Shown here: piece by piece, positions 1 through 64,000 of the stretch
Numbering within the stretch: position 1 is the stretch's first letter
Layout of the letters: each line of letters starts with the position of its first letter
Source: a virus
Reading direction: 5' to 3' (one strand)
IMG/VR virus record: IMGVR_UViG_3300027733_000033
Length of the DNA: 64,000 bases
The notes under the pieces: model-generated
Told to the model about the DNA's origin: nothing
Seen by the model: only the letters and a program-made list of their open reading frames with translations
The model's database searches: none
Made by a program: the position numbers and the translations under genes

Positions 1-1010
1 CTAACCGCGATTCTGTATTCTGGAAATACTAGATAGCCGCCAGAATAGTTATCATTAACAGATAACACTAGCAAATTAGATAAGCCTTCATTCAAATCGC
101 CGGCGTCATAATGAGCCGCCGTTCTAAAGGTGTTATTCACTGTTAATGTAGTGAATACCGTGCCTGGAACCAAAAACTTTTCATCAATTTTATCAGCCGC
201 CGCTTTTTGATTACCCCAGCGCCATGGTAATAAGGTGTTAAACCCTTTGTTCAAAGACTGGATAAAAGGGAAACATTTTTTGAATTTATCAAACTGATAA
301 TTTGTATATGATGTTGGTCTACCATATGGAATTCTAGGGTATCTATCAAACCAACCTGCTACACCAGAATTACATGGAACAGCATAGTTTGTACTAGAAA
401 TGAATTCTTTAGCAACCATTTCAGCTTCAGCTTTAGCCGCTTCACGCGGTAACTTAGAAGTCGCTTCAGCCCACTCATCAAAATTAAATCCTTCAGGCAA
501 TTTAGAAGGCAACCAAACTTGACAACGAATTTCATTATCAACATAATGAGCATTTTTGATTTTATCAAACTCATCACCTTCATTATACAAATCGTCAATA
601 GGATTAATGAAGTAATCTAAAATAGCATGTTCTTTAGGTTTAACCCTAATACGACCAGAGTTATCGCTAAATGTACCATCAATATTACCTGTATCTTGAA
701 ACGTACCGGCGGCAAGACCTCTATTATTAGATACAGTAGCAGCATCTTTTAAACCCTCATACGCCCAGTCGTGCTCTTCTTTACTGAAGAAGTTTTTTCT
801 AAATTTGAACGCAATACGCAGTTCGTCTTGACCTTTATCGCATGAGCTACAATCTGATTCACAATCTACCTGTGTAGATAAATCACACATAGCAGGCATA
901 TAACAGTCGGTATCTTCTTCAACCAAAATATCGTAATGAGATTCACCAAGAAATCTACCCAATAGGTGCTCACAATCTAGTTTAGATTTGGCAACAATAA
1001 CATTAACCAT
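1..1010 (-). CDS. TET/JBP-family 2OG-Fe(II) dioxygenase (partial; C-terminus runs off the window)
   Basis: Hand translation from ATG at 1010 (MVNVIVAKSKLDCEHLLG...) stays open to base 1. It contains GWFDRYPRIPYGRATSY, FTTLTVNNTFRTAAHYDAGD (HxD) and GGYLVFPEYRIAV, typical of phage TET/JBP proteins. It is absent from the ORF track because no stop lies in the window. Confidence 0.85.
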   Translation of the reverse strand, partial: MVNVIVAKSKLDCEHLLGRFLGESHYDILVEEDTDCYMPAMCDLSTQVDCESDCSSCDKGQDELRIAFKFRKNFFSKEEHDWAYEGLKDAATVSNNRGLAAGTFQDTGNIDGTFSDNSGRIRVKPKEHAILDYFINPIDDLYNEGDEFDKIKNAHYVDNEIRCQVWLPSKLPEGFNFDEWAEATSKLPREAAKAEAEMVAKEFISSTNYAVPCNSGVAGWFDRYPRIPYGRPTSYTNYQFDKFKKCFPFIQSLNKGFNTLLPWRWGNQKAAADKIDEKFLVPGTVFTTLTVNNTFRTAAHYDAGDLNEGLSNLLVLSVNDNYSGGYLVFPEYRIAV

Positions 1011-1038
1011 AATTCAAATTCCTCTTATAAAAATAATA

Positions 1039-1067
1039 ATTATACTTTAAACCCGTTTCAAAGTAAA
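1039..1067 (-). promoter_or_regulatory. Early-type promoter (TTTACT -35, TATAAT -10) for the TET/JBP gene
   Basis: Matches the promoter consensus repeated across the window. Confidence 0.65.
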
Positions 1068-1077
1068 GGTATTTAGA

Positions 1078-2871
1078 CTAAAATTTGAATCCATTCGTTT
1101 CAATTCGTTTAGTTTTAGCTTGAAACCCGTTATTTGTATCAACAGTACCCGCGCCGGATATATTATGCTGAGCAGAGCTTTCAACATCAAACAATCTCAT
1201 CTTACTTCTATCTATACCGATAGTGAAACGCTTATAATAGGAAATGTCATTATATCTATTTTTCAACTGCTTAACCATAATCTGACCCATTTCTTCTAAC
1301 TCTTCAGTAGACATTAAGCCTATGAATAAATCTAACGTATGGGCGATACCTATAGATTCACTGACATTAGTTAAATCCATATCGGTAGAAGTCTGTCCTT
1401 CACGATTAGGCTGAGTCGCGGTGACAACCGGAACATTATACTCTACCGCCAACCCGCGCAACTCTTCAGCAATAGATTTAATCAACATATAAGAATTAAC
1501 ACCGCTACCGTATTTCATTCTTTGAGACGCACAAATATTCAAATAATCTATACAGATGAGGTCAGGCTTGAAGTTCTTTTTACCCTTTAACTCCTCAAGC
1601 AAAACTCTAAAATGACCAGCATGAGCTGATGACGTCGGATATTCTTTGATGATTAATTTACCAGTCGTCTTTTCCATCAACCTTTGAATCCTAGTTTCAA
1701 ATACAGGTCGTTCAACAGTTTTCAACTCTGTAATAGGAATATTCAAAAGATTAGCATCGATACGTTCAGCAATACGTTCTTCAGACATTTCCATTGTAAT
1801 ATATAGAACATTTTTACCCTGTGCCATAGTAGCCGCCGCAATATGACACATCGCTAAAGATTTACCAACGCCCGTGTTATGAGAAGAAACCCCATTTGTA
1901 TAGTACCTATGGTTATCATGGTCAACCGTAATATCAACGATAGGAATCAACTCACCAGTTTCAACAATATAGCCGCTGACTAAACCTTTATCTGTATGAA
2001 AGTTTACTGTTTGGTCTACAAGGTCTTTAGCATAATACCAACCTGCCTGAGTTTCAAACAAATGAATCTCATTACATCTAACAGTATCGCCGTTAGATAA
2101 CGTAAGGACATACTCATCCCAAAAACCTTTATTCACAAAATTCGATACGTTAACCCAACCATCTGGAGATGTTACCTCTATTTTATAATCTAATAACAAA
2201 TCTTTAACATCACCAATCGCAATATGCTTTTCAGCTACCCAACCCTGTTTACTGGTAATCCTAACTGAAATAGACGTATCAGGATGAACGCAACCTGCTA
2301 AGAAACAATTTAACGTTTTAAGGCTTAACCCGCCGCCCGTAATTTTATTCATCAACTCTAAGTCAAACGGAATTTTAGTTTCAACGTTATGATAATGGTC
2401 GTATCGTTCAGAGTAATCTAAAATGTAATCATGACCAACATTTGTATCAAAAGATACCGCTAATGCGTCAGATAATATAGACGGAATAGCATCTTCACGG
2501 AACTGTTTATCCTTACCCTCAATAATCTTAATAGAATGTAATATGGCACCATAAACTGCTTTATCTTTACAGAATTTTTCAGTTTCAAGTAATAACCATT
2601 CATCATTAATATCTTTTTGTTCAATTTTAGAAGCAAGCGCCGTTAACTCAGTTAATTCTTTATCATTGATGTCAGTTCTGTTTCTGATTTCAATATCAAG
2701 AATCTGTGGCGTTATAATCTTATTGAACTTGGTAAAGTATTCACCAATCTCGCTAACAAGAATAGATTCCATCCTATCGGTAAAATATTCTTTTTTAATG
2801 AAAGGTAAGGTTTTTCTAGTAAACTCTTCATTGTAAATCAGATTAGAAATAATAATATCTTCAATTCGCAT
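1078..2871 (-). CDS. gp41: T4 gp41-like replicative DNA helicase (intein-containing)
   Basis: Walker A AG|TGVGKS is split by an intein; also YITMEMSEERIAERIDAN, IDYLNIC, SIAEELRGLAVEY and KQLKNRY. Start reassigned to MRIEDII. Confidence 0.95.
   Translation of the reverse strand: MRIEDIIISNLIYNEEFTRKTLPFIKKEYFTDRMESILVSEIGEYFTKFNKIITPQILDIEIRNRTDINDKELTELTALASKIEQKDINDEWLLLETEKFCKDKAVYGAILHSIKIIEGKDKQFREDAIPSILSDALAVSFDTNVGHDYILDYSERYDHYHNVETKIPFDLELMNKITGGGLSLKTLNCFLAGCVHPDTSISVRITSKQGWVAEKHIAIGDVKDLLLDYKIEVTSPDGWVNVSNFVNKGFWDEYVLTLSNGDTVRCNEIHLFETQAGWYYAKDLVDQTVNFHTDKGLVSGYIVETGELIPIVDITVDHDNHRYYTNGVSSHNTGVGKSLAMCHIAAATMAQGKNVLYITMEMSEERIAERIDANLLNIPITELKTVERPVFETRIQRLMEKTTGKLIIKEYPTSSAHAGHFRVLLEELKGKKNFKPDLICIDYLNICASQRMKYGSGVNSYMLIKSIAEELRGLAVEYNVPVVTATQPNREGQTSTDMDLTNVSESIGIAHTLDLFIGLMSTEELEEMGQIMVKQLKNRYNDISYYKRFTIGIDRSKMRLFDVESSAQHNISGAGTVDTNNGFQAKTKRIETNGFKF
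1876..2292 (-). mobile_element. Mini-intein (139 aa, no endonuclease) in the gp41 P-loop
   Basis: Begins CVHPDT, has a block-B-like CNEIHLF, ends YYTNGVSSHN followed by Thr. Removal restores LAGTGVGKS. Confidence 0.93.
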
Positions 2872-2881
2872 ATCAGTCCTG

Positions 2882-3163
2882 TTAAGCTTTAATGTTTTCA
2901 ATTCCTGTAGTAATAATATCAACCAAAATATCACCAATCATTTTCTTAAATGTCATCAAATCATCTTCAGGGATATGTCCTTCCTGTAAAATGTAATTAA
3001 ATTCTAGCATACCACCATCCTCATCTGGTATCTCAACAAATTTTACATCATCATATGTAAGTACACAATAGATAGATTCATTTTCTGTTAAAAAGTCAAA
3101 CTCGATTGCGGTAACTTCAGCACCGGTTTTATCGATATAATTTATTGCTTGGTAATTTATCAT
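2882..3163 (-). CDS. gp40-like small acidic protein (head vertex assembly chaperone position)
   Basis: Lies between uvsX and gp41 as T4 gp40 does, with similar size and acidity. The call rests on synteny. Confidence 0.5.
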   Translation of the reverse strand: MINYQAINYIDKTGAEVTAIEFDFLTENESIYCVLTYDDVKFVEIPDEDGGMLEFNYILQEGHIPEDDLMTFKKMIGDILVDIITTGIENIKA

Positions 3164-3235
3164 AATGTTCCCATAAAATGAAAATAGCGTATAACGAATT
3201 AACATTATACGCCTTTGTTTCTAAAAAGTAAAGTT

Positions 3236-4315
3236 TTAGATTTCAGTATCGATATCTTCTAATTCATCAATAATTTCTTCATCTGTAGCAGTATTATATG
3301 CAGCACCAAGCTGGAACCTTTCTTTAATGAAAGTTTTAAACTTACCATTGCTCAATATATCATTCCAAAATGCATCAGTTTGAGTTTCTTTTGCGCGGTA
3401 TTTCTTTTCAGCCAATTCGCCAGTATCTAAATTGACCTTTTGGTACCAACCATTAGATGGTTTAATGATAGCGCCGGATTCTAACCCTAACTCAAGTAAA
3501 CCTGAAAACTTTTGTATACCACCAGCATAAGTTACTGTGAACACAAGTTTAGATTTTTCTCTCACATATCTAGACTTTTCAACGTTCAACGTAAAATTAT
3601 AACCCACTAAATCTGTTCCATCTTTTTCTTGAGATTTTCCGATAATAAATGCAGTGTTAGCAGAATATATCAAACCAGACCCACCACTGATAATTTGCTT
3701 AGGGTATAACGACATTTCAGAATATGTATGACAGATAGTTATGCACGGAATGTCTTTAGCAACTAAAGAAGGAGTAACCATACGGAACAACCCTTTAATA
3801 GATTTTGCTCTTTGCATTTCAGCAACACTTTTTTCACTCAAAGCATCATCTAATTCTTTTAAACTAGCAGTATTTCCTATAGAATCAATCATTATAATTA
3901 CTTTATCGCCACGCTCTAATTCTTTTAACTGTTTAACCATATCAAACTTTAACATCTCAATATGTTCAATTGGAATATGGACGACCCTGTCAGGGTCTAC
4001 GTCCATAGAACGCAGGTAATCTGGAGTAACACCGCCCTCTGAATCATAAAATATACATACTGCGTCTTTATACTTTCTAAAATACGCGCTAATACAAACT
4101 AATGCAGTTGCTGATTTAAAAGATTTACTTGGACCAGCTAACAAGGTTAAACCGCTGCTTAACCCACCATCAACATCACCTGAAAATGCTATATTAACGA
4201 TAGGAATATCTGTAGGGATAACATCTTTGTCTTTAAACATTACTGAATCAGTCAAAACAGCAGTGTGTTTAGTTGTACTATTTTTAAGAATTTTACTCAT
4301 CAACGGCGATTTCAT
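3236..4315 (-). CDS. uvsX: UvsX RecA-like recombinase
   Basis: LAGPSKSFKS, FYDSEGG, IDSIGN, LFRMVTP and VEKSRYVREKS motifs. Confidence 0.96.
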   Translation of the reverse strand: MKSPLMSKILKNSTTKHTAVLTDSVMFKDKDVIPTDIPIVNIAFSGDVDGGLSSGLTLLAGPSKSFKSATALVCISAYFRKYKDAVCIFYDSEGGVTPDYLRSMDVDPDRVVHIPIEHIEMLKFDMVKQLKELERGDKVIIMIDSIGNTASLKELDDALSEKSVAEMQRAKSIKGLFRMVTPSLVAKDIPCITICHTYSEMSLYPKQIISGGSGLIYSANTAFIIGKSQEKDGTDLVGYNFTLNVEKSRYVREKSKLVFTVTYAGGIQKFSGLLELGLESGAIIKPSNGWYQKVNLDTGELAEKKYRAKETQTDAFWNDILSNGKFKTFIKERFQLGAAYNTATDEEIIDELEDIDTEI

Positions 4316-5082
4316 TTTGTTTCCTTTTTATGGTTTCCAGCAAAACTTTGCATTACTTGATTTAACTTCTTTTCACTCATTAACATACCACGAACCCACC
4401 CGTCTCCTGGAGAAATGTTAGCTTTAGTGTTAATTGTGCCATTATTCCACCAAAACATTTTACCAGTAACCTTCCCACCTTGTTTCCCACCTTTAGAAGC
4501 ATTGATCAATGCTTCTTCTGGATTAGCTTCTCGCCATTCTTTAGTGACACATCCACCAAAATTGCCAGATTCAATTAACGCATTAGCGCCTATAATTGCC
4601 CATTCATTTCTTAAATGCTGTAAATTTGGGTTATGTATGCCTTTTTGTTTATCTCTACACGCAGAACCAGCAATTTTTCCAATTTCTGAAAAATCAATAT
4701 GATCCATTGAGCCGTTAGACCAATTAAACTTAGTTTGAGCAGATCTATCATAATCAGCAGCAAATATACCAAGATTATTATCCTTTGTAATTCTTCCGCC
4801 TATTTTACCAGCATTAGAATATAATAATAAAATATCTTTATCTGTTAATTTTACAGCAATTCCACGCATAAAACAATACGCAAGTTTATTTCCGATAGGT
4901 TTACCCATTTTGTATCTTAATAAATGGACAATCCTGTGTTCTTTAAATGTTAAAACTGCGCACAAATAAGAATTTGGGTCTTCATGTTTAGGTGTAATAT
5001 GATGATTGTGGTGAATTGAAGAATCATAAATTCTTCCTATTGAACGCGATATAATATCGTCTTGAAGTTTTTCGTAATTCAT
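4312..5082 (-). CDS. Free-standing HNH (Mob-like) homing endonuclease
   Basis: HHITPKH...LTFKEHRIVHLLRYK nuclease motif, GKIGG repeats and a C-terminal WWNNG...GWVRG. Overlaps the uvsX start. Confidence 0.85.
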   Translation of the reverse strand: MNYEKLQDDIISRSIGRIYDSSIHHNHHITPKHEDPNSYLCAVLTFKEHRIVHLLRYKMGKPIGNKLAYCFMRGIAVKLTDKDILLLYSNAGKIGGRITKDNNLGIFAADYDRSAQTKFNWSNGSMDHIDFSEIGKIAGSACRDKQKGIHNPNLQHLRNEWAIIGANALIESGNFGGCVTKEWREANPEEALINASKGGKQGGKVTGKMFWWNNGTINTKANISPGDGWVRGMLMSEKKLNQVMQSFAGNHKKETK

Positions 5083-5195
5083 AAGTTCCTTTGATTATAG
5101 GTTTCTCGTATTTTACGTCAGAGCCTAATCTGACACCCAGTTTAATCATAATATGTTCTCATCAATTCATATCAAAAATACAATTATAAATGATT

Positions 5196-5408
5196 TCAAT
5201 TGAAAAGTAAAGGTCTTGTTTCTAGTATCAAAGTAGGAACTGTTGTGTCAATAGCCTTTTGGTATCTTCCATGTTTAACATCATACCCCGTATCTGTTCT
5301 AAATGGTTCTTCTTCAAACCACCACCATTCTACTGTTGCACCATAAATATCATTGCCTAAATAATTCGCCCAATCAGGAGCATCTTTCCAGTGTGGTTTA
5401 TTTGTCAT
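5196..5408 (-). CDS. Small phage protein (KPxWxxAPxWAxYL family)
   Basis: ORF; paralogous to 49901..50119. Confidence 0.65.
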   Translation of the reverse strand: MTNKPHWKDAPDWANYLGNDIYGATVEWWWFEEEPFRTDTGYDVKHGRYQKAIDTTVPTLILETRPLLFN

Positions 5409-5458
5409 ATTGCCTTGTGTGATTAAAATGGCTGGACTTTTACACCCAGCCACAAACA

Positions 5459-5789
5459 TTAATTGATATAGTGATTCAATTCGTAAGGATTTGTATTTGT
5501 ACCGCGATTATAAACTTGGATATGCAAAGCTTTTTTGCTTGGTTTACCATCTTTTTCAAGCGCTAAACTGTGACGAGTAGTTTCACCGTCTTTAGGCTTA
5601 CCTGGACCAACAGTAATTTTGTCGTGCCATTCGTCATCTGGAATGGTGTAACCTTTAGCGTTAGCTTGCGCTTGAGCATGTTGAACTGCTGAAGTATATG
5701 TTGAGTGATGAAGAATGCTCGTATCTTTTTTTCGCTTCGTTCAAAGCTTCTTCTAATACTGATTCTCTAAATTCTTGGAATGCTGACAT
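5459..5789 (-). pseudogene. Frameshifted internal-head-protein-like gene with capsid-targeting leader
   Basis: MSAFQEFRESVLEEALNEAKK, then an extra A in the A7 run near 5726-5732. The other frame continues DTSILHHSTYTSAVQHAQ...KALHIQVYNRG...YELNHYIN*. May be a sequencing indel. Confidence 0.7.
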
Positions 5790-5798
5790 TTTGTTTCC

Positions 5799-6281
5799 TT
5801 ACAGTTTGGTGTATCCAGAGGACGTTTTAAAATAAAAGGCGTTTCTTGTAGTTGACACTTGTTTAAGAACATTATCAGTAAACGGTGCCAATACAACTTC
5901 TACCATTTTTAACATTGAAATATAAATCTCATCGGGATCGATGAAATCTAAATGGTATTCATGCTCTGCTTCAATGTATTGGTATATATCCCAGAAAGAG
6001 TCATTTAAGCCGTACTGTTCAAATTCTTTATACAAGTTTTCAAACCAAATTTCGTGTACTCTCCCAGCATATTCTTTATATAGCTCTTTATATTTTTCGA
6101 GTTCCTTCTCATTAATAACAACTTCTTGAATAACCCCGCCGTGAACTTCAGCCGCATCTTGTGAATCAAAATAAGTTAGTGTGCCATTTCTAGAACAAAC
6201 CCAGTTTAATATAGGCTCAACCTCAGCCGGCTCTTCACCGGCTAACTCTATACATTGTTCAAATGGTAAGTGTTTATGCAT
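5799..6281 (-). CDS. Hypothetical protein
   Basis: ORF in a minus-strand early operon. Confidence 0.65.
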   Translation of the reverse strand: MHKHLPFEQCIELAGEEPAEVEPILNWVCSRNGTLTYFDSQDAAEVHGGVIQEVVINEKELEKYKELYKEYAGRVHEIWFENLYKEFEQYGLNDSFWDIYQYIEAEHEYHLDFIDPDEIYISMLKMVEVVLAPFTDNVLKQVSTTRNAFYFKTSSGYTKL

Positions 6282-6284
6282 GAA

Positions 6285-6527
6285 TTACTCGCTACTTGCC
6301 CATTGATTATGGATTGACCAAAGTATAGAATTTTCCAAATATTCATCATCTCTGTTATTTTGGTCGCTATGAAAACGCATCGTACCAGCAGTAAAGCAAA
6401 TTTCAAGCATATGATAGCTACCCTTTTCAGATTCATGTTTTTCAATAACCATACATATAATATGCTGTTTATTGATTACAATATCAGATAAGCTGTTGTT
6501 AGCAAAAATTCTTATTTTGTTTGTCAT
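6285..6527 (-). CDS. Hypothetical protein
   Basis: ORF with GGAG RBS. Confidence 0.6.
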   Translation of the reverse strand: MTNKIRIFANNSLSDIVINKQHIICMVIEKHESEKGSYHMLEICFTAGTMRFHSDQNNRDDEYLENSILWSIHNQWASSE

Positions 6528-6582
6528 ATTTTTTCTCCATAGTATTTTAAAACCAGTTAAACCAAACTAAATTTGGTGTATT

Positions 6583-6750
6583 TTACCATAAATTGAATTT
6601 TTCTGGATATTTTGATTCCAAAAATTTGAGCAATAAGCCAACTACAAACGCAGCGTAAATTGGTGTAAATACTAACCACCATGACCAGTCTATATAGTTT
6701 GTTACTTTTAAAGTTATAAAAATAACTAATAACATGTGATATACATTCAT
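6583..6750 (-). CDS. Small membrane protein
   Basis: Hand-translated MNVYHMLLVIFITLKVTNYIDWSWWLVFTPIY..., a common phage transmembrane family. Confidence 0.6.
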   Translation of the reverse strand: MNVYHMLLVIFITLKVTNYIDWSWWLVFTPIYAAFVVGLLLKFLESKYPEKFNLW

Positions 6751-6914
6751 AATAAAAATTTATTCTCTAGATAATTTAAACATAGTATTCTTTCAGAAAT
6801 AATAAAATACATCAATCGTTTCACCATCTTTTGATGCTTTACCGTATCTAAATGTTTTACTGGTTTCGCCCAATAAAAATATATTATATTATGGCGACAT
6901 ATAAAAGTAAAGCT

Positions 6915-7343
6915 TTAATTTTCCATAACAAATTTACCCTTGAATGGAACCCAGTCTGGTGTATAATTAGAATTTGTAACGCCTATAGCTAGGGTTGAGT
7001 CGTTACCTCCACGCAGTAATGTTCCTTTCGTTAAAGAAGTGAACAACACAACAGCACCAGAAGGATAACAACCTAAACATGGATATGTTATATTAGTGAG
7101 TTCTTTTTTCACGTCAATCCCGTATCTTGTAAATAATGCTTCATGGAAATATCTAGTTCCGGAAATTTCATTACCGTTATCGATTGCATTCCATACACTA
7201 ACACAATCTCTAATAATTAACTCGGCAAACTTAGTTGTGTGGTCTCTGTCCCATTGAAAGCTCCAATCTTCGTCATTGTCGTCTACCTTTAAGGTGGCGT
7301 AGTCACAAGCTTCATCGTCAAGTTTTTGAAGGTTTTCGTTCAT
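6915..7343 (-). CDS. Hypothetical protein
   Basis: ORF; the KFAELIIRDC motif resembles FARLVIQEC in 44782..45045. Confidence 0.65.
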   Translation of the reverse strand: MNENLQKLDDEACDYATLKVDDNDEDWSFQWDRDHTTKFAELIIRDCVSVWNAIDNGNEISGTRYFHEALFTRYGIDVKKELTNITYPCLGCYPSGAVVLFTSLTKGTLLRGGNDSTLAIGVTNSNYTPDWVPFKGKFVMEN

Positions 7344-7363
7344 TTTTAGCCTATTATTAAAAG

Positions 7364-7672
7364 TTATGTTCCAGGAAACACTTCAACATACATATTCACA
7401 TCATCCGGAATATTTCGTAGCATACTATCATAAACGCCTGATGTAAATAAGCTCATACCAAAATTGTCTTTATAGCAGTTATAGATACTGCCAGATTCAT
7501 TATGAATTTCGTAGTAGCTACCTTTGTCAATAGTTTCAGTAATACCACTGCTCAATCTGTAACTATCTCCGCTATAAAACCCGCCGCACCAAGAACCTAA
7601 TACTTTTCTGATTTTGTATTCTGGAGTAGCAATATTAACGATAACCCATTTATCAGGATAATATTCACTCAT
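7364..7672 (-). CDS. Conserved phage hypothetical protein
   Basis: YYPDKWVIV...GSWCGGFYSGDSYRLSSGI motif. Confidence 0.7.
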   Translation of the reverse strand: MSEYYPDKWVIVNIATPEYKIRKVLGSWCGGFYSGDSYRLSSGITETIDKGSYYEIHNESGSIYNCYKDNFGMSLFTSGVYDSMLRNIPDDVNMYVEVFPGT

Positions 7673-7801
7673 TTTGATTCCTTGCTTTTGTAATAGCGGT
7701 AAAGCCTAACGTAATGCGCAAACCGTAAAGGCTCTTGTTTATGGTTAGGTAAAGTGCCAAACATATCTAGCATTTCGTTGTAAATTACCTTCATTTCATC
7801 A

Positions 7802-8041
7802 TCACTCATCTTCATTTATTTCGCAAATTTTCTGTTGGTCAAACAACCAAGTTATATATCCGTTATCCATCCAGTCTCCAATATCAAGAAACTCACAATA
7901 TCCGTTTTGTTCGTAATCTTTATCTGTATGCCAAGTCCAGTAAGGACAAACATTTATAGCCAGAAATCCATCTGGTGTTTTCTCGCCGGTGAATTTATAA
8001 CAATAGTCACCCGCCGGTATTAATGATTCGTCTTTTTCCAT
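7802..8041 (-). CDS. Cys-rich hypothetical protein
   Basis: IPAGDYCY...CPYW...YCEFL...LFDQQKIC. Confidence 0.65.
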   Translation of the reverse strand: MEKDESLIPAGDYCYKFTGEKTPDGFLAINVCPYWTWHTDKDYEQNGYCEFLDIGDWMDNGYITWLFDQQKICEINEDE

Positions 8042-8337
8042 TTCTTATCTACATTAGATGGTTTATTGACACAGCTCTCATTTAGTTTAACATATTTCCA
8101 TTTTGAACACTGTTTATGTGTATTAAAGAAAATCTTTTGTTTGACTTCAGCTTCAACCAATCGTTTAGATTTACAAGTTTCAACTAGGTTCATAGGATCT
8201 TTACATTTACCAGATGAATAAAACTTAGGCGCTTTTTCCCATTTAGATTTTGGAATATCATACTGAATCTCAGGGTAAACCGTATCATCTGCAAATACGT
8301 TTCCAGTCAGCAATAGCAATAATAATACTTTTTTCAT
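8020..8337 (-). CDS. Secreted/periplasmic hypothetical protein
   Basis: Signal peptide MKKVLLLLLLTGNVFA. Confidence 0.6.
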   Translation of the reverse strand: MKKVLLLLLLTGNVFADDTVYPEIQYDIPKSKWEKAPKFYSSGKCKDPMNLVETCKSKRLVEAEVKQKIFFNTHKQCSKWKYVKLNESCVNKPSNVDKKWKKTNH

Positions 8338-8350
8338 TGAAAGTAAAGCC

Positions 8351-8659
8351 TTAAAGTCGTTTGGTATAAATTTGATTTTCTTGGTGCCAAGATATTGTAA
8401 TACTTTCTTGAACAGGACAAACTGAAACGACATAACCGTGTTGTCTCAACATATCGCATAATGCGTGCATCACATCTAAAGATAACGCAATAGGAAATTT
8501 ATAGTGCTCAATATCTAAAGAAATTAAGCCATTTTCAGTGGCGGTATTAATAGCCGCTTCAATAGTAGGGATACATTGGTCAACCAATTGTTGCATTTCC
8601 GCTTCACGTTGCTTAATAGCATTATTTGATTTTTTTCCTGCTTCTTTAGCCGTAATCAT
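8351..8659 (-). CDS. Hypothetical protein
   Basis: ORF. Confidence 0.65.
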   Translation of the reverse strand: MITAKEAGKKSNNAIKQREAEMQQLVDQCIPTIEAAINTATENGLISLDIEHYKFPIALSLDVMHALCDMLRQHGYVVSVCPVQESITISWHQENQIYTKRL

Positions 8660-9036
8660 TAAAGTTCCTCATCAGTAATTAATTCCCATTCTAACCACAT
8701 AAAGTTTCGTTCGCCTTTAGTTCTGACGTTCCAGATACCATGTTCATCGAAGTAGTAATTAAATTCATCATCAAAATCTTCTTCCAAAAAAGTTTTATAA
8801 TAAGAATCATAATCTTTAAAAGAATTGTAATGAACAAACTCATGTCTACATTCTTCTAACGTAGCGCCTAATGATAATAAATTACCAGCAAGAACAAGCG
8901 CTTCTGCCTTTTCTTGGTTATTATAGTTCTCAAACAACACTTTACCGTTATGTTCAATAGAACCGTCCCAATGACAAAATATTTGAATAACTGAACCATC
9001 TTTACGAATAACAGCGATAGAAGAATTTGTAGACAT
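8659..9036 (-). CDS. Conserved phage early protein
   Basis: MSTNSSIAV...IFCHWDG motif; lies behind a type-A promoter cassette. Confidence 0.7.
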   Translation of the reverse strand: MSTNSSIAVIRKDGSVIQIFCHWDGSIEHNGKVLFENYNNQEKAEALVLAGNLLSLGATLEECRHEFVHYNSFKDYDSYYKTFLEEDFDDEFNYYFDEHGIWNVRTKGERNFMWLEWELITDEEL

Positions 9037-9044
9037 AATATACA

Positions 9045-9118
9045 CTCCAAATAATTTAAGGTTTAACTTCATTACGGTCTATTATACTATGTTTTATAAA
9101 AAAGTAAAGCTTTATTTT
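9045..9118 (-). repeat. Type-A early promoter/leader cassette (PeSL-like), representative copy
   Basis: Minus strand reads AAAATAAAGCTTTACTTTT..AGTATAATAGA..TAATGAAGTTAAACCTTAA..GGAG. Similar copies lie near 10090, 21992, 23877, 25240, 27698, 29448, 32295, 33003, 33422, 33797, 37189, 45702, 51322, 52093 and 53936. Confidence 0.9.
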
Positions 9119-9662
9119 AAATTATTTTAATAAAATTAGGAACAGGTCGTTGTTTCCAGCTGTGTAATTTAGTTTTACTGCCATTGTAATAGTTACGATA
9201 TGACTGAAGAGAGTCACCTTTGATGATATAGTCAACTGGCATAGCCGGCGTTGGCTCGGTAAACAATTTAGTCGAAATATTAAATGGAGCATACTGTAAT
9301 TTATCAACTAAGCCTGTACGCTCACATTTATGAGTTTTACCATATCGATAGGTATATTCTTTACACAACTCTACAAGTAAAGAATGCAACCACTGATAAT
9401 TTTCAAACCCATGACGAGCCCAAATAGCAGATGGGTGATTTATATGAGTCGCAGCATACAAAATATCTTCATATGAATTGTTAAGTTTCCAAACTTTTTT
9501 ATTACGACCTGAAGCTGAAACAGCCGCAGTTTCAACGCCGTCTAAAACACGATGCGCAGTTGATAATAACTGCGAATATTCAAGAATCATTTTGACGACA
9601 TGTTTGTCAACATGATATCTGGCACAAATAGATTGGTCGTAATCAAGATAAAATATGTTCAT
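9117..9662 (-). CDS. Pyrimidine-dimer DNA glycosylase (DenV-related family)
   Basis: MNIFYLD...DKHVVKMILEYSQLLSTAH...THINHPSAIW...EYTYRYGKTH. Confidence 0.8.
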   Translation of the reverse strand: MNIFYLDYDQSICARYHVDKHVVKMILEYSQLLSTAHRVLDGVETAAVSASGRNKKVWKLNNSYEDILYAATHINHPSAIWARHGFENYQWLHSLLVELCKEYTYRYGKTHKCERTGLVDKLQYAPFNISTKLFTEPTPAMPVDYIIKGDSLQSYRNYYNGSKTKLHSWKQRPVPNFIKII

Positions 9663-9667
9663 AGTGT

Positions 9668-10063
9668 TTAGCCTAATAAAGATAAAAATTCGTATTCAGT
9701 AATTTTACTGTTCAATAAGGTGTCTAAAGCGCCTAACCTAGCCAAAGCAGAAAATGTACGTTTTAATTCATAAATATCGGTAGGAGAAGGCTCATCACCT
9801 AACGTTAGGATTTTAACGTGAAGAATTGTATATGACGAATGAAAGAAATTACTGACATACATTATATCTTTTTCACGTTGAGTTAATTCTACAATCTCAA
9901 ACAATTTTGTAAACTGGATATCGTTATCAGCAAAAGGCTGATCCCATAAATTAGGATTGGTTTGTTTGTAATACTTATTAGTTAATTCCATTGTTTGAGA
10001 ATTACTATTTGGTTTCTCTAACGCTTCAACTAGTCCTAACGCTACTTCGTATGCTGATTTCAT
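9668..10063 (-). CDS. Hypothetical early protein
   Basis: ORF behind tandem promoters. Confidence 0.65.
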   Translation of the reverse strand: MKSAYEVALGLVEALEKPNSNSQTMELTNKYYKQTNPNLWDQPFADNDIQFTKLFEIVELTQREKDIMYVSNFFHSSYTILHVKILTLGDEPSPTDIYELKRTFSALARLGALDTLLNSKITEYEFLSLLG

Positions 10064-10155
10064 AATTTACACTCCAATTTAACTAAAGATAACTTCATTA
10101 CGATCTATTATACCTTAAATGACTCAAAAGTAAAGCTTTATTTTAAGGCTTAATG

Positions 10156-10236
10156 ATATTTTTAAGCGCTTAACCTCAATTCACGCCCGACTAGGCTATT
10201 ATACGTGTTTGGGTGTATAAAGTAAAGTTTTATTTT
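10156..10236 (-). repeat. Type-B promoter/leader repeat, copy 1
   Basis: atatttttaagcgcttaacctcaattcacgcccgactaggctattatacg; also at about 29053, 44708 and 54002. Confidence 0.9.
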
Positions 10237-10237
10237 T

Positions 10238-10346
10238 ACTAAATATTTTGTACAAAAAAAGCCACTCGCGGGATTGCAGTCCCCAGTGGCACTAATCATC
10301 CTAACATTAATTACGAGAACTAACATGACCAGCACAAGTATTTATA
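10238..10346 (+). promoter_or_regulatory. Endonuclease leader element: late promoter ACTAAATA, covarying stem-loop, antisense TATAAATA
   Basis: GCCACT-CGC-GGGA-TTGCAG-TCCC-C-AGTGGC; homologous elements at 15061, 22046 and 55311. Confidence 0.8.
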
Positions 10347-11022
10347 CTCCCATCACACCCACCTATCTGTACATCAAACAACACTCCATCACAAAAAAGA
10401 AATACTTCGGTAAGACCACTAGAGACCCATACACATACAACGGCTCAGGGGTTTATTGGACCAATCACATCAAGAAACACAGCAAAGAACACATCGTAAC
10501 TTTATGGGTTTCTGAGTTGTATTATGACACGTCAATTGTAGAAGTAGCCTTAAAGTTTTCTTCAGATAACGACATAGTCAAATCTAAAGAATGGGCAAAT
10601 ACGGAACCAGAAAACGGGTTAAATGGATGCCCTCCTGGCACAAAACGTTCAGAAGAAGCTAAGATTAATATGCGTAAGCCTAGATCAGAAGAAGCTAAGG
10701 TTAATATGCGTAAATCAGAAGAAACTAAAGCCAAAATGCGTAGACCTCGTTCAGAAAAAGCTAAGGCTAATATGAAAGGCAGAGCTCCAAATAAAGGTAA
10801 ATCCACATCACAAGAAACTAAAGACAAAATGTCTGCTAATATGACAGGCAAAAAACGTGGTCCATATAAAAAATCAAGTAAACCTAGAAACCCACGCTCA
10901 GATAAAGGTAAACCTAGAAAACAAGTCACATGTCCACATTGCGGTAAACTGGAGGTGAAAATGGAATGAAAAGATGGCATTTTGATAAATGTAAAGCAGA
11001 AACATCAGTCTCTTTATTTTAA
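10325..11022 (+). CDS. Seg-like GIY-YIG homing endonuclease with NUMOD3-like repeats (frameshift in the C-terminal Zn ribbon)
   Basis: YLYIKQH...YFGKT...YNGSG, (R/H)SEEAK.NMRKP repeats and CPHCGK. One A is missing near 10946 relative to paralog 55394; the restored tail reads TGGENGMKRWHFDKCK. Confidence 0.85.
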
Positions 11023-11061
11023 CATTAAATAATTTACAGTGAATAAAATACTGAGGATATA

Positions 11062-12648
11062 ATGGATTTAAATAATACTGGATACAACGGCAACCGAAAT
11101 TTAAAGCAGGTTGGGTTACCAATTGAGTTCACCGCAGAGCGACTCGAAGAATACATTAAATGTAAAAACGATCCTGTCTACTTCATAATAACATACTGTA
11201 AGGTTGTTTCGTTAGACAGAGGATTTGTTAATTTTGATTTGTATGAATACCAAGAAAGATTCATTAACGCTATTCATACAAATAGAAAGGTCGCTGGAAT
11301 GTTTAGTCGCCAGCAGGGTAAAACAACAACATCTGCTGCTTACATATTACATTACGTTACATTTAACGACCATAAAACGGTTGCGATTTTGGCTAATAAA
11401 AGCGCCGCCGCCCGTGAAGTTATGAGCAGAATACAGCTCATGTTTGAAGCCTTACCTATATGGCTTCAACAGGGAATTAAGACTTGGAATAAAGGTGACA
11501 TTGAATTAGAAAACGGATCTAAGATTTTCACATCTGCTACGACAGGATCTGGTATTCGTGGTAAATCTGTTAACATGTTATACATTGATGAGATTTCATC
11601 AATTGCTAATACGATTGCTGAAGAGTTTTTCACGTCAACTTACCCCGTTATTTCTTCTGGTAAAGATACTAAAATTTTGATGACGTCAACCCCAATTGGT
11701 TATAACTATTGGTGGAAAGTATGGAACGAAGCTGAAAATGGAATAAATGGCTTTTTACCCTTTAAGGCAGAATGGCACGAACATCCTGAACGTGATGAAA
11801 AGTGGGCAGCTGAACAAAAGGCGTTTCTTGGTGAAGTTAAATTTAATCAAGAAGTATTATGCCATTTCCTCGGTTCTGCGAACACATTAATTGATGCAAC
11901 GACACTAGGATCATTATCTCCTAAGCCGTTTGTGTACTCAACGCAAGACGGCTTAGACATCCTAGAAAAGCCTACACCAAACCATTTTTACGCTTTAGTC
12001 GCAGACACCTCTGAGGGAGTCGGTGGGGACTTCTCAGCGTTTGTTCTAATTGATATTACCGTTTATCCGTTTAAATTGGTAGCTAAGTATAAAAACAATA
12101 AGATTAGTCCTATGTTATATCCTAACGTAATACACAAAGTTGCTTTAGAATATAACAACGCCTATGTTTTGATTGAGATTAATAAATCTCAAGAAGTCGC
12201 TATGATATTGTATGATGAATACGAATACGAGAATATGATATCAGTTAAACGAGGAACAAAGGGACAAGTGCCAGTTGATGGTGGATACAGCAAAGGTTTA
12301 TTAGGCGTTACCACTGATAAAAAAGTTAAACGTCAGGGATGTCAAGCCTTAAAATCTTTGATGGAAGAAAAGAAACTACTGGTTTTTGATACAGACGTTA
12401 TCGGTGAATTCACTACCTTTATCGAGAAAAATGGCTCGTTTGCCGGCGATTCTGGTGCTCATGATGATTTGGTGATGTGTTTAGTATTATTTGGATGGTT
12501 AACATCAAGTGAATATTTTAAAGATATGACTAATATGGATACAAGAAAAGAATTATATTCTGCGCATATGGATATGATTGAATCATCTATGCTACCTGTT
12601 GGATGGTTAGTTGATGGCACAGAACAACCGCAATATGTAAATTTTTAG
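11062..12648 (+). CDS. gp17: Terminase large subunit
   Basis: GYNGNRNLK, SRQQGKTT (Walker A), YIDE (Walker B), TSTP, ADTSEGVGGDFS and HDDLVM. Confidence 0.96.
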   Translation: MDLNNTGYNGNRNLKQVGLPIEFTAERLEEYIKCKNDPVYFIITYCKVVSLDRGFVNFDLYEYQERFINAIHTNRKVAGMFSRQQGKTTTSAAYILHYVTFNDHKTVAILANKSAAAREVMSRIQLMFEALPIWLQQGIKTWNKGDIELENGSKIFTSATTGSGIRGKSVNMLYIDEISSIANTIAEEFFTSTYPVISSGKDTKILMTSTPIGYNYWWKVWNEAENGINGFLPFKAEWHEHPERDEKWAAEQKAFLGEVKFNQEVLCHFLGSANTLIDATTLGSLSPKPFVYSTQDGLDILEKPTPNHFYALVADTSEGVGGDFSAFVLIDITVYPFKLVAKYKNNKISPMLYPNVIHKVALEYNNAYVLIEINKSQEVAMILYDEYEYENMISVKRGTKGQVPVDGGYSKGLLGVTTDKKVKRQGCQALKSLMEEKKLLVFDTDVIGEFTTFIEKNGSFAGDSGAHDDLVMCLVLFGWLTSSEYFKDMTNMDTRKELYSAHMDMIESSMLPVGWLVDGTEQPQYVNF

Positions 12649-12694
12649 GAAAAATATGATTAACTTTAAACAGTTTAGAGAACAGCTCGACGAA
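12643..12694 (+). repeat. 52-bp RBS + capsid-targeting leader cassette, copy 1
   Basis: ttttaggaaaaatATGATTAACTTTAAACAGTTTAGAGAACAGCTCGACGAA, identical to 13502..13553. Confidence 0.95.
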
Positions 12695-13492
12695 ACAATG
12701 CTAGTTGAATCTTCACAAAAAGAACAATTTATCTATAACTCTCATGGTAGCCATGCCTTATTAAAAAGAAAATCTATAAATTTTTCATTAAAAGAAAATG
12801 TTGTTAATCCAAGTTTTGAAAAACATTTTCTAGGGCATAAAACTGATAAGTCATACAGTGAAAATCACAGAGATGAAATATCGAAAAGTAGGGAAATCGT
12901 AGGGAAATTAATAAAAAATAATCCTATATCAAAAGATGCTAGAGAATACATAAGCTCTTATATGCTGAATGATTCTTCAGGACTGACAAAAAGATTATTG
13001 GATACACATAAGCATGTTATGAAACATAATAATCTGGATAATTTTAGAAAAGATAAAAAGCCAGATAAAAAAGATAAAATTATCCAAGGATTGGATAATT
13101 ATGCATTCTCTCCAGCATCTGAAGATTTTGATTCTTATTCTGGCGTAAAATTTGATATTAGTAAAGTAAAGCCGGCTGGAAAAAGTAAAAATGGAAATCC
13201 TATTTATCATCAACCAACATTTATGTCTTCATCTACAAGTAAACATATAGCAAATGAATTTACTGATGATGAATCACCAATTAGACATATATTCCATTGG
13301 AAAAATAAAAAAGGCGATTCTATTTCAGCAGTAGCAGGCGTTCATCATGATGAGCACGAAATTTTATTAAATAGAGGAAATAAAAATACTTATATTGAAC
13401 ATTTAGGTCATAAGGATTATACTGATAAAAATGGAAAAATTGTTAGGGTTCATGAAGTAAGAAAAGTTTCAGATTTAGAAATTAACAACTAA
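12656..13492 (+). CDS. Virion-packaged ADP-ribosyltransferase-like protein (Alt/C2-C3 type)
   Basis: Leader MINFKQFREQLDE; SYSG (Ser at the usual Arg position), FMSSSTS and DEHEILLNRG (ExE) motifs. Confidence 0.75.
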   Translation: MINFKQFREQLDETMLVESSQKEQFIYNSHGSHALLKRKSINFSLKENVVNPSFEKHFLGHKTDKSYSENHRDEISKSREIVGKLIKNNPISKDAREYISSYMLNDSSGLTKRLLDTHKHVMKHNNLDNFRKDKKPDKKDKIIQGLDNYAFSPASEDFDSYSGVKFDISKVKPAGKSKNGNPIYHQPTFMSSSTSKHIANEFTDDESPIRHIFHWKNKKGDSISAVAGVHHDEHEILLNRGNKNTYIEHLGHKDYTDKNGKIVRVHEVRKVSDLEINN

Positions 13493-13501
13493 GAAACCGA
13501 A

Positions 13502-13553
13502 TTTTAGGAAAAATATGATTAACTTTAAACAGTTTAGAGAACAGCTCGACGAA
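13502..13553 (+). repeat. 52-bp RBS + capsid-targeting leader cassette, copy 2
   Basis: Identical to 12643..12694. Confidence 0.95.
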
Positions 13554-14975
13554 GCCAGAAAAAACCCTGAGATGAACCCTAGAATCTCAGCATACGAAGC
13601 ATTGTTACCGTATAAAGATGACGATAACGCATTTATACATTTTACCAATTTGAACAAACTTGGTATTAACCCTTTATCTGGATTTGAAACCCCAGTCGGT
13701 GTTTACGCTTACCCGCTAAAACAAGTTTGGAATCTTTATAAAGTAGATAAAGCAAAATCTTTATCTGTGTTACCATTTGGTTCTGATAGAGCCTATATTC
13801 AATTATTCAAATGGAACGGCAAAGGCAAATTAGTCAGCGATTTAAAAAAGGATTATACAAGCACAGATTATGATTCTGATATGCGTAAGTTGAGAACAAT
13901 CTATAAGGATATTCAGTCTAAAACTGATACATCAAAAGCATGGAATGCTTTAGTTAAAGGCATTTTTAAACACAAATTAGAAATTCCAGATGATTTTGAA
14001 GAAGGCAATGTCGTCAATATAACTCACCTTTTGGATACTGTGTTTGGTTCAGATAAAGTTCGTCGCGGCATAACAATCAAAGATAGTCCTAGAACAAAGC
14101 CTATTTTTGATGATATACTGAAAGCCGGTAAAGTGTATATGAAAGATAAAAAATCTGATTCAAATTGGGATAAGTTTAGTAAGAAATTTGAACTTTACCA
14201 TATTGAACCACCTCCCCGTATGGCAATTCTTTTTGTGAGTGCAGATGAACTTGAATATGAAATTGAAGATGCTATAAGAAACTCAGACAAATATCGTACA
14301 TGGGAAATTAACGTAAACAAGCCGGCTATTTATAGGGAACTAAAACCGCTTCAAGACGCATACAATAATTCTCTATTTAATGTTGATGATATAATTAATG
14401 CCGCTACAGAAAAAACTCGCAACCCATCACCAGCAACTTGTTTCTGGAATGTAACCCGTTGGTTGTCTAATTATGGGATAGATCCTAATGTCAGAAGATT
14501 TACCAGTGATGTTATGTTTGCTAAAGACGGGCATCATAGACAAATTCAAGCGCCTACGTTAGATACAGCAGAAATTAAAGCCGGCTCTAGACAATGGGGA
14601 AATCTGTTACGAAAACTAGGTTACGCGGGATTTGTTGATAGAAGAGCAGATGGCATTATACACCCTGCTGAACCTTGTCAGGCTGTATTTACCGGTATGG
14701 ATTACATTGAGTTGATTGACACTGTGCTTAATAAGGATTATGCCAAACTTAAACACGATGATGAAGTAACATTAGAAAATTTAAAAAATGCTTCTCATAA
14801 AGACTTGATGGATTATATTATGAATTGGAACGCTAATGCTATTGACAAAATTGATATGAAATATTTGAAATGGATAAATGATTCAACAGATTTAGCCAAA
14901 ATGGTTGTTGGTATGATGATTAAAGGTTCTACAACGACAAAAATAACCCAAGAAATTGATTATATCAAAAGCTGA
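13515..14975 (+). CDS. Virion-packaged protein with possible divergent ART-like domain
   Basis: Same leader; FIHFT..LGINP..TPVGVYAYPL and LRKLGYAGFVD..GIIHPAEPCQAVF motifs. Confidence 0.55.
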   Translation: MINFKQFREQLDEARKNPEMNPRISAYEALLPYKDDDNAFIHFTNLNKLGINPLSGFETPVGVYAYPLKQVWNLYKVDKAKSLSVLPFGSDRAYIQLFKWNGKGKLVSDLKKDYTSTDYDSDMRKLRTIYKDIQSKTDTSKAWNALVKGIFKHKLEIPDDFEEGNVVNITHLLDTVFGSDKVRRGITIKDSPRTKPIFDDILKAGKVYMKDKKSDSNWDKFSKKFELYHIEPPPRMAILFVSADELEYEIEDAIRNSDKYRTWEINVNKPAIYRELKPLQDAYNNSLFNVDDIINAATEKTRNPSPATCFWNVTRWLSNYGIDPNVRRFTSDVMFAKDGHHRQIQAPTLDTAEIKAGSRQWGNLLRKLGYAGFVDRRADGIIHPAEPCQAVFTGMDYIELIDTVLNKDYAKLKHDDEVTLENLKNASHKDLMDYIMNWNANAIDKIDMKYLKWINDSTDLAKMVVGMMIKGSTTTKITQEIDYIKS

Positions 14976-14980
14976 TAATA

Positions 14981-15013
14981 TGACGCCCAGTTCCTATTTG
15001 GTTCTGGGCGTCA
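14981..15013. terminator. 10-bp hairpin terminator
   Basis: TGACGCCCAG...CTGGGCGTCA after the stop codon. Confidence 0.75.
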
Positions 15014-15060
15014 AAATATTAATCGTTCAATATCAATACAACCGTCTAAAATTAAAATTT

Positions 15061-15158
15061 ACTAAATAATTATATAGTAAGATTCGCGATATTACCAGTA
15101 TCCAATCTTTCTAATACTTTGATTTTAATGGAGGAAGTACCAGCTATGAATATTTATA
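15061..15158 (+). promoter_or_regulatory. Endonuclease leader element (HNH copy)
   Basis: ACTAAATA; AAGATT-CGC-GATA-TTACCAG-TATC-C-AATCTT; CTAATACT...AGTACCAG; antisense TATAAATA at 15151-15158. Confidence 0.75.
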
Positions 15159-16618
15159 CGATTTTAAGTTCAATGAAACATAATAAACTTCAATTAAACA
15201 GATATTTAAAGTTTATTGATTGGTGTTCAAAAACAAATATTAACGGCGTTGAATTTGCACATTTGCACCATATATGTCCTAAATCTATGTTTCCTATGTA
15301 TTCAAATTTAACTACAAATAAATGGAATGGAATAAAGTTAACACATAGACAACATTACATTGCTCATTTAATGTTAACTAAAGTTTACCCAAAATCTATA
15401 AAAATGACAAGGGCATTTATATGTATGAACGCTAGTAGTCCACAATTCATAAAAATACATTCAAAATGTTATGCTAGTAATGTAGCAAAATTAAATGGGA
15501 AAGTTATAGCAAAAAATAAAATCACCGGAAAATATGAACACATCACATCTGAAGAATACGCTAAAGGTAATCATACGCATAATAGCGTAGGTATGGTAAC
15601 TGCAATTGATGCTGCTGGAAATATTATAAAGGTGACATCAGAAAAATTCAATTCTACAGAAAATTTAAAGGGTGTAAAAGCCAATACCGTTTCTGTTATA
15701 TTTAAAGATAACAGCACTGGGCATGTAACAAAAGAACAATTTGATTCTAATGATGAATTAGTTGGTGTGTTAAATGGAAAAGTATATGCAAAAAATAATG
15801 AATCAGGAAATTATGAATGGATAACTCCAGAAATATATTCTAAAGGCGATTATACACATTTTAATAAAGGTTTGATCACTGGTAAAAATAAAATCACCGG
15901 TGATGTCGAAAGAATAACTTCTGAAGAATACGCTAAAGGCAATCATACGCATAATAGCGTAGGTATGGTAGCTATATCATTAAATGATGGAACATACGCT
16001 AAAGTTACAAAGGAAGAATTTAATAAAGGCGGCTATAAAGGAGTAAATAGTGGTTATGTTATAGCAAAAAATAAAATCACCGGTGAATCTAAAAGGATAA
16101 CTTCTGAAGAATATTTTTTGAATTGTGACTATACCACACACCATTCAGGAACAGTTATAGCAAAAAATAAAATCACCGGTGATGTCGAAAGAATAACTTC
16201 TGAAGAATACGCTAAAGGCAATCATACACACAGCACAACAGGAACAGTTACAGCAAAAAATAAAATCACCGGTGATGTCGAAAGAATAACTTCTGAAGAA
16301 TACGCTAAAGGCAATCATACACATGATAATAAAAATATGGTCACTGTAGTATTAAATGATGGAACATACGCTAAAGTTACAAAGGAAGAATTTAATAAAG
16401 GCGGCTATAAAGGAGTAAATAGTGGAAAATGTTCTGTTCGTTCTATACACAAAATAGGCTCATATAGAATACCCTGTGGGACACTAAAAGATTACGAAGT
16501 GACCGTATATAAAAAAATTGTTTATGTTCATAATAGTTCAACTAATGAAGAAAAAATTTTATCTAAAAATGAATTCGTTGATGAAAAATGGAAACTGGGA
16601 AAACTAGAAAAAAATTAA
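15146..16618 (+). CDS. HNH endonuclease with about 10 tandem 30-32-aa repeats
   Basis: HLHHICPKS...LTHRQHYIAHLML nuclease, then G.V.AKNKITG..ERITSEEY.KGNHTH repeats. GGAGG RBS precedes the ATG at 15146. Confidence 0.85.
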   Translation: MNIYTILSSMKHNKLQLNRYLKFIDWCSKTNINGVEFAHLHHICPKSMFPMYSNLTTNKWNGIKLTHRQHYIAHLMLTKVYPKSIKMTRAFICMNASSPQFIKIHSKCYASNVAKLNGKVIAKNKITGKYEHITSEEYAKGNHTHNSVGMVTAIDAAGNIIKVTSEKFNSTENLKGVKANTVSVIFKDNSTGHVTKEQFDSNDELVGVLNGKVYAKNNESGNYEWITPEIYSKGDYTHFNKGLITGKNKITGDVERITSEEYAKGNHTHNSVGMVAISLNDGTYAKVTKEEFNKGGYKGVNSGYVIAKNKITGESKRITSEEYFLNCDYTTHHSGTVIAKNKITGDVERITSEEYAKGNHTHSTTGTVTAKNKITGDVERITSEEYAKGNHTHDNKNMVTVVLNDGTYAKVTKEEFNKGGYKGVNSGKCSVRSIHKIGSYRIPCGTLKDYEVTVYKKIVYVHNSSTNEEKILSKNEFVDEKWKLGKLEKN

Positions 16619-16642
16619 AATTTATGATTGTTTGAATTTTAT

Positions 16643-16682
16643 AAATTGGGTGCATGCCTTAATAAACATTGCACCCAATTTT
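16643..16682. terminator. Bidirectional hairpin between convergent genes
   Basis: AAATTGGGTGCA...TGCACCCAATTT. Confidence 0.75.
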
Positions 16683-18398
16683 TTATTTATTGTGGATAAT
16701 CACAGAAAAATCATTTTGTTTTTCTACTTGTATAACATCGTCAAACATATCTTTGACGTGTTCATCGTGAGATATAATAAATACACTAATCCCTATTTGC
16801 GATTTCAACACACCTATTAATGAAGTAGAACCTTCTCCATCTAAAGAACCAGAAAATATCTCATCTAATATTAAAAGATTCGTATTAGCAGAATTCTTAA
16901 GTTTAGCAATTTCTCTCCAAGCAAATAAAAGCGCTAAATCAATTCTAGATTTTTCACCCTCAGAAAAATTATCATATGTCATTGTATCTCTATATCTTGA
17001 TTTGATAACCTCGTTAAATTGCTCATCTAAGTTAAAGTCACAATAGAAATCCATAACAGCAAGATATTTGTTAATTAAGGTATTCATCAGTGGTAAATAC
17101 TCACGAATGATAGCCGTTTTAATACCGCCGTCTTTCAGCAATAATACCCCTACATCTTCAACACCCTTTTGCTCAACCAATATCTTTTTGCGGTTTATTA
17201 GCCTAATAGCTTCTTCAACCAAATCTTTAAGTGTATTTTTCTCAGCTTCGATATTTTGAGTCGAGTTAACAGATTCCAATAAAGATTGGTTGAGTTTTGT
17301 TATCCTGGACTCAATCACATTTATTTCAGATTGTAAACCTCTAACATCATTTCTAGCTGTAACAATATCTTTCTCAGTTTCGATTATCCCAGCTAACCTT
17401 TTTTCCTGTTCTTGGTATTCCGTTCCAGACTGAATAAACAAATCATTCATATCCTTTTTACTAGATTCTAAATCGCTTAATACGCCGCCGGAATGTGTAT
17501 GTGGAATATTTTGCTGACAGGAAGGACAGCTTGCGTTTTCATTAAAGAACACAATCGATTTATCTAAGGTATCAATCTCATGCTTAACCTTTCTCATTGT
17601 ATTGTTAAGACTTTTAAGTTTAGCATTAACCGCATCTTTTTCTAAAACTGAAGGAGTTAACCCATCAATTATAGCTTGAGCCGCCGCTATTTTTGCCTGC
17701 CGATTTTCTACTGTAGTTGTATCTTCTTTGATATTCGCTTTAATAGCATCAATTTCAGACTGCTTATTGACTTCTAAATGTGCTATAATTCTTTGCTGCG
17801 ATTCAACCTTATTTTTAGCAATTTTTAATGCCGATTCAATATAGGTCAGTTCTTCTTTAGTTTTAGATAGCCGCTCTTTTAATAGTTGATTCATTATAGA
17901 AAAGATACGAATATCCAGAATATCTTCAATAATCTCTCTACGCTGACTTGAACCCATTTTCATAAACGGTGTAAACGTGGCTGAACCAAGAATAACGACC
18001 TGTGTAAACGTTTTCATATTCATCTTAAGAATCTGTTGCTCTAAAACAACCTGATAATCCTTAACAGCAGAATCTTGATTGATTAGTTCATCATTACGAT
18101 AAATCTCAAAGGTGTTAGGCTTAATGCCACGAACAACTTTATAGTAAGCGCCGCCCTCCTCAAATTCAATCTCAACGACACAATTTTTCTTATTAATACT
18201 ATTAACCAAACCGCCCTTACTGATGTTTCTAAATGGTTTACCGAATAGAGCAAAGGTTAAAGCACAAAGTACAGAACTCTTGCCATTTCCATTACCGCCT
18301 ACGATTAATGTTTGCTTGCCGGTATCTAATCTAATTTCATTAAATTGGTTGCCGGTTGATAAGAAGTTTCTCCATCTTATTGTCTTAAAATTAAGCAT
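16683..18398 (-). CDS. gp46: Recombination endonuclease ATPase subunit (Rad50/SbcC-like)
   Basis: WRNFLSTGN, GGNGNGKS, CPSC hook, FSEGEK, LILDE and IISH. Confidence 0.96.
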   Translation of the reverse strand: MLNFKTIRWRNFLSTGNQFNEIRLDTGKQTLIVGGNGNGKSSVLCALTFALFGKPFRNISKGGLVNSINKKNCVVEIEFEEGGAYYKVVRGIKPNTFEIYRNDELINQDSAVKDYQVVLEQQILKMNMKTFTQVVILGSATFTPFMKMGSSQRREIIEDILDIRIFSIMNQLLKERLSKTKEELTYIESALKIAKNKVESQQRIIAHLEVNKQSEIDAIKANIKEDTTTVENRQAKIAAAQAIIDGLTPSVLEKDAVNAKLKSLNNTMRKVKHEIDTLDKSIVFFNENASCPSCQQNIPHTHSGGVLSDLESSKKDMNDLFIQSGTEYQEQEKRLAGIIETEKDIVTARNDVRGLQSEINVIESRITKLNQSLLESVNSTQNIEAEKNTLKDLVEEAIRLINRKKILVEQKGVEDVGVLLLKDGGIKTAIIREYLPLMNTLINKYLAVMDFYCDFNLDEQFNEVIKSRYRDTMTYDNFSEGEKSRIDLALLFAWREIAKLKNSANTNLLILDEIFSGSLDGEGSTSLIGVLKSQIGISVFIISHDEHVKDMFDDVIQVEKQNDFSVIIHNK

Positions 18399-18406
18399 CT
18401 TATCCC

Positions 18407-19462
18407 CTATGTCAACGAAACATTAACAGCTTCTAAAAACAAACTATTCATCAAATTCTTCACGCTTTCTTTATCCATATCTGTATCAACATTATCGATG
18501 TAATCTGATAGTATTTGTTTAGTGTCAGCTAGGTCAATCTTTTCGTCGATATTACCGTTAGAAAACTCAGACATATCCTCGATAATTTTAATGTCATAAC
18601 AGCCGGCGCTATATAGCCGTTTCAAAAAATTATCATATCCAAATAAATCGTTTTTGTTCACGATAATCAATTTGACATATTTCTCGGTTAGAGTTGACAC
18701 GTCAAATTTAGAGTAATCTGTAACCGTATCATCATATTCAAGTTTCTCAAATATGGTATAAGGATTTTGAATAAACTGAGTTTCACCGGTATCAGTATCG
18801 AATATCCAAAAACCTTTAGGGTCATTGAAGTCAGACCATGTAGTATCATATGGAGTTCCGGTATAAAGGATATTCCCTTTTACTGATTTTGTATGATAGT
18901 GCCCTGATACAACCAATTTATACCTACCATACATATCAACAGGATACCCGTCGTGAGCATCAACTCCTTTATACATTTGAAAGCCGGTAAACCCAAAATG
19001 TCCTACGCAATAATCAGATTTTGAGTTAGATACAAAGGAAGCAACTTCAGCCTTATTATCGTTACACACCCATGGGATAAAATCAATTTTTAAGCCGGCA
19101 AATTCTACTGCTGTTGGTTCATCAAAAATATACACATTTGAATACTCATTAAGCAATAGTGCTGTTGAGTTAACCTGAAGAGATTCTCTATAATAAATAT
19201 CATGATTTCCTAATAAGGTATAGAAAGTCATATTGTTAGCTTTCATTGGGTCAAATATAACCCGTTTGGCTTCATATAAAGATAACAGGTTTATTGCTTT
19301 TCTGCTATCAAATAAGTCACCAAGTTGGATAATCGTGGTTATATTATGTTCTTTAAGGTAAGGGAAAAACACATTTGAAAAGAATTTTTCAGAATGTTTA
19401 TGGAAGTTTGTAGAGTTATTTCTAACGCCTACGTGAACGTCACCAAGCCAGCATATTTTCAT
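18407..19462 (-). CDS. gp47: Recombination endonuclease nuclease subunit (Mre11/SbcD-like)
   Basis: GDVHVG, LGDLFD, GNHD and SGHYH. Confidence 0.96.
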   Translation of the reverse strand: MKICWLGDVHVGVRNNSTNFHKHSEKFFSNVFFPYLKEHNITTIIQLGDLFDSRKAINLLSLYEAKRVIFDPMKANNMTFYTLLGNHDIYYRESLQVNSTALLLNEYSNVYIFDEPTAVEFAGLKIDFIPWVCNDNKAEVASFVSNSKSDYCVGHFGFTGFQMYKGVDAHDGYPVDMYGRYKLVVSGHYHTKSVKGNILYTGTPYDTTWSDFNDPKGFWIFDTDTGETQFIQNPYTIFEKLEYDDTVTDYSKFDVSTLTEKYVKLIIVNKNDLFGYDNFLKRLYSAGCYDIKIIEDMSEFSNGNIDEKIDLADTKQILSDYIDNVDTDMDKESVKNLMNSLFLEAVNVSLT

Positions 19463-19471
19463 AATATCCTT

Positions 19472-20065
19472 TTAGCCAATTAAATTTTCTGGTTCATTAA
19501 TGTCATCGACAACATCAAATAAGTCAATATCTGATTCCATAAATTTAGATAATTCATTAATGTGTTCACGTTTTAATTTTGGTTTTTTCTCATAATATTT
19601 TGAATAATCTGATTTTTGTAAGGAATTCAAATATTCAAGATATTCGTTTACAACTTCTTTATTATCGTGTTCTTGGCTGGAATATTTTTCCACATTAATA
19701 TTTTTTGCCATTTCGCTTCTAGTATAGGCTTGGTCGCGTTCTTTTACGATTGTGGCAAGAAAAGAATAGTAGCAACACTGTGAAAAATACGAAAATGGGT
19801 TTTGTGTTCTTTCAGGGTCAAACGTATCAAAATATCTTATACAGTTTACTATGGCGTCTTGTATCATTTCATCTTTATACGAACGCCCGTAATATAGCGG
19901 TCTTTTAGCAAAATTGGTGGCAATATCAGTTATACATTTTCCAAGGTAATCATTAATCTTTGGTTTAGGTAAACCCTTTTCTTCGGCTTCTTTTAATGCG
20001 GCTTTCCTTTTGACAATTTCTTCATAAAATTTTACATTGTCTACATAATTATTTCTTGCTGTCAT
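19472..20065 (-). CDS. gp55: Late-transcription sigma factor
   Basis: NYVDN..FY, YKDEMIQDA, FDPERTQNPFSYFSQ; adjacent to gp47. Confidence 0.93.
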   Translation of the reverse strand: MTARNNYVDNVKFYEEIVKRKAALKEAEEKGLPKPKINDYLGKCITDIATNFAKRPLYYGRSYKDEMIQDAIVNCIRYFDTFDPERTQNPFSYFSQCCYYSFLATIVKERDQAYTRSEMAKNINVEKYSSQEHDNKEVVNEYLEYLNSLQKSDYSKYYEKKPKLKREHINELSKFMESDIDLFDVVDDINEPENLIG

Positions 20066-20568
20066 AATGTTCCTTCACAAATTGTTAAAATATCAGTCAT
20101 AATTCTAGCTTGCGTCGCGTTAATTTTTCTATTTTCAAATATGAATTTCATCATATCTATGGTATCTTCAACATAAGAAGGTTTAGGCGCATCGCTAATA
20201 TTGGATAATCTATCCAACAATTTTAAGGTCAAACCGTAGCTTGACATTCCCACCATTTTATTTTTCAAATAAACAACTTTTCCAACCCGCTTAATTTCTT
20301 TATTGTCAGAAGTCAATTCCTCGACAAGACTGGCAACGAAAGAACCAAACAACGAAGTTATTTCAGATAACGTGGTATCAGTATCTTCAATTGTATCATG
20401 TAGCAAACAAGCTACCTTTAGTTCGTCCATACGTTTTGAAGTTTTATATTTTGGTAATAACCCCGCAACATAAATAGGGTGAGATATATAAGGATTTCCG
20501 GTCACCTTTCTAACTTGCCCAAAATGTTTAGTAGTAGCAAATTCTAAAGCCATTTCAACGATACACAT
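20062..20568 (-). CDS. HD-domain (p)ppGpp hydrolase-like protein (SpoT/Mesh1 family)
   Basis: H.GQ.RK..G.PYISHP, LLHDTIEDT and LKLLDRLSN. Confidence 0.85.
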   Translation of the reverse strand: MCIVEMALEFATTKHFGQVRKVTGNPYISHPIYVAGLLPKYKTSKRMDELKVACLLHDTIEDTDTTLSEITSLFGSFVASLVEELTSDNKEIKRVGKVVYLKNKMVGMSSYGLTLKLLDRLSNISDAPKPSYVEDTIDMMKFIFENRKINATQARIMTDILTICEGTL

Positions 20569-20649
20569 TTTAACCTCCAAATTTTAATTTCACCTAATTA
20601 TACCGTATGCAAATGTAAAAGTAAAGCTTTTTTTAAAATTATTTTTAAT

Positions 20650-20677
20650 AAAAAAGCCAGCTTGTTAGGCTGGCTTT
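20650..20677 (-). terminator. Rho-independent terminator preceding an early promoter
   Basis: AAAGCCAGC..GCTGGCTTT with a T-tail on the minus strand. Confidence 0.8.
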
Positions 20678-20828
20678 GGTGAGTTAAAACGGCTCGACTA
20701 ATGTTAAACGACAAACATCAATAGTATCTATTGTCAAATCCTCATAAACAATGACAACTTTTACTGATCCTGAACACAATAACGGCTCATCTGAGGATTT
20801 GGCATACGCCTTTTTCCCAATTAAGGTG

Positions 20829-21248
20829 TTAGCCATCGATAGTTTTACCGGCTTGAAGATCTTTTAAAGTTAACCCGTTTGTGAACTGAATATGCGCTAG
20901 TTCTTTAAACTTAACCCAATCACCCGCCCATTCAAATCCTACTTCTTTAGCAATATGACCGGCTTTAGTAAACGCCGCCGTGTCTGCCCATTGAGCCTTA
21001 CCATTAACAATAGGAACAAAGTCCAGCGCTAATCTATAATTATGCCAAGATTGACCAGCTTTAGCATTAGTGACTTTTTTACCCGCTGTGGTTCTACCTT
21101 GTGCATATAAGGCGTTTTGGCTTTCATTATCACGATATGTTGATGTAACCAAAATATCTAATCCATGTTCTTTACACTTTGCTAAAAACTTTTCAGCCAT
21201 TGCTTTAACTTTTGGATGTAAGTCATTAAGGTCTCTGCTATTAATCAT
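20829..21248 (-). CDS. Endolysin, M15 L-Ala-D-Glu peptidase
   Basis: YRDNESQNALYAQGRT, VTNAKAGQSWHNYRLALD, EWAGDW and ELAHIQ. Confidence 0.9.
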   Translation of the reverse strand: MINSRDLNDLHPKVKAMAEKFLAKCKEHGLDILVTSTYRDNESQNALYAQGRTTAGKKVTNAKAGQSWHNYRLALDFVPIVNGKAQWADTAAFTKAGHIAKEVGFEWAGDWVKFKELAHIQFTNGLTLKDLQAGKTIDG

Positions 21249-21258
21249 AATTTATTTC

Positions 21259-21720
21259 CTATTTTCTAATGTATTTATTATACCCAGCTACCCAATCAGT
21301 AGCAAACATATCTTGGGCGACTTTCAAGTTAAGTGTACCTTTACAAACCGCACTATGTGCCCATGCTTCTAACACATCTTTTTTAGCCGCGTGATTCACA
21401 CCATATCTAGGCTCTGGCCAAAGGTTAGCTGGGTCAGAAGTCGCGCCACCTACCGATAATGGAATAAGATGGTCTTCCTCGTAATGCTTAGGGTCTTTAT
21501 CAACATACCCATATTCTTTAATTTGTTTCAACTTCAGATTATTAGTATAATAAGAAGAAGGTCGAATTGTAGCAGTATAATTAGGAACACAAATAGTTGA
21601 CTTAATATTACCCGTTGTGACGTTTGGATTTAACGCGCCGGCGGTTAATTTAGCGTTTGGTAAACCATCAGCCCAGGCAAGTGACGGCAGCAATAATGCA
21701 ACTAATAATAGTTTTTTCAT
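21259..21720 (-). CDS. Secreted protein with HNH-like (His-Me finger) motif
   Basis: Signal peptide MKKLLLVALLLPSLAWA; YEEDHLIPLSVGG...NLWPE...KKDVLE. Confidence 0.65.
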   Translation of the reverse strand: MKKLLLVALLLPSLAWADGLPNAKLTAGALNPNVTTGNIKSTICVPNYTATIRPSSYYTNNLKLKQIKEYGYVDKDPKHYEEDHLIPLSVGGATSDPANLWPEPRYGVNHAAKKDVLEAWAHSAVCKGTLNLKVAQDMFATDWVAGYNKYIRK

Positions 21721-21971
21721 TTATTTGCGCCTGCTAATAATGTATAAGTTTTGTGCTGAACTGGGATAGTTTTAGCGTTTGACCACGTACTAATACGTTC
21801 TGGTGTTTCTTTTATATCTGCCAATTCTTTAATGATAGTTTGGAGCACTTCAATTTGACGCTCGAGGATTATATTTTGACGTTTTGCATTATCAAATTTA
21901 ACATGCAAATTAGCGACATCATTTTCTAAATCTCTAATTCTTTCGCTTTTATTTTTACCAAACATTCCCAT
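21717..21971 (-). CDS. Coiled-coil hypothetical protein
   Basis: ORF behind a type-A promoter. Confidence 0.6.
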   Translation of the reverse strand: MGMFGKNKSERIRDLENDVANLHVKFDNAKRQNIILERQIEVLQTIIKELADIKETPERISTWSNAKTIPVQHKTYTLLAGANK

Positions 21972-22045
21972 TATAATTCTCCCAATAATTTAACTTCATT
22001 AAACTCTATTATATCTATTTTTATAAAAAGTAAAGCTTTATTTTT

Positions 22046-22158
22046 ACTAAATATTTTGTACAAAAAAAGCCACTCGCGATGTTACCAGCATCCAGTAGCA
22101 CTAATCATTCCAATGACAATTTAAGGTAAAACTATCATGACCAGCACAACTATATATA
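22046..22158 (+). promoter_or_regulatory. Endonuclease leader element (second GIY-YIG copy)
   Basis: ACTAAATA; GCCACT-CGC-GATG-TTACCAG-CATC-C-AGTAGC; CTAATCAT...ATGACCAG. Confidence 0.8.
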
Positions 22159-22802
22159 CTCCTATCACACCCACCTATCTGTACATCAAACAGCATTCCA
22201 TAACCAAAAAGAAATATTTTGGTAAGACCACTCGAGATCCATACAAATACAATGGTTCTGGTAAGCACTGGTCTAGACACATCAATAAACATGGTAAAGA
22301 ACACATCGTTACTCTTTGGGTTTCTGACTTGTATCACGACACATCAATTGTCGAGGTTGCCTTAAAATTTTCTGCTGATAACGATATCGTCAAATCTAAA
22401 GAATGGGCGAACCAAAAACCAGAAAATGGATTAGATGGCGGAAGTGTGAAACATACAGAAGAAACTAAACTCAAAATGTCTGTTGCACATGAAGGTAAAA
22501 AACACACAGAAAAAACTAAAGCTAAAATGCGTAAGCCTAGATCAGATGAAACCAAAGCCAAAATATCTGCTACTCTAACAGGCAAAAAACGTGGGCCTCA
22601 ATCAGAAGAAACTAAAGACAAAATATCTGCAGCTAACAAAGGTAAACCTAGAAAACCTCAATTAGAAGAATCTAATGCTAAACGATCTGCTACTATGACG
22701 GGTGTCTCTAAACCAGAATTTTTTTCAATAATTGAAAATAGAAAGACTTATGGTAAATCACATCTTTCTAGATATTATCCTGAATTTAAGCAGTACTATT
22801 AG
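22137..22802 (+). CDS. Seg-like GIY-YIG homing endonuclease with NUMOD3-like repeats
   Basis: N-terminal domain nearly identical to 10325; HTEETK.KMS repeats. Confidence 0.88.
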   Translation: MTSTTIYTPITPTYLYIKQHSITKKKYFGKTTRDPYKYNGSGKHWSRHINKHGKEHIVTLWVSDLYHDTSIVEVALKFSADNDIVKSKEWANQKPENGLDGGSVKHTEETKLKMSVAHEGKKHTEKTKAKMRKPRSDETKAKISATLTGKKRGPQSEETKDKISAANKGKPRKPQLEESNAKRSATMTGVSKPEFFSIIENRKTYGKSHLSRYYPEFKQYY

Positions 22803-22900
22803 AACGTGATACATTTAATGCACAGAAAATAACTGTTCATGAGTTGTTAACCAAATCCAACTTCCAATCAAAATACCGCTAATTACAGCAATTAAAATAA

Positions 22901-23512
22901 TCATCTTAAATCCTCTTTTATTTGTTCAAGTAATCCAATTAAATGTGGAATATCATTAACAGTATCCGTTGCAATATAAATACCATCTTCTAACCCATAC
23001 AATTTCCAATAATTAGTTTCTTTATAGGTTTGAACAATAGCATATTTTGAAGTCCATGGCATACCATGTTTACACACTACGGTATCTAAACTTTCGTCTC
23101 GTTTCATCACGCTAAGTTTACCGCTGTATGTTTCATCAGACGGCAGTAACACTTCATTAATATGTAGCTTTAACATCGATAAAAATAAATCTAAATGTTT
23201 ATGCTTGACCTTGATAGTTACATCGCTTCTGCGAATAAGAATCTTTTTATTATCTTCAGAAAAACTAATATCAAATGGCTCAAGAATTGCTGTATTTCTA
23301 CGCAATTGCTCTTCTTTGATAAGAACCTTAGTCACTTTAGATATATGATTTATAGCAGGATAAACTGATCGTCTAAGAGTTGACTCATCAACATCAGCAA
23401 GGTTTAATTCAACCGTGAACCCCTCTTGCTCTAAATAATCAGAAATAAAAACAGCAAGACTAGATTTACCCGCGCCTGCTAATCCAGAAACCGCAACATG
23501 TAATTCATTCAT
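22901..23512 (-). CDS. Hypothetical protein with N-terminal P-loop-like motif
   Basis: VAVSGLAGAGKSS. Confidence 0.55.
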   Translation of the reverse strand: MNELHVAVSGLAGAGKSSLAVFISDYLEQEGFTVELNLADVDESTLRRSVYPAINHISKVTKVLIKEEQLRRNTAILEPFDISFSEDNKKILIRRSDVTIKVKHKHLDLFLSMLKLHINEVLLPSDETYSGKLSVMKRDESLDTVVCKHGMPWTSKYAIVQTYKETNYWKLYGLEDGIYIATDTVNDIPHLIGLLEQIKEDLR

Positions 23513-23524
23513 AATATACCTATT

Positions 23525-23848
23525 TTAATCACTACTTGAAGATGAACTGCTAGAATCGCATGAACCGCTATCATACGAACTAGATGAACTTGAACTACTG
23601 TCAGAACTATCGTTATAGATAGCAGTGATAGCAGCTACCGCTGAAGGAAAATAATCGTCTTCAGATGAAATTGTAACCGGACGATTTTTTGGGCGTCTAT
23701 AACTATAGACAGGTTCTTCCATTTTAGGCTTACCCTCTAATTTATCAATTTTATCCCGTAACATTTTAATCGTAGAGTTTTGTTCTGATATTAGAGCATG
23801 TAATTCTTCAATTTTTTCTTTATCTTTACTGTTACTGAACCATTTCAT
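23525..23848 (-). CDS. Hypothetical protein with Ser/Asp-rich tail
   Basis: ORF behind a type-A promoter. Confidence 0.65.
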   Translation of the reverse strand: MKWFSNSKDKEKIEELHALISEQNSTIKMLRDKIDKLEGKPKMEEPVYSYRRPKNRPVTISSEDDYFPSAVAAITAIYNDSSDSSSSSSSSYDSGSCDSSSSSSSSD

Positions 23849-23940
23849 TTCAAACTCCGAATAATTTAATTAAGGTTTAACTTCATTAGACTCTATTATA
23901 CTATGTTTTTAACAAAAGTAAAGCTTTTTTTAAATAAATT

Positions 23941-25215
23941 TTATTTAATGTGGTCAAACATATCAGCTTCGTCACGGTCAATTCGTACTTCAAGGTATCT
24001 AGGTAAGAATAATGAATATGTATCAGAACCCTTAGATTTAATTTTGGTGTTATACTTAACCTCGATAATTTTACCTAAGAAATCACCATTTTTTCTATCG
24101 TCATCATTTAAACCTGAACCAACCGATACCTTTACTTTACCGTCTTCAGACTCACATAATAACGCACCAATTTGACCTTCATATTTAGAACCTACCGAGC
24201 CACCTTGGATAGCAACTACTCTTAATGAAGTAGTTTCTTCACCTTTAAATTTAATTTGAGATTGCGAACGTTTTGGTTCCCAAATAGCTTCCATTGATTT
24301 AAGGATAATGCCCTCAAAACCTTGAGCATAATAATCTTCATAAATTGCTCTGGCTTCATCTAATGAATCAACAACAAAACTAGGGACAACTGATAATTTA
24401 CCAGTTAACCCTAATGTGGTCAAATAGTCAAATCTTTCAACATAAGGCGTTGGGTCTTTTTGTTCAACCCAGTTATTATAAGGAATAATATCCCAAATAG
24501 TCATAGTAATTTTAGCCGCTTCAGCTTCGCCTTTGTTAGCCTTATTTAAAATCCCGTTACCAGTTTGGCGGTCAAGCTCAACACCGTTTTCTGATACTAA
24601 TAACTCACCATCAAATACTACATCAGCGCCTTTAGCCGCTTCAATAAATTCTTTTTCAAGATTACCTAATAGGTCAAAAGTTTTACCATTACGAGAATAA
24701 AAAGTAACCGCGCCGGCGTTAACTACAACATTACATCTAAGACCATCAAGCTTTTTTTGTACGATAGCAGGATAAACCATCTTAGCTAACACTTTATCGT
24801 TCATAGGAGTGCACAACATAGTGTCAAAGGTAGGAATTAAATCTTTCCAGATTTTGTTTACCGTAGGAGTAGAAACGCCACAGTCTAAATCTTTTTTAAT
24901 GATTAGTTCGATAACTTTAGCATCATCAGCTGAAACGTCAGAAAGGATATTAGATAAAAATTCGATAGCTTTGTTGCCGGTAACTTTACGGTCAGCCAAA
25001 TCGTTCATACGTTCTAAGGCTTCAATCAACTCAACGTTTTTACCGTTTGTAGAGTATGCGGGAATTTTGCGTTGGTAATACTGGATATGTGACGCTAACG
25101 CACGAATCATAACAGATTTCAATAATGAGTTATCAACATGCTTTTTAAGGATAGCTTCTTTTTCAAGTCTAGAATTAGTAGATCTTAACTCAGTGATAAC
25201 AGATAATATAGACAT
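23941..25215 (-). CDS. gp30: ATP-dependent DNA ligase
   Basis: QKKLDGLR, FDGEL, EGIILK, IKFK, VGSG and LFLPRY. Confidence 0.95.
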   Translation of the reverse strand: MSILSVITELRSTNSRLEKEAILKKHVDNSLLKSVMIRALASHIQYYQRKIPAYSTNGKNVELIEALERMNDLADRKVTGNKAIEFLSNILSDVSADDAKVIELIIKKDLDCGVSTPTVNKIWKDLIPTFDTMLCTPMNDKVLAKMVYPAIVQKKLDGLRCNVVVNAGAVTFYSRNGKTFDLLGNLEKEFIEAAKGADVVFDGELLVSENGVELDRQTGNGILNKANKGEAEAAKITMTIWDIIPYNNWVEQKDPTPYVERFDYLTTLGLTGKLSVVPSFVVDSLDEARAIYEDYYAQGFEGIILKSMEAIWEPKRSQSQIKFKGEETTSLRVVAIQGGSVGSKYEGQIGALLCESEDGKVKVSVGSGLNDDDRKNGDFLGKIIEVKYNTKIKSKGSDTYSLFLPRYLEVRIDRDEADMFDHIK

Positions 25216-25293
25216 TTTTAACTCCAATTTAATTACGGTTTAACTTCATTAAGATCTATTATACTATGATTTTTGTAAAAGTAAAGCTTTATT

Positions 25294-25794
25294 TTAAATT
25301 ATTTTTGCTAATTTTAAAATAGTTTCAGCATTATTTTTAAAGAGAATACCAGTACCGCCGGCGGCTTCCCATGCTGAGATGTTTCTAGGTAAGTCATCAA
25401 TCAATATATCGCTAGGATCCTTAACATATTTTGCCTTTTTAGAACCACCAATTACTGTATTCACTTTGATGTCGTTATCTAGGTTACTTTTAACCCACGC
25501 AATTTTATCAGCCTTTGCTGTTGCTAATTTACCATGCGGCAAAGGTAAGCTTGTTAAAATTTCTAAATTGATTGAACCAGAATTATGTAATCGCAATAGG
25601 TGTGAAAATAGCGTTTTGTAATTAGGCAAAGGCTCTAAATGTAAAAACAAATGGTCAACTTCAGCTAACCTTGCCCATGCATTTTTCATACCTAACTCAG
25701 CGAAAAATTCTTTTGTTGGCATATTAACTAATGATTCAACCGCACCGTCAAAATTAGTCATAACCCCATCTAAATCTAAATATACATTTAGCAT
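25294..25794 (-). CDS. 5'(3')-deoxyribonucleotidase (HAD family)
   Basis: YLDLDGVMTNF, ILTS and LIDD...WEAAGG.GI. Confidence 0.85.
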   Translation of the reverse strand: MLNVYLDLDGVMTNFDGAVESLVNMPTKEFFAELGMKNAWARLAEVDHLFLHLEPLPNYKTLFSHLLRLHNSGSINLEILTSLPLPHGKLATAKADKIAWVKSNLDNDIKVNTVIGGSKKAKYVKDPSDILIDDLPRNISAWEAAGGTGILFKNNAETILKLAKII

Positions 25795-26252
25795 CTAACC
25801 TCCATCAAAGAATCTTTAAAATCACCGGAATAGGTGGCTGAAGCAATTAAAACACATGGCGGAGCAGACACAATATTTTTCCATCTTTTATCTCCGTCCA
25901 ATATAGGCTTACCAAAATAACCGTAAACAAACCCGTTATCATCTGTCGCTATCCAATTAATTGCGCTATGAATTTTAATGGTATGTCCAAAATAATGAAT
26001 TGTTTTAGTAGCAGCAGAAACAAATTCAATAATTTTGAATTTAGGAACTTCTACTAAGTCATTAGCATGATACCCATTATCTATACAATATTCTTTGCCT
26101 TCTATAGTCCAACAACAACTATACCATATTTCAGTTTTTGAATCTTGATACGCGCCTATAACCGGAAAGTACCCGCGAACATCAATTTTATAGATTTCGA
26201 CAGGATCGCCACTTAAAGTTTTGTATTCTTTATCTTTTTGAATTATCATCAC
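25788..26252 (-). CDS. Hypothetical protein
   Basis: ORF. Confidence 0.65.
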   Translation of the reverse strand: MMIIQKDKEYKTLSGDPVEIYKIDVRGYFPVIGAYQDSKTEIWYSCCWTIEGKEYCIDNGYHANDLVEVPKFKIIEFVSAATKTIHYFGHTIKIHSAINWIATDDNGFVYGYFGKPILDGDKRWKNIVSAPPCVLIASATYSGDFKDSLMEVRC

Positions 26253-26742
26253 TTTCCTTCATTATGTTTTTGATAACATCTGCTAGAGACTCACCATTTT
26301 TAAAGTTATCCCAGTATTTTAAAAACGAAAAAATAGAATCGGAATCAGGGTCTTTAATATAGGCTTCATAAGTAGCGGTTGCTTGCTGGATTTTATGTAG
26401 TTTTTTCTCGGCGGTATATAGCCTTGGATTGATATTATCTTTAATCAAATTAGCAAACATTCTTACTGTAGAATTGCTATGTTTTGTATGATAGTTAAAT
26501 CCCCATTCTGTTATATATCTACAACTTTCCTCAGTTGAATTTACCACATAGTGAACAAATACCCCGTTAACGATAATCAATCCAACATAACCAATTTCAT
26601 CGTCTTGCTCAATTAAATAAAAGCTGCTCGATTCATCATCAGTAATGACCGTATCGCCTAACCTATAAGTGTTCATATTACAGGTTAGCTGTTTTGTTTG
26701 AATTTCTATGTCATAAATATAAAATGAATCAAAACAGCTCAT
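26230..26742 (-). CDS. Hypothetical protein
   Basis: ORF. Confidence 0.65.
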   Translation of the reverse strand: MSCFDSFYIYDIEIQTKQLTCNMNTYRLGDTVITDDESSSFYLIEQDDEIGYVGLIIVNGVFVHYVVNSTEESCRYITEWGFNYHTKHSNSTVRMFANLIKDNINPRLYTAEKKLHKIQQATATYEAYIKDPDSDSIFSFLKYWDNFKNGESLADVIKNIMKESDDNSKR

Positions 26743-26746
26743 ACCC

Positions 26747-27070
26747 TTATTCCTCGTTGTATTTGTTAAAAAGAAACTCTCTAAACTCAGCGGCTAACCT
26801 TTGATGAGTTTCAAATGAACAGTGTAGAAACCATTCTCTAGTTTCGCCGGAAGAAAAATAACCTAACGATGTTCTGTTGTCAATTAATCGTTCAATAGAA
26901 AATGGGTTTAATTGATCCCAGTCAATTTCAAAATCAGGATCTGTTATAGTTATCTTTTTACTTAATTCAGCAATTTCTTCATCTTTAAGTTCAAGCAATT
27001 TTTCATAGCATTCAATTGATGTATCTTTTTCACTTTCGCTTTTGAATAAATCGAACATAATTTTCCTCAT
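26747..27070 (-). CDS. Hypothetical protein
   Basis: ORF. Confidence 0.65.
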   Translation of the reverse strand: MRKIMFDLFKSESEKDTSIECYEKLLELKDEEIAELSKKITITDPDFEIDWDQLNPFSIERLIDNRTSLGYFSSGETREWFLHCSFETHQRLAAEFREFLFNKYNEE

Positions 27071-27072
27071 GG

Positions 27073-27669
27073 TTAGTATTTGTTTGCAACAAATTTTACT
27101 AATTTATCTAATAATGCTTCAGTTTGACTATCTAAAATATTTGCATAATCTTTGTAAATCATAGTTTTATATTTATGGCAGCATGAGCATAGGGTGTGTA
27201 GGTTTTCTGGCGAATTGTATTCTTCTTTAGAATACCCATTTAATTTTGCTCTATTTTTAGGGTAAACATGGTCGACTTCAAGTTGACCTGTTAACATAAT
27301 AGTAGTAGTGCAACGAAAGCCTAATCTACCGTCAACATTTTCGCAATAGGGTTTTACTGCCCAACGGTATTCGTGTTTAGAATTTCTATAATCGTTTACA
27401 GTATCAAATCCTTCTTTTTCAGCTAATTCTTCTTCTTTAGCATATTTGCGTTCCAGAGCATTAGCGTATCCTTCTTTTTCAGCTAATTCTTCTTCTTTAG
27501 CATATTTGCGTTCCAGAGCATTAGCGTATCCTTCTCTTTCAGCTAATTCTTCTTGTCTTTCATAATGATGTTTTGTACAAACTCTACGATAAATTGTATT
27601 TCCGTTTTTTTGTTTACCGGCAGTTGCTCTTTTGTTTTTACATCCACGAACTTCACAAATATGACTCAT
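27073..27669 (-). CDS. HNH endonuclease with N-terminal Cys/His motif and a 20-aa tandem repeat
   Basis: CENVDGRLGFRC, LEVDH...NLHTLCSCCH.YKT; preceded by an early promoter. Confidence 0.8.
   Translation of the reverse strand: MSHICEVRGCKNKRATAGKQKNGNTIYRRVCTKHHYERQEELAEREGYANALERKYAKEEELAEKEGYANALERKYAKEEELAEKEGFDTVNDYRNSKHEYRWAVKPYCENVDGRLGFRCTTTIMLTGQLEVDHVYPKNRAKLNGYSKEEYNSPENLHTLCSCCHKYKTMIYKDYANILDSQTEALLDKLVKFVANKY
27408..27554 (-). repeat. 60-bp coding tandem repeat (about 2.4 copies)
   Basis: Encodes EEELAEKEGYANALERKYAK. Confidence 0.9.
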
Positions 27670-27966
27670 AATATACGCTCCAAATTATCATTACGGTTTA
27701 ACTTCATTACGATCTATTATACTACTATTTTATGAAAAGTAAAGCTTTATTTTTACCAGCGGCGCTTACCAAACCCTATAGAAATGCTGAAGCATAAAAC
27801 GATAATGTGTAGCTCAATGGGATAAACGTCATTATCCCATCTAACGCCTACCCCAATGTGTTTTTCAATCATGAAATAGATTCTGCCAGAACCAAACATC
27901 TATATGTACAAAAAAACAAATGGAACCAAAATTACAAATACAACTGAGAAAAACAAAAGTAAAATA

Positions 27967-28152
27967 TTATCCATTAATCTGTTTCTCCGCATCTTTCCAG
28001 TTAGATTCAGCATCAGTAGAACCGTTGAGCCAAAGGTAATAAGCCGCTTCTTCTACCTGTTTGGTTTTATCTTCCACGTAATTCATATAGACTTCTGCTG
28101 CTTCCTCAGATGAATTAACTGACCTGAATAGATTTCTAAATTTTGTTAACAT
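27967..28152 (-). CDS. DUF2934-like small protein
   Basis: EEAAYYLW...NWKDAEKQI. Confidence 0.6.
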   Translation of the reverse strand: MLTKFRNLFRSVNSSEEAAEVYMNYVEDKTKQVEEAAYYLWLNGSTDAESNWKDAEKQING

Positions 28153-28381
28153 ATTTTCTCCAATAATCAATCAAATTATACCGTTTAAGCATTTTGCTAA
28201 TGTTAGGCAAATGTAGCATATTAACTACAAACCTATCGACTGCTTGGTTAGAAATCTGCTCATATCTTGTTTCCCTATATCTAGTGATAACCCCTAACTC
28301 ATCATATCGCTTATCCATAAATCTAGATTTGCGCCGTGAGTAAAACAATTTTAAATTTCGTTTTCGTAGTTCTTTTAGCAT
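28136..28381 (-). CDS. Basic hypothetical protein
   Basis: ORF. Confidence 0.55.
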   Translation of the reverse strand: MLKELRKRNLKLFYSRRKSRFMDKRYDELGVITRYRETRYEQISNQAVDRFVVNMLHLPNISKMLKRYNLIDYWRKYVNKI

Positions 28382-28794
28382 TAATTATCCCGAATAAAAT
28401 GCTTAAAATTATTCACTAAACTTTGTTGAAACTCTTCATAACCAGAATTGTCAGACGGTAATAAGTTAGCAGGAATTCCTGGAGTTCTTTTATATTCCCA
28501 ACATTCAGAACCATCATATTCATCCCGTTCTATCCATGAACCATCATCAAACCACACCTCACCATATAGTTCTTGACTGCCAAATCCATTATCGTATTTG
28601 AAATCTAAATTTTTCAAAAAGGACTCTAACTCATATTGGTCAAACCCTACTGGTAGATAAGCATCTTTTGGAAGTTCTCCTTGCCTTTTAAACTCATATC
28701 CTTGTTTTGTTACCCAAGCGCACTTTACAGATACCGAATGCTTTTTGGCAATTCCATCAAGCACATTTACAAGTTCTTCTTTTGCATTTATCAT
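28381..28794 (-). CDS. Conserved phage hypothetical protein
   Basis: YDNGFGSQELYGEVWFDDGSWIERDEYDGSECW. Confidence 0.7.
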   Translation of the reverse strand: MINAKEELVNVLDGIAKKHSVSVKCAWVTKQGYEFKRQGELPKDAYLPVGFDQYELESFLKNLDFKYDNGFGSQELYGEVWFDDGSWIERDEYDGSECWEYKRTPGIPANLLPSDNSGYEEFQQSLVNNFKHFIRDN

Positions 28795-29054
28795 AATTCA
28801 TCACCTTGTTTAGTAAGTTTTAACCAGAAATTGTGTACATAAATTGAACTAGCGATACCAAAAGAACCGCCCATAACATAAGCAATCGATTCATATAAGC
28901 CGGCGTTCGGCGTTGCTTTATATAAAAAGATTTGAAGTGAGCCTACCATTAACGAAGTAACAAATGACGGTATCACTTCTTTGTTCTTAACCAATTGACT
29001 TTGAAAGCCTAATAACATAATAATAAGAAAACTAGAACCAAATAACATTAACAT
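28791..29054 (-). CDS. Small multi-pass membrane protein
   Basis: Three hydrophobic segments; follows a type-B leader. Confidence 0.65.
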   Translation of the reverse strand: MLMLFGSSFLIIMLLGFQSQLVKNKEVIPSFVTSLMVGSLQIFLYKATPNAGLYESIAYVMGGSFGIASSIYVHNFWLKLTKQGDEL

Positions 29055-29134
29055 ATTTTTAACCCGCTTACCCTCAATTCACGCCCGACTAGGCTATTAT
29101 ACGCTTCTAGGAGTAAAAAGTAAAGTTTTATTTT
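29053..29134 (-). repeat. Type-B promoter/leader repeat, copy 2
   Basis: cctcaattcacgcccgactaggctattatacg. Confidence 0.88.
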
Positions 29135-29175
29135 CACGCATAAAAAACCCAGCGGATTAGGCTGGGTCGTAAAAT

Positions 29176-29421
29176 CTATTTCCATTCTAGCATCGCTTTA
29201 GTGTAGTTCAATTGTCTGTTATACCAAAACTCAACAGACCCACCAAACCGCGCTACGATATTGTCGGAGATAAAAGTGATAGGGTATATCCCATCAATAA
29301 TGTTGGTAAGGTAATCGTCAGAAATATTAAGCGCTTCAGCTAACTGTATTCTGTTCATATTATTTTCGTCAGCAAGGTCTAATAGGGTATCGACTGGCTT
29401 TGACGGTTGGAAATTGCTCAT
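29176..29421 (-). CDS. HigA-like HTH (Xre) protein
   Basis: P.DTL......MNRIQLAEALNIS..YLTNIIDG..PIT....FGGSVEFWYNRQ.NY pattern. Confidence 0.7.
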   Translation of the reverse strand: MSNFQPSKPVDTLLDLADENNMNRIQLAEALNISDDYLTNIIDGIYPITFISDNIVARFGGSVEFWYNRQLNYTKAMLEWK

Positions 29422-29499
29422 TTTACTCTCCGGTTTATCATTAAGGTTTAACTTCATTAAGATCTATTATACTCCCTTTTTTCCAAAAGTAAAGCTTTT

Positions 29500-29532
29500 T
29501 TATGCGTGAAAAAGCCGGCTTCGCGCCGGCTT
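29500..29532 (-). terminator. GCCGGC-stem terminator (repeated family)
   Basis: AAGCCGGC TTCGC GCCGGCTT, identical at 33872-33904, with variants near 31275, 37260, 42752, 51394, 54079 and 54552. Confidence 0.85.
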
Positions 29533-29549
29533 GGTATCAAAAACGAGTA

Positions 29550-30467
29550 TTATTTTGATGCTTTCCATTTGGATAATACTTGATCCAAATGTTTCAATTC
29601 ATCTGTTATAGCTTTAATTTCAGACTCAAGATTAATTTTATTTGTTTTAAAAGCCTTTTCCCAATTAGGATCTTCTCTTCCTATAGAGATAATATCACGA
29701 CTTCCAATTTTACGAATATTCAAAATGATAGCATTAGGAAGTTGTTTTAGACGTGATTCTAAATTTTCTTTTTCTTGTTCAGTTGCTTTAATTCTAGCAT
29801 TTAACCCATCAAGAGATACTTCTAAATTCTTAAAGTTTACGCCGGCGCAAGATTGAGTTTGGTATCCAGTTCCTGGTCTAGTGAACCCATGATGGGACAT
29901 CAATCCAGTTTTATCAATAGAAATATCACGTAAACACCAACCACAAGTTCCTCTAACTTGATTAGGATTAACCGGCTTTGGTGTCAATGATGGAGCTCTG
30001 CCTTTAACTGTATTTGTTTTCAGATGGTCCATTATATCTTTTAATGGAGCATACTCAGACGCAATCGCTATCGCATTTCCTATCAGTTTAGATTTATCGG
30101 CTAACTTAGAATATTTTTTAACGATACCGTCCATATTTCTAAATCCTTTATCTTTATAATAAAGGTCTTCCTCTTCTTTAGCGTATGGAGCCGCATCTCT
30201 TTCTTCACGAGATTGATTCAGGTAAAGGTTTGTATAATGTTTTTCCCAAGACGATTCACAAGAATTGTTGAAAACTGATTTTAAAGTATCTAAATCAGCT
30301 TTACGAATACTGCCTTCTTCCATAGCAGTTTTAAGAATTAACAAGGCATCATCAAATTTATCTTTATTTTTTGGACTCAAAGCGCCTAACGTTAGATTAA
30401 AATTAGAAAGAATTTGTTTAGAAGTGATTTGAACAGATTCTGCTCTAAATTCACGAAATGTTTTCAT
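29550..30467 (-). CDS. Virion-packaged protein with capsid-targeting leader and Cys/His Zn motif
   Basis: MKTFREFRAE (compare T4 MKTYQEFIAE); GTCGWC...HHGF...SCAG. Confidence 0.7.
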   Translation of the reverse strand: MKTFREFRAESVQITSKQILSNFNLTLGALSPKNKDKFDDALLILKTAMEEGSIRKADLDTLKSVFNNSCESSWEKHYTNLYLNQSREERDAAPYAKEEEDLYYKDKGFRNMDGIVKKYSKLADKSKLIGNAIAIASEYAPLKDIMDHLKTNTVKGRAPSLTPKPVNPNQVRGTCGWCLRDISIDKTGLMSHHGFTRPGTGYQTQSCAGVNFKNLEVSLDGLNARIKATEQEKENLESRLKQLPNAIILNIRKIGSRDIISIGREDPNWEKAFKTNKINLESEIKAITDELKHLDQVLSKWKASK

Positions 30468-30471
30468 TTGA

Positions 30472-30705
30472 TTATCCTTTGAATAGTATAACGTTGAAGT
30501 CCGTTCCGACATAACCGGTTAACTTCTCTTTTGGTGATAATTTTAGATAATAGTCCCACCGGTTTAAGTGAGGATTATACGCCGCGCTATCGAAATACAA
30601 CACGATAGGATATTTAACATCTTTTCCACAATAGATTACTTTATCGCCCTTTTTAAAACTATTTGACTGCGATTGAAGTTTCATCATCATTAATCCGTTT
30701 CTCAA
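30472..30705 (-). CDS. Hypothetical protein
   Basis: ORF in a late operon; start uncertain. Confidence 0.5.
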   Translation of the reverse strand: MRNGLMMMKLQSQSNSFKKGDKVIYCGKDVKYPIVLYFDSAAYNPHLNRWDYYLKLSPKEKLTGYVGTDFNVILFKG

Positions 30706-30841
30706 TTTCTGTCTTAGTGGTCTTTTTACGTTTAGCGCCTACTGGGAGTTCTGTGTTAGCAACGCCGGCGGTTGTATTAGTGGCAACACCAGCCGCTACA
30801 ACATCTTCTAAAACTGCTTTTCTAAATTCAGCAAAACTCAT
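30659..30841 (-). CDS. Small internal-head-type protein
   Basis: MSFAEFRKAVLE leader; late promoter TATAAATA at 30865-30872. Confidence 0.65.
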   Translation of the reverse strand: MSFAEFRKAVLEDVVAAGVATNTTAGVANTELPVGAKRKKTTKTEIEKRINDDETSIAVK

Positions 30842-30867
30842 TTTATATTCCTTTGTAAATAGAATAT

Positions 30868-31188
30868 TTATAGTTCAAATTTTGCGATAAGAATTTCCAT
30901 TTGAGCTTTAGATAAATCCAAACGCTTCAGGAGGTCTAACATACCTGATTCGTAATAGCCTACGACAAAGGGATAGCATATGTCCCCATCGCCTGCGAAC
31001 GCCCTTTTAGATCGTTCCTTAGCTGAATTTGTAAACTTTGCGAACATATTATCAAGCATCGTATCTTTACCATCAACTTGCATCATTTTGTCAAACTCCT
31101 CAAAGGTCTCAACTGGGTTTAATTCTACTCGTTTAGAGTTAACCGCTATTTTCATTTGTTCTAAATCAAAATTAAATTCGGTTTCCAT
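30868..31188 (-). CDS. Hypothetical early protein
   Basis: ORF behind an early promoter. Confidence 0.6.
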   Translation of the reverse strand: METEFNFDLEQMKIAVNSKRVELNPVETFEEFDKMMQVDGKDTMLDNMFAKFTNSAKERSKRAFAGDGDICYPFVVGYYESGMLDLLKRLDLSKAQMEILIAKFEL

Positions 31189-31300
31189 TTTTATCTCCGG
31201 CTTATTCATTACGATCTATTATACTTGGTTTTTTCCAAAAGTAAAGCTTTATTTTAAATTATTTTCAAACGTGAAAAAGCCGGCACTAAGCCGGCTAAAT

Positions 31301-31516
31301 TTACTTCCATACTGTATCAATATATTCTGTCAGATTAGCAGTCAGTTTTGACAAAAACATATTAATCTTGACCAACTTATCCTCAGTAGATTGAGTGAAC
31401 GCCTTTGGTTTAAAAATTAATGAAAATGGCATTATCACAAACACGCTGGTAAATCCGACCATCATAATAAATGCATAAAACCAAAGAAACAAAAAATTAT
31501 TTATTGCTCTAAACAT
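31301..31516 (-). CDS. Small membrane protein
   Basis: Hydrophobic ORF. Confidence 0.55.
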   Translation of the reverse strand: MFRAINNFLFLWFYAFIMMVGFTSVFVIMPFSLIFKPKAFTQSTEDKLVKINMFLSKLTANLTEYIDTVWK

Positions 31517-31517
31517 T

Positions 31518-31700
31518 TTAATCCCCAATCCAACGGTAATCAAAAGCTTCAACAAACGCAATATTGTTGTTGAAATTTATCCATATACCATCTTTGCTTA
31601 AAATCTGAAACTCAATCCAAGGGTCGTTACGGTAAGCCGCTACTTCAGCATATTTTTTCAACATATCAGCATGTCTGTGCGGTGTAAATTTATTTGTCAT
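31518..31700 (-). CDS. Hypothetical protein (H(R/K)HAD..PW family)
   Basis: Paralogous to the N-terminus of 52476..53006. Confidence 0.6.
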   Translation of the reverse strand: MTNKFTPHRHADMLKKYAEVAAYRNDPWIEFQILSKDGIWINFNNNIAFVEAFDYRWIGD

Positions 31701-31878
31701 TATTCCCCCTTTCAAACCACATTAAAATTCCAAACACTAAGCCTATCGGTAAAACAATCTCGCTAATCAATCTGACGATAAAAATTCCGATACCGCCTAA
31801 AACAAATGGCAGGCTGGCGATAAAACCTAAAACGCAACAAGCCGCTAAACCTTTATTAGATTTTGCCCATTCAATCAT
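31690..31878 (-). CDS. Small membrane protein
   Basis: Two transmembrane segments. Confidence 0.55.
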   Translation of the reverse strand: MIEWAKSNKGLAACCVLGFIASLPFVLGGIGIFIVRLISEIVLPIGLVFGILMWFERGNNDK

Positions 31879-32264
31879 TTGATTTTCTCGTAAATATGGT
31901 AACAGTAAACCAGTTCAATTTCTGGCTCATCATAAATGTATTCAGTAGTAGGCGTTTGGGTACCGATATAATCGCCCCATTTGTGCCATCTCCAACCTTC
32001 ATATCTTGGTTGACCAGATTTAGTGATTTTATGCAACAGCACTACGAATTCACAGTCAGGTGATAACAGTTCAGGAATGACTTCAAGTAAATTATCAATT
32101 CCATCACATACGCCGTAATACCACGCAAAATCATTTGTTAAAAATTCAGGATCTTTAATATATGATTTAGAACGCTCGAGTGTATGTAACTGAAACGAAT
32201 AATCGCTTAGATAAACGCCTTCTTGAAGTTCATTTTCTGTAATCATTGGGTTACTTTTTAACAT
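31875..32264 (-). CDS. Conserved phage hypothetical protein
   Basis: YGVCD...GWRWHKWGDYIG...EYIYDE. Confidence 0.7.
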   Translation of the reverse strand: MLKSNPMITENELQEGVYLSDYSFQLHTLERSKSYIKDPEFLTNDFAWYYGVCDGIDNLLEVIPELLSPDCEFVVLLHKITKSGQPRYEGWRWHKWGDYIGTQTPTTEYIYDEPEIELVYCYHIYEKIK

Positions 32265-32347
32265 AATATACACTCCGGATAATTCATTAAGGTTTAACTT
32301 CATTAGACTCTATTATACTCGGTTTTTATCAAAAGTAAAGCTTTATT

Positions 32348-32623
32348 TTAAATTATCTTGACTCTTTTAAAGATTTCTACATCAAGCTCATCGACATTCT
32401 TTATAAAGGTATCACCTAAGTCATCATAGATAATTAACGACCAATTTCCCTCAAAATCGATGTGTTCGTCGATATAATTCACTTCTACTTTGTGTCCGTA
32501 ATTCCGAATAACAATACGATAATCTTCAATTGGAATACATCTATACCGCTGTCCGTTGGTTTCTTCAGGTACAGGATACGGTTTTAGATAAGGCTTTAAA
32601 TCTTTAAATTTTACAGTTTTCAT
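32348..32623 (-). CDS. Hypothetical protein
   Basis: ORF. Confidence 0.6.
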   Translation of the reverse strand: MKTVKFKDLKPYLKPYPVPEETNGQRYRCIPIEDYRIVIRNYGHKVEVNYIDEHIDFEGNWSLIIYDDLGDTFIKNVDELDVEIFKRVKII

Positions 32624-32779
32624 TTTAGGGTATATCCAAAATTGTTTTTGTCAAGAATATCTAATTGTTCATCTGTTAGTTTAGCATAGCAACTGAGCGA
32701 ATCAACTTGTACTATCTCAAACTCAAATAGAGATAATATCTTAAATACATCTTCGCGGTTTAAAAGTACATATTTCATA

Positions 32780-32977
32780 TTAAAACGAAATGGAAAGCAT
32801 ATTCATTGTTACTGAGTGACTTTTAACCTTTCTGAATAAATACGAATTAGCAATGATATAATCAACACTAATATCGTCACCAGAATCATCAATGATGGTC
32901 AAAGTTTGCTCAGTTTCAGAATCAATCAAGGTAGCTTTAGCGCCGTTCAATTGAAAGAAATACATTTTACGTTTCAT
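32780..32977 (-). CDS. Hypothetical early protein
   Basis: ORF behind a type-A cassette. Confidence 0.55.
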   Translation of the reverse strand: MKRKMYFFQLNGAKATLIDSETEQTLTIIDDSGDDISVDYIIANSYLFRKVKSHSVTMNMLSISF

Positions 32978-33053
32978 TTTACTCTCCAAAATAATTAAGG
33001 GATAACTTCATTACGATCTATTATACTAGAATTTTCCCAAAAGTAAAGCTTTT

Positions 33054-33248
33054 TTATTCTTCAATTTCTTCATCTACTGCTAAAATGCTAATTCCATCGC
33101 CGTGTTTAAATATAGCACGTTTCACAGCATCTTCTTTATTTTCAGCTAAAATGCAATCATAACAAATTACGGTAGCTTTGGCGAAAAAATAATCGTATTT
33201 CTCATACTTGACTTCAAAGTTTTTTAAGGCTTTCCAGTTAACCGCCAT
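33054..33248 (-). CDS. Hypothetical protein
   Basis: ORF with AGGAG RBS. Confidence 0.6.
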   Translation of the reverse strand: MAVNWKALKNFEVKYEKYDYFFAKATVICYDCILAENKEDAVKRAIFKHGDGISILAVDEEIEE

Positions 33249-33257
33249 TTCAATCTC

Positions 33258-33395
33258 CTATTGATCAAGGTTTACCATAAATTCGATTACGCTTTCAACT
33301 TCATCAATTGACAATCCTTCTTCAAAGGCGATTTCGCGAATAGACATATTGTCATAAACATACATACTGTATATTGCTTCATATAATTCTTTCAT
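33258..33395 (-). CDS. Small HTH-like protein (45 aa)
   Basis: Hand-translated MKELYEAIYSMYVYDNMSIREIAFEEGLSIDEVESVIEFMVNLDQ; behind a type-A cassette. Confidence 0.55.
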   Translation of the reverse strand: MKELYEAIYSMYVYDNMSIREIAFEEGLSIDEVESVIEFMVNLDQ

Positions 33396-33495
33396 TTTAA
33401 CACTCCGATTAATTTAAGGGATAACTTCATTACGATCTATTATACTTGGTTTTATGGAAAAGTAAAGCTTTATTTTATCTTTTTTAAAAATAAAT

Positions 33496-33771
33496 TTAGA
33501 GCTGGGTATTACACCAAACATGTTTAATTTTCCATTTTTCAAGAATAGGCTTACCGCATTCGTCTTCACCGATGCATATATATGCAACAGTTTTTTTCAC
33601 GTTGGCGAATCTAACAGACCCATCACAAATTGCTATTTCATGTTTAAAGCCGTTTTCGATTCCCCATGCCCCTTGTCCTTCAGCCTTTCCTTCGCTAACT
33701 CTGTATTCAAAATTAGCAAACCCGTTATAGAACAAACCACCATTTTCAACAGTACCTTTAAAATAAGACAT
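33496..33771 (-). CDS. Hypothetical early protein flanked by direct-repeat cassettes
   Basis: ORF between near-identical repeats at 33422-33498 and 33798-33871. Confidence 0.65.
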   Translation of the reverse strand: MSYFKGTVENGGLFYNGFANFEYRVSEGKAEGQGAWGIENGFKHEIAICDGSVRFANVKKTVAYICIGEDECGKPILEKWKIKHVWCNTQL

Positions 33772-33910
33772 TTTCAACTCCAATTTAATTACGGTTTAAC
33801 TTCATTAGACTCTATTATACTATGTTTTTTCCAAAAGTAAAGCTTTATTTTATCTTTTTTAAAAATAAATTTTATGCGTGAAAAAGCCGGCTTCGCGCCG
33901 GCTTTAGTTG

Positions 33911-34126
33911 TTATCTAGGTTGATTACCCAGGAAGTCAGCATATTTTGAGATAGTATGGTCTTCATCCTCTTTAATCATTTTATTGAAGATCCCAGTAAT
34001 ATAATCGAATTCTTCCTCATGCCCTGAATCTTTAGCTAGGGATTTTGCTTTATCCCAATATTTCTCCAGTTTGGCAATTGGAATATTTTTCTCTTTCGAG
34101 ATTTTAGACATGTAAGCTGTAGGCAT
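33911..34126 (-). CDS. Small conserved T4-like phage protein
   Basis: LEKYWDKAK...YITGIFNKM. Confidence 0.6.
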   Translation of the reverse strand: MPTAYMSKISKEKNIPIAKLEKYWDKAKSLAKDSGHEEEFDYITGIFNKMIKEDEDHTISKYADFLGNQPR

Positions 34127-34128
34127 TA

Positions 34129-34506
34129 TTACCCTATAAATTTGGTCAAATCTGGTTTAAAGTAAGATGCAGGTTTCATAATTTTACCTGCTTCATTTTT
34201 GATTGCCTTACCCGTATCTGGGTCAAGCTTACTGAGGTTTGACGCCGCGACTTCTTTCCAAGCACTATCAAAATCATATCCCGCCGCGATGCAATATCCA
34301 ATAATCACCCATACGGTATCAACCAACCCGTCCAAAGTTTCAATCGGGTCATTATTATTAACACCGTCAATAAACTCTGCGTATTCTTCCGCGATTAAGT
34401 CTTTATACAGATTAACCAATTCTGGACTCGGAATTTGCTCCCCACCGTCCATAAACGTTTTTACATCACCAAATAAATTAGGGTGGATATCACATTTACA
34501 TGCCAT
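34129..34506 (-). CDS. MazG/PRA-PH-like NTP pyrophosphohydrolase
   Basis: LIAEEYAEF, LDGLVD, EVAASNLSK and GKIMKP. Confidence 0.85.
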   Translation of the reverse strand: MACKCDIHPNLFGDVKTFMDGGEQIPSPELVNLYKDLIAEEYAEFIDGVNNNDPIETLDGLVDTVWVIIGYCIAAGYDFDSAWKEVAASNLSKLDPDTGKAIKNEAGKIMKPASYFKPDLTKFIG

Positions 34507-34682
34507 TATTGTTTTCCTTCAATTTTATAAACAAGTTTTGCCGCTATATAGCCGCCCGTAAATGGCGAATAATACATAACCTTTTCATTCATTCTAAATG
34601 GACCAAAATAGCCGTCTACTTTCGTATAGCCGTCTACCATAGCATTTTCACTATTTAACACTCTTTCGTAGTGTAATCTCAT
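34506..34682 (-). CDS. Hypothetical protein
   Basis: ORF. Confidence 0.55.
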   Translation of the reverse strand: MRLHYERVLNSENAMVDGYTKVDGYFGPFRMNEKVMYYSPFTGGYIAAKLVYKIEGKQ

Positions 34683-34683
34683 T

Positions 34684-34983
34684 TTAACCCTTCTGGTATT
34701 TGTACACAAAATCATTTTGTTGTAAATAATTTACCATCACTTCTTCCATGTCAAAATTTGTTCGCACAGTTAATACTTGGGAATACACGCTGTTAGATAA
34801 GCATTTATTCCAATTTTCCCAACCCTTTCCCTTTGCTACAGTTTCACCATCCGTTGGTAAAAGCTTTTCTTCAAAAACCGCCGGCGCTATTTTATCTCCT
34901 ACGCGAACAGTTTTATTTTCTAAATCAAATACATGTTCTTGAAATAACTTATTCAAGAACGTAGAACATTTTAGAATAATCAT
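34684..34983 (-). CDS. Hypothetical protein
   Basis: ORF. Confidence 0.55.
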   Translation of the reverse strand: MIILKCSTFLNKLFQEHVFDLENKTVRVGDKIAPAVFEEKLLPTDGETVAKGKGWENWNKCLSNSVYSQVLTVRTNFDMEEVMVNYLQQNDFVYKYQKG

Positions 34984-35753
34984 ATTATAATTCGCTTAAA
35001 TTTGAAGTCGATAGAAGTTTCTTCGAAAGGATAACCCCGAGAATTATTTAGTAACGTACATCCATTGATGACAGGTGTTTTTGGATTATGTTGATGACCA
35101 AAAATAGCATAATCAAACATACTAAGCATAGAATCTAAGTTAGAACCAAATAGTCCATTCATAGTCCAATAGTCTTTATATTTATCTTCAGTAGTTTGAA
35201 ACGATGGAGAATGGTGCGTTACTAATATCACATTATCATACCCCATTTTGTCTACTTGAGTTACCCATTTGACAAAGTGTTTATGGCGTTCTAATATATT
35301 ACTGGAGGAAATAAGCTCACCATTATCGCGAATTCTACTATAGTCAGCAATTAGGCGGTTAGCCGTATATAACGTTGCTGGGTTCTCTTCATTAAAATTC
35401 GTCCATAACGTACCGCCTATGAATAATACATTATCTATAACGAGTGTATTGCCGTCTAAAATATGAACGTTGGTATATTTACTCAGTAATTTTTTTAGAG
35501 TCGTCACGGACGTTGAAAGATCCCCACCGTAGTATTCATGATTCCCCATAACCATAATGATGTTTTTGAATAACGCGGTTACTTTATCAAAAAAGTCATA
35601 CTCTACGGCAAACCCTGAATTAGCATCAAGCTCGAACAATTTAACATTTAAGATATCGCCTGCTAAAACTAACACATCACCACTAGGTGTATTTTCTGGG
35701 ATATCATAGGGTTCCCATTCATTATGTAGGTCAGACGCATATGCAATAATCAT
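34980..35753 (-). CDS. Calcineurin-like metallophosphoesterase
   Basis: SDLH, LAGD, GNHEYY, THHSP, FGHQH and NSRGY. Confidence 0.9.
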   Translation of the reverse strand: MIIAYASDLHNEWEPYDIPENTPSGDVLVLAGDILNVKLFELDANSGFAVEYDFFDKVTALFKNIIMVMGNHEYYGGDLSTSVTTLKKLLSKYTNVHILDGNTLVIDNVLFIGGTLWTNFNEENPATLYTANRLIADYSRIRDNGELISSSNILERHKHFVKWVTQVDKMGYDNVILVTHHSPSFQTTEDKYKDYWTMNGLFGSNLDSMLSMFDYAIFGHQHNPKTPVINGCTLLNNSRGYPFEETSIDFKFKRIII

Positions 35754-35906
35754 AATATCACTCGCTAGGTTTTACCGGTTTTTCTTCTTTGGGTTCTTCT
35801 TTGGGTTTCTTGAATATTTTATCCCAATTATCTTCAAACTTTTGTCTAGATACTGCCATTGGTCTAGAATTATCGCCTTTACCGCCTTCCCACTGTTTTG
35901 CCATAC

Positions 35907-36323
35907 TTAACTCCCTAATGTGATAACATTCACATTATTTTCTGTTAAAAAATTAATTCCATCATCAGAACGATAGGCGTTTTTATAATACACCGTTGAA
36001 ATACCCGCGCCTTGTATTAATTTAGCGCATTGTAAACAAGGAGAGTGTGTTAAGAAAATAGTTGCCCCTTCAGACGATTCATTAGATTTTGCTAATTTTG
36101 CGATAAGATTACCCTCAGCATGTATGACGTAAGGGAAAGTCATACCGTTTTCATCTTCACATTGGTTTGATGAACCCGCCGTTGTACCGTTATATCCTTC
36201 AGAAATGATTCTGCCATTTTTAACCGCTATGGCACCAACCTTTAATTTATTTGCCGTAGATAGTTGCGCGGTTAACTCCGCAATTCCCATATAGTACGCA
36301 ATAAATTTAGGCTTCATCTTCAT
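35907..36323 (-). CDS. cd: dCMP deaminase
   Basis: KVGA, GYNG, HAE.N and SPCLQC. Confidence 0.92.
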   Translation of the reverse strand: MKMKPKFIAYYMGIAELTAQLSTANKLKVGAIAVKNGRIISEGYNGTTAGSSNQCEDENGMTFPYVIHAEGNLIAKLAKSNESSEGATIFLTHSPCLQCAKLIQGAGISTVYYKNAYRSDDGINFLTENNVNVITLGS

Positions 36324-36406
36324 CAATATCCTGTATTTCTAAATCAAGTTCAATTTCAAATTCGTATTCAAAAAACCACGTATTACTTCCAGCATAATAT
36401 ATCACA

Positions 36407-36589
36407 TTAGTCACCTTTATTTAATCTTGCCAATTTGGCTTCCCAAGTAGATATGAACCATTCAATATGGCTATCTTCCCACCCGTTATTATCTATAGTC
36501 GGCTTTGGTAAGTAACCAGAGTAGATAGCCATATCTACTTGGGTTCTGGTTACTTTTAGCCGGTTAACAATATCATTAATTGTAATCAT
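36407..36589 (-). CDS. Small AlpA/excisionase-like HTH protein
   Basis: TINDIVNRLKVTR......G.LPKP.....W....IE pattern. Confidence 0.5.
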   Translation of the reverse strand: MITINDIVNRLKVTRTQVDMAIYSGYLPKPTIDNNGWEDSHIEWFISTWEAKLARLNKGD

Positions 36590-36597
36590 TTTACACC

Positions 36598-36990
36598 TTA
36601 GTTATCTCTAACAACGCGAACATAACAAAAAGCCGTTTTGCCATAGTAATCCTTAATACCACTATCAAATTCATATTGCCAAGAAGAACGATAGTCAAAT
36701 TCTGTACTAGACCAATAACCTTCTTTTTCAAAATCATTTTCAGATTTATAAATTAAATCTAATTCTTCTATAGTAGGTAAACGCCAGCCGTCACCTAACA
36801 ATTCTACATATTCAATCGCATCATACCAAGTTGATGGTTCTTCTGTTCTTTTATTCGCAACTTCAAAGGGTAAAGAGGATTTTGGTTTAACGCCTTTTAA
36901 TGCTTCTATTCTAACAAAAAACTCATCACTCAAAGGCTTAACCGCAGATGATTCCAATAACGTCAAAAATGCTAATTCAGTTTCATTCAT
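36598..36990 (-). CDS. DUF1566 (Lcl C-terminal, CLec-like) domain protein
   Basis: TWYDAIEY...GWRLPTIEEL...YWSSTE...YVRVVR. Confidence 0.8.
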   Translation of the reverse strand: MNETELAFLTLLESSAVKPLSDEFFVRIEALKGVKPKSSLPFEVANKRTEEPSTWYDAIEYVELLGDGWRLPTIEELDLIYKSENDFEKEGYWSSTEFDYRSSWQYEFDSGIKDYYGKTAFCYVRVVRDN

Positions 36991-37000
36991 AATATAATTC

Positions 37001-37159
37001 CTATTCTTGGCAATCTTGAGCGCTACGGGTTGACCAACCGCGACCACGTTCTTCTTTCATACGAACCATTTGGTCAATGACTTCAGGGTCTTTAAGCAAT
37101 TTTTCAAATTCAACTTGAGGATCGTACATTTCGCCGGTAACTCTATCTTTAACTAACAT
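37001..37159 (-). CDS. Small early protein (52 aa)
   Basis: Hand-translated MLVKDRVTGEMYDPQVEFEKLL...; behind a type-A cassette. Confidence 0.55.
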   Translation of the reverse strand: MLVKDRVTGEMYDPQVEFEKLLKDPEVIDQMVRMKEERGRGWSTRSAQDCQE

Positions 37160-37287
37160 ATCAAACACTCCAACAATAATTTATAGGTTAACTTCATTAG
37201 ACTCTATTATACTTGATTATTTCTAAAAGTAAAGCTTTATTTTAAATTATTTTTGGTAATAAAAAACCGGCACGAAGCCGGTTTAGT

Positions 37288-37608
37288 TTACAAATCTACT
37301 GGGATAAGTTTGAATTTAAACTTTTCCTTTGAGTAAATTTTAATTCTTTCATCAAAGTGATTCAACGTATGATTGCGATGACTTTTACCCGTAGATAAAT
37401 TATCAGACAAGTCATAAAGATTACAGACAGTTTTTCCTTCGTTTAGCCGTAAGCCGCGCCCAATACTTTGTAAGACGCGAATCATAGATTTACTAGGAGA
37501 AGCAAATATGATATTATCAATAGAAGGAATTGATACCCCTGTTGATAAAACCCCGTAAGATGCTACGATAATATCGCCTTTGATGTTTTCAATTTTTGTT
37601 GGTTGCAT
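37288..37608 (-). CDS. uvsW: UvsW helicase C-terminal fragment expressed as a separate ORF
   Basis: IIVASYGVLSTGVSI..I.NIIFASPSKS.IRVLQSIGRGLR...LYDLSD..N.TL.H..ER.KIY..E.F; only about the last 100 aa of UvsW. Confidence 0.85.
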   Translation of the reverse strand: MQPTKIENIKGDIIVASYGVLSTGVSIPSIDNIIFASPSKSMIRVLQSIGRGLRLNEGKTVCNLYDLSDNLSTGKSHRNHTLNHFDERIKIYSKEKFKFKLIPVDL

Positions 37609-37610
37609 AA

Positions 37611-37650
37611 TAATCTCCGTTGAAGTATTACCTTATTTAACGGAGATTAA
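37611..37650 (-). promoter_or_regulatory. RBS-sequestering hairpin containing late promoter TTAAATA
   Basis: TAATCTCCGTT...AACGGAGATTA 11-bp inverted repeat covering GGAG; the late promoter lies at the junction of the 5' arm and loop. Confidence 0.7.
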
Positions 37651-37802
37651 GATTTCTTTTTAGTCAGACATTCTTTTCCTGGTCCAATGGGACACTCGTC
37701 AGGATCTTCGAGTGTCTCATCACTTTTCAGTTGAACATCTTCTTGTTTACATTTTTTGGCTTCCGCTAAGGTTAACGCCTTATAATCAAGAAAAGATAAC
37801 AT
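37647..37802 (-). CDS. Small protein with capsid-targeting-like leader (51 aa)
   Basis: Hand-translated MLSFLDYKALTLAEAKKCKQED... Confidence 0.55.
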   Translation of the reverse strand: MLSFLDYKALTLAEAKKCKQEDVQLKSDETLEDPDECPIGPGKECLTKKKS

Positions 37803-37804
37803 AA

Positions 37805-38812
37805 CTATTTTTTAGCCTTAGAATCACACGATTCTTCACATTCTTCGTCATCTTCTTCTTCATCTTCATCTTCATCTTCTTCTTCAGCGTCATCTTCCTT
37901 TACAGGTTTCATAGCGCATTTTTCATCTAACTTAGCAAGCAAACTTTCCAAAACTTCGTTTTCTTCTTTGGTTAGTTTACCGGCGGCTGTTTTTTTCTTT
38001 GCACGAAGTAATTTGAAATCTTCAGCATCAAGTTCGCCGCTACCGTTAGCGTCTAATTTTTTATGGTTTGGGTGAGCAAACTTTTCATCAAGGTCTTCTT
38101 TAACAGCTTTGATTTGCTTTTTGCTTGCAGTAATGGCTTCATTATCGCCATGGAAAATTGTATAAGTAGGATCCGTATCACCTTTGAATTTTCTACTAAT
38201 TTCTCCAATATGACCGGTAATTCCTGCACCAGTGCCTTTATGAATAGTTACCTTATTTCCAATTTTATGTGCTTCATCAAGGTCTTCTTTAACATGACCA
38301 CCAGCTGGTTGTCTATAATATTTGACAGTACCTTTTTTGGCATCATGAATTGCAACTAATCCTGGAAGATTATGTTCAACTTGACCTCCGTCGTTTGCAA
38401 CCATTGCACTTGATTTTTTACCTAGACTATCAGTTTTTGATAGAACTTCTCTAAAATTCTTAGTACCATGTTCTTTTTCGTGATCAAGTCTCTTTTTAAG
38501 AATTGCATCATGTTCATCTTTACTAATCTGAACAAACCCCTTTGGTTTGCTAAATGTAGCAGCTTCATTCAGAGAAGATTCATCTAATATAACTTTATCA
38601 TCTATTGCAATAGATTTTAATTTTTTTGCAATAGATTCTGCTGATTTATTGTCGTTATGTTTTTTATAATATTCATAATCGCCAATATCCGCCATTATAT
38701 TGTCATGGTTAGAATAATGTTTTTTAATCGCAAGAAGCTGTTCTTTACTGAGTCCTTCATTCAGAGAAGATTCGGCTAATACCTTTTCTTTGAATTGAGC
38801 AAATGTTAACAT
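37805..38812 (-). CDS. Modular internal head/core protein
   Basis: MLTFAQFKEKVLAE leader; repeated SLNE/DLDE sites; EF-hand-like DANGSGELDAEDF; acidic tail. Confidence 0.7.
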   Translation of the reverse strand: MLTFAQFKEKVLAESSLNEGLSKEQLLAIKKHYSNHDNIMADIGDYEYYKKHNDNKSAESIAKKLKSIAIDDKVILDESSLNEAATFSKPKGFVQISKDEHDAILKKRLDHEKEHGTKNFREVLSKTDSLGKKSSAMVANDGGQVEHNLPGLVAIHDAKKGTVKYYRQPAGGHVKEDLDEAHKIGNKVTIHKGTGAGITGHIGEISRKFKGDTDPTYTIFHGDNEAITASKKQIKAVKEDLDEKFAHPNHKKLDANGSGELDAEDFKLLRAKKKTAAGKLTKEENEVLESLLAKLDEKCAMKPVKEDDAEEEDEDEDEEEDDEECEESCDSKAKK

Positions 38813-38813
38813 C

Positions 38814-39611
38814 TTAATCCTCTAATTTAGCTAATAGGCTTTCTAAAACTTCGACTTCTTCTTTAGTCAATTTTTTATCAAATTTAGACGGGCGGCTTTT
38901 CAATGCTTGATCTTCTTCCCAGTCTTTTTGGCTTACATAATGTTTAGATTTTTCGTCAGCTTTGCCATTGTATTTTTTGTCAAATTTAGAAGGACGACTT
39001 TTTAAAGCTTGGTCTTCTTCCCAATCTTTTTGGTTAACGTGAACTTCGTCTAAAGATTCTAATGAATATTCTATAACATCATAGCCTTCTTTAACACCTT
39101 TGACTTCAGATACTTTGTATTTGATGCCATAATATTTTTTTTCGCCAGGAGACAATCCTTTGTTTAAACGTTTAGCATGAGCGGCGGCATCTTCTTTGGT
39201 TTCATGAGTTTTAACATGAGTTGGTCCACCACTTCCGATAGAACCACCATGTCTATGAACAGCAAACGCTTCATCTAATTCTTCTTCGTCTAATTTAGCT
39301 AATAGGCTTTCTAAAACTTCAATTTCTTCTTTTTGAAGTTTTTTGTAAGCAACATTCATACCTTTAACTCTTTTGGCTTTAGTTGCTCTAGCTTTTTCTT
39401 CATCAGATTCGCCGCTTTTAATTTTACTAGCATTAAAACTGTTAAGACCTGCTCTTTGTTTTCTAGCAGCTCCTTCAATATCTCTTTGTGCATGAAACGC
39501 GCTGTCCGCAGATTTTTTCATGTAAGAACCAAGCGTACCTTTAGATAATTCGTCTAATTGCTCTACTGATTCTGCTAATACCGCTTCCTTGAATTCATTG
39601 TAAGATAGCAT
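38814..39611 (-). CDS. Modular internal head/core protein
   Basis: MLSYNEFKEAVLAE leader; LDE-delimited modules; duplicated QKDWEEDQALKSRPSKFDKK. Confidence 0.7.
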   Translation of the reverse strand: MLSYNEFKEAVLAESVEQLDELSKGTLGSYMKKSADSAFHAQRDIEGAARKQRAGLNSFNASKIKSGESDEEKARATKAKRVKGMNVAYKKLQKEEIEVLESLLAKLDEEELDEAFAVHRHGGSIGSGGPTHVKTHETKEDAAAHAKRLNKGLSPGEKKYYGIKYKVSEVKGVKEGYDVIEYSLESLDEVHVNQKDWEEDQALKSRPSKFDKKYNGKADEKSKHYVSQKDWEEDQALKSRPSKFDKKLTKEEVEVLESLLAKLED

Positions 39612-40080
39612 CTTTTTTTCCTTTCTTTGGTTTGATGATTTGTGGTTTAACGTATCCCTCAGGGAAATGCGGCATAGGGAAAAACCCTGCTTCAACTATT
39701 TTCTCAAGAGTGATGTTTGGATAATCAGTTTCAAGAATCTGATCTTTTACTAATACTAACACCCGCGCTTCGTCTTTATGCATATTCTCGAGAGTCTGAA
39801 TAAACAAAATTTCTCTACGTGCACTTTTAACAGCGGGATTACAAAATTTCTCTAATCTTTTAGCTTCATAGGTTAAATTCGTTGGAGTCGTACCAATTGG
39901 TGATACGTTCTCTTTATAAGGACATTCCCCGCGTGGAAGTAAGAATAATGCTTTTGGGATATAACCATAGCCAAAAATAAATTTTAAGGCGTTATTATCT
40001 AAGTGTTGCTTCAAGGCTGCTATAGTATCTTTAGCAGAATTAATGTCTTTCAAAATCTCTGGGATAGTTTGTTGGCTCAT
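39595..40080 (-). CDS. Conserved T4-like phage protein
   Basis: LLPRGECPYKE..RREILFIQTLE.MH.DEA..L..VKD; late promoter ACTAAATA at 40108-40115. Confidence 0.7.
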   Translation of the reverse strand: MSQQTIPEILKDINSAKDTIAALKQHLDNNALKFIFGYGYIPKALFLLPRGECPYKENVSPIGTTPTNLTYEAKRLEKFCNPAVKSARREILFIQTLENMHKDEARVLVLVKDQILETDYPNITLEKIVEAGFFPMPHFPEGYVKPQIIKPKKGKKDAILQ

Positions 40081-40142
40081 TTGAATCTCATATAGTTTAA
40101 CATATATTATTTAGTTTATTTCATTTTGCACGACAGCTAAAA

Positions 40143-41042
40143 TCATTTAAAACTTTCGACTTCGTCCAACAGCAATCTGCAGTTATTTTTCATAAAATAC
40201 TCCATAATTCCGTTCAAATCACACTTAGGTTTTAACCCGTTAAACTCATCTAGAATTTTAGTTTCAACCCATTCTGGAATTTTATCAAGGTTAACTAATA
40301 GCTCGTTTCGTTGCCAGTTTCTACGTTCTTCATCGTTACGACAAGCTTCATACCCTAACTCTAGGAATTCGTCTAATCTTTTTCTTGATACCGGCGTTTG
40401 TCTAATGCCATTAACAAAACAGTCGTCACGACTAAAGATATTCGGCACACCATCGCCACCATCACCTCTGACCGTATGTTCTAGCAGTTTAGCCTTAACT
40501 TCTTTTTGTGTAGCAACAATAGCCTTTTTTGTCATATAGCTCCATTGTGATACATTTTTGTATTTTTGAAGTTGAATAAAGTCATTATCCGCTGAAATAA
40601 TCATATACGGCTTAGGGTCGGCGTCAAAAAATGAATCACCGATATCATTAGTTTGGCTCCACTTAGCTAAGACTGAGATGATATCATCCGCTTCAGCTTC
40701 TTGAATCTCGATGACTTTGAAAGGAAATGTTTCTGATAACTCTTTTTTGACAGTTTCCAAAGCCGAAAACAAACCCGCCCAGTTAATATCAGAGTTATCC
40801 CTACTTTTTTTCCTGTTAGCCTTATAGTGTTCAAAAACTTCCTTTCTCCAGTATTTTCTTCCATCGCACGCAATTACAACTTCTCCATATTTTTTACCGT
40901 ATTTTTTCTTGTAAGATAGTATCGTCGACAAAATAGTATGCCGCGCTAAATCCGTAATTTTTTCATCACTCGAATTCTGCAAATCAGATTTAAATGCTAA
41001 AATGTTTGAAATCGCACAACCCGAAAAATCTATAATAATCAT
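40143..41042 (-). CDS. rnh: RNase H / 5'-3' exonuclease
   Basis: IIIDF, ACDG..YWRK....YKANR, EADDII, ISADNDFIQL and GDGGDGVPN. Confidence 0.95.
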   Translation of the reverse strand: MIIIDFSGCAISNILAFKSDLQNSSDEKITDLARHTILSTILSYKKKYGKKYGEVVIACDGRKYWRKEVFEHYKANRKKSRDNSDINWAGLFSALETVKKELSETFPFKVIEIQEAEADDIISVLAKWSQTNDIGDSFFDADPKPYMIISADNDFIQLQKYKNVSQWSYMTKKAIVATQKEVKAKLLEHTVRGDGGDGVPNIFSRDDCFVNGIRQTPVSRKRLDEFLELGYEACRNDEERRNWQRNELLVNLDKIPEWVETKILDEFNGLKPKCDLNGIMEYFMKNNCRLLLDEVESFK

Positions 41043-41045
41043 TTT

Positions 41046-41318
41046 TTAATCCTTATCTGATTCGTATGGGTCAAAAGTTCCCATGAGACAATTGAGCTTA
41101 AACTCTTCTACCATCCAAAGTGCTGACTTAGCATCAACCCCGTTAGACGATATCAACATTTGCCCGCCCTTAGTATAAACTATAGATAAAACGTGCTCAA
41201 TATCATCAGACATTTCGTTCATGTATTGGTAATAATCTTCAAGCATTTCTTTATTAGTTTCTTCTAATTTTTCTTCAGAAGATTTTGTTTTGCCTTTCAA
41301 TACAATTAAGTCACTCAT
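41046..41318 (-). CDS. Hypothetical protein
   Basis: ORF. Confidence 0.6.
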   Translation of the reverse strand: MSDLIVLKGKTKSSEEKLEETNKEMLEDYYQYMNEMSDDIEHVLSIVYTKGGQMLISSNGVDAKSALWMVEEFKLNCLMGTFDPYESDKD

Positions 41319-41333
41319 TATAAATTCCTTAGG

Positions 41334-41732
41334 TTAAGTGTTTGGGTCAATACCTAGCATAGCTTTCGCTCTATCTACCGCGCCGGTTTCAGTTAAGTAC
41401 ATAAGTCCTAATTTAAGTAGCATAGGTGCTCCCGACCAATCAGAATAACAACATGCATAAAAGTCTTCTTCACTAAAGCATGGGTAATAATACACGGCGT
41501 TCACGTCATCAGGTATCTCGTACAAACCGTCAGCAACCTTAAATCCATTCACATCTATAACCTTAGATGCTATTCTATAGGGTTGATTAGGTATTTCAAA
41601 TGAAGGCATAAAACTACATTTTATCCAAGATTCTTCTGTTACATCATAATATTCTAGGATATCCCAAGGCGTTTCGCTAACCCCTGCTCTTTTTGCTATT
41701 GCTGAAATAAATTCAAAATAAGGCGATTTCAT
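41334..41732 (-). CDS. Hypothetical protein
   Basis: ORF; N-terminus related to 31518 and 52476. Confidence 0.6.
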   Translation of the reverse strand: MKSPYFEFISAIAKRAGVSETPWDILEYYDVTEESWIKCSFMPSFEIPNQPYRIASKVIDVNGFKVADGLYEIPDDVNAVYYYPCFSEEDFYACCYSDWSGAPMLLKLGLMYLTETGAVDRAKAMLGIDPNT

Positions 41733-41733
41733 A

Positions 41734-42669
41734 TTATACCCCAAAACTGGCTAATGACGCGGTTGATTTAACTTTAACGGTTCTTGGTTTTCTAGTCTTT
41801 TTAGCCGGCGCAGGTGCTACAACAGGCTTAACCTTTGGTGTTCTAGGCTTTCTAGTTTTAACCGGTTCAGGCGCAGGTTTAGGCGTTTTGGCTACCTTTA
41901 CAACTTTTACAGGTTTAACCGGCGCGACTTTAGGTTTGACCGTTCTAGTTTTTCTAGGTTTAGGTGCAGTCATAACGGCACAAGAATTAATCATTTTATC
42001 CAGTAAGTTTGAATAAGATTTTAGTTTAGCCTTACCAACCTTTGCGTAAGATTCATTCAGTTGTTCGCATTTACCGGCTAATGCTTCTTTAATTTCAACA
42101 CTCAATTTTTGTAGATAAACAGATAATCCTTTAATAACCGCAGGAGATTTTCCTACCAAATTATATTTAAACTGGTATGCAGTTGGATAACCGCTTCTAA
42201 TAAACTCATCCAACTCATCCTCAAATATAGAAATCTCAGAAGCAACTTTTGCTTTGATATTTTCTTGAACGTTTTGGGTAACGCCTACCGCCGCATGAGT
42301 TTCAACCCGTTCAATAGGAACATACTGTAGCAATTCCTCAGTTTTGGTTTTAATGTAACTGAGTTCTCTATCTTCAAGAATAGCGCCGTTAGATAAAATT
42401 CTAGACAACGCGCCTATAGTATGAAACTCGTAATCTGGAATATCATCTAATTTAGATTTTAATGATTTATCGTTCTTAGCAATATACTCAACAGCCCACT
42501 TTTTACACTCTTTATTTGAGTGGTATGCGTTATAAAAATTCAGCGCTTGGATTAGCGTCATTTTGTAGTTTAGAATATTGATTTGTGGCTCACCAACACC
42601 CTTAACAGATTTGATAATTTTTTCAACAAGTTCTTTGTTTTTCTCGGTTTTTGATTTTTTAATAGCCAT
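41734..42669 (-). CDS. Conserved T4-like protein with Lys/Pro-rich basic tail
   Basis: ALNFYN, EQLNESY and KPRKTR repeats. Confidence 0.65.
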   Translation of the reverse strand: MAIKKSKTEKNKELVEKIIKSVKGVGEPQINILNYKMTLIQALNFYNAYHSNKECKKWAVEYIAKNDKSLKSKLDDIPDYEFHTIGALSRILSNGAILEDRELSYIKTKTEELLQYVPIERVETHAAVGVTQNVQENIKAKVASEISIFEDELDEFIRSGYPTAYQFKYNLVGKSPAVIKGLSVYLQKLSVEIKEALAGKCEQLNESYAKVGKAKLKSYSNLLDKMINSCAVMTAPKPRKTRTVKPKVAPVKPVKVVKVAKTPKPAPEPVKTRKPRTPKVKPVVAPAPAKKTRKPRTVKVKSTASLASFGV

Positions 42670-42781
42670 AATATTTACACCGGAGTTATAGTTAACTAGA
42701 ACAACTATTATACTATATTTTTATGAAAAGTAAAGCTTTATTTTAGGTATGCAAAAGCCGACTATTAAGCCGGCTTTGACG

Positions 42782-43048
42782 TTAGATGTGTGTATAATTA
42801 TGTTTACTATACGACGCGACATAATTCACATTGTTTATCCAAAATGGATCAGTGTTTTGAATATCTACTGCTAACCGGTTAGCTATAGCGGCAGTATGTA
42901 TCACTTTATGAATATCAAACTTAATATCAGCATCTTTGATTAGATCGTATTTCATATGAACGCTTTGTAAGTTATCTGCTTCAAGATGCCTCAGTGAATT
43001 TATAGTGGCGTTAATTAGGGTCGGATTTGATACTGGAGATATAACCAT
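42782..43048 (-). CDS. Hypothetical protein
   Basis: ORF. Confidence 0.5.
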   Translation of the reverse strand: MVISPVSNPTLINATINSLRHLEADNLQSVHMKYDLIKDADIKFDIHKVIHTAAIANRLAVDIQNTDPFWINNVNYVASYSKHNYTHI

Positions 43049-43140
43049 ATTGTCCTTTTTTTGTCGTGTACACAGATTTGTAAAAAGTGATAAAATCTAA
43101 TATGAACATAAAAATAATCATACTCAATATCAAAAATGAT

Positions 43141-43344
43141 TTAAGCCGTTGCATCATGTTTTTCTAATTGGTAACACAGTTTCTCCTGTTCTGTTTGCGT
43201 ATAGATACCGCCTAACTTTTTACATGTTTCTTCAAAATGCTCATAATCATAATACAATGTTCCTAATGCTATGACAACATATAGCATTACAGCAATACTA
43301 ATTATCCAAACAATTTGTAATTTAGTTGTGCTTTCAAATTTCAT
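43141..43344 (-). CDS. Small membrane protein
   Basis: Transmembrane segment followed by C..LGG....C. Confidence 0.6.
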   Translation of the reverse strand: MKFESTTKLQIVWIISIAVMLYVVIALGTLYYDYEHFEETCKKLGGIYTQTEQEKLCYQLEKHDATA

Positions 43345-43347
43345 AAT

Positions 43348-43554
43348 TTATTTTCCTCTGGCTGCTAACATAGCATCAGCAAGACCGTAAGCCAATTTTG
43401 CGATGTAGTCGTGGTTTTGATTTAAGTTTTCGTATCTGGCAATGATAGTGGGAAGCGCTTTAGCCGCGAAATAATCGCGCAAGTTCATCCCGTCACTATT
43501 TTCGCTAGGAAACGCCTTTTCGCGATACGGTGTATTGTAATTGTAGTCATCCAT
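43348..43554 (-). CDS. Conserved phage protein (LRDYFAAKA family)
   Basis: GMNLRDYFAAKAL...AYGLADAMLAAR. Confidence 0.75.
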   Translation of the reverse strand: MDDYNYNTPYREKAFPSENSDGMNLRDYFAAKALPTIIARYENLNQNHDYIAKLAYGLADAMLAARGK

Positions 43555-43568
43555 AATTATTTAACCTC

Positions 43569-43943
43569 TTATGATAGTAAGGAATTGGTTCTAAAAGCTG
43601 GGCGAGTAAACAGTGTATCCTCAGGAATTAATTTACTTTTATACAATCTGAACCTATCACAAATAAACTCTTCATCAGTGTCCCATATTCCATAACAATA
43701 AGTAGGTTCTGATACAAAGTAATAAAGTTCAAACAAATCGGTTCCAGTTTTTGGCTCTAACGCTAGGTATCTAAACTTAGGATCAATGTCTTTCCAGATT
43801 AATTTTTCATCAATCTTATCAAAATCAAATATCTTTTGTGTAAGGTTATTGTTAAGAACCTCATTAAATAAATCATTCAATTCCGACCAAGAAATAATAG
43901 CCGTTATTTTATTAAGAATCTCATCTACTCTATCTTTATTCAT
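43569..43943 (-). CDS. Hypothetical protein
   Basis: ORF. Confidence 0.6.
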   Translation of the reverse strand: MNKDRVDEILNKITAIISWSELNDLFNEVLNNNLTQKIFDFDKIDEKLIWKDIDPKFRYLALEPKTGTDLFELYYFVSEPTYCYGIWDTDEEFICDRFRLYKSKLIPEDTLFTRPAFRTNSLLS

Positions 43944-44104
43944 CTTTCACCATTCCAAGAGTTATTTCACGCCCAATAATAGCCTTTTCAATTTTAAGAT
44001 TAAGTATTCGTTCACGCGCCCGTTCAACTTCTTCTTCCTTCCACTTTAGCCGCGTCGTTTCAGTAGCCAGCTGATTACAAATAGAATCAAACTTCTCTCT
44101 AATA

Positions 44105-44350
44105 TCATCCATATTTGAATACCCTGTTAGCCGGTTTATGTTTAATTAATCTAATAAGGACAGACTCATCAACTTTCATATCCTCGTTCATAAAATCAAA
44201 TAATCTGACTTTGAATTCTCTTAAGGTAATACCGCCTATAAAATCCTCAAAATACAGTTCACATAATTCCGCTAAGTTGATGTTTGGATCAGTTTCATCA
44301 ACGTCTTTTAAGAAAAACAGTTTCTTTCTTAGTTCTACTACAGTCAGCAT
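44105..44350 (-). CDS. Hypothetical protein
   Basis: ORF. Confidence 0.55.
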   Translation of the reverse strand: MLTVVELRKKLFFLKDVDETDPNINLAELCELYFEDFIGGITLREFKVRLFDFMNEDMKVDESVLIRLIKHKPANRVFKYG

Positions 44351-44353
44351 AAT

Positions 44354-44692
44354 TTAATCCCATAAGTTGTAAAAATACTTAGCAAGTAAATCTATCCCAG
44401 CTTTAATTTTTGTATCCTTGACATCATCGCCTAAGTACATTTGATGTGTAGGGTATTCTTTAAACGCATATATCATGGTATCAAGCACATCATCCCAGCG
44501 CTTTCTATTTTCTTCTTCAGTAAATTCTTCAGAAGCAAACGCGCTTGGGTAGCCTGTACTTGTTTCCTTATACTTAACTAGCATAGGATGAATAATTCTG
44601 GATAAGGTAATATCCATATCCCAAACGTCAGAATCATCAATTACGATAGTTTCTTCAGGCGGTATAACGGTGTTATCAATTAATACTTTCAT
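44354..44692 (-). CDS. Conserved phage hypothetical protein
   Basis: DVWDMD.TL..II.PML...RWD.VLD.MIYAF...LAKYF.NLWD. Confidence 0.72.
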   Translation of the reverse strand: MKVLIDNTVIPPEETIVIDDSDVWDMDITLSRIIHPMLVKYKETSTGYPSAFASEEFTEEENRKRWDDVLDTMIYAFKEYPTHQMYLGDDVKDTKIKAGIDLLAKYFYNLWD

Positions 44693-44707
44693 ATTGGTAC
44701 CTATAGA

Positions 44708-44788
44708 ATATTTTTAAGCGCTTAACCTCAATTCACGCCCGACTAAGCTATTATACGCGTGCAGGAGTAAAAAGTAAAGTTTTATTTT
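44708..44788 (-). repeat. Type-B promoter/leader repeat, copy 3
   Basis: atatttttaagcgcttaacctcaattcacgcccgactaagctattatacg. Confidence 0.88.
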
Positions 44789-45045
44789 ACATCAAATGTT
44801 TCTTTAATTATATCGCGAATCCGTTCTAATGCATCATAAGTCAAATCAGCGGCTAACTCACCAACTGGACTGTTACCTACAGAAATAGGATATTGCTCAA
44901 TGATATTTAAACATTCTTGAATAACTAATCGAGCAAAAAGTTCTTCATCAAATTTTTTACCTTGACCATAAGAATTGCCATACGCATCCATTTGATTATA
45001 ATATCGCATGGCTTTATTTTTAAATTCATTAATTTTATCGTTCAT
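44782..45045 (-). CDS. Hypothetical protein
   Basis: ORF. Confidence 0.6.
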   Translation of the reverse strand: MNDKINEFKNKAMRYYNQMDAYGNSYGQGKKFDEELFARLVIQECLNIIEQYPISVGNSPVGELAADLTYDALERIRDIIKETFDVK

Positions 45046-45251
45046 AAGCCTACCTTTGGAAAATAATGTTTTTTGACCCAGTTAATACAATTTTGGTCGC
45101 ATTCTAAATCAATTGGTTCATGTTCTTTACCGTTGCGATTTTTGTACCATGTTTCAATATTATAGTACCAGAATCTTTTATCAGTTTCATTGAAAGTATG
45201 GGTTGACTCTATGATAGTAAGGATAGCGCCGGTTAATTTCAAATCTAACAT
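45042..45251 (-). CDS. Hypothetical protein
   Basis: ORF. Confidence 0.55.
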   Translation of the reverse strand: MLDLKLTGAILTIIESTHTFNETDKRFWYYNIETWYKNRNGKEHEPIDLECDQNCINWVKKHYFPKVGL

Positions 45252-45261
45252 TTTATTCTCC

Positions 45262-45672
45262 TTAAATTATTCCAGCAGGGTATTGTTCAACTCGGTAAAT
45301 TTCAGCTTTGTTTTCATCAACAAACGAACGCAATTTGTCAAAAAACTTATCCATTTTGTTCAATAAATCTTTTTCATTTTTAGCGGTAAATTTTCTGAAG
45401 GGTAATTTAACGGTATTCATCGCATAATATGAATCTTTTTCAGGGTTAAGCGATAAGCCGCCCGCGATTAATTTTACTGTAAATTGTTCATCGTTTTGTT
45501 GAATTGATAGCACAGTGTGCATAGGATCGTTTTCACGAATTTTATTAGCACACAATTCAGTTTTACCGATTAAACCCAAACGGATAAAACTATAATTTTT
45601 GCCCAACGAAGCGCTGTTTTCAGCGAAATAGCCATTAGGGAATTTGTTTAAGAATAATTGTTCAATTGTCAT
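45262..45672 (-). CDS. Hypothetical early protein
   Basis: ORF behind a type-A cassette. Confidence 0.65.
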   Translation of the reverse strand: MTIEQLFLNKFPNGYFAENSASLGKNYSFIRLGLIGKTELCANKIRENDPMHTVLSIQQNDEQFTVKLIAGGLSLNPEKDSYYAMNTVKLPFRKFTAKNEKDLLNKMDKFFDKLRSFVDENKAEIYRVEQYPAGII

Positions 45673-45797
45673 TTTACACTCTCCAGATAATTCATTAAGG
45701 TTTAACTTCATTAAGATCTATTATACTCGCTTTTTTCCAAAAGTAAAGCTTTTTTTACTATAAATAATTAAAAATAATTTAATAAGGTCAAACTGTT

Positions 45798-46085
45798 ATG
45801 GACGACATCACAAGTTTATTAGGTATAATTTCGAAAGTTGGATTTCCTATAGTATCTTGCGCCGCCGCCGGTTATTTTGTGTTCTTGACGATAAAATTTA
45901 TTTTGGACACGATATTACATGCAATTTCAGAATGTAACGTTATAATTGAGAAGTTGGATAAAAGGGTTAATTATATGACTAATGATATGATAAAATTAGA
46001 TATTTTAATATCATCTGCTTTGAAAGTAAGACCAGACATTGAAAGAATATCTAGATCCGAAGCAGCGGACACTAGAAAGGACTAA
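45798..46085 (+). CDS. Single-TM coiled-coil protein (YvrJ/BhlA-like), late
   Basis: VGFPIV followed by a TM segment and coiled coil; TATAAATA at 45759-45766. Confidence 0.6.
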   Translation: MDDITSLLGIISKVGFPIVSCAAAGYFVFLTIKFILDTILHAISECNVIIEKLDKRVNYMTNDMIKLDILISSALKVRPDIERISRSEAADTRKD

Positions 46086-46086
46086 A

Positions 46087-46353
46087 ATGGATATTAATAT
46101 CGTGATCAAAGCCATAGATAGTTATGGATTCCCTATAGTAGAAACTATCGGAATCGCATATATTCTATATTATGTGTGGGTGTGGACTACAACAATTATC
46201 AAACCTATTATCGCAGAGCTGAACGAATCTCTGGTAGATTTAATTGATAGAATAAGAGTGCTGGATAATGACATGATTCGTTTGCATCAAAAAGTTAATG
46301 TCATAGTAGAGCTGAGAGAAAAGAAAGAATTTAATTTGCCAGATTCTGAATAA
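46087..46353 (+). CDS. Paralogous single-TM coiled-coil protein
   Basis: YGFPIV...LDNDMIRL; paralog of the preceding gene. Confidence 0.6.
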   Translation: MDINIVIKAIDSYGFPIVETIGIAYILYYVWVWTTTIIKPIIAELNESLVDLIDRIRVLDNDMIRLHQKVNVIVELREKKEFNLPDSE

Positions 46354-46390
46354 AAAAATGCCCGATTCCGGTTAAGGTTTCGGGCATTCA
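46353..46390. terminator. Hairpin terminator between convergent genes
   Basis: AATGCCCGA...TCGGGCATT. Confidence 0.75.
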
Positions 46391-46392
46391 TT

Positions 46393-46656
46393 TTATCTTT
46401 TTTTCCGCTTGATATTAGACCACTTTTCAAGCTTTTCAAATTTACGCTCAGAACAGCGTAACACTTCCTCTAAATCTATTAAATCGTTTTCCTCTAATAG
46501 ATACACCATAGCTAATAAATCCCCGAGTTCTTCTGTTAACCTCGTAGAGTTTTTAACGCCCTTATACTCATCATCATATCCAAACCTTAGGATTTTAGAT
46601 ACGGCTTGGATAACCTCACCACATTCTTCTTGTAAAATATAATATAATTCATTCAT
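46393..46656 (-). CDS. MazG-like nucleotide pyrophosphohydrolase
   Basis: LQEECGEVIQAVSK..RFG....L.EELGDL. Confidence 0.8.
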   Translation of the reverse strand: MNELYYILQEECGEVIQAVSKILRFGYDDEYKGVKNSTRLTEELGDLLAMVYLLEENDLIDLEEVLRCSERKFEKLEKWSNIKRKKR

Positions 46657-46664
46657 AACTTTCC

Positions 46665-49271
46665 TTAAAAGAAATCTTCAAGCGATGCTTTTTCTTCAGC
46701 AGTCCAACCTAATGGACTGATTAATATATTCATAACGTTCAGATACGATTTTTCAAACATAGTATCCTTATCGATGTATTTATGTAAACCCAGCTCGTCG
46801 GGCAATTTACTATTAAACCCTATGACGTTTTCTTTAATAGGATTTTTCTTATCAAGATACAGATATTTGATTTTATTGCCGTCTGAAATTAATTCGTACT
46901 GTTTATCTAACCTTTTCTCTTTAATGTAGAAATTGTATAATAGCGCCGCCCTTACACCAATCGGAGTACCAGATAAATAGATAGAAGAATCTCCGGCATA
47001 CTTTTTACAACCATTAACGCCCGTAGGAATAGCAATTTCTTCGGCTGTGAACGAATTAAAGCGATTTTTAAATTTAGATACATGTTTTTGTAACTCCGAC
47101 TCTTTACCGTATAATACGATATCTAACGAATCACGTAATGACTCTTTCACTTTGATTGGTGTAGACGATTTAACCAACTCCAACCCAATGACCTTTTTCT
47201 TAGGTTTAGCGTATCTAACACCCTCTGAATCCCAAACAGAAAGCACATATTTTTTCTTACCGTGCCAAATACCAACGTCAGCTAATACTTCTCGCTTCAT
47301 AGACATTTTATTTTCATAGGCGTAAGTGTAAGCTGCCAGATTATCATAACACTCTGAAATGGTAGGCTGGATAATATTTTTACAAAACATATCCATAAAG
47401 TTGATAATTTCTTCAGTAGATTTATCTTTTACCGGTGAATTTTGTACAACGTCATCTAAAGCAACATAGATAGAATCTGTATCACTGTATAGGATATAAT
47501 CGACACCCACCGTACCTAATACCTGATTAATTTTTTTAGATACATGTTTACCTACCCACAACACCGCCAGTTTACCAGACATCGTAATCGCTTCAGCTAA
47601 TTTAATATCGAAGAACAAGAAGTTGGCTTCACCAAACGCACCATAACCTGAGTTCAAGATACCAATTTTATACGCCTGCTCCATAGTAGATAAAATGGCG
47701 ATACGTTTACCCATTTCTTTATCTTTAGTCAGCTCATACTGCTGCTCTAACCGAAGCATTTCCTTTTTAGCCGTATTTCTTTCATTGTAGTATAATTCCA
47801 TAATAGCAGGAATAAACCCCTGTGTATCACGTTTAAAGCACCAACCAGAACCAGAAATAGCCAACCCGTTATTAGGTAAAGGTTTCTCGTCAACAAAGTA
47901 TTCTGTATCAAAGTCAAGAAATACACCAGTTAACATTTCAGGACTGATGTTATACTGCTGAATCAAATGAGGATACAGAGATGCTAAGTCGAATGACGCA
48001 ACGCATTTATGTTTACCTATTTTTGGCTCTTTAACATACGCGCCGCGATACTGTTCTTTTTTAGCTGAACGTTTGTGTAAAGGAATAGCAATATTTTTAT
48101 CAGCAAGATAATTGTACGATAGCGACTCCCAAATACCCACAGGCGAGAATACATCTTCATAATTAATTTTAGCCGCGTATGCAATACCAATTTGAAGACG
48201 AACCATATTTTTTTCATCTTCAAGCTGAGTAATCAACTCTGTATCGATTACGTTATAGTCTACAAACTTATTCCATGATAACTGCTTAATTACACTGCCC
48301 AGTCTATTATAATCAGCACTATTTTCGGGTAACAACAATTGTTCATAGGCTAACTTTTGAATATCATTACCGTCTTTATCAGGAATAGGAATACCAAGAT
48401 AAAAATGTTTAAACCCATCAAACTCGTTATGTTCAAGTTTAGCGTGACCCAATACTTCCTGCGTGATGAAATCTAACCTGTAAGACTCATACTTAGTCTG
48501 AGCATACTTTTTAAACAAATCCATATAATCTAAATTTGCGATACCATACAATCTGATGGTGATATTTTTATCTTCACCCTCTTTAAGAAAAGCCTTACCT
48601 GATGGGCTTTTGGGTGGCGCTCCTTTAACTATACTGAATGGTGATAGTTTATTAGCATAATCTTTGCCGATAACCTTTACCATTCTATTATACAGATATG
48701 GAATATCGAAATAGTTTGAATTCCAACCGGTAATAATATCAGGATAGTCATTTTTCCAAAAGTCAACGACTGCGCGAAGTAGCGCCTTTTCACTATCAAA
48801 ATGATGGTAATTAGTCAAATCGGACGTGTAGTTATTACAGCCAAATGTATGTTTGGTTTTTGTGTTAAAGTCAATCAATGTGACAAGTAATACTTCTTCA
48901 ACCGGATTTTTATAATCAGGAAAGCCGTTTTCAATCGTAGTCTCGATGTCAATCGCTAATACCCTAATATCATCCATATCAAAATCAATCTTTCCTGGAA
49001 ACTCTGAACGGATAAACTGATTTGTGTAATTAGTGCACCCATGTACACTAAAGCCGCTGACATGTTTATAATCATCTATAAATTTATCTGTATCTTTCAT
49101 CGTTCCTGGCTGGATAGGATAAACAGATTCACCTGTCAATAAGGTTTTAAACTCAGATGACTTATCTTTAGATGCGCTGACATAAAGAGTAGGCTTAAAA
49201 TCAACAACATCTGTGCCACTTGTGGATACACAATAAATTTTATCGCCATATTTAAAAACGTTTTTATACAT
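46665..49271 (-). CDS. gp43: Family B DNA polymerase
   Basis: DIET (ExoI), GWNS.YFD, YN..D, SFDLASLYP, K...NSGYG, YSDTDS, KKKY and clamp-binding tail SLEDFF. Confidence 0.97.
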   Translation of the reverse strand: MYKNVFKYGDKIYCVSTSGTDVVDFKPTLYVSASKDKSSEFKTLLTGESVYPIQPGTMKDTDKFIDDYKHVSGFSVHGCTNYTNQFIRSEFPGKIDFDMDDIRVLAIDIETTIENGFPDYKNPVEEVLLVTLIDFNTKTKHTFGCNNYTSDLTNYHHFDSEKALLRAVVDFWKNDYPDIITGWNSNYFDIPYLYNRMVKVIGKDYANKLSPFSIVKGAPPKSPSGKAFLKEGEDKNITIRLYGIANLDYMDLFKKYAQTKYESYRLDFITQEVLGHAKLEHNEFDGFKHFYLGIPIPDKDGNDIQKLAYEQLLLPENSADYNRLGSVIKQLSWNKFVDYNVIDTELITQLEDEKNMVRLQIGIAYAAKINYEDVFSPVGIWESLSYNYLADKNIAIPLHKRSAKKEQYRGAYVKEPKIGKHKCVASFDLASLYPHLIQQYNISPEMLTGVFLDFDTEYFVDEKPLPNNGLAISGSGWCFKRDTQGFIPAIMELYYNERNTAKKEMLRLEQQYELTKDKEMGKRIAILSTMEQAYKIGILNSGYGAFGEANFLFFDIKLAEAITMSGKLAVLWVGKHVSKKINQVLGTVGVDYILYSDTDSIYVALDDVVQNSPVKDKSTEEIINFMDMFCKNIIQPTISECYDNLAAYTYAYENKMSMKREVLADVGIWHGKKKYVLSVWDSEGVRYAKPKKKVIGLELVKSSTPIKVKESLRDSLDIVLYGKESELQKHVSKFKNRFNSFTAEEIAIPTGVNGCKKYAGDSSIYLSGTPIGVRAALLYNFYIKEKRLDKQYELISDGNKIKYLYLDKKNPIKENVIGFNSKLPDELGLHKYIDKDTMFEKSYLNVMNILISPLGWTAEEKASLEDFF

Positions 49272-49325
49272 CAAAACTCCTTACCAAAAAGACTAATTAT
49301 ACTTTGTTTGTTGCCTAAAGTAAAC

Positions 49326-49892
49326 CTACACACCATGAACTATCATCATAGCATCTAAGGCACAGTCTGCTGTAGGGTGATGCTTTAATACATTATCTCT
49401 ATTGAATCCTTCAAATTTGACTTCACAATATCCATTTTTGGAAGTAGAATGTAATAAATCAACGGCGGTTCTAACGTCACGATACATGTTGTATGCGGTA
49501 ATCCTTTCAACGCCTACCGCCTTACATAAACTGTCAAAAACCATTTGGTCTAACGAACCTCTAATGAATACCTGTTCTTTTTCTGGATTAGGCGTTTTGC
49601 TTTTCATCCAATCTTTAATGATTTGAATACCGGTAAGCGCCGATACATCATTTTTATGTGGGTATATGCTAAACTCTTTTGCTTGTTCGCATTGTTTAGA
49701 CCACCATTCCATAGTATCTTTGGATGATGTTCTACCATATTTTTGAATTTGTTCTTTAGCGTCAAATTTGACAAACACCCCATTTTGAATCAAACTTTCA
49801 TAAGATGCATCAACGTCAACATAAACCATACCGGCGGATAATACCACCGCAGTAGATTCGGTGTCAGTTGTCTCTATATCTAATAAAAACAT
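49326..49892 (-). CDS. dexA: DexA-like 3'-5' exonuclease
   Basis: LDIET, T.EWW.KQ, RG..D, RDVRT and H....DCA.D. Confidence 0.8.
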   Translation of the reverse strand: MFLLDIETTDTESTAVVLSAGMVYVDVDASYESLIQNGVFVKFDAKEQIQKYGRTSSKDTMEWWSKQCEQAKEFSIYPHKNDVSALTGIQIIKDWMKSKTPNPEKEQVFIRGSLDQMVFDSLCKAVGVERITAYNMYRDVRTAVDLLHSTSKNGYCEVKFEGFNRDNVLKHHPTADCALDAMMIVHGV

Positions 49893-49900
49893 AATATTCC

Positions 49901-50119
49901 TTATTTGTAAATAAATTTTTGGGGACGAGTTTCATAGGTATTTTCTGGAGAAATAGAGGTCTTAAACTTTTGAACAAAAAGACGTTTGGTTTTAAATCCA
50001 GTTATCCATTTTCCATCTACTAAGGTTGGAGAAAACTCGAACCAGTGCCATTTATGGTCAGTATCTTTGCATAAATACCGCGCCCAGTTAGGAGCGGTTT
50101 CCCATTTAGGTTTGCTCAT
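49901..50119 (-). CDS. Small phage protein (KPxWxxAPxWAxYL family)
   Basis: Paralog of 5196..5408. Confidence 0.65.
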   Translation of the reverse strand: MSKPKWETAPNWARYLCKDTDHKWHWFEFSPTLVDGKWITGFKTKRLFVQKFKTSISPENTYETRPQKFIYK

Positions 50120-50498
50120 TAAGGTAATCCGCTACACATTCTAATGAATAAAATACAGAACCCAGATTCAGTTTAACCATATCAGCAGTTGCATAAAGCG
50201 AATGGAGCATTTGTGGGTCGAATAATTCAGTATCTTCTAACAAAATTGCGAATATGGTTTTCCATGGTCGCTTATTAGAATCATCAATGGCTTCAGCTAT
50301 AGAGTAAACGCCTTTAATTTCCGGTGTAATAACGTATAGTACAAAGTCACACTCATTTCGTTGAGTTAACTCCTCAAGTCGAGCTTCTTCGTTCCAGTCG
50401 TCAACAACAGGATTAAAATACTCGATATCAAGCATAGGAATTAATTTATCTCTCCAAGTTGAACCGTTACACGTGCCGCCTAAAAATACTCTTTTCAT
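50106..50498 (-). CDS. Nucleoside 2-deoxyribosyltransferase-like protein
   Basis: VFLGGTC..S.WR....L.I.YFNPVVDDW...E......D...Y.IT....G.YSIAE. Confidence 0.75.
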   Translation of the reverse strand: MKRVFLGGTCNGSTWRDKLIPMLDIEYFNPVVDDWNEEARLEELTQRNECDFVLYVITPEIKGVYSIAEAIDDSNKRPWKTIFAILLEDTELFDPQMLHSLYATADMVKLNLGSVFYSLECVADYLNEQT

Positions 50499-50719
50499 TG
50501 ACCATCATCCCAAATAAAATAAACAAACACCCATGCCACGAATAACGAAAATAATATTACAACTTCTGAATCAGTAATTTCGTTCATAATGTCACCAGCG
50601 AGAGTAATGGTGATGATGGTGTGGGACGTAATAATAGCCGCGATAATGATGTGGATATGGTGCGTATGTGGCGCAACCGGTTAATAATAGCGCTATCATA
50701 AATAAGATATATGTTTTCA

Positions 50720-51091
50720 TTAGAATAGTTCCTCGTATTGTTTGATTACAAATAGATAATATGGAAATGATATTAAAATTCCAGCATTACAATCTAACGG
50801 ATTATAAAACCTTTCAACAATATTATATATTGGGTTTCCTGTTTCATCGTCGCTTTGAATGACAGTAGAGTATTCCGCTTCATAATAAGATACGTCATCA
50901 AAGGTATCGCCGTTTTCGTTATATTTGAAAATTTCAGGCTTATTTCTCATCATATAACGATAATCGCCTTCATCATATATCGGAATCCATTCTACTTCAG
51001 TAGCATTAATCCTAACTTTATAAGGATAATCCCCGCCTAAAGTTAATCCTTTATTATTACCATCAACGTATAAATTGAATGGGAGTTGCAT
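50720..51091 (-). CDS. Hypothetical protein
   Basis: ORF. Confidence 0.6.
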   Translation of the reverse strand: MQLPFNLYVDGNNKGLTLGGDYPYKVRINATEVEWIPIYDEGDYRYMMRNKPEIFKYNENGDTFDDVSYYEAEYSTVIQSDDETGNPIYNIVERFYNPLDCNAGILISFPYYLFVIKQYEELF

Positions 51092-51092
51092 A

Positions 51093-51293
51093 TTATACCC
51101 CAAATTGTAAGGTATAACCTAAAACTTTCAGCGCCGCCTTTGCTTTACGTTTTGCTTCAGTTTTAGTGCTACCATTGAAGTATAACTTTTCCATAGAGTA
51201 ATATCCTTCAATTGGGACATACACTTTAGCAGTAAAAAGTTTTCCAAGAATTCTTGAACGGGTTTCAATAATTTCAGCGGTTACAGTAGACAT
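51093..51293 (-). CDS. Hypothetical early protein
   Basis: ORF behind a type-A cassette. Confidence 0.6.
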   Translation of the reverse strand: MSTVTAEIIETRSRILGKLFTAKVYVPIEGYYSMEKLYFNGSTKTEAKRKAKAALKVLGYTLQFGV

Positions 51294-51422
51294 TTTATAC
51301 ACTCCAATTAATTTAAGGGATAACTTCATTAAGATCTATTATACTACTATTTTATGAAAAGTAAAGCTTTATTTTAAATTATTTTTAGGCATGAAAAAGC
51401 CGACATATAGCCGGCTTAATTA

Positions 51423-52064
51423 CTAGTTGCGAACCAAAATTACATTATGCGTATCGCTTTTATCACCCCGATAAATGAATCCGTTAGAAAAGAATACAGA
51501 ACGATCGTCATCAGTTCCATCACAAGCCCAAAATTCTCCATCAAGGTTCAATTTCAGCAATTCTGTTGTCGTAGGTAAGCGCCACCCATTATGGCAATGC
51601 TCTTTAGCGTATTCAACTGCACCCCACCAATTTTCTTGAATAATTTTTGGAGTTTGTGAAGTAAATTTACCAATAGTTTCCAAATTGTTAGCAACTGCTT
51701 CAATAGCAAAAAAGTTTAGCATTTCATTATAAGCAAAATCAATTTTAGCATAAATAACATAGCATGCCCAAGCAGGCGCTTCGTTATTTACAATGTTTTT
51801 AAACATGGCATCTTCAATGCAGTAAAAACTAAAATTTTCTAAACATTCTCTGCGCGGTTGGCTACGCATACGATTTACCGCAATCCGTTTACCTAATTTT
51901 TTACTATACACGTCAACCTTAGAAGAAAAGGCTACACCAAATGTCACAACAGGTATTTTTGAGCCGTTAGCGCCTGTCATATAATCTGTTTCGTATGCAA
52001 TAGTGATAACATTAGTTCTTGCTAAACTGGTATCACCTAAAAAATAATATTTCACATTGCTCAT
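51423..52064 (-). CDS. Two-domain protein with C-terminal DUF1566-like domain
   Basis: GVAF.S..D.YSKK.G.RIA..R N-terminal domain; W..AVEY....GWRLPT..EL C-terminal domain. Confidence 0.65.
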   Translation of the reverse strand: MSNVKYYFLGDTSLARTNVITIAYETDYMTGANGSKIPVVTFGVAFSSKVDVYSKKLGKRIAVNRMRSQPRRECLENFSFYCIEDAMFKNIVNNEAPAWACYVIYAKIDFAYNEMLNFFAIEAVANNLETIGKFTSQTPKIIQENWWGAVEYAKEHCHNGWRLPTTTELLKLNLDGEFWACDGTDDDRSVFFSNGFIYRGDKSDTHNVILVRN

Positions 52065-52284
52065 AATTTATTACTCCAATTTTATTAAGGTTTAACTTCA
52101 AGATCTATTATACTACTATTTTATGAAAAGTAAAGCTTTATTTATTATCAGGAACCCCACCTAGGATTTCAATACATTCATTAACCCTAACAAAAATAGA
52201 TATCGGTATTTCATATTCGCATACATAATTAAGAAGTTCTCGTACTTCTTCCAGTTTTTCTAAAAGAATTTTGTCATTCATAAT

Positions 52285-52479
52285 TTACCCATATAGCCGC
52301 TTAATTTCAAATTCATAACCCTTATATTCTTCGATTGCTTTTTCCATAGCAATTTCTGCTGATTCTCTGGTTCGATACAAACCTTCAGTAAATGTTTCTT
52401 CAGGACAGGATACTGCATTCCATCCAACAACTTCATATATTTTTAAATCTTTATTGAAATCGTCAGTTAATGAACTCAT
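52285..52479 (-). CDS. Hypothetical protein
   Basis: ORF. Confidence 0.55.
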   Translation of the reverse strand: MSSLTDDFNKDLKIYEVVGWNAVSCPEETFTEGLYRTRESAEIAMEKAIEEYKGYEFEIKRLYG

Positions 52480-53006
52480 AATTCCACCTCCCCGCTGTTC
52501 AACATACCGCAAGCACGTTCTGCATCACTTTTTGTTGTAAAATATACTGCTATTTTTTGGTATATACGAGTAACATCAATAGACCATCTGTCGTCATCAA
52601 CAATAAACTCAATCGTATATTTAAAACTCGATACGTCTGACCAATCCACCACATCATCACCGCATAATTCGTCACGCAAAGCCAGTAAACGATTGAACTT
52701 GCGCATCTCAACAGATGCTTTTTCTGCTTGCTCTCGGGTTGGGCGTTCATGCCCAAATTCTTTTGTTCCAACCCATGACGGTAAATTAGATATTTTACCA
52801 CCCGAATTAATGTTGCACGAACCTCCAACAGGCTGCCATTTAACCGGTTTACGGCGGTATTCGTATCCTTCATACCAATTAAAATTACCGGTAACACTTT
52901 CCCACTTATCATACATTTTAACTTCCCACAACTCCCATGGGGTTTTATTAGTAAATGCGTCTTTTGCATATTCTAACATCAAATCAGCGTGTTTATGTCC
53001 ACTCAT
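52476..53006 (-). CDS. Hypothetical protein (HKHAD..PWELW family)
   Basis: ORF. Confidence 0.65.
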   Translation of the reverse strand: MSGHKHADLMLEYAKDAFTNKTPWELWEVKMYDKWESVTGNFNWYEGYEYRRKPVKWQPVGGSCNINSGGKISNLPSWVGTKEFGHERPTREQAEKASVEMRKFNRLLALRDELCGDDVVDWSDVSSFKYTIEFIVDDDRWSIDVTRIYQKIAVYFTTKSDAERACGMLNSGEVEL

Positions 53007-53287
53007 TATTTACACCCAGCATGATTATCAATTTTATCTTTAGGGATAAAATTTAGTTTATGCTCACTGATACAATATTCATATTTATTTCCTCTCCAAG
53101 ACACTTCAGCTTCACCGGCTAACTCCGCTTGCCCACGAGTATTGAAAACACCAATCACATAACTATGATTTTCACGGTCACCCCAACGTAAGGCTTCAAC
53201 TACAAATAAAGAACCTTCCGCATATTGGGTTTCAAAGGCGGTGTATGTTTTATTTACTGAAGGAACAACAAATTCAGCAGTTTCCAT
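53006..53287 (-). CDS. Hypothetical protein
   Basis: RWGDRENHSYVIGVF....RGNKY. Confidence 0.65.
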   Translation of the reverse strand: METAEFVVPSVNKTYTAFETQYAEGSLFVVEALRWGDRENHSYVIGVFNTRGQAELAGEAEVSWRGNKYEYCISEHKLNFIPKDKIDNHAGCK

Positions 53288-53288
53288 T

Positions 53289-53510
53289 TTAATCTCCAAA
53301 TATAATAGTTTCAGCGGCTTTTTCAGCGCGGATAATTTCAGATTTTATTTTTACTAGAGTGTTAAGGTTATTTTCTAAGGCGGCGGCAATTTTATGCTTA
53401 ACCGGATCGCCACTTGCTTGATATTTATCTACCAGTTTACATCTTTTTTTAATTGTTTCATCTAAAGTATCAAGCACAATTTTCATATTAGACTTTTTGA
53501 ATCGTTCCAT
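53289..53510 (-). CDS. Hypothetical protein
   Basis: ORF. Confidence 0.55.
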   Translation of the reverse strand: MERFKKSNMKIVLDTLDETIKKRCKLVDKYQASGDPVKHKIAAALENNLNTLVKIKSEIIRAEKAAETIIFGD

Positions 53511-53512
53511 TT

Positions 53513-53710
53513 TTATTCGCCTGTTTCGCATTTTGCTGAGTAACCTAATAAACCGTCAACCAACGCCTGTTCAATTTCTGGTTTATGCTGTTCAAGATAA
53601 AACTCACACTCAGCATAGGATTGAAATTCCATAGTAATTTTTTCTGGAGTGCCGTGGTCAACTTGAGACGGTGTAAAATATAGTAAAAATGTTAAAACTA
53701 TTGCTTCCAT
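53513..53710 (-). CDS. Small exported protein
   Basis: Hydrophobic N-terminus and F.S..EC...C motif; similar architecture to 62114..62302. Confidence 0.55.
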   Translation of the reverse strand: MEAIVLTFLLYFTPSQVDHGTPEKITMEFQSYAECEFYLEQHKPEIEQALVDGLLGYSAKCETGE

Positions 53711-53731
53711 TATAATATCCTCAAATTAAAA

Positions 53732-53908
53732 TTAAAGAGTAACAACCATATAGCGCATACCGTAGTATGATTTTTCACCAGGAGTCAGCATTTTATTCCA
53801 GTCTTTTGCCCGTTCCTTTGCTTCTTCTTTAGTTTCAAAAATGAATAAGATATTATCTTTACCACTTTTTGAACCGATACTGCCGCCTTTCAAATATATA
53901 CCAAACAT
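53732..53908 (-). CDS. Early protein homologous to a module of the 38814..39611 internal protein
   Basis: GGSIG...ETKEEA...AK..NK.L(T/S)PGEK.YYG..Y in both proteins. Confidence 0.7.
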   Translation of the reverse strand: MFGIYLKGGSIGSKSGKDNILFIFETKEEAKERAKDWNKMLTPGEKSYYGMRYMVVTL

Positions 53909-54001
53909 ATCAAACACTCCAATTAATTCAAGGGATAACTTCATTAATATCTATTATACTCGGTTTTATAGAAAAGTAAAGCTTTATTTTAAGGCTTAAT
54001 G

Positions 54002-54071
54002 ATATTTTTAAGCGCTTAACCTCAATTCACGCCCGACTAGGCTATTGGTCTATAAAGTAAAGTTTTATTTT
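54002..54071 (-). repeat. Type-B repeat, copy 4 (internal deletion through the -10 and spacer)
   Basis: Identical to copy 1 over roughly 53973-54046, then truncated. Confidence 0.85.
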
Positions 54072-54112
54072 ATATGTGAAAAAGCCGACAATTAAGCCGG
54101 CTTGTTATGAGT

Positions 54113-54454
54113 TTAATAATCGCTGTAATTGCCACTAGATATTCTTGGCCAAGGCTCATCATCTTTAATCGCTTGAGCTAAATCAAACGCATACTTTTTG
54201 GCTGTTGCTAATTTAGAAAACACCCAACTTTCTTTATCGCCAACTTTCTTAAATGATTCTGGCTGTCCTTCATTCACCGACCATTCATTAAATCTTGTTC
54301 TATAAATATCAACAACTGAAGAATCAATCCCTAAACTATTTTTCTCAATAGAAATACGATACCAATCTGTATTAACTTTTCTGATTTTAAGCGGCGCTTC
54401 TTTTTTAGGTTTAGCCGCTTCATTTAAATTTTTGAATTCGTTATAACTTAACAT
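54113..54454 (-). CDS. Internal-head-type protein
   Basis: MLSYNEFKNLNE leader; late promoter ATAAATA at about 54483-54489. Confidence 0.65.
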   Translation of the reverse strand: MLSYNEFKNLNEAAKPKKEAPLKIRKVNTDWYRISIEKNSLGIDSSVVDIYRTRFNEWSVNEGQPESFKKVGDKESWVFSKLATAKKYAFDLAQAIKDDEPWPRISSGNYSDY

Positions 54455-54585
54455 TTGAACCTCATTTAATATTGACCTTACCTATTTATTAAATTCTATT
54501 ATACTCGGTTTTTATCAAAAGTAAAGCTTTTTTTAATTATTTTTTAGGCGCAAAAAAGCCGACAATTAAGCCGGCTTTCGTTTAA

Positions 54586-55275
54586 CTAATCAGCGTATGC
54601 AATCACAATATCTTTACAAATTCCTGACCTAACAATATCGTCTATATCAAAATGAACCCATCCTACATTGTTAAGATGTTTCAAACGGGTAAGCGCATCA
54701 TCTAAACCAGATAATCCTTTAATATCTTTTTGTTGTACGTCACCATCAACTACAACTTTACTGTTTTCGCCGATTCTAGTTAAGAACATTCGCAGTTGTG
54801 TTGGTGTACAATTTTGCGCTTCATCAAGAATAATAAAACTGTCTTCAAATGTACTTCCTCGCATATAGGCTAACGGTCTAAATTCAATAATTTTCCGTTT
54901 GAACAAATATTCAGTAAAAGAAGCGCCTAATCTTTTGTTTAAAATATCCAACATTGGTTGAAGATATGGCAAGGTTTTTTCTTCTAATTCTCCTGGAAGA
55001 AATCCTAAATGTTCACCAGCTTCTTGAATAGGTCTAGTGAGAACAATTTTATTAATCTTTTTGGCTTTTAATAATTCAGCGGCGTAAGCAATAGCAACAT
55101 AAGACTTACCTGTTCCAGCAGAACCTGTACCAAAAGTCAATACGTTTGTTTTTATCGAATTCAGGTAGCGTTTTTGGTTATGTGTTAAGGTAACAATTTC
55201 GGCAGGTTGTAATTCGTCAAGTTCAAAAGTAGGAGCAGTTTGACGTGTCTTTTTAATTTTGCTTGTGGTTGCCAT
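54586..55275 (-). CDS. phoH: PhoH-family ATPase
   Basis: GSAGTGKS, LGFLPG, YMRG.TF, ILDEAQN, TRIG and DIVRS. Confidence 0.95.
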   Translation of the reverse strand: MATTSKIKKTRQTAPTFELDELQPAEIVTLTHNQKRYLNSIKTNVLTFGTGSAGTGKSYVAIAYAAELLKAKKINKIVLTRPIQEAGEHLGFLPGELEEKTLPYLQPMLDILNKRLGASFTEYLFKRKIIEFRPLAYMRGSTFEDSFIILDEAQNCTPTQLRMFLTRIGENSKVVVDGDVQQKDIKGLSGLDDALTRLKHLNNVGWVHFDIDDIVRSGICKDIVIAYAD

Positions 55276-55310
55276 ACAATTTCCATATGTTAAGTTAAAA
55301 TTAGTATTTT

Positions 55311-55415
55311 ACTAAATATTTTGTACAAAAAAGCTGGTCGCGATATCCCCATATCCACCAGCACTAATCATTCTAACGATAAAAGGAATTACCATGACCA
55401 GCACAAGTATTTATA
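55311..55415 (+). promoter_or_regulatory. Endonuclease leader element (third GIY-YIG copy)
   Basis: ACTAAATA; GCTGGT-CGC-GATAT-CCCC-ATATC-C-ACCAGC; antisense TATAAATA at 55408-55415. Confidence 0.8.
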
Positions 55416-56035
55416 CCGCAATAGATCCCACCTATCTCTATATCAAACAACATTCCATAACCGGCTTAAAGTATTTTGGGAAAACAATAAAAGACCCATA
55501 CACATACAATGGCTCAGGCAAATACTGGTGTAACCACATCAAAGTCCACGGTAAAGAACACATCGTTACTCTTTGGGTTTCGGAACCTTACACAGACACA
55601 TCTATCGCTGAATTCGCCTTAAAGTTTTCTGCAGAAAACGATATTGTCAATTCTAAAAAATGGGCTAATCTGATGCCAGAAAATGGGTTAGATGGCGGAA
55701 GTGTGAAACATACAAACGAAACCAAAGCCAAAATGTCTGTCTCACAAAAAGGCAGAACTCACACAGAAGAAGCTAAAGCCAAAATGTCTGTCTCACAAAA
55801 AGGCAGAAAATGTAGCACATGTTCAGATAAAACTAAAGCCAAACTATCTGATGGTAATTTTTTAGGTAAAGCACACACAGAAGAATCTAAAGCTAAAATG
55901 CGTAAGCCTAAATCAGAAGAAACAAAGGCTAAAATGCGTAAACCGAAAAAACAAATAACATGTCCACATTGCGGTAAAACTGGTGGAGTGAGTGCAATGA
56001 AACAATGGCATTTTGACAACTGCAAATTAAAGTAA
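55394..56035 (+). CDS. Seg-like GIY-YIG homing endonuclease with NUMOD3-like repeats and Zn ribbon
   Basis: YLYIKQH..YFGKT; HTEE.KAKM repeats; CPHCGK...WHFDNC. Confidence 0.88.
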   Translation: MTSTSIYTAIDPTYLYIKQHSITGLKYFGKTIKDPYTYNGSGKYWCNHIKVHGKEHIVTLWVSEPYTDTSIAEFALKFSAENDIVNSKKWANLMPENGLDGGSVKHTNETKAKMSVSQKGRTHTEEAKAKMSVSQKGRKCSTCSDKTKAKLSDGNFLGKAHTEESKAKMRKPKSEETKAKMRKPKKQITCPHCGKTGGVSAMKQWHFDNCKLK

Positions 56036-56097
56036 AAAAAAAGTTCACAGCCAATTAAAACTGTGAACCTTTAAAATTAGTGATTATTGTTTATCCA

Positions 56098-56406
56098 TTA
56101 AACAATAATTTTACCATTTGAAACCAGCTGAATTGCTCCAGGATGAAACAATTTTGTATATTCATCTGCAAGTTTAGAATCTGGTTCAGCTTCAGCCGCA
56201 ACCGCAGATTTTTTAATTTTCACTTTGCCGTCAACAGCGAACGCAATAAACGGCGCGATTTGTACGCCAGATTGACCATCTGGGTTTGTGCCGATACTTA
56301 CATACGCAGGGTATGAAGTCACATATTCAAATTCATCCTCAGATTCCAAACGGGTTAAAACGTCTTCACCGGTTGTTAATTTTAGAGCAATTACAGTTGT
56401 AGTCAT
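56098..56406 (-). CDS. Conserved T4-like small protein (Sm-like pattern)
   Basis: LKLTTGEDVL...; directly downstream of hsp20. Confidence 0.65.
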   Translation of the reverse strand: MTTTVIALKLTTGEDVLTRLESEDEFEYVTSYPAYVSIGTNPDGQSGVQIAPFIAFAVDGKVKIKKSAVAAEAEPDSKLADEYTKLFHPGAIQLVSNGKIIV

Positions 56407-56411
56407 ATAGT

Positions 56412-56828
56412 TTATTTCGCTTCAGTTAATAATTGAGGATTAGATTTGGTATTAATCAGAATTTGTTTTGGTTTTAAACTTTCTGGGATAACTTTGTTAA
56501 TATAGATACTTAGTAAACCATTATTCATATCAGCGCCTTTGACTACAGAATCAACGTCTAGCGTAAAGCTACGACTAAATGATTTTGAGCTAATACCCTT
56601 ATGAAAATATTTTGATTCAGCTGCATCAGTTTTAACAGAATAAGAAACTGTTAAAACCTGTTTTTCTAGCAAGATTGAAATATCATCTTCCGATAAGCCG
56701 GCAAGCGCTATTTCTACAATGGTATTAAAATCGTCCACATATTTAATATTGTATGGTGGATAATTAACCTTTTCCTGTCTAGCGATTTGGTTTTGTATTT
56801 CTTTTAATACTAAAATTGGATGTGTCAT
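56412..56828 (-). CDS. hsp20: Small heat-shock protein (Hsp20/IbpA family)
   Basis: YPPYNI, EIALAG, HKGIS..SF.RSF.L, A.M.NGLL.I and IPE..KP..I.I. Confidence 0.93.
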   Translation of the reverse strand: MTHPILVLKEIQNQIARQEKVNYPPYNIKYVDDFNTIVEIALAGLSEDDISILLEKQVLTVSYSVKTDAAESKYFHKGISSKSFSRSFTLDVDSVVKGADMNNGLLSIYINKVIPESLKPKQILINTKSNPQLLTEAK

Positions 56829-56976
56829 ATAAAATCTCCTTTATAAAAAGCAAGAATTGTGTTCCTAATGGCAACACAGGTTAAAAGTGGCTCAACTTAT
56901 CGTATTGAGGATGGTAGTTTCTATTGCTACACGGTCAGTTCCGTTGACGTAGAACTGTCCTACAAACCTATTTAGT
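56829..56976 (-). promoter_or_regulatory. hsp20 5' leader: late promoter, several hairpins and a ROSE-type RNA thermometer
   Basis: ACTAAATA at 56969-56976; TCTTGCT...AGGAGA SD pairing with a bulged G. Confidence 0.7.
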
Positions 56977-56997
56977 AACGTTTTACCGCCTACTATT

Positions 56998-57167
56998 TTA
57001 GCAATTCCATTTCTTTAAGGCTAATGCCTTTCTTGTTGGTTTGCCATTTTTATCTTTCATTGGTCCGGATACGCCACTCATTCTGGCACAAAAGCTTTTG
57101 CGTCTTTTTGCTGCTTATCTCTCCAGCATTTAAAACTAAGAGGGTTCTTTTTTTCGTTTAATTCCAT
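56998..57167 (-). pseudogene. Disrupted small basic phage gene
   Basis: C-terminal AAKRRKSFCARMSGVSGPMKDKNGKPTRKALALKKWNC* is out of frame with the upstream ATG and preceded by TAA. Confidence 0.55.
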
Positions 57168-57238
57168 AAATTTTCCTTTAATCATCTATAGAATTATTTA
57201 GGGTATGATAGCGAAAAGTAAGAACCAACGCAGGTATT

Positions 57239-57312
57239 TGGAGCCGGTACACAGAATCAAACTGTGATCTAAAGATTACAAGTCAATTGTATTATCATTA
57301 TACTATACCGGC
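57239..57312 (-). tRNA. tRNA-Thr(UGU), degenerate anticodon stem
   Basis: Acceptor GCCGGTA/TACCGGC with TCCA end; T arm CACAG-TTTGATT-CTGTG; anticodon loop CTTGTAA with a mismatched stem. Confidence 0.6.
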
Positions 57313-57318
57313 GTTATT

Positions 57319-57393
57319 TGGCTCCATCTCACGAAATCGAATCGCTCTCACACGGATTAACAGTTCGGTCGCACACCTTGTGCGTTAGATGGA
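57319..57393 (-). tRNA. tRNA-Asn(GUU), atypical
   Basis: TCCATCT/AGATGGA with GCCA end; loop CTGTTAA; mismatches in the anticodon and T stems. Confidence 0.65.
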
Positions 57394-57399
57394 ATAATT

Positions 57400-57475
57400 T
57401 GGTCTCCCTGCGTCGATTTGAACGACGGACAATGCGCCCCAAACGCATCATGTTACCAGACTACACTACAGAGAG
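57400..57475 (-). tRNA. tRNA-Pro(UGG)
   Basis: Full cloverleaf, ATGCG-TTTGGGG-CGCAT, ACCA end. Confidence 0.9.
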
Positions 57476-57480
57476 AATAT

Positions 57481-57585
57481 TCAGTTTGGTTATTTCAGTT
57501 TTTAACGTGGGACTAACCTATCACCACAATACAACATCAGTTTGGTTATTTCGGTTTTTAACGCGGAGCTAACCTACTGCCGCAA
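57481..57585 (-). ncRNA. Tandem 49-nt structured RNA units (putative H-type pseudoknots)
   Basis: Two copies (57537-57585 and 57481-57529) with three compensatory base-pair changes; late promoter TTAAATA at 57589-57595. Confidence 0.7.
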
Positions 57586-57604
57586 CATTATTTAATATAA
57601 AAAT

Positions 57605-57680
57605 TGGAGCCACTGAAAGGAATCGAACCCTCAACCCCCTGATTACAAGTCAGGTGCTCTACCAATTGAGCTACAGTGGC
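57605..57680 (-). tRNA. tRNA-Thr(UGU)
   Basis: Canonical cloverleaf, CCTGA-CTTGTAA-TCAGG, TCCA end. Confidence 0.95.
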
Positions 57681-57697
57681 GTTTAAAACTTATTAGG

Positions 57698-57771
57698 GGT
57701 GACTAGTGGGACTCGAACCCACAAAATCTCGAATCACAATCGAGGACGTCTACCAATTCCGTCATAGTCAC
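57698..57771 (-). tRNA. tRNA-His(GUG)
   Basis: CTCGA-TTGTGAT-TCGAG; C73 discriminator; CCA not fully encoded. Confidence 0.9.
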
Positions 57772-57791
57772 ACCTAATAAGTCTTTGTAAT

Positions 57792-57875
57792 TGGTGGAGA
57801 TCCCTGGATTCGAACCAGGTGCCCTTTGGGCACGGATTTACAGTCCGCTGCAGTCGCCTATGCCGCTCGACCTCC
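57792..57875 (-). tRNA. tRNA-Tyr(GUA)
   Basis: GCGGA-CTGTAAA-TCCGT, long variable arm, ACCA end. Confidence 0.93.
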
Positions 57876-57913
57876 AAATATTTTTTAAAAAAGTAAAGGT
57901 TTAAAACTATTTG

Positions 57914-57985
57914 TGCCCTCGCCAGGATTCGAACCTGGAACCAAATTCTTATGAGGAATACGCTCTGCCGTTGAGCTAAAAGGGC
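57914..57985 (-). tRNA. tRNA with CAU anticodon (Met or Ile2)
   Basis: TATTC-CTCATAA-GAATT; CCAGG-TTCGAAT-CCTGG; CCA not encoded. Confidence 0.85.
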
Positions 57986-57994
57986 AAATTTTTT

Positions 57995-58300
57995 AGATAG
58001 TCACCGGTACTGAACCTCCGGCATTACTGTTCTATTGGGCAGTCAACCTATTCTCTTGCGTATCAACCTACGCATTAACTATCAAGTCATAAGTATTTAA
58101 CGGAGTTACATGTGCTGCCTAGTATGACCACAAACCCGACTAGAATGTAATACTTATGCTTCATAATGTTTGTCTTTCCAAACTGTCAGTTCTTTTTTGT
58201 GCTTTAAGGCTTTCCGCAGAACATACATTTGCCACTTTTAATTGGTAGTGCTTCCAATTTTGATAGTAACCCCGATCCAAACCGAATAGGCTACCAAAAC
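57995..58300 (-). ncRNA. Chain of structured non-tRNA RNA modules leading the tRNA operon
   Basis: No ORF of 60 aa or more in the track. Closing stems GATAGTTA/TGACTATC, CATAAGTATT/AATACTTATG, GTTCT/AGAAC plus GTTTG/CAAAC, AATTGG/CCAATT and TTTTGGTAG/CTATCAAAA; early promoter at 58324-58352. Confidence 0.6.
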
Positions 58301-58359
58301 TCTTTAACTCAAACTACAGGTATATTATAATTTATTTACACAATAAAGTAAAGTTTTAT

Positions 58360-58605
58360 TTAAAGAGCAGCAATCGCCGCTACTTCACCCACTTCTGTCA
58401 AAACCGCGATAGTTTCCGCGCTACCAGCAACTTCAGCTACAGTACCAGCGGCGGCAACAGTTCCTTCTACAGCGGCTGTACCAGTTGATACAATAGCATC
58501 ATAAGCAGTTTTAGCCGCTACACCGGTAGCAATATCAACCACGCCATTACCAACTGCCTCAGCTTCATGTTTAACAGCGTGACCGATTTTAGAAAAAATA
58601 TTCAT
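58360..58605 (-). CDS. Ala/Val/Gly-rich small protein
   Basis: ORF. Confidence 0.6.
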   Translation of the reverse strand: MNIFSKIGHAVKHEAEAVGNGVVDIATGVAAKTAYDAIVSTGTAAVEGTVAAAGTVAEVAGSAETIAVLTEVGEVAAIAAL

Positions 58606-58609
58606 GATG

Positions 58610-58963
58610 TTATCTCAAATTGTTTAGCTTATACAAAGTTTCGTTGTTCAAAGATTGTAAAGTATCTATAATGTTCTGAATTTCAGTTTCAGAACCACAA
58701 TCAGCACGATTAGCATCTACCCAAGAACGTAAGGTAGAAACCAATTGGACTGCATCACTAGGGTTATTAACAACAGGATAATCATTAATAATCCCATTTC
58801 TCCCTTGATGATTTTCCGCAAGCGAATCCGCAATGTCAATAACTGCATTATAGAACTCCTCCAGCGCCTTGTGCTGAGAAAAACTTGTTGTTTGTAAATG
58901 TGCGATATGTGCTTTATTTCTAGCATCAAACAATAAAGCAATTAGCTGTGGCATTTTATTCAT
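58610..58963 (-). CDS. Ferritin/Dps-like four-helix protein
   Basis: AHIAHLQT.SFSQHKAL.EFY....D.LAE..QG...IQNI.D......LYKL. Confidence 0.75.
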   Translation of the reverse strand: MNKMPQLIALLFDARNKAHIAHLQTTSFSQHKALEEFYNAVIDIADSLAENHQGRNGIINDYPVVNNPSDAVQLVSTLRSWVDANRADCGSETEIQNIIDTLQSLNNETLYKLNNLR

Positions 58964-58985
58964 TGTAATATATATTCCATTTTAT

Positions 58986-59168
58986 TTATTCTTCAGTTGC
59001 TTCAGCTTGTTCTTCTTGAGCCGCCGCTAATTCTGCGGCTTCTACTTGAGGACGACCCTGATTTTGAATTTTAGTGATAATTTCACTAACATCACGATAA
59101 GGTTCTTCAGAAAGCATTTCAAGGATAAAATTCACTTCTTCAACAGGTAATTCTAATGTAATCAGCAT
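58986..59168 (-). CDS. Small acidic phage protein
   Basis: LELPVEEVNFILE.L...PY..V..II.KI..Q. Confidence 0.65.
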   Translation of the reverse strand: MLITLELPVEEVNFILEMLSEEPYRDVSEIITKIQNQGRPQVEAAELAAAQEEQAEATEE

Positions 59169-59185
59169 ATAGTCATTCCAAAAGG

Positions 59186-59575
59186 TTAAGATTTGTTGTT
59201 TCCCAAATTGTATTTTGGGCATAGTTCCCAGTCAGATTTCTCTTGAAAAGAAAGAATCTTTATGGTATTTAGTGAGCAAGTTTCAAGGTCAACTTTATTG
59301 ACAATTTCTAGTAAACCCCAATCGTTCAATAATTTGGCAATTGTGTTCCTGCGTTTAATATCATCATCTGATATAGAGGTAGGCTTATTATCAAGTTCAA
59401 ACAATTGTTTAAAATGCACCAGATAATATTTACCCTGTTTATGTAATATATGAGCAGTCTGGTAAAGTTTCTTTTCTTGTTTAGAAGCAATACCGATACG
59501 GCTTAATGTTTCACGAACCTTTAAAAAATCATCAGGCTGTTTTAATGTGATTTCTAATAAATCATACTTTTCCAT
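59186..59575 (-). CDS. regA: RegA translational repressor
   Basis: PDDFLKVRETLSRIGIAS...LYQTAHILHKQGKYY.VHFK.LF...RRNTIA.LL.DWGL. Confidence 0.96.
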   Translation of the reverse strand: MEKYDLLEITLKQPDDFLKVRETLSRIGIASKQEKKLYQTAHILHKQGKYYLVHFKQLFELDNKPTSISDDDIKRRNTIAKLLNDWGLLEIVNKVDLETCSLNTIKILSFQEKSDWELCPKYNLGNNKS

Positions 59576-59960
59576 GTTTTTGTTTCCCACCCGTACCCAT
59601 TTGTTCTCTGACAGTATCAATTTGACTTTCAGTTAATAAGGTAAGAGCCAACGCTCCTTTTTCTTTGCTGTAATTAAAATAATCGCACACCAAATTCAAA
59701 TCATCTGAACTATCGGCTTTCTTGACCCATTTAGAAAATCGTTTTTTCTTTTTAATAGACGCCAGTAAAAAATCATTTGCCATATCTTTTGGTAGATTAG
59801 GATAACGGTTCATTTCGTTAGCCTGTAACACCGTGTCGACATAATAAGATAAACCCCTGTTAATGATAAAAGGTGTATATTCTTTAACAGATTGTTCATC
59901 AACAAGTAAATTTTCTTTCGTGAAGTTTATAGCTGTTAAGTAATCAAACAATTTTGCCAT
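59562..59960 (-). CDS. gp62: Clamp loader small subunit
   Basis: LFDYL.AIN, Y.PFIINRGLS..DT...ANEMN, KKKRFSKW.K and YS.EK. Confidence 0.92.
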   Translation of the reverse strand: MAKLFDYLTAINFTKENLLVDEQSVKEYTPFIINRGLSYYVDTVLQANEMNRYPNLPKDMANDFLLASIKKKKRFSKWVKKADSSDDLNLVCDYFNYSKEKGALALTLLTESQIDTVREQMGTGGKQKHGKV

Positions 59961-60007
59961 AGTGTATCCCATAATATAAATGTGACATCATTATTATTTA
60001 TAAGTTT

Positions 60008-60259
60008 TTATTCTTGGTCAATAATATAGATAATGTAATCTGGAAACGAATCTTTCAAATACTGAATTAAAGTGTTATAATCATCGCTTTTACCCAGATA
60101 CTTTGAAGTCTTATTTTCATAGGCGAAAAATAGGTCGTCATGTTTTTCTATTTTAACGTAAATAGATTTCGCACCATCAAACTTAAGAGTGCGCCCGTAT
60201 AACATACCTAGAAAAAAAGAAGCCGCCATTAAACAAACAGTAGAGATTAATTGAATCAT
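60008..60259 (-). CDS. Small membrane-anchored protein
   Basis: N-terminal transmembrane segment. Confidence 0.6.
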   Translation of the reverse strand: MIQLISTVCLMAASFFLGMLYGRTLKFDGAKSIYVKIEKHDDLFFAYENKTSKYLGKSDDYNTLIQYLKDSFPDYIIYIIDQE

Positions 60260-60371
60260 AATTTATGTAATGTCTCAAAAGGATGGAAAATAAATTTAAT
60301 TATTTGTTCAGCTGTGTACCATATACCGGTTAAAACGTTTATGATACAGCTAATAATTACAGCTAATGTAT

Positions 60372-61322
60372 TCATTTGAAATTTACACTGGACATAATTT
60401 CAGTAAGCGCCGCCATAATATTTAACTCTTGATCGGCAACAAAAGCAGATTTATATGAATAGTCTGCCATAATTAAAATCAACTGAGGAACAGAATTAGG
60501 CTCAACCAAAGTCGATGAATAATCATAAAAATGTCTGAATAACTCTACGCAATCAACATCATTCATACCTACCCATTTTCTAACTTCAGTAAAGTTTTTT
60601 TCTTTTATATAGCCGATTAATGCTTTATAAGAATCATCACTAAAGTTAGACAATATACCAGAATCAATTTTACCTGATACAGAATAACGCTGTAATTCAT
60701 TAAGAACTCTACGGTAGTCTGGGAAGAATTTAGTAATAACCTCAGCTACCACCTTTGGGTCGTATTCAACTTTTTCTTCAACAAGAATAGCACATGCTCT
60801 TTTAAAGAATTTAGCCGCTAACTCTTGTTTCTCACTTTTTTCAATAGTGAAGTTCAAAGCCGTACATCTTGAATGAATAGGTGCAATCAACTTTTGAGGA
60901 AAATTACAAGTAAGAATAAATCTACAATTAGCACTGAAAGTTTCAATAAAACCACGCAATGCTGGCTGAAAAGAATTAGCGTTTAAGCCGTCAGCTTCAT
61001 CAAGAATAACAACTTTAGTGCCACCGCCAAATGATACAGTAGAAGCAAATGATTGGATTTTACTTCTAAGAACATCAATACCAGACTCCATAGATGCGTT
61101 AATGAATAAAACGTCAGCATCTAATTCATTACAAAGCGCAAATGCTGCTGTAGTTTTACCAGTACCCGCGCCGCCTGAAAATAACATATTAGGAATCTCG
61201 CCTTGTTTTACGATATCTTTTAATGTTTGTTTCATTCGTTCAGGTAAAATACAATCCTCAATTTTAGATGGACGGTATTTTTCAACGTACAAAAATTCTT
61301 CTGGTTTTGCTATCAAACTCAT
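60372..61322 (-). CDS. gp44: Clamp loader large subunit (AAA+)
   Basis: VEKYRP, GGAGTGKTT, ILDEAD, FILTCN, IHSRC and FPDYRR. Confidence 0.96.
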   Translation of the reverse strand: MSLIAKPEEFLYVEKYRPSKIEDCILPERMKQTLKDIVKQGEIPNMLFSGGAGTGKTTAAFALCNELDADVLFINASMESGIDVLRSKIQSFASTVSFGGGTKVVILDEADGLNANSFQPALRGFIETFSANCRFILTCNFPQKLIAPIHSRCTALNFTIEKSEKQELAAKFFKRACAILVEEKVEYDPKVVAEVITKFFPDYRRVLNELQRYSVSGKIDSGILSNFSDDSYKALIGYIKEKNFTEVRKWVGMNDVDCVELFRHFYDYSSTLVEPNSVPQLILIMADYSYKSAFVADQELNIMAALTEIMSSVNFK

Positions 61323-61392
61323 AAGTGTATCCTCAATAATATCATAATAAACAATTGAAGCTGATTATCGGCTCAGCTTCAAGCCGGCTATC

Positions 61393-62052
61393 TTACTCGA
61401 ATGAAGAATCTGACTCAACGGCAAGGAAATACACGGTATCTTTGGTTTTATGTTTAAATCTTGAAATCTTTTTAGTCGAGATAGATACGGTATAATCGCC
61501 GTGTACTAATTTTAACAAACCAATTTTTAGGTAAACTTTAAATGTGGTAGAAGTGGAACCAACTTCAACTTCATACACGTTAGACGAATCAACCTTTTTA
61601 TCGCCGACTCGGATAACAATCTTATTGCCATCGCCAATTAAGGCTAAGTCTTGCGCTTTCAATACCGATGCTGTACGATTAATCATATCAAGCATACTGT
61701 CGGTTAACTCAAACTCAATATCTGCATCAGGAAATTTAATTTCTTTAGTCGGTACGGTTAAAACGTTTTCAGCCGCTGAGTAATATTTAATGGAGTTATT
61801 GCCCTCAGCAATAGTGACATATTTATCGTTAAATGTCAACTCAGGATCGTTAAACAAAGAAACAGCACCCAAGAATTCTGAAATATCGTAGATGCCAAAA
61901 GTGGTATCAAATGATTCAGCAATAGCACTATCAGCCATAATGTTTTTTTGTACTGAAACCGTAGAAAGTTTGTTTCCAGGTTTTAGCATCACATTAGGAT
62001 TAATAGACGCAAAGTTTTTTAGAATTGCTTGGGTTTCTTTTGACAATTTCAT
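61393..62052 (-). CDS. gp45: Sliding clamp
   Basis: MKLSKET..ILKNFASIN...FGIYD..EFL; upstream of gp44. Confidence 0.95.
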   Translation of the reverse strand: MKLSKETQAILKNFASINPNVMLKPGNKLSTVSVQKNIMADSAIAESFDTTFGIYDISEFLGAVSLFNDPELTFNDKYVTIAEGNNSIKYYSAAENVLTVPTKEIKFPDADIEFELTDSMLDMINRTASVLKAQDLALIGDGNKIVIRVGDKKVDSSNVYEVEVGSTSTTFKVYLKIGLLKLVHGDYTVSISTKKISRFKHKTKDTVYFLAVESDSSFE

Positions 62053-62113
62053 AATGTTCCTTAATAATGTAAATAAAAATATATAGTAAATGATTTTGCG
62101 TCAAAAGTAAAAT

Positions 62114-62302
62114 TCACTTTTGAATACACTGTAATGTATACGAACCTGAAATATCGCTGAACATGCTAGCAAGAATAGTCTTTTCAATTTTTAAGGCGTT
62201 TTCACATGTTAATGCGTTATTTAATTCAGTTGACGTAATTTTTAAGTCATAGCCGCCGTCTATATGAGTCATAGTTGTAATCAATAATATAAATGTTTTC
62301 AA
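62114..62302 (-). CDS. Small exported protein
   Basis: Hydrophobic N-terminus and two Cys. Confidence 0.5.
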   Translation of the reverse strand: MKTFILLITTMTHIDGGYDLKITSTELNNALTCENALKIEKTILASMFSDISGSYTLQCIQK

Positions 62303-62526
62303 AATTTCACCTTGAAGTCCAGTTTGTTGCGGGTTAAAAACTCAATCGCTTTTTCGTATGTAGCATCATCTTCAGCATTAACTTCAAACAGGTCGTCGTA
62401 AACGATACCTTCTAAGTTATCAGAAACATCACCCTCAACACGTAAAACAATTTTATAGGGTTGACGAATAGCTTCTAGCGTAAGGTTTTTGTTGTTATTT
62501 ATAACAGAAAGCGTAATAAGGCTCAT
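62299..62526 (-). CDS. Hypothetical protein
   Basis: ORF. Confidence 0.55.
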   Translation of the reverse strand: MSLITLSVINNNKNLTLEAIRQPYKIVLRVEGDVSDNLEGIVYDDLFEVNAEDDATYEKAIEFLTRNKLDFKVKF

Positions 62527-62780
62527 ATTATCTCCCCATTGGATTAGTGTTAACAACACGGATTCTATCGCCGTAATGGATTTTTCTATATGTATAGAAT
62601 TTATCGCGTTTTATGTCAATCCTAACTTTACGGTTCAAATGCTCTCTTGATTTACGCATTGGAGTAATAATCGAAAACAATTCGTCTTTCTCGCTAATCA
62701 TGGTATCACCTCAAAAATTAATAATAAATTTAAACTACAATAGCAATTATACTCTGTTTTTATAAAAAGTAAAGCTTTTT

Positions 62781-62981
62781 TTAATAATCTGCGCTAATAT
62801 AAACCCGTTCACTTTGTTCTGACGTTTCAACATGTAAACAGTATCCAACAGGAATAATCATATCGTCAATCAAAACATCGTCACCTCTACGGTAAACCAT
62901 AGACCCATGTTTACAGTGGTCGTGAATTAAATCTGATAAAGCTTTGAAGTTTTTACCGGTATATCTTACTGAGGATTTCAT
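62781..62981 (-). CDS. Hypothetical protein
   Basis: ORF. Confidence 0.55.
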   Translation of the reverse strand: MKSSVRYTGKNFKALSDLIHDHCKHGSMVYRRGDDVLIDDMIIPVGYCLHVETSEQSERVYISADY

Positions 62982-63340
62982 TCAATACCCCGTTCATCAA
63001 ACTCATACAAAAACATTAAATTACATGCGGCGTGGAGTAAATGGGATTTGCCTGTTTCGTCATCATTTTTATCACCTTTAAGGTAATCGTACACATGTCG
63101 TAATAACGCATCAGTATAACGTTTTCTAGCATCTGGTACGATTAACCAATTATCTTCATCGTACTTTTCAGCGCCGCTTGTTAGTATAGAACCAACACCC
63201 TCTATGAAATATGGACTTAACAATCTGTATTTAACCTTTCCAGTATCAAATTTTCTTCCAACTGAGGATAGGTCTTTTGTTTCTGTTTCATTTTTAGAAT
63301 TACTGTAATTAGCGAATGCCACGTCTTTTTCTCTCTTCAA
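62978..63340 (-). CDS. dATP/dGTP diphosphohydrolase-like protein (DUF5664 family)
   Basis: GRKFDTGK..Y.LL......V..ILT.GAEKY...NW......RY.DALLRH......D.ETGKSHL.HAACNLMFL. Confidence 0.85.
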   Translation of the reverse strand: MKREKDVAFANYSNSKNETETKDLSSVGRKFDTGKVKYRLLSPYFIEGVGSILTSGAEKYDEDNWLIVPDARKRYTDALLRHVYDYLKGDKNDDETGKSHLLHAACNLMFLYEFDERGIE

Positions 63341-63839
63341 TTATATCATCTAACGAAATAGGGTAAAAATCAGTTCTTTCAACACTGACGTTCATATACC
63401 TATTATCTGGAGTTCCGTCCGGTAAAAGTACAACTTCATTATGTAAATGTCCATGAATTTGAAACCCCCACCGCCCTAAACAATCTGGGTGGACCGGAAT
63501 ATGACCAAACAACATATTATCAATAACATGATATGCCCTGATGTCTTTAAAGTAAGGTAGATATTTGTCCAATTTGAAAATATCATGATTCCCTTTAATC
63601 AACCTCAAATCTTTACAGTTCAGCCGTTCTAACATAGGGAGCGCTCTTAAATTTAAAGCAACATCACCTAAAATGTAACATTTATCTTCTGGTTTAACCC
63701 TTTCGTTGAAACGCTCAACTAAAACTTCGTCCATTTCTTCGATTGAATCCCATGGTCTAAGTTTACTCCCATCATAATTTAAAAATTTACACATTCCGTG
63801 ATGCCCAAAGTGCAAATCCGAAGTAAGCCAGATGTTCAT
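63309..63839 (-). CDS. Metallophosphoesterase
   Basis: TSDLHFGH, LGD, GNHD, HIP.H, IHGHLH and NVSVE. Confidence 0.9.
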   Translation of the reverse strand: MNIWLTSDLHFGHHGMCKFLNYDGSKLRPWDSIEEMDEVLVERFNERVKPEDKCYILGDVALNLRALPMLERLNCKDLRLIKGNHDIFKLDKYLPYFKDIRAYHVIDNMLFGHIPVHPDCLGRWGFQIHGHLHNEVVLLPDGTPDNRYMNVSVERTDFYPISLDDIIEERKRRGIR

Positions 63840-63841
63840 TT

Positions 63842-64000
63842 TCACTCCTTATGTAGTTTCTTAGATTTAATCCAAGAATTATCAATATCATTATCTAATG
63901 TCAAATCTTTACCCTTTATAATAGCGCCGCCGGTTAATACTACATCTTCATTATCGGCAATCACTAGATATGCCTCACCAAAGTAAACCTTTCTAGACTT
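63842..64000 (-). CDS. Hypothetical protein (partial; 5' end outside the window)
   Basis: Open frame ...KVYFGEAYLVIADNEDVVLTGG...KKLHKE*. Confidence 0.45.
   Translation of the reverse strand, partial: KSRKVYFGEAYLVIADNEDVVLTGGAIIKGKDLTLDNDIDNSWIKSKKLHKE

Follow-up and report, generated by a model that had tools for sequence, protein, structure and literature searches.

To our knowledge, RNA-based counter-defence by phages rests on essentially one studied case, the pseudo-ToxI of the Pectobacterium phage PhiTE. This phage-encoded, toxin-less copy of a type III antitoxin belongs to the toxI family, with 36-nt repeats and a hetero-hexameric complex, and experiments have shown it to be capable of overcoming abortive infection and of neutralising the toxin of the host (Blower et al. 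2012, PMC3475682). It worked only after expansion in the laboratory: the wild-type locus, with 1.5 repeats, gave no protection until expanded, and the expanded repeats let PhiTE escape ToxIN (PMC3475682).

[quoted passage not shown] Cryo-EM of tenpI from an enterobacterial system reveals two non-identical repeats folded as H-type pseudoknots, with the A-rich loop lying along stem S1 and the single-stranded ends bound to TenpN (PMC13682666; PMC12283969). The repeats of tenpI operons are followed by a terminator and the TenpN gene, and full operons have also been published from viral contigs (PMC12283969). TenpIN of Photorhabdus strongly aborts T4-like phages, and no escape mutants were recovered (PMC5449768).

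Here we describe an array in the window, by which we mean the whole 64-kb stretch of viral DNA analysed, that resembles both systems and differs from each. Like tenpI, it comprises two tandem, non-identical units of about 50–56 nt that carry the consensus nucleotides and tails. Unlike tenpI operons, it has no clear promoter of its own and is without both the terminator and the TenpN gene; it sits inside a tRNA operon, between tRNA-Thr and tRNA-Pro. Like pseudo-ToxI, it is a phage-encoded copy of a type III antitoxin without a toxin. However, pseudo-ToxI is of another family and does not lie in a tRNA operon, and whereas wild-type PhiTE needs expansion of its 1.5 repeats, the window phage has two full units that are conserved in its clade. 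The activity of pseudo-ToxI was established by experiment, whereas that of the window array is predicted from its sequence. The RNA family and the principle of mimicry are already known; new are tenpI in the role of a mimic, full-length two-unit arrays conserved in wild phages, and their embedding in a tRNA operon. The literature searched, which covered a part of the journals, held no description of toxin-less tenpI in phages.

Array Architecture and Genomic Context

By its gene content, the window belongs to an uncultured T4-like myophage. Its genes include one for a DNA polymerase of the gp43 type, which shares about 40% identity with the cyanomyophage enzymes, as well as those for a clamp, a clamp loader and a terminase, an SbcCD-like nuclease, PhoH and Hsp20; the GC content is about 34%. 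The array lies on the minus strand within a tRNA cluster (Table 1). A preliminary description had reported two tandem units at this position, and both their letters and the flanking tRNA-Thr and tRNA-Pro were confirmed.

Each unit consists of a 6-bp stem 1 with one bulged pyrimidine, a 5-bp stem 2 and a 14-nt A-rich strand. The two 49-nt cores are separated by a 7-nt spacer, which places the period of the array, 56 nt, at the long end of the published tenpI range. Direct comparison of the two units gives eight differing positions, six of which form three compensatory pairs in stem 1, as the preliminary description had it: C57582-G57564 in unit A becomes U57526-A57508 in unit B, A57578-U57567 becomes G57522-C57511, and G57577-C57568 becomes A57521-U57512. 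One of the remaining two differences is the stem bulge and the other falls in the A-rich linker. Since units A and B have the same loop pentamer, GGUUA, and the same UAACC downstream, the window by itself is uninformative on the pseudoknot stem. A 23-nt degenerate motif matches the two units and nothing else in the 64 kb, with 0.02 matches expected by chance.

Table 1. Coordinates of the tenpI-like array, its structural elements and neighbouring features in the window
Feature	Coordinates	Strand	Remarks
Whole array	57475..57586	-	Two tandem tenpI-like antitoxin units without a toxin gene; period 56 nt; R1 69.6 and 71.6 bits; R2 58.3 and 66.9 bits
Unit A	57531..57586	-	R2 58.3 bits, E 8.1e-13
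Unit A core	57585..57537	-	49 nt
Unit A stem 1	57583-57580 and 57578-57577 with 57568-57563	-	C57579 bulged
Unit A loop	57576-57569	-
Unit A stem 2	57574-57570 with 57548-57544	-
Unit A A-rich linker	57562-57549	-
Unit A single-stranded tail	57543-57537	-	AAACUGA
Unit B	57475..57530	-	R2 66.9 bits, E 4e-15; abuts tRNA-Pro
Unit B core	57529..57481	-	49 nt
Unit B stem 1	57527-57524 and 57522-57521 with 57512-57507	-	U57523 bulged
Unit B loop	57520-57513	-
Unit B stem 2	57518-57514 with 57492-57488	-
Unit B A-rich linker	57506-57493	-
Unit B tail	57487-57479	-	AAACUGAAU
tRNA cluster	57239-57985	-	Met, Tyr, His, Thr, Pro, uncalled tRNA-like piece, Thr
tRNA-Thr(UGU)	57605..57680	-	Directly upstream of the array; most relatives share this neighbour
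tRNA-Pro(UGG)	57400..57475	-	Directly downstream of the array
tRNA-like sequence	57320-57395	-	Between tRNA-Pro and the second tRNA-Thr
ORF-free leader	57986-58323	-	About 340 nt; between the sigma-70-like site and tRNA-Met
Sigma-70-like promoter candidate	58324..58352	-	TTTACT, 17-nt spacer, TATAAT; heads the leader and the tRNA operon with the array

The preliminary description had also placed a late promoter, TTAAATA, just upstream of the array. This site is not conserved, and in relatives with a single unit the unit starts 11–12 nt after tRNA-Thr. A sigma-70-like site at the head of the operon would suffice for expression of the array; it is a consensus match only, the scanned region holding four such sites against 3.7 expected from shuffles. 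The leader behind it is 97% identical in the related contigs L002 and L012 and about 86% identical in L007 and L009, and has no match in Rfam.

The tRNA cluster itself is a recombination hot spot: between window positions 57200-57990 and L002:3600-4400 it is about 74% identical, whereas the flanks are 97–99% identical. The sets of tRNAs differ as well, with Gly and Asn in L002 and His and a duplicated Thr in the window, and tRNA-Pro also differs. The tRNA-like sequence in the cluster has a 7–8-bp acceptor stem, an encoded CCA, CUGUUAA at the place of an Asn anticodon loop and a T-loop-like UUCGAUU, with a 6-bp hairpin where the D-arm is expected, and is called neither by ARAGORN nor by the Rfam tRNA model. 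Its counterpart in L002 is a normal tRNA-Asn(GUU), whereas L012 has the same odd version as the window.

Covariation of the Pseudoknot in Related Phages

Relatives of the array were reached through the neighbouring Hsp20 gene (L002) and through pattern scans of viral and metagenome contigs. Other searches were less productive in the collections covered: in 50,697 phage records, blastn with the tRNA region and the 116-nt array found no more than tRNAs and three chance matches of 36 nt in Bacillus phages, megablast with a 20-kb part of the window gave no match, an exact 33-nt degenerate pattern had 0 matches in viral contigs, and a pattern anchored on tRNA-Thr yielded no new loci.

The contig L002 carries a tandem array as in the window. 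In its second unit the loop reads GGCGC and the downstream strand GCGCC, which amounts to three simultaneous compensatory changes in stem 2. Other phage units have GGCGU with ACGCC, one G-U variant and further inner pairs of stem 1. Across the 12 distinct phage units, 94.7% of cells pair, versus 37–57% when the 3' partners are slid by 1–3 columns, and both sides have changed in three pairs of stem 1 and three pairs of stem 2. The GGUUA/UAACC H-type pseudoknot put forward in the preliminary description is thus supported by covariation in both stems. At the unpaired consensus positions the nucleotides do not vary among the phage units. Three units of close relatives (L002 unit A and L012 units A and B) have a C-A mismatch in stem 2 that is uncompensated. 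Minimum free energy folding of a 129-nt stretch performs no better than on shuffles (z = 0.23), a value that has no bearing on the fold because the method cannot model pseudoknots.

In the phages that carry the element, the nucleotide identity of the flanking genes to the window runs from 97–99% down to about 65%. The diverged carriers, whose flanking genes are just 65–86% identical, have kept the element with compensatory changes, which argues for selection on the RNA. Within this clade the units always lie between tRNA genes. Four relatives with a single unit (L003, L004, L007 and L043) retain the pseudoknot core but have neither the UUGU that is conserved on the 5' side nor the AAAC-GAA tail on the 3' side; since it is these parts that touch the toxin in the solved complex, the copies there may work differently or not at all.

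Homology to Toxin-Linked tenpI

The same motif is present in bacteria, where the gene for a TenpN toxin (NCBIfam NF047358) follows two tandem copies and a terminator. A blind scan of metagenomes for the motif also recovered loci, none of them a tRNA cluster, that open with a promoter-like site, after which come two units in tandem, a rho-independent terminator and an ORF of about 150 aa. Four of the downstream ORFs were tested, and all score 115–135 bits against NCBIfam NF047358, "TenpIN family toxin" (cut-off 90); homologues in NCBI records are named "type III toxin-antitoxin system TenpIN family toxin". An AlphaFold model of the ORF (pLDDT 90.4) has ToxN, AbiQ, CptN and MazF as its best PDB neighbours, with weak Foldseek E-values (best 0.02), and the ORF has no match in Pfam, PADLOC or PDB sequence searches, with either the single sequence or a profile.

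The relationship between the phage and bacterial units was examined in both directions with covariance models. A model built only from the 12 phage tRNA-cluster units, with stem 1 only (R1), was run on 74 TenpN loci taken, together with the 1.5 kb before each, from named bacterial genomes. It matches about 60 of the 74, on the toxin strand and 40–270 nt upstream of the toxin start, mostly as two matches in tandem and with E-values down to 1e-11. In the reverse direction, a model built only from 52 toxin-linked bacterial units (R2) matches nothing in the 64-kb window except the two units (unit B with E 4e-15 and 66.9 bits, unit A with E 8e-13 and 58.3 bits); the bacterial alignment behind R2 was made with R1, so that the two tests are not fully independent. 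The score of unit B is as high as that of genuine toxin-linked units, and nearly all unpaired positions that are conserved in bacteria have the consensus nucleotide in unit B, among them the 5' UUGU and the CCAAAC-GAAU tail at the 3' end. Unpaired nucleotides common to the window and bacterial units comprise the UAGG start of the loop, CGUUAAAAAC-GAAA and the CCAAAC-GAAU tail. Stem 2 covaries in the bacterial units too, where the alignment is looser.

The array also agrees with the published properties of tenpI. With two units at a period of 56 nt, it lies within the repeat length (39–57 nt) and approximate copy number (two) of the family. The element matches the published fold, in which S1 is long, the first loop has a single nucleotide and a long A-rich strand runs on S1, and shares with tenpI the longer stem 1, the very short first loop and the long A-rich strand; the covariation and the 14-nt linker are in keeping with an H-type pseudoknot whose stem 1 is lined by an A-rich strand, in which A-minor contacts are predicted. 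Similarity to repeats that precede TenpN genes was found with both R1 and R2, the reciprocal matches having E-values of 1e-11 to 4e-15. By these sequence comparisons, the element is a tenpI antitoxin RNA of the TenpIN type III system and not a new class of RNA. The preliminary description had taken it for an unknown RNA and named a match to a known family as the result that would speak against this; tenpI is such a match.

Several of the bacterial units that score best with R1, among them those of L052, L057 and L044, come from freshwater methanotroph assemblies (Methylomonas, Lake Baikal Methylococcales and Methylumidiphilus), Marinomonas and Oceanospirillum. These units may offer a weak lead to the type of host whose TenpN matches the phage units.

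Comparison with Rfam Families

Rfam 15, searched over the whole window at the gathering threshold and over 56700-58450 at E <= 10, returns only tRNAs and noise, and the element is covered by none of its families, preQ1, SAM-II and 6A included. A search with Infernal against Rfam and a new covariance model had both been proposed in the preliminary description; the former gave no match, whereas the new models R1 and R2 link the units to TenpN loci. The description had also compared the element to preQ1-I. This likeness holds for the architecture but not for the riboswitch models, none of which matches at E <= 10; in the direct test, preQ1-I (RF00522) has no match at this threshold, and tRNA-Pro, not a regulated gene, lies downstream. 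The earlier argument that the array is no cis riboswitch, for want of a downstream ORF, is borne out by this tRNA.

Closest in form is 6A RNA (RF02925), which has the architecture of the window units: a 6-bp hairpin with an 8-nt loop that begins UAG is followed by an A-rich linker, a stretch complementary to the loop and a tail with GA at its end. The RF02925 model (gathering threshold 41.2 bits) has no match in 56700-58450 even at E <= 10, and none to the proteobacterial tenpI units most like those of the window even at E <= 0.1. It does match in Leptotrichia and Treponema (L114:1244-1350, L112:1364-1414 and L116:1363-1464), where the matched units stand in tandem immediately before distant TenpN genes. 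By this position, 6A RNA, listed in Rfam as an sRNA gene, is the antitoxin of that TenpIN subgroup. On the basis of these matches, 6A RNA is a sister subfamily, and the subfamily of the window and proteobacterial tenpI is absent from Rfam; as proteobacterial tenpI is missing there, toxin-less occurrences read as "unknown structured RNA".

Absence of a Toxin Gene from the Window and Related Loci

A six-frame search with the TenpN profile (hmmsearch --max) finds nothing in the 64-kb window or in any phage tRNA-cluster locus, whereas the same search finds the toxin in every locus of the toxin–antitoxin type. Two related viral records, 27 and 37 kb long, are likewise free of any TenpN-like frame. 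In all of the roughly 60 bacterial loci matched and in the viral contig L118, which holds a complete tenpIN operon, the toxin gene lies 40–270 nt downstream of the repeats, behind a terminator. Behind the window array, by contrast, comes tRNA-Pro, with no adjoining terminator-like site. The RNA is a member of the tenpI family, and the locus is not a toxin–antitoxin system.

Putative Decoy Function

The array is phage-borne, toxin-less and resembles a genuine type III antitoxin, the features of a mimic; its T4-like phage context rests on the DNA polymerase, clamp loader, terminase and related genes. We think it probable, given the homology and the missing toxin, that this toxin-less tenpI array, co-transcribed with the phage tRNAs, keeps host TenpN inhibited and blocks abortive infection. 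Its expression, processing, binding of TenpN and anti-defence effect we infer as follows. The sigma-70-like promoter at the operon head would drive joint transcription of the array and the tRNAs, probably at an early stage. The precursor would be cut into single units by tRNA maturation, by the host TenpN endoribonuclease itself, or by both: maturation of the 3' end of tRNA-Thr would free the 5' side of unit A, and RNase P acting at the 5' end of tRNA-Pro would set the 3' end of unit B. The units would then fold as H-type pseudoknots with the A-rich strand along stem 1, and the single-stranded tails at their 5' and 3' ends would fill the active site and RNA groove of TenpN in the way of the cognate tenpI in the 2:2 TenpIN complex. 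When phage takeover halts host transcription and the labile host antitoxin decays, the phage copies would keep TenpN inhibited, and abortive infection would fail. The precedent is the expanded pseudo-ToxI of PhiTE, for which a mechanism of this kind was demonstrated (PMC3475682).

Several points count against such a decoy. Type III antitoxins are usually selective for their cognate toxin; further, the wild-type PhiTE locus is not protective, stem 2 has mismatches in some units, and the single-unit relatives are without tails. On the other side, selective pressure for a decoy is plausible, as no escape mutants were recovered when Photorhabdus TenpIN aborted T4-like phages (PMC5449768), and the survival of such phages in nature would be explained by a decoy of their own. 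The preliminary description had suggested a ligand or protein sponge; the protein sponge comes near to a toxin decoy, whereas a ligand aptamer is disfavoured by the linkage of the family to toxins.

A broader proposal, to which we give an even chance, is that the tRNA operons of environmental T4-like phages deliver ready-made decoys of antitoxin RNA: full-length tenpI conserved in the clade and freed by tRNA processing, not from an operon of its own, with two non-identical units that widen the range of TenpN variants neutralised. It is a complete two-unit tenpI array that has been kept with compensatory changes in tRNA operons across this clade of uncultured T4-like phages. If the proposal is true, this would be the first natural, constitutive RNA counter-defence against the TenpIN family, and phage tRNA clusters would gain a second anti-defence role besides the replacement of cleaved tRNAs. 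T4 Dmd is a protein counter-defence against a toxin–antitoxin endoribonuclease. So is T4 TifA, which neutralises such an enzyme during infection (PMC10853763). In contrast to these proteins of T4-type phages, the window array would be an RNA mimic of an antitoxin. The tRNA regions of T-even phages are anti-defence loci that are linked with Seg-type endonucleases (PMC13096335).

Of the other explanations, the re-use of the pseudoknot as a module of the tRNA precursor, serving independently of TenpN as an RNase-guiding spacer or an exonuclease block, is unlikely. Such a module would fit the constant position of the units between tRNA genes in this clade, and the single-unit forms that have retained the pseudoknot core without the toxin-binding tails. 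However, the window units retain the non-structural nucleotides and tails of toxin-linked tenpI, which a mere spacer does not need, and single orphan units lie outside tRNA clusters in two unrelated phages (L027 and L015).

The array could instead be the decaying remnant of a captured tenpIN locus that has lost its toxin and has no present function, a reading with a small probability. Decay is suggested by the uncompensated stem-2 mismatches of some units, by the loss of the conserved tails in single-unit relatives and by the location in a recombination hot spot. It is difficult to reconcile with an element that persists to about 65% nucleotide identity of the neighbouring genes with six covarying pairs and 94.7% pairing, whose unpaired consensus nucleotides are invariant across phage units, and whose unit B scores like genuine toxin-linked units.

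It is very unlikely that the array is the cognate antitoxin of a complete phage tenpIN, with the toxin gene outside the 64-kb window and the pair used by the phage, for example for the exclusion of other phages or for host takeover. Full tenpIN operons do exist on viral contigs (L118; PMC12283969), and the toxin search covered the 64-kb part of the phage genome. Yet in the genuine loci the toxin follows the repeats past the terminator, at the place taken by tRNA-Pro in the window, and a TenpN-like frame was found neither in the window, nor in the related loci, nor in the two viral records of 27 and 37 kb.

That the array works in trans as a small aptamer for a ligand, like preQ1-I or SAM-II, is extremely improbable: an H-type pseudoknot with an A-rich third strand has the preQ1-I topology, but no Rfam riboswitch family matches at E <= 10, no regulated ORF lies downstream, and the homologous units are toxin-linked in about 60 bacterial loci, a linkage that itself makes an aptamer unlikely, with a protein as the known partner of the family (PMC13682666).

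Other tenpI-Like Units and Rejected Candidates

Single tenpI-like units without a toxin were also seen in other phage contigs. L027, a metagenome contig of the phiEco32/SU10-like, Kuravirus type, has one orphan unit at 2422-2477 (56.6–64.9 bits), located outside a tRNA cluster, with the terminase gene on one side and, on the other, the terminator in front of the portal gene. The cultured phiEco32-like phages phiEco32 and EcP-vB have other sequence in this slot and no orphan unit. L015, an unrelated phage contig, likewise has a single orphan unit outside tRNA clusters. In the rIII-30.9 spacer of T4, by contrast, R2 has no match even with its filters off. In L033:1179-2072, a GIY-YIG/NUMOD3 homing-endonuclease-like gene lies no more than about 130 nt behind a tandem tenpI-like pair, an arrangement that recalls the published link of SegB-type endonucleases with anti-defence tRNA loci.

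Matches to the scan pattern in L013, L022-L024, L028, L029, L039, L040 and L119 were set aside as chance matches. Nine viral contigs (L005, L006, L011, L014, L016, L017 and L019-L021) match the pattern and have a possible loop/3' complement, but the match is antisense in a 5' UTR and has no R1 score, and they were rejected as members of the tenpI family. In L011:6700-6830, as in the other eight, this is the 5' UTR of a 379-aa gene (phrog_1362, function not annotated) of a 57.5-kb phage with terminal repeats. Downstream of a terminator and a promoter of the extended -10-like type, the L011 5' UTR has two complementary pairs that interleave, GGGGC/GCCCC and AGGCC/GGCCU; read on the strand that is transcribed, their loops have lengths unsuited to a classical pseudoknot, and the pairs may be alternative hairpins.
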